Source of the DNA: Candidatus Hermodarchaeota archaeon
GTDB taxonomy: Archaea > Asgardarchaeota > Thorarchaeia > Thorarchaeales > Thorarchaeaceae
Direction: 5' to 3'
NCBI GenBank assembly: GCA_048885865.1
Contig: JBHLLF010000059.1
Span: 1 to 14,102 of the forward strand
Length of the DNA: 14,102 bases
Shown here: piece by piece, positions 1 through 14,102 of the stretch
How positions within the stretch are numbered: the first letter of the stretch is position 1
Layout of the letters: the number at the start of each line of letters is the position of its first letter
The notes under the pieces: generated by a model
What the model was told of the DNA's origin: nothing
The model's input: the letters and a program-made list of their open reading frames with translations, nothing else
Databases searched by the model: none
Program-made: the position numbers and the translations under genes

Positions 1-10
1 TTCTATCGGA

Positions 11-248
11 GACCACACCCCCAACAAACTACTGGGTGGCAGGTCGGAGTCCAGCAAGTGCCATCTGTTCTGTAGGGACCTGCTTCGAGTGACTGTGGCC
101 GCACAGCCACCGCCTGATACGGGAGGCATGGACGATTCCATGACGATCACATATCCATTCGACCCGACCCGGTTGTGACCCAACTAGGGTCTTTTCTGAA
201 GCAGGTGCCTTCACGCCTACTGGGGCTGGCTAGGAACTGCTAGCCCCA
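11..248 (-). ncRNA. Candidate structured non-coding RNA of unknown class (multibranch, ~220-240 nt visible, may extend past the window edge)
   Basis: No credible ORF in six frames. About 57% GC, higher than the other intergenic stretches. Nested complementary segments (+ coordinates): 12-22/222-230, 23-28/64-69, 29-35/51-57, 72-76/216-220, 78-86/198-206 (9 bp perfect), 89-97/102-110, 112-115/124-127, 128-132/154-158, 166-170/187-191, 172-175/181-184. Most in-helix mismatches are A.C on + and therefore G.U on -. Folded by eye only. Confidence 0.6.
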
Positions 249-325
249 TTCCAAGGTTTTCAAAGCGAATTGTCTAGCAGAACATTCAAAACTAGGTTCG
301 AGGGACACATCAGACTAGAGTGCAC

Positions 326-331
326 GAGGTG
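326..331 (+). promoter_or_regulatory. Shine-Dalgarno site for the carboxyltransferase gene
   Basis: GAGGTG ends 7 nt before ATG 339, which supports 339 rather than TTG 270 as the start. Confidence 0.8.
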
Positions 332-338
332 TCCTGCG

Positions 339-1889
339 ATGAGCAAGAAAGACAAGTTTGAGCGGCTTGCCAAGATGCGTGAAGAAGCCAAACTCGGCGG
401 TGGAGAAGATCGTATCAAGAAACAGCACGAGAAGGGCAAGTACACGGCGAGGGAACGCATTGAGAAGCTGCTTGACCAGGGCTCGTTTGTAGAGATCGAT
501 GAGTTTGTGGTTCATCGGGAAACCGCTTTTGGCATGGATGAGAAGCAGGTCTTGGGTGACGGAGTCATCACTGGATATGGGACGATTGACGGCCGAAAGG
601 TCTTCATCTTCAGTCAGGACTTCACAGTTTTCGGTGGCTCATTGGCCGAGATGTATGGTGACAAGATTGTCAAGGTCATGGAGATGGCAATGGATGCTGG
701 TGCTCCCTGCATTGGCCTGAATGACAGCGGCGGTGCTCGCATACAAGAAGGTGTCAAGTCACTCGTTTCGTACTGCAACATTTTCAGACTGAATACCTGG
801 GCAAGTGGTGTGATTCCGCAAATCAGTGCGATTCTAGGTCCTTGTGCAGGTGGCGCTGTCTATAGCCCTGCTGTAACTGATTTCACATTGATGGTCAAGG
901 GCACCTCTCACATGTTTATCACTGGCCCTGAAGTCATCAAGACTGTTACGGGTGAAGAGGTCACCTTTGAAGAGCTCGGAGGTGCAATGACCCACAACAG
1001 TGTAAGTGGCGTTGCTCAATTTGCCAGCGAGGATGAGGACCACTGTTTCGAGCAAATACGCAAGCTCCTCAGCTTCATCCCAAGCAACAACTTAGAGGAT
1101 CCTCCCAGAGTGATGAGCGACTGTTCACCTGATGACATAGATGAGTCAATTGACGACATAGTTCCTGATGACCCCAACAAGCCCTATGACATGCGTGATG
1201 TGGTGACAAGGGTTGTGGATAATGGAGATTTCTTTGAGGTCCATGAGCATTGGGCGAAAAACATGATTGTGGGCTTTGCTCGGGTGGATGGTCGCTCAAT
1301 AGGGATTGTTGGGAACCAGCCTGCTCACCTGGCTGGCACTCTAGACATCAACGCGTCAGATAAGCTCGCCAGATTCGTTCGTTTCTGTGATGCTTTCAAC
1401 ATTCCAGTCATAACATTCATGGATGTCCCTGGATATCTACCTGGAACTGCACAAGAATGGGGCGGTATAATCCGTCATGGTGCGAAAATACTCTATGCTT
1501 TTGCAGAAGCCACAGTACCGAAAATCACGATAATCACTCGAAAGGGGTATGGAGGCGCCTTCGACGTAATGTCATCAAGACATATCGGTGCTGACTTGGT
1601 CTATGCTTGGCCCACTGCAGAGATTGCAGTTATGGGGCCAGATGGAGCGATTAACATCATCTTCCGCAAAGAGATTGAAAAGGCAAAGAACAAGGAGAAG
1701 AAACGCGAAGAGCTTGTGAAAGAATATCGGGAGAGATTTGCCAATCCGTATATCGCCGCAGGATTGGGCTACATTGACAAGGTAATCTTTCCATACGAAA
1801 CTCGATCATTAATCTGCAAGGGATTGGATGTTCTAGCAAGTAAAAGGCAGAGCAGACCACCCAAGAAACATGGGAATATGCCTCTTTAA
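339..1889 (+). CDS. pccB: Acyl-CoA carboxylase carboxyltransferase subunit (propionyl-CoA carboxylase beta / methylmalonyl-CoA decarboxylase alpha family), 516 aa
   Basis: Family motifs [85 protein letters not shown] and C-terminal KKHGNMPL. Direction (carboxylase or decarboxylase) cannot be determined from sequence. Confidence 0.95.
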
Positions 1890-1903
1890 TTCATTTCACA
1901 CAT

Positions 1904-1919
1904 CAATTCTGGAGAATTG
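1904..1919. repeat. Perfect 7-2-7 inverted repeat CAATTCT-GG-AGAATTG
   Basis: Seen directly, 15 nt after the pccB stop and about 25 nt upstream of a BRE/TATA-like GAGAAACTTATA (1937-1948). Confidence 0.5.
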
Positions 1920-2056
1920 GTTTAACGAATCTCATGGAGAAACTTATAGACTCACACTTCTGCTCCTTTCCGTCTTGGGAAAAAGCTAAAGAACAGTCTT
2001 GCTTTCAGATTTGACAGAGGAGCGCCACAGCACCTGTCATGATTGGAGGTGGGAAC

Positions 2057-3667
2057 TTGAAGGCCAAAGGTTTGATTGGAATCTCTTTTGCAATCATTGT
2101 CTTGCTCCTGGTCACCACTCCGATCACTGCAAGTGAAAATGGCGAAACGTACATCGCTAGATTACTACCAAGTTTGGCAAGAGATTCTTCTGCTCTGCCA
2201 AGCACCTTAATTGAGGAAAGCAACAGTCCTAGAATTGCAGTCGTAAAACCAATCTTCACAGCCACTGCCTATTCATATGCCTTCTATCAATTCTATAGCA
2301 AGTACATATCAAGTACGCAACCTTTCATCACCACTGACCTCCATTACCTCAATGTGACAGTGAAGGATGGGTGGGGATGGAGCAACCGGTTGAACAAATT
2401 CCTCAGCAGTTTCAAAGCAGAGAGTGCAGGTCTATCCCTTGGCGAAACCTTCGCACTCATTGATGAAATTGATGTATTAAATGGCGCATTATTCAATGAG
2501 GAAGAACGAGTCTATGATGTAGTGATTCTTGGATTCACCGAATATGTCACTCTCGAAGAATACTATTACTACAAAAGATTCGTTGAAACCGGGGGCACTC
2601 TAATCATAATGGATGCATGCAATTTTCTGGCCGAAGTGAAATATTATCCTCCAACAACACCTGGCGAACCAGGGTACCTCAGCTTGGTCAAGGGCCATGG
2701 ATGGGAGTTCAATGGAACTCATGCTTGGAAATCGGTGTATCACCGGTGGCCTGAGGAGAACAGGAATTGGATTGGCAGCAACTATTGGAGATGGTGGACA
2801 GGGAAACACTATGACTTTTTCCAAGCCAACACAACCCATCCAATCAGCGTCTACATCAGGAATAGCTATGGACCAGAAACCAATACGCACTACAAGGGAC
2901 ATGAAGAGAACAAGCTGGAGAATCTCACAGGAACTGAAATTATTGGATACTGGCATTTCATAAATCCTGAGGAGGCGCCTACGGATCCAGTGGTTGCATA
3001 CCAGCACAGATACAGAAATGGAAGTGTGTTTCACACCGGCATAATGGCAAGTGATGTCATCGATATCCAGGAGTTCTTGCAGGCATTCCTCATAAGTGCG
3101 GTAAGAATGGGTCTGTATGGCGAAGTGGGAGATTGGACCTTCTGGGAGGACTCATCATTTGAGTCTTCAACCAAGATGTTATACGAAAATGGAACTCAAA
3201 TACCACAAGAGGGATGCATTTCCGGAGTAATTACTTTCCTAGTGACTTTTGACACAAATATCATTGCTCGAAATCAGAAACCATACCTTCTGAGTGATGT
3301 GCATGTTCGCATCTATCATCTGGATTCTAATTCATCATCCGAATCGACAACTGTTGCGGGTCGGATTTTGCGTAGAAATCCTCTCAATTGGAGCATCGAG
3401 ATAAACACATGCAATCTTACTGATGCAAGATATGTGTTTGAAATCGGTTGCAGGTTCATATTTTCGTCCGATGAGTTGGATTATGTTGATTCGATTCTTA
3501 TGGTCGCAATACACGAAGTGGATAACATCGATGATGACGTAGTAGATAGCACCGATGATGAGATCTTGAAAGGGTTCTACCTGACTCTTGGATCACTTGG
3601 CACAGTTCTGGCTTTTATTTGCGTATATATTGTCTTGAGCAGCAGGGTCACTCCAAATCCTGGGTAG
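2057..3667 (+). CDS. Secreted, C-terminally membrane-anchored glycoprotein with an N,N-dimethylformamidase beta-subunit-like domain
   Basis: GGAGGTG (2045-2051) precedes TTG 2057. N-terminus is basic then hydrophobic (KAKGLIGISFAIIVLLLVTTPITA). Nine N-x-S/T sequons, an acidic linker and a C-terminal TM helix (GFYLTLGSLGTVLAFICVYIVL). The segments IAVVKPIFTATAY, YDVVILGFTEYVT..EY...KRFVETGGTLI and LVKGHGWEFNG..AWKSV resemble, from memory, archaeal DMFase-like domain proteins. The ORF is secure; the domain call is moderate. Confidence 0.7.
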   Translation: MKAKGLIGISFAIIVLLLVTTPITASENGETYIARLLPSLARDSSALPSTLIEESNSPRIAVVKPIFTATAYSYAFYQFYSKYISSTQPFITTDLHYLNVTVKDGWGWSNRLNKFLSSFKAESAGLSLGETFALIDEIDVLNGALFNEEERVYDVVILGFTEYVTLEEYYYYKRFVETGGTLIIMDACNFLAEVKYYPPTTPGEPGYLSLVKGHGWEFNGTHAWKSVYHRWPEENRNWIGSNYWRWWTGKHYDFFQANTTHPISVYIRNSYGPETNTHYKGHEENKLENLTGTEIIGYWHFINPEEAPTDPVVAYQHRYRNGSVFHTGIMASDVIDIQEFLQAFLISAVRMGLYGEVGDWTFWEDSSFESSTKMLYENGTQIPQEGCISGVITFLVTFDTNIIARNQKPYLLSDVHVRIYHLDSNSSSESTTVAGRILRRNPLNWSIEINTCNLTDARYVFEIGCRFIFSSDELDYVDSILMVAIHEVDNIDDDVVDSTDDEILKGFYLTLGSLGTVLAFICVYIVLSSRVTPNPG

Positions 3668-3733
3668 TGTTCCTTGCATGCCCCTCAAAATTGACATCAG
3701 AGCTGGACGCCTAAGCAATATTCCAATTTATGG

Positions 3734-5362
3734 CTAAGATTTATTCCTCGGAAGCATGATTACCATGCTTGCACCCTGCTGATGATCCCCATCGACGCGG
3801 TCCTCAACCCATATTCGTCCGCCATACCGGTTAATGATGCGGCGAACTAGAGTGAGGCCCAAGCCACTTCCACGTCTCTCTCTATCTCCAAACCGTGCGA
3901 GAATTGCCTTCTTCAGAGTATCATTAATTCCCGGTCCCCTGTCTTGGACTCTTATAGCGAGAAAGCTCTCTCCTTCTTTGTCATCTGCAATGACATCGAT
4001 GACAATGATGTCATTCGTGTCCATTCTGGCGGCATTGTGAAGCAGATTATAGAACACATCAACCAGAAACTCATCAGCCATTACTGAATATTGCTCCTCA
4101 CCAAAGTTGATGTTGATTCTGATGTTTAACGACGGGTATGAATCCTTGACCATGTCAATTGCTTCAGTGAGCGCTAGATATGGATCCGCTGGAACCAGCT
4201 CGGACTCTTCTCCAAGCGCCGCCAGTTTCTTAACATTGGTCACTAATTTTGCCCCTCTCTGAGTCTGTGCCAGCGCCGACTTTGCTAGGGATTCCAATTC
4301 CTCAGAAAGGCTGCCGCTATCAAGCATCAGCTCCATGCTTGACATGATTCCCTGTTGGAGATTGGATATGTCATGAGCCATCAGGTCATTGTAGAACGCA
4401 GCTGTCGCCACAGCTTCCTCCAACTGGCGTTCCGTCCTTTTCCTCTCTGTGATGTCACGAGCAATGCCTAGTATTCCAATTGGCTTATCCTTGTTATCCC
4501 GAAGAAACGCCCGCGATATTTCAGTCCAGAATCTTGACCCGTCCTTGTGAAGGAATTCAAGCTCAAGTGGTGGTGCATCATAACCTTCTTTTCCAACTTC
4601 CTCTTCAAGTCTAAGCGTTTCAGCAAGAGTCTCTTGAGTTATCTCAATTGTATCTTTGGGCATTATTGAAGTGACACTTTTGCCTATGAGCTCCTCAGGT
4701 TTGTACCCAAGTACTGTTTCACTCGCCGGGCTAATATATGTCACTTTAAGATTCAGGTCTGTTGTCCATATGACATCCTTTGCACTCTCTGCCAACAAAC
4801 GTAATCTCTGTTCATTTGAGCGTAGAGCTTCTTGTGCCAAATGTCTTGCCAGAACTGTCGAGAGCATTCTTGCTATTATCTGGAACAAGGTTCTGTCTTG
4901 TTCTGATAGATCTTTCCTCTTTCGAGCTGCAATATTCAGGACACCAAGAAGCTCCTCGTTGGGTCCAAGTATCGGCCAGAATATTAATGCCTGAATTCCC
5001 ATTTGGTCCAAGACGGCTTTTCGCGGCTTCAAAATTGAGCTACTCTGAATGTCTGATTCAAAGATTGGCTTCTTTGTGCGAGCAACATGTGCAGCGAGAT
5101 ATTCCTGATCATCTAGAGGCACTTCACTTCGCGTGCCAGCAGGGATGCCAACGACTGCATGCAATTTCAGTATTTGATTTACATCATCATAGAGTCTAAT
5201 GGTTCCAAGGTCAAAACCCAGAATCTCGACTAATCCTGATATTATCCTGTGACTTGTTGCCTGTGTATAGGTCTGTTCTAGCGCCGTTTCCGCAATTAGC
5301 TGGAGTGCCATTCGCTCCCGCTCAAATGCATCTCTCGCCTTGGTGGACTCAGGTTCGTCCAT
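3734..5362 (-). CDS. Soluble GAF-PAS sensor histidine kinase
   Basis: GAF (GTIRLYD...LKLHAVVG...PILGPNEELLGVLNIA), PAS/PAC (YISPASETVLGYKPEELIGK...HKDGSRFW...GIARDITERK), H box DLMAHDISN, N box VFYNLLHNA, G1 DRGPGI, G2 GSGLGL. SD-like GGAGTGA at 5376-5370. Start is ATG 5362 or TTG 5365. Confidence 0.93.
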   Translation of the reverse strand: MDEPESTKARDAFERERMALQLIAETALEQTYTQATSHRIISGLVEILGFDLGTIRLYDDVNQILKLHAVVGIPAGTRSEVPLDDQEYLAAHVARTKKPIFESDIQSSSILKPRKAVLDQMGIQALIFWPILGPNEELLGVLNIAARKRKDLSEQDRTLFQIIARMLSTVLARHLAQEALRSNEQRLRLLAESAKDVIWTTDLNLKVTYISPASETVLGYKPEELIGKSVTSIMPKDTIEITQETLAETLRLEEEVGKEGYDAPPLELEFLHKDGSRFWTEISRAFLRDNKDKPIGILGIARDITERKRTERQLEEAVATAAFYNDLMAHDISNLQQGIMSSMELMLDSGSLSEELESLAKSALAQTQRGAKLVTNVKKLAALGEESELVPADPYLALTEAIDMVKDSYPSLNIRININFGEEQYSVMADEFLVDVFYNLLHNAARMDTNDIIVIDVIADDKEGESFLAIRVQDRGPGINDTLKKAILARFGDRERRGSGLGLTLVRRIINRYGGRIWVEDRVDGDHQQGASMVIMLPRNKS

Positions 5363-5554
5363 CAATTATTCACTCCGAGTTACATGCACGCCAGTATGGT
5401 GCCCTCATGAAGGTATCTATTCTCAATTCACTATGATGAATCATGTTGTTATAATCATCGGTTGAGCATCTAAGGAGTTATGTGAGTCGAAATCCGTCGC
5501 CATCAAGCAACTCTTTTATCCAGCAAAGGCACTCCAACGGAAGGTGTCGCTTCA

Positions 5555-6547
5555 ATGTCCCACGGTGAATCCGTTCTGATTACTGGAGGCACAGGCTTCA
5601 TAGGATCTCATTTAGCCCGCAAACTTGTTCGTGATGGGCATGAGGTTGTTCTCTTTGACCTCTACCCGAATCCCCATGGTATCGCAGATATCACGGATCA
5701 AGTCAGTGTTTTAGTAGGAGATGTAGCTGACTCCAAGGCAATTGCAGATGCGATAGACCAATACAAGATTGGATCGGTCATTCATACTGCTGCAATGCTC
5801 TCAGTTGCGGCTGCAACCGAACTACGAACCGCCTATAATGTCAACATTGATGGAACTTTCAATATCCTTGAGGCCTGTAGAGTAAAAGGAGTAGAAAAGG
5901 TCGTGTTCCTTAGCAGTCTTGCCGCGTTTGGACCCAACTCTCCATTCCCCTTTCATGAAACGACATACAGAGAACCAGCCAGCTTCTACGGTGTGAGTAA
6001 AGTCTGCGGAGAAGTCTTGGGCACGTTCTATCATCATACGCATGGTCTGGATTTCAGATGCGTCCGGCTCGCTGTTGTTATTGGGCCTGGGAGACGAGGC
6101 AAAGGCGCGACAGTATCATTCTCAAAATTCGTTGAGGATGTAGTCCTGCAAAGGCCGGGAATCATATTGGTTCCAGACTATACAGTCCTTCCAATAATCC
6201 ATGTTGAAGATGCCACAAATTTGCTCTTGGCGCTATGGAAAGCCGATAGCGTGGACAAAAGGATTCTCATGTCTGGAGGAGTGCCAATAGCCATCGAGGA
6301 ATTCGTCAGTCAGGTCAAGAAGCTGGTCCCCGATGCTGATGTGCGATACCAGGAAGACCCAACGGTTGAAGAGGTTGCTGGAACTTGGACTCTACTCACA
6401 ACAATGCTTGTGCAACAGGGTCAAGAGAAGGTCTATCGAGAGATTGATGATATTGGATGGAAACTGACAATTGATGACGCTGAGAAGCTAGCTACGCATT
6501 TCGTCGATGAAGTCAGGACTAATCGTGACATGTACGAGTCATACTAG
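5555..6547 (+). CDS. Extended SDR (NAD-dependent epimerase/dehydratase family), similar to SDR-type L-threonine 3-dehydrogenase
   Basis: TGGTGFIG Rossmann motif, HTAAMLS, NVNIDGTFNILE, SSLAAFGP, catalytic YGVSK and GLDFRCVRL. SD-like GGAAGGTG at 5539-5546 and TATA-like TTTTAT at 5514-5519. Confidence 0.88.
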   Translation: MSHGESVLITGGTGFIGSHLARKLVRDGHEVVLFDLYPNPHGIADITDQVSVLVGDVADSKAIADAIDQYKIGSVIHTAAMLSVAAATELRTAYNVNIDGTFNILEACRVKGVEKVVFLSSLAAFGPNSPFPFHETTYREPASFYGVSKVCGEVLGTFYHHTHGLDFRCVRLAVVIGPGRRGKGATVSFSKFVEDVVLQRPGIILVPDYTVLPIIHVEDATNLLLALWKADSVDKRILMSGGVPIAIEEFVSQVKKLVPDADVRYQEDPTVEEVAGTWTLLTTMLVQQGQEKVYREIDDIGWKLTIDDAEKLATHFVDEVRTNRDMYESY

Positions 6548-6560
6548 GAGGGTATGGATC

Positions 6561-7535
6561 TTGAAAGAAATCATGAAGACCTTAGTTATAGGTGGAGGCG
6601 CTATGGGCCATGGTATTGCACAAGTCTTTGCACAATCTGGATGTGACGTGGTCATTGTTGATATCAATGAAGAAGTGCTATCGAATGCAAAGAGGCATGT
6701 TGATGCCAATCTCAAGTTCCTTGCTCAGCATGGTCTGGTAGAGGCGGTGTCAATTGGAGATGTCCTCAATAGGATTCAGACTGAGCCTGATATCTCAAAA
6801 GCTCCATCGGACATCGATTTCATCATCGAGGCTGTCCCAGAAGATGTTGAACTGAAGCAAAAAGTTCTGAGTGGTGCAGAAGCCCACTGTTCCGATGATA
6901 CTATTCTTGCCACAACTACATCCGTTATTCAGGTTGGAGACATAGCAGAGGGTATCACCAAGCCTGAACGCTTCATCGGAGCCCACTGGATGAATCCACC
7001 ATATGTTCTCCCTCTAGTTGAGGTCATCCCTGGACCAAAAACATCTGATGATGTCGTAAAAAGAGTCAGGAGTTTCCTAGAGGACACATGTGGGAAACGC
7101 ACAGTCACCTGCGGAGATGCACCTGGATTTCTAGTCAATAGGATGGCAGCCGCTGTGTTGGTCGAGGCCGCGAAGATGGTGCAAGATGGAATTGCATCCT
7201 TTGAAGACATTGACAGGGCATGGAAGGAACACATGGGCTACATATTCCTACAGTTTGGTCCCTTCGGGAATATCGACCACATAGGACTGGATGTGATCAA
7301 CATGGCGGCGAATTATCTTGCGTTTGTCCTCGAGGACGAGCGTTTCCGTCCGCCTGCCTGGTTGCAAGAGAAGGTCGAGGCAGGACACCTCGGGACCAAG
7401 AGCGGTAAGGGCGTCTATGACTATGGAGGTAGGTCTCCAGAGGATCTCCGCATCGAGAGGATTGAGAAGCTCCTCGAGGTCATCCGAAGACGAGAGGGCC
7501 GAATTCAGCCCTCTGGAGTCGCAGCTAGAACTTGA
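6561..7535 (+). CDS. 3-hydroxyacyl-CoA dehydrogenase family protein (NAD-binding + C-terminal domains)
   Basis: GGGAMGHGIA, IIEAVPEDVELK, catalytic His/Glu in HWMNPP..LPLVEV, PGFLVNR, DHIGLDV and GHLGTKSGKGVY. GGAGGG (6547-6552) overlaps the upstream stop and lies 8 nt before TTG 6561; ATG 6573 is an alternative start. Confidence 0.9.
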   Translation: MKEIMKTLVIGGGAMGHGIAQVFAQSGCDVVIVDINEEVLSNAKRHVDANLKFLAQHGLVEAVSIGDVLNRIQTEPDISKAPSDIDFIIEAVPEDVELKQKVLSGAEAHCSDDTILATTTSVIQVGDIAEGITKPERFIGAHWMNPPYVLPLVEVIPGPKTSDDVVKRVRSFLEDTCGKRTVTCGDAPGFLVNRMAAAVLVEAAKMVQDGIASFEDIDRAWKEHMGYIFLQFGPFGNIDHIGLDVINMAANYLAFVLEDERFRPPAWLQEKVEAGHLGTKSGKGVYDYGGRSPEDLRIERIEKLLEVIRRREGRIQPSGVAART

Positions 7536-9187
7536 CTGAGAACACTCTCATATTCACGAGAGACTCTAATGTCTACTACTGCAGGCTTTCCAGAGTCCAG
7601 GGCTCGTTGAAGCGCCGGTTTGATGTCTTCAGTCTGTGTGACAGTTTCTCCATGAGCGCCCAAACTCTGTGCAAACAAGTCGAGCTTCACATGCTCATTG
7701 ATTATGGTGCTTCTTCTAGCTAACTCCTCTGACCCGGTCTTGATACGTCTTGTGTGGTAAACGAGACCCCAGGCAAGATCGTTACAGACCACGATGATCA
7801 CAGGAATGTTCTCTCGTACTGCGGTTTCGAGCTCGACGCCGTTGAAGAAGAAAGACCCATCTCCAGTAACGAGATAGATGTCCTTCTTTGGTTGAGCCAC
7901 CTTCGCAGCCATGGCGATTGGTAGACCTGCACCCAAATGGCCTAGTGGTCCTTGTGAATCTATAATCTGTCCTGGATACTCTGCCTTTAAGTACAAGAAC
8001 GCCCAAGCTGTAGTGTCGCCGCCATCAAGAACGAACAGACTCTCCGGCTTAGCAAACTCTCTTAGCTCCCGCATAAGTCGATGCGGTCTGATGGGAACTT
8101 CTACAGGATCCGCCTCTTCGTCGAATCCCTCAAATATCATCTGAGAACCCATCTTCACTTGGTTAGCAAATGCGGTGTCAGTCCTGCTAATATCTGAAGC
8201 CTTGGCAAAGTCAAGCATTGAGCCCAAAACTGCTTTGGCATCACCATGAATTCCTACCTCAATAGGTCTATTCTTCCCGATGACAGAAGAATCGATGTCG
8301 ATATGAATCACCTTGACATCTTCCGCATATGTCGATGGATTGGTACCAAAGCCAAGGAAGTTGTCAAAGCGGGCGCCTACTGTAAGGAGAACATCTGCTT
8401 GCCTAATGCTGAATGTGTTGGCTACCGCATTGCCAATTGACAGTTTATGACTTTGCGGAATGCATCCAAGTCCTAGGAATTCACATGCAACTGGTGCAGC
8501 CAGACGCTCAGCTAAAGATACGAGCTCTTCTGCTGCGCCTGACCAGTAGACACCGCTTCCCGCGACTAACATAGGTCTGTCTGCATTTGCAAGGAGCTCT
8601 ACAGCCTTCTTTATTGATGCTGGGCTACCTGTAGGGCCCTCTGCAGGTCGATACTCTTCTGGGGAAAAATCCTTTGTTGGGCATGGACTCACCTGCACAT
8701 CTTTCGGAATCTCCAGAAGAACTGGTCCTTTCTTACCTGATGTAGCATGAGTAAATGCCAGTCGCACGTACTTGTCAACCAATTTCGGTGTCCTACAACG
8801 TGCAGCCCATTTGGTGAAGGGCTCAACCATCTTGACGGCGTCTATGTCTTCGAAGGCATCCATCTCAGACATATCCAGAGGTGCCGCTGATGTGATGGCA
8901 ACAACCGGACTACCCGCTTGGTTCGCTTGAACAAGTGAGGGTAATAGGTTCACAAGTCCTGGCCCCATAGCGACTAAACACACACCAGGAGTGCGTGTTA
9001 CTCGTCCCCAACCATCTGCGGCATTCCCAGCTGCTTGTTCATGTCTTACACTGATAACTCTGACCTTGTTGTCGATTAGCTCGTCGAGGATGGGTAGTAT
9101 CGACCCGTCCGCTAGGGTGAAGACTGTATTGACGCCTTCTGCTATGATTGCTCTTGCAACAACCTGAGCTCCGGTTGGCTCAGTCAC
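7505..9187 (-). CDS. Thiamine diphosphate-dependent enzyme (acetolactate synthase-like / 2-hydroxyacyl-CoA lyase-like family)
   Basis: RHEQAAGNAADG (catalytic Glu), GPG, GPVLLEIPKD, IHIDID and the ThDP motif GDGSFFF...VVCNDLAWG. The GTG start overlaps the MFS stop (GTGA) and follows GGAGGT. Confidence 0.92.
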   Translation of the reverse strand: MTEPTGAQVVARAIIAEGVNTVFTLADGSILPILDELIDNKVRVISVRHEQAAGNAADGWGRVTRTPGVCLVAMGPGLVNLLPSLVQANQAGSPVVAITSAAPLDMSEMDAFEDIDAVKMVEPFTKWAARCRTPKLVDKYVRLAFTHATSGKKGPVLLEIPKDVQVSPCPTKDFSPEEYRPAEGPTGSPASIKKAVELLANADRPMLVAGSGVYWSGAAEELVSLAERLAAPVACEFLGLGCIPQSHKLSIGNAVANTFSIRQADVLLTVGARFDNFLGFGTNPSTYAEDVKVIHIDIDSSVIGKNRPIEVGIHGDAKAVLGSMLDFAKASDISRTDTAFANQVKMGSQMIFEGFDEEADPVEVPIRPHRLMRELREFAKPESLFVLDGGDTTAWAFLYLKAEYPGQIIDSQGPLGHLGAGLPIAMAAKVAQPKKDIYLVTGDGSFFFNGVELETAVRENIPVIIVVCNDLAWGLVYHTRRIKTGSEELARRSTIINEHVKLDLFAQSLGAHGETVTQTEDIKPALQRALDSGKPAVVDIRVSREYESVLSQVLAATPEG

Positions 9188-10428
9188 TGGGTCAATACCT
9201 CCTCCTCAACTCGGCTCATATCAATTCCAGCAGTTTCAGGTAGAGTAAATGGAAGGAAGACCATTAATACAAAGCCAATGATCGCAAGCATCATACCAAG
9301 CGATACACCCACCATTGTAGCCAATATGCCAACAAACCAACCACCAAAGGATAGACCTCTCGCAAGGCTGAATATTACGGAAGTGGCTGCAGCCCTTGAT
9401 TCGGTCGGGAACATCTCAGAAGCCCAAACACCAAATAGCGCATGACTCCCGAATCCTGCAGGAATAATAAACAATGCCATGACAGCTAGGTCTCTTACTG
9501 GAGTAATTATCGCAAATACGCCCAGCATAATTGTAGCAATGAGTCCAACAATGGCTGATAGCACGAAGCTAATCCTCCGTCCAAATTTATCACCCAATAA
9601 TCCGAATACAGGCAGAATCAGCATTGCAACCAATGATATTAGTGTGATAATTAGGCCCGCTTCTGTTTCAGTATACGCCAACTCGACTCGTAGGAAATAG
9701 GGTCCCCAATCAACTATTGCATGATAAGCAAACTCTGCAGCCCAGAATAGCACCACGGCAAGGATCAATAGCTTTCCTAATCCCTGTCTGAAGACTTGAC
9801 TTATCCCAGTTCTTAGCGGAACCCCCATCTCTCTTTCTTTTTCGTCCAGTCTTTCCCATAACTTAGATTCAGGTATGGTGAAGTACAGAATCAAGATTAA
9901 CGGAATTACCAAGAGTGTAACAAGGAAAGTATTCCTCCATCCATAAACAGGAGCGATTGTTGCTGATGCAACTGCAGAGAGAATGTATCCAACAAGGAAC
10001 ATTGAGTGCATCAAACCACCAAAGAGTCCTCTACGCTTGGGCGCGAAGACCTCACCAAGAAGTGCATAGGCAATGCCCCATGAAACCCCCATGCCTGAAA
10101 GGATTCGTAGAATTGCCAGGATCTCGAATGTAGGTGCAACAGCGGTCAGCGCAGTGAGTATAGCATCCCACAGCACTGAGAAAAGAAGGAAATTCTTCCT
10201 GCCATATCGGTCTGCAAGATTCCCAAACAGAATCGCTCCTGGTACTGTCGCTACATATTGCGCTGAGAAGACGAAACCTATTGCCGCCTCGTCAACAGCA
10301 AAAGCTGTTTGAATATCAAGTGATAGCATGTTTATGATAGTGAGTCCTACCGCATCAAAGGCCCATCCAAGAGCACATGCTAAAAAGACTAGGATTTTCT
10401 CGTTTCTACTATACGTATCCTCGCTCAT
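9184..10428 (-). CDS. MFS transporter, probably a carboxylate/aromatic-acid:H+ symporter type
   Basis: About 12 hydrophobic segments, TM1 LGWAFDA, motif A twice (GNLADRYGRK, GLLGDKFGRR), GEVFAPKRRG, SEMFPTESRA and LPET. ATG 10428 follows GGAAGTG and is preferred to 10458. Confidence 0.92.
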   Translation of the reverse strand: MSEDTYSRNEKILVFLACALGWAFDAVGLTIINMLSLDIQTAFAVDEAAIGFVFSAQYVATVPGAILFGNLADRYGRKNFLLFSVLWDAILTALTAVAPTFEILAILRILSGMGVSWGIAYALLGEVFAPKRRGLFGGLMHSMFLVGYILSAVASATIAPVYGWRNTFLVTLLVIPLILILYFTIPESKLWERLDEKEREMGVPLRTGISQVFRQGLGKLLILAVVLFWAAEFAYHAIVDWGPYFLRVELAYTETEAGLIITLISLVAMLILPVFGLLGDKFGRRISFVLSAIVGLIATIMLGVFAIITPVRDLAVMALFIIPAGFGSHALFGVWASEMFPTESRAAATSVIFSLARGLSFGGWFVGILATMVGVSLGMMLAIIGFVLMVFLPFTLPETAGIDMSRVEEEVLTQ

Positions 10429-10602
10429 TCTGACACTTCCTGCTCTTCCATCAGTCAACTTGGGAGTCGGAGCTGAACCGGGGTAATTTTGAATCCAACT
10501 AAAAGACCTTTTGGAGAGCTTGGCCCCTTGAAACGCTACCTATTTAGAACCCTTTTGGAAGACGTCTCAACCCTATGAGATCAGCAGCATGGAGGATGAA
10601 GA

Positions 10603-11784
10603 TTGTCAATACTCGACTCAATCAAGAACCATGTTCACCATCTCTCTGTAGAGATTGGTCCAAGAGGCTCAGCGACTCCTGAAGAGAAAAGAGCAGCTGC
10701 ATATGCAGAAGAAGTCTACAAGGGTTTGGGGCTAACACCTATAACCGAGGAATTCAGAAGTGCAAAATCTGCATGGCATCCCTTTGCAATTAGCACCTTT
10801 CTTGTGCTCGCATCTGAACTGATATTCCTATATGGTGATTTCTTGGGAGCAATTATAGCGTCTCTCATCACAGGATTGATGCTGATTTCTCTTGTACTAG
10901 AGCTATCTTTCAAAGCTAATCCTCTTCGTTGGATTCTACCAAAAGGGCAGAGTCAAAATGTTTCAGCAGTGATAGAGCCATACTCTGAAGTGAAGCAGTC
11001 TATCGTCCTAGTAGGACACTTAGACACGCATAGGACTCCAATATCCCATCGATCACTGCGCTGGTTTTCAATCTTCAACAGATTGACAACTTTGACTTTC
11101 GTCAGTGCTATTCTGATGCTGATTCTCTTCCTTATTCGAATCTTCTTCATCCTTGAGATTATCGTTTACATCACTGTCATTCTCAGCATCCCAGTGCTGA
11201 TACTCTTCCTCATGGCGTTTACCGCTGATTTCACCTCATACACTACTGGTGCAAATGACAATGCATCTGGTGCCGCCATGACTATGGGTTTGGCTGAGAA
11301 GGTGACCAGCGAACCATTACAGAACAGTCGAGTTTGGGCAGTCAATGTTGGGTGTGAAGAAGTTGGAGCTTATGGATCAGCAGCATGGCTTGAATCTCAT
11401 CTTGATGAGATAGGAGATGCTGTGTACCTGAATTTAGACAACATAGGAGGCCCAAAAGCAGGGCCCTGTTATCTTACAAGAGAAACCATGATTTTCCCAT
11501 TCGTATATGACACTGAGCTCATAGCGTTGGCTGATCGCTTGGCGGACGAGAATCCGGAGCTTGGGGCTTATTCAAGAGAACAGAGGGCCGCTTATACCGA
11601 CGGAGCACTTGGAATCAAAGCTGGATTGAGCTGTCTAACTTTCGTGGGCTATACGCCAGAAGGTGTCATTCCCCACTGGCATCAACAGAGTGATGTCTTC
11701 GAGAATATAGACTGGGATGTCATGGAACGCACATTCAATTTCGTCTGGCTCTTGATGAAGGCAATTGATGAAAGGGTCGCGTAA
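10603..11784 (+). CDS. Membrane-embedded M28 family metallopeptidase/amidohydrolase
   Basis: Zn-ligand motifs GHLDT, GANDNASG, GCEEVG, LNLDNIG and HWHQQSD, plus four hydrophobic helices. GGAGGA at 10591-10596 precedes TTG 10603. Confidence 0.9.
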   Translation: MSILDSIKNHVHHLSVEIGPRGSATPEEKRAAAYAEEVYKGLGLTPITEEFRSAKSAWHPFAISTFLVLASELIFLYGDFLGAIIASLITGLMLISLVLELSFKANPLRWILPKGQSQNVSAVIEPYSEVKQSIVLVGHLDTHRTPISHRSLRWFSIFNRLTTLTFVSAILMLILFLIRIFFILEIIVYITVILSIPVLILFLMAFTADFTSYTTGANDNASGAAMTMGLAEKVTSEPLQNSRVWAVNVGCEEVGAYGSAAWLESHLDEIGDAVYLNLDNIGGPKAGPCYLTRETMIFPFVYDTELIALADRLADENPELGAYSREQRAAYTDGALGIKAGLSCLTFVGYTPEGVIPHWHQQSDVFENIDWDVMERTFNFVWLLMKAIDERVA

Positions 11785-12951
11785 CTAGCTTTGAAACTCT
11801 GCCTTGACCTGTTCCATGAGTTCAGAGTCAGTAAGAAGATCAATTGCTGTCATGGCGAGGGCTTTAGCAGCACTCAGCATTGCATTATTCCCTCGTTCTG
11901 ATACGGAGGCTTCAGCAAATTCCTTTGAATGACCAGCCACGCTCTTATCGCATATTGAAATGTAGGGGTGAATTGCTGGAACTACTTGACTGACATTGCC
12001 TATATCACTGGACCCGCCGCTTCCTTCTGGCAATTCAGTCATTGGTTCGCCAATAGCCTCCAGATTCTTGGTCCATGCCTCTCCCATAGCTTTGTTCATC
12101 TTTCTAGACTGATAGGATGGTTCGACTATCTCGAAATTCAGAGTTGCCCCCGTCGCACTTGCTGCCCCCTTGGCACAATTCTCAACTTTTCCTACTAGTT
12201 CAGCACAGTACTCATCATCTGGAGCCCGGACATAAAAATCCGCAGCAGCATAATCAGGTACGATGTTGGGCTTTACTCCGCCATGTGTAATGACTCCGTG
12301 AATTCTGGACATGCTTTTGATGTGTTGACGTAGCGCATTGATTCCATTGAAAGTCTGAATGACGGCGTCTAGTGCATTGATTCCTTTCTCTGGACTAGCA
12401 GCAGCATGCGAGGATTTCCCGCGGAATTCGATTTTCACTTCAGTCAGAGCGAGACCTTGCCTGCCAACCACAGTGTATCCTGATGATGGGTGGAACATCA
12501 TTGCCGCGTCGACATTCTTGAATATGCCTGCGTCGACCATGGCAATCTTTCCTCCAATGTCCTCCTCAGCTGGCGTACCCAAGAAAATCAATTTGCCAGG
12601 CAAATCCTTCTTGATGTTTCCAAGAGCAAGGCAAGCACCGAGCGCAGCACCCGCAATCAAATTGTGACCGCACGCATGACCTATCTCTGGCAAAGCATCA
12701 TATTCTGCCAAGATAGCTATTGATGGTCCATCTGATTTGTCAGGATGGACTGCACGAATCGCAGTATCCATCCCTGCTACTCCTTGCTCAACTTCAAACC
12801 CAGCTTTCTTCAACTCGTCTGCAAGGCGACGACTAGCCTTGACTTCTTCGAATGCAACCTCTGGATTATCATACATCTCCTCACTGACATCAATCAAGAG
12901 ATTGCGATTCTCATCAACGATTTCTATTGCCTTGTCTTTCCACATCGTCAT
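11785..12951 (-). CDS. M20 family amidohydrolase (M20D, Acy1L2/PM20D2/AbgB-like)
   Basis: NPEVAFEE, LAEYDALPEIGHACGHNLI, GTPAEE, MMFHP, GKSSHAA..PEKGINALDA, GGVKPNIVP, GSSDIGNVS and GHS. Start uncertain (12951 or 12945; the ORF is open to 13002). Confidence 0.93.
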   Translation of the reverse strand: MTMWKDKAIEIVDENRNLLIDVSEEMYDNPEVAFEEVKASRRLADELKKAGFEVEQGVAGMDTAIRAVHPDKSDGPSIAILAEYDALPEIGHACGHNLIAGAALGACLALGNIKKDLPGKLIFLGTPAEEDIGGKIAMVDAGIFKNVDAAMMFHPSSGYTVVGRQGLALTEVKIEFRGKSSHAAASPEKGINALDAVIQTFNGINALRQHIKSMSRIHGVITHGGVKPNIVPDYAAADFYVRAPDDEYCAELVGKVENCAKGAASATGATLNFEIVEPSYQSRKMNKAMGEAWTKNLEAIGEPMTELPEGSGGSSDIGNVSQVVPAIHPYISICDKSVAGHSKEFAEASVSERGNNAMLSAAKALAMTAIDLLTDSELMEQVKAEFQS

Positions 12952-13059
12952 ACACTGTGGTGCGAGCAATCCGCATCTTGAAGTTTCCCATATATGTGCC
13001 ATGAATGCTGGTTTAGTGAAGCGCTAATTTGCTAAACTGATTCTCGAAACCAAAACCTC

Positions 13060-13071
13060 TATATTTAATAT
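13060..13071. promoter_or_regulatory. AT-only TATA-like element between the divergent M20 gene and the 76-aa ORF
   Basis: TATATTTAATAT is preceded by A-rich GAAACCAAAA. It reads as a TATA box on either strand and lies about 30 nt upstream of ATG 13100. Confidence 0.55.
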
Positions 13072-13099
13072 CGAAACCCAGCTCGACGGAGCTCTGCAT

Positions 13100-13330
13100 A
13101 TGACCAATGCCTGCCGGGACGGCGAATGCCGACGTAGGATACAAGATATTGACAATGCTATTAGACATGAGAAGCATGTATGGTCTATCATACTTGAGAG
13201 TTCTCAGGACTTGGATGATGTGAATCATGCTCTCCGGTTCTGCGAGGTGTTTCGTTTGGAAGCCAAGGTCATGATAGACTCACGAGGTCTTGAGGTTCTA
13301 GTCAGAGACGATTTCATTCGACTTCCTTAG
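13100..13330 (+). CDS. Small hypothetical protein, 76 aa
   Basis: Fills the gap between two genes without overlap. ATG start, GGAG at 13088-13091, upstream TATA-like element, plausible composition, and a stop 10 nt from the converging gene's stop. No family recognised. Confidence 0.6.
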   Translation: MTNACRDGECRRRIQDIDNAIRHEKHVWSIILESSQDLDDVNHALRFCEVFRLEAKVMIDSRGLEVLVRDDFIRLP

Positions 13331-13340
13331 AGTCTGGCAA

Positions 13341-13772
13341 TTATTTCATGCGCTTCTTCTCTTCCCTCTGAACCTTCCACAAAATACGCATGAATAGCTG
13401 ATTCAAGACTCTGCGCCACTCAGTTTCTCCTTGCGTCAAATTCTTCCCTTTCATAACCTCCTTGTGCAATTTCTCCAGGTCGTTTCCTGCTCGGTCAATA
13501 ATATCTATGGCTTTTTTGCTAGCTTCAGCTTCGGTTGCATCTTCAAGAATGGCCAGCATCCTGTTCTTCATCATGTTCCAGTCTATCCCAGGGCCAATTG
13601 AGATTATGGGACCAGAAATAATCAGAACCTTCAAGCTGTCCACTTCCTTTCTCCAGGGCTGGAGTGCTTTGGAAGTGATTACTTCTGGCAGGAAGAGAAT
13701 GAAATAATCAGAAAGAGAATCTACTGCTGATACGAAGGATTTGCTTTCATGAAACTCTTTCATCCCACACAT
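13341..13772 (-). CDS. Hypothetical protein, 143 aa, largely helical/charged
   Basis: Uninterrupted ORF filling the gap, with its own TATA box about 23 nt upstream of the ATG. No family recognised. Confidence 0.75.
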   Translation of the reverse strand: MCGMKEFHESKSFVSAVDSLSDYFILFLPEVITSKALQPWRKEVDSLKVLIISGPIISIGPGIDWNMMKNRMLAILEDATEAEASKKAIDIIDRAGNDLEKLHKEVMKGKNLTQGETEWRRVLNQLFMRILWKVQREEKKRMK

Positions 13773-13794
13773 CGTGGCTGCATTCGATTTTCTG

Positions 13795-13801
13795 ATATAA
13801 A
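13795..13801 (-). promoter_or_regulatory. TATA box (TTTATAT) of a probably leaderless gene
   Basis: TTTATAT on the minus strand ends about 23 nt before ATG 13772, the spacing typical of archaeal leaderless transcripts. Confidence 0.65.
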
Positions 13802-13812
13802 TCTCTGTTCTA

Positions 13813-14102
13813 TCAAAAGCCTAGCAACGATTCTCTCTTCGCAACTGAATCAAGCATTCCTCCACCATCAACATTGATCACTTCACCAACAATGAAACTA
13901 GCAGCGTCTGAAGCCAAGAACAAGATAGTATTGGCAATGTCTTCTGGTTTACCAACACGCTTCAATGGGACCTCTACTCGAACGTAGGCGTCAACCTTTT
14001 CTTGGGTCCATCCTCCTTCCCGGTTTCCGATTTCTTCAGGTGTCCATGTTTCAATAAGCCCTGGAGTGATGCAATTGACATTGATGCCAAAGGGGGCTAG
14101 GT
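13813..14102 (-). CDS. Classical short-chain dehydrogenase/reductase (FabG-like), C-terminal part; 5' end lies outside the window
   Basis: Not in the ORF track. Manual translation gives LAPFGINVNCITPGLIET...VPLKRVGKPEDIANTILFLASDAASFIVGEVINVDGG...LLGF*, the standard SDR C-terminus. TGA at 13815-13813. Confidence 0.93.
   Translation of the reverse strand, partial: LAPFGINVNCITPGLIETWTPEEIGNREGGWTQEKVDAYVRVEVPLKRVGKPEDIANTILFLASDAASFIVGEVINVDGGGMLDSVAKRESLLGF

Follow-up and report, generated by a model that had tools for sequence, protein, structure and literature searches.

A probable plus-strand non-coding RNA descended from a broken RadA/Rad51-like gene in one Thorarchaeota subclade

The window, a stretch of 14,102 nucleotides of an Asgard archaeal genome, opens with a GC-rich intergenic region (58% GC against 46% genome-wide, which bears out the enrichment noted in a preliminary description of the same letters) ahead of a PccB-type carboxyltransferase gene. 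Contig C59 starts where the window does. Contig C6 (127 kb), the left neighbour of the window, when reverse-complemented closes with window bases 1-77, letter for letter. The contig start and the exact 77-nt overlap show that the assembly broke inside a structured element, whose first 63 nt are missing from the window; C6 (locus L009) supplies its left flank. Negative coordinates are positions on the joined C6 and C59 sequence. The exact overlap also indicates that the assembly branched inside the element, possibly through a co-occurring relative sharing those 77 bases. Homology among the copies of the element stops near position 251, and its features are collected in the table.

Features of the element and related sequences, with positions counted from base 1 of the window
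Feature	Position	Strand	Remarks
Structured element, whole	about -62..248 (~311 nt); within window 1..248	+	start on C6, L009:1-141, minus strand
Domain I, 3' half: long interrupted rod	1..71 (rod -62 to 71)	+	
Domain I, closing helix	-62..-53 with 62-71	+	old start codon at -55 buried inside
Domain I, further helices	-42..-10 with 30-60	+	
Domain I, inner hairpin	-6..-1 with 8-13	+	
Domain I, C-rich unpaired stretch	14-29	+	
Domain II, multibranch junction	74..210	+	closed by 74-87 with 197-210
Most conserved core	90..146	+	79% invariant columns; hairpins 90-109, 110-126, 127-142
Domain II, fourth arm	161..191	+	interrupted hairpin, variable loop
Domain III, terminal 10-bp hairpin	221..248	+	stem 98% paired, one two-sided change
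Pyrimidine-rich tail	249..264	+	likely 3' end, by analogy with archaeal U-rich terminators
77-codon open frame, 3' part	2..178	+	ATG at -55; not a conserved protein
RadA-like remnant, piece 1	-46..145 (window 1..145)	+	frame of window:2; profile positions 11-79, E 2.8e-10
RadA-like remnant, piece 2	166..222	+	frame of window:1; profile positions 123-141, E 0.007
PccB-type carboxyltransferase gene	339..1889	+	downstream neighbour, not part of element
Accessory RadA-like copies	L048:4195-5046; L049 near 4460-5300; L008:1500-1700; L050; L152-L154		

The element is single-copy and its locus is fixed, always between a short band-7 (SPFH) gene and the carboxyltransferase gene, with varied inserts on both sides. 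We found it in each of the six genomes with the adjacent short band-7 gene and on eight further metagenome contigs, the homologous contigs being labelled Thorarchaeota or Promethearchaeota. Across five genomes of the same genus a block from about -73 to 251 is 84-94% identical. When we searched 86 genomes of the family and 151 of the phylum with the element's own covariance model, only the six genomes of the subclade gave the element (6/86 of the family, one genus); as many of the surveyed genomes are incomplete, this means not found rather than absent. The same model also gave weak matches to accessory RadA-like genes.

Both flanks of the element have been swapped between genomes. On the left, a gene for a 334-aa predicted membrane-anchored protein with no Pfam match (L009:256-1260, about -1182..-178, minus strand) separates the element from the band-7 gene in this genome; G013 and L118 have related inserts, and the other genomes are without it. 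On the right, an insertion hot spot downstream of 251 and before the carboxyltransferase gene is occupied in L002, L053, L088 and L116 by an HNH-like gene (by motif), genes for an HTH and a peptide-binding protein, and an acetyltransferase. Gene replacement is suggested by the carboxyltransferase tree, which is at odds with the band-7 tree, and by the low identity (73%) of the G010 copy. Further downstream in the window, the ORFs at 2039-3667 (+, 542 aa) and 13341-13772 (-, 143 aa) have no Pfam match, and the product of the former opens with a signal-peptide-like stretch.

Insertion of different genes directly to the left and right of the element could mean that it acts as DNA, as a single-stranded hairpin or as a protein-binding or recombination site at the hot spot, and the wobble pairs of the fold fit this too, G.T being tolerated in DNA hairpins. 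A DNA-level role is nevertheless very improbable: the element is present once, at one locus, with no recombinase next to it, a search of viral contigs, phages and plasmids gave no match, and the conserved spacing of a TATA-like box described below points to transcription. The same single copy, fixed locus and lack of viral, phage or plasmid matches led us to reject a mobile-element RNA (omega-RNA, group II intron or MITE), one of the options left by the preliminary description. Its other option was a pre-rRNA leader; we looked for an rRNA gene to the left and there is none.

Read on the plus strand, the full-length element folds into three domains, a long rod, a multibranch junction and a terminal hairpin. 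All 13 full-length copies gave fold z-scores from -3.0 to -7.3, whereas intact and accessory RadA-like genes ranged from +1.6 to -2.9 and 60 random genome windows all stayed short of -3. On the minus strand ten of the 13 copies lay between -0.4 and -2.0, and three between -3.4 and -4.9. The alignment fold had an energy of -92.6 on the plus strand versus -73.4 on the minus strand, and z-scores against column shuffles of -8.7 and -5.9, respectively. In the plus-strand consensus 97% of cells are paired and nine two-sided pair changes were counted, a number reached in 1 of 500 shuffles; the 12 related sequences used for scoring had also served to build the structure, and the count is of observed pair variants, not of events on a tree. 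Covariation support for this fold is modest, and because most of domain II is invariant the counts say nothing on its pairs. Held-out copies fit the model (73 of 75 pairs in L089, 85 of 85 in this genome). A strand-neutral comparison of G.U with A.C variants favoured the plus strand in 11 of 12 references, with significance in only one. None of the eight columns of the domain III loop is invariant, yet its stem is maintained, and an 18-19-nt hairpin module after domain I is present or absent as one unit among the copies.

The preliminary description had read the stretch in the window as a minus-strand RNA divergent from the carboxyltransferase gene, with an outer helix enclosing a long arm with four hairpins and a second domain (69-23). 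A full pair listing located every helix it quoted, and its minus-strand G.U pairs at 92/107, 27/65, 29/57 and 31/55 are in the sequence. The fold z-score that it proposed as a check was weak for the stretch as given (-1.35 on minus, -1.54 on plus). The strand did not hold up: the minus-strand structure has two two-sided pairs, a count matched or exceeded in 413 of 500 shuffles, and the element is better read on plus, the same strand as the carboxyltransferase gene. The outer helix of the description finds no support as the closing helix. The second domain is an artefact of the incomplete copy (75-79% of cells paired in homologues), since bases 30-71 pair with upstream sequence once the 63 nt are restored. 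Within the long arm the central helix 78-86/198-206 is conserved and the helix 220-216/72-76 is only 68% paired; of the four hairpins, 89-110, 112-127 and 166-191 are conserved, and 158-128 lacks half its strand in four homologues. The central helix and the three conserved hairpins are Watson-Crick paired and thus readable on either strand.

A minus-strand structured RNA, perhaps antisense to the old gene, could draw on this two-way reading, on the invariant minus-strand G.U at 92/107 and on the three copies that fold well on minus. We consider it very improbable given the absence of covariation, the weaker alignment fold and the poor z-scores of the other ten copies; furthermore, the TATA-like sequence that had been proposed at 264-257 is not conserved among homologues.

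We found that the distant DNA matches of the element are the 5' ends of RadA/Rad51-like genes, on the plus strand. The intact relative in G014 matches Pfam Rad51 (PF08423, E 1e-12), does not reach the cut-offs set for RadA, RadB, Rad51 and Dmc1, and shows no Walker A motif when aligned to Pyrococcus RadA. The frame in the window is 47% identical to this gene (E 8e-6). A profile built from 30 intact paralogues matched two pieces of the element. Piece 1 carries an 18-nt deletion after the HLF motif. Piece 2 follows an internal deletion and a frameshift; its match is weak alone (E 0.003-0.07 in homologues, no significant match in pairwise BLAST), and the two pieces are colinear in all copies. A nucleotide tree groups the copies of the element (100%) within the clade of accessory genes (100%), as sister to a broken copy in G003 (92%). 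The profile matches and the tree together identify the block as what is left of the 5' portion of an accessory RadA-like gene, with deletions inside it. Its closest relatives, whether intact or broken, are all in other contexts, and no intact parent was found at the locus of the element. A core copy of the family is present in nearly every genome of the family and is intact in this genome (contig C2).

Parts of the fold can be traced in these relatives. Hairpin 90-109 pre-exists in accessory genes at 7/7 pairs and the closing helix at 7-9 of 10, while helices 110-126 and 127-142 and parts of the rod are weaker or absent in intact and accessory genes. Judged from these comparisons, the fold is partly inherited from the gene and partly gained.

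The 77-codon frame that survives in the window raises the possibility of a small protein of 77 aa made from the RadA-like N-terminus. Eight copies keep the frame open and share its start and stop, and pairwise dN/dS is about 0.45 by a simple NG86 count. A small protein is nevertheless the least probable of the readings and we rejected it: variants are spread evenly over the codon positions (49/55/57, p 0.72), four-fold sites of the element diverge at about the rate of first and second positions, against a several-fold excess in neighbouring genes, the remaining homologues have frameshifted ORFs of 62-116 aa, and the start codon lies inside a 10-bp helix. Codon-like conservation, which the preliminary description had named as a sign against an RNA, was thus looked for and codon periodicity is absent. 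By these measures the element is no longer protein-coding; "non-coding", as the stretch had been called, is right for the present day, but the stretch is the remnant of a plus-strand protein gene.

We compared the divergence of the element with that of its surroundings. Between pairs of copies the median is 0.17 for the element and 0.49 for four-fold sites in the band-7 gene next to it; relative to this genome the element differs by 7-20% and neighbouring four-fold sites mostly by 26-69%. The exception is the closest genome, G015, in which the element is no more conserved than other intergenic stretches. These other stretches also lie below four-fold divergence, mostly at 0.11-0.29, and because intergenic DNA is generally slow the margin of the element is nearer twofold over ordinary intergenic DNA than the about threefold seen over synonymous sites. 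Element distances correlate with band-7 distances (rho 0.76) and the trees largely agree. A recombination test within the element was negative (p 0.88), and with the element tree following the band-7 gene, recombination is unsupported as a cause of the low divergence.

The slow pace of intergenic DNA leaves room for a functionless pseudogene that decays slowly or is homogenised by recombination, with a fold partly inherited and partly due to chance. Such a reading fits the frequent breakage of accessory RadA-like copies in the genus, the helices that pre-exist in them (one accessory fragment reaches z -2.9) and the swapping of both flanks between genomes. We regard it as quite improbable, since the 57-nt core keeps its invariance even though the neighbours differ at about half of their four-fold sites, loops vary while stems hold, the tree tracks the band-7 gene with no sign of recombination, and the element accompanies the adjacent short band-7 gene in every genome that has it.

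No member of Rfam 15 matched the window or the full-length homologues at gathering or E-value thresholds (best on a full-length homologue 13.9 bits, E over 3), and the preliminary view of an undescribed, constrained, multibranch structured element was upheld. RNase P RNA (RF00373), which had already been set aside, is excluded by the lack of a match and by the true gene on contig C4 (162.6 bits). Archaeal SRP RNA (RF01857), likewise set aside earlier, gave no model match, and four of the five relatives that carry the element have their SRP RNA elsewhere. In this genome (an 87% complete assembly) SRP RNA was not found; 19 tRNAs were called, with tRNA-Sec on contig C4. A box C/D sRNA was rejected because the C-like motif at 140-146 is altered in three of 14 copies and the D-like motif at 196-199 in two; both are partly within conserved helices. 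A hammerhead ribozyme was rejected too: a CUGANGA-like word occurs in only some copies, the GAAA partner is absent and Rfam gave no match. Like SRP and RNase P RNA, the element is helical, about 300 nt long and single-copy, with a promoter of its own (predicted for the element). Unlike them, it matches no model and is limited to one subclade.

A TATA-like box, TTCTTAW, lies 30-31 nt upstream of the first helix in 14 of 14 sequences and survives replacement of the upstream DNA, which has happened in this genome. The box and a G-rich motif preceding it stand at about the same distance as in the accessory RadA-like copies. Given the usual archaeal spacing between TATA box and start, transcription would begin near the first nucleotide of the rod, about -62, and would run to about 250. 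Three wetland RNA libraries and one probable DNA run yielded unstranded contigs that reach 193-223 at depth 2-5, short of the terminal hairpin; the RNA-library contigs span 1-217, and DNA is a possible source of them.

The usual downstream genes, for the carboxyltransferase and the peptide-binding protein, are on the same strand as the element, and we considered whether it might be a riboswitch-like cis leader or attenuator in which the C-rich 13-21 would pair, as the RNA is being transcribed, with the 5' strand of the terminal hairpin (222-229), switch termination and so control read-through into the downstream gene. This complementarity is found in most copies (97% of cells). G016 (L107:124-265) retains only the 3' part, about 175-251, with its hairpins, after the end of an unrelated gene and ahead of the carboxyltransferase gene. 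A leader is improbable all the same: the downstream neighbour varies, and the carboxyltransferase gene has its own conserved upstream block (about 272-338) with an SD-like GAGGTG at 326-331. The long-range helix shows no two-sided change and is broken in L116, where the terminal hairpin is kept, and part of the C-run is deleted in three copies. Covariance models of riboswitch families gave no match.

On balance we favour a stand-alone plus-strand ncRNA of ~311 nt, exapted from the 5' part of an accessory Walker-A-less RadA/Rad51-like gene in one Thorarchaeota subclade; that the plus strand yields a functional RNA at all is quite likely. The preliminary description had seen a real element, with the wrong strand, on an incomplete copy, and had missed its origin from a RadA-like gene. 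In the mechanism that we propose, the plus strand would be transcribed from the promoter inherited from the parent gene, the rod of domain I would bury the old start codon and so leave the RNA untranslated, and the RNA would end at the terminal hairpin, which would protect its 3' end. The nearly invariant core would be recognised by sequence and shape, and the RNA would act in trans within the regulon of its parent, like OxyS; protein binding, as decoy or scaffold, would be the most likely mode, and base-pairing regulation the other. The trans-acting, protein-binding mechanism in particular is a tentative proposal, possible rather than probable. A target or protein partner did not emerge from our searches of the genome: the antisense search gave 28 exact 13-mers, none in the RadA-like core gene, and a motif search with the G-rich word before the TATA box gave seven uninformative matches and no regulon. 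A bolder reading, which we think unlikely, sees an RNA of several domains, born within one Asgard genus from a RadA-like frame, whose core (90-146) is catalytic or binds a ligand in a sequence-specific way, with most of its helices made by point changes in codons still legible today, and perhaps regulating the DNA-repair paralogue family of its parent.

The homology to a protein gene on its coding strand, the loss of coding and the retained parental promoter region, as predicted, are the marks of a gene-derived ncRNA. On this reading the element would be of a known kind, with a narrow distribution in one uncultured subclade. Gene-derived sRNAs have been described in enterobacteria: OxyS, a bacterial sRNA, goes back to a peroxidase mRNA; StyR-3 arose at the 5' end of an MBL-fold hydrolase gene that decayed but left its regulatory site in place (PMC8825220). 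The element resembles both as an ncRNA from a decayed protein gene, on the coding strand, with the promoter region of the parent kept, and StyR-3 is the closest known system, given its origin from a 5' end. It differs from both in being archaeal (Asgard), in its three domains with a multibranch junction and in an old frame that is still legible over about 65 codons, and it is about 311 nt long where OxyS has about 110 nt. Compared with a Walker-A-less RadA/Rad51-like paralogue, start and promoter spacing match the accessory copies, but the element is truncated, internally deleted and frameshifted and has lost the codon pattern. A non-exhaustive search of the literature gave neither a gene-derived ncRNA of this sort in Asgard archaea nor a description of the element.

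Large structured RNAs seldom have a source that can still be recognised, and how they originate is an open question for that reason. For this element the parent family, a broken sister (in G003) and 14 descendant copies are known, so that what was inherited and what was gained can be asked helix by helix. This broken but kept gene may illustrate the way in which a dead gene gives rise to a structured RNA; on the bolder reading above, it would offer a dated, step-by-step record of the birth of a complex RNA fold from readable codons.

Some observations concern the relatives of the element. The accessory RadA-like clade of the genus is found in unrelated contexts and its members are mostly broken or truncated, only the G014 copy being intact. 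The broken G003 copy abuts sequence (L008 about 1250-1450) whose end matches the 3' ends of tRNAs in many genomes, possibly an intron-containing tRNA, which ARAGORN did not call. The core RadA-like gene has a conserved G-run ahead of its TATA-like box, and positions 16-23 in the C-rich stretch of the element are complementary to eight bases of this run, which may be chance. The core gene itself, which also lacks Walker A (L059:1486-2292, contig C2), lies near Cdc6/Orc1-like and glycine-cleavage-H-like genes, as identified by inspection.
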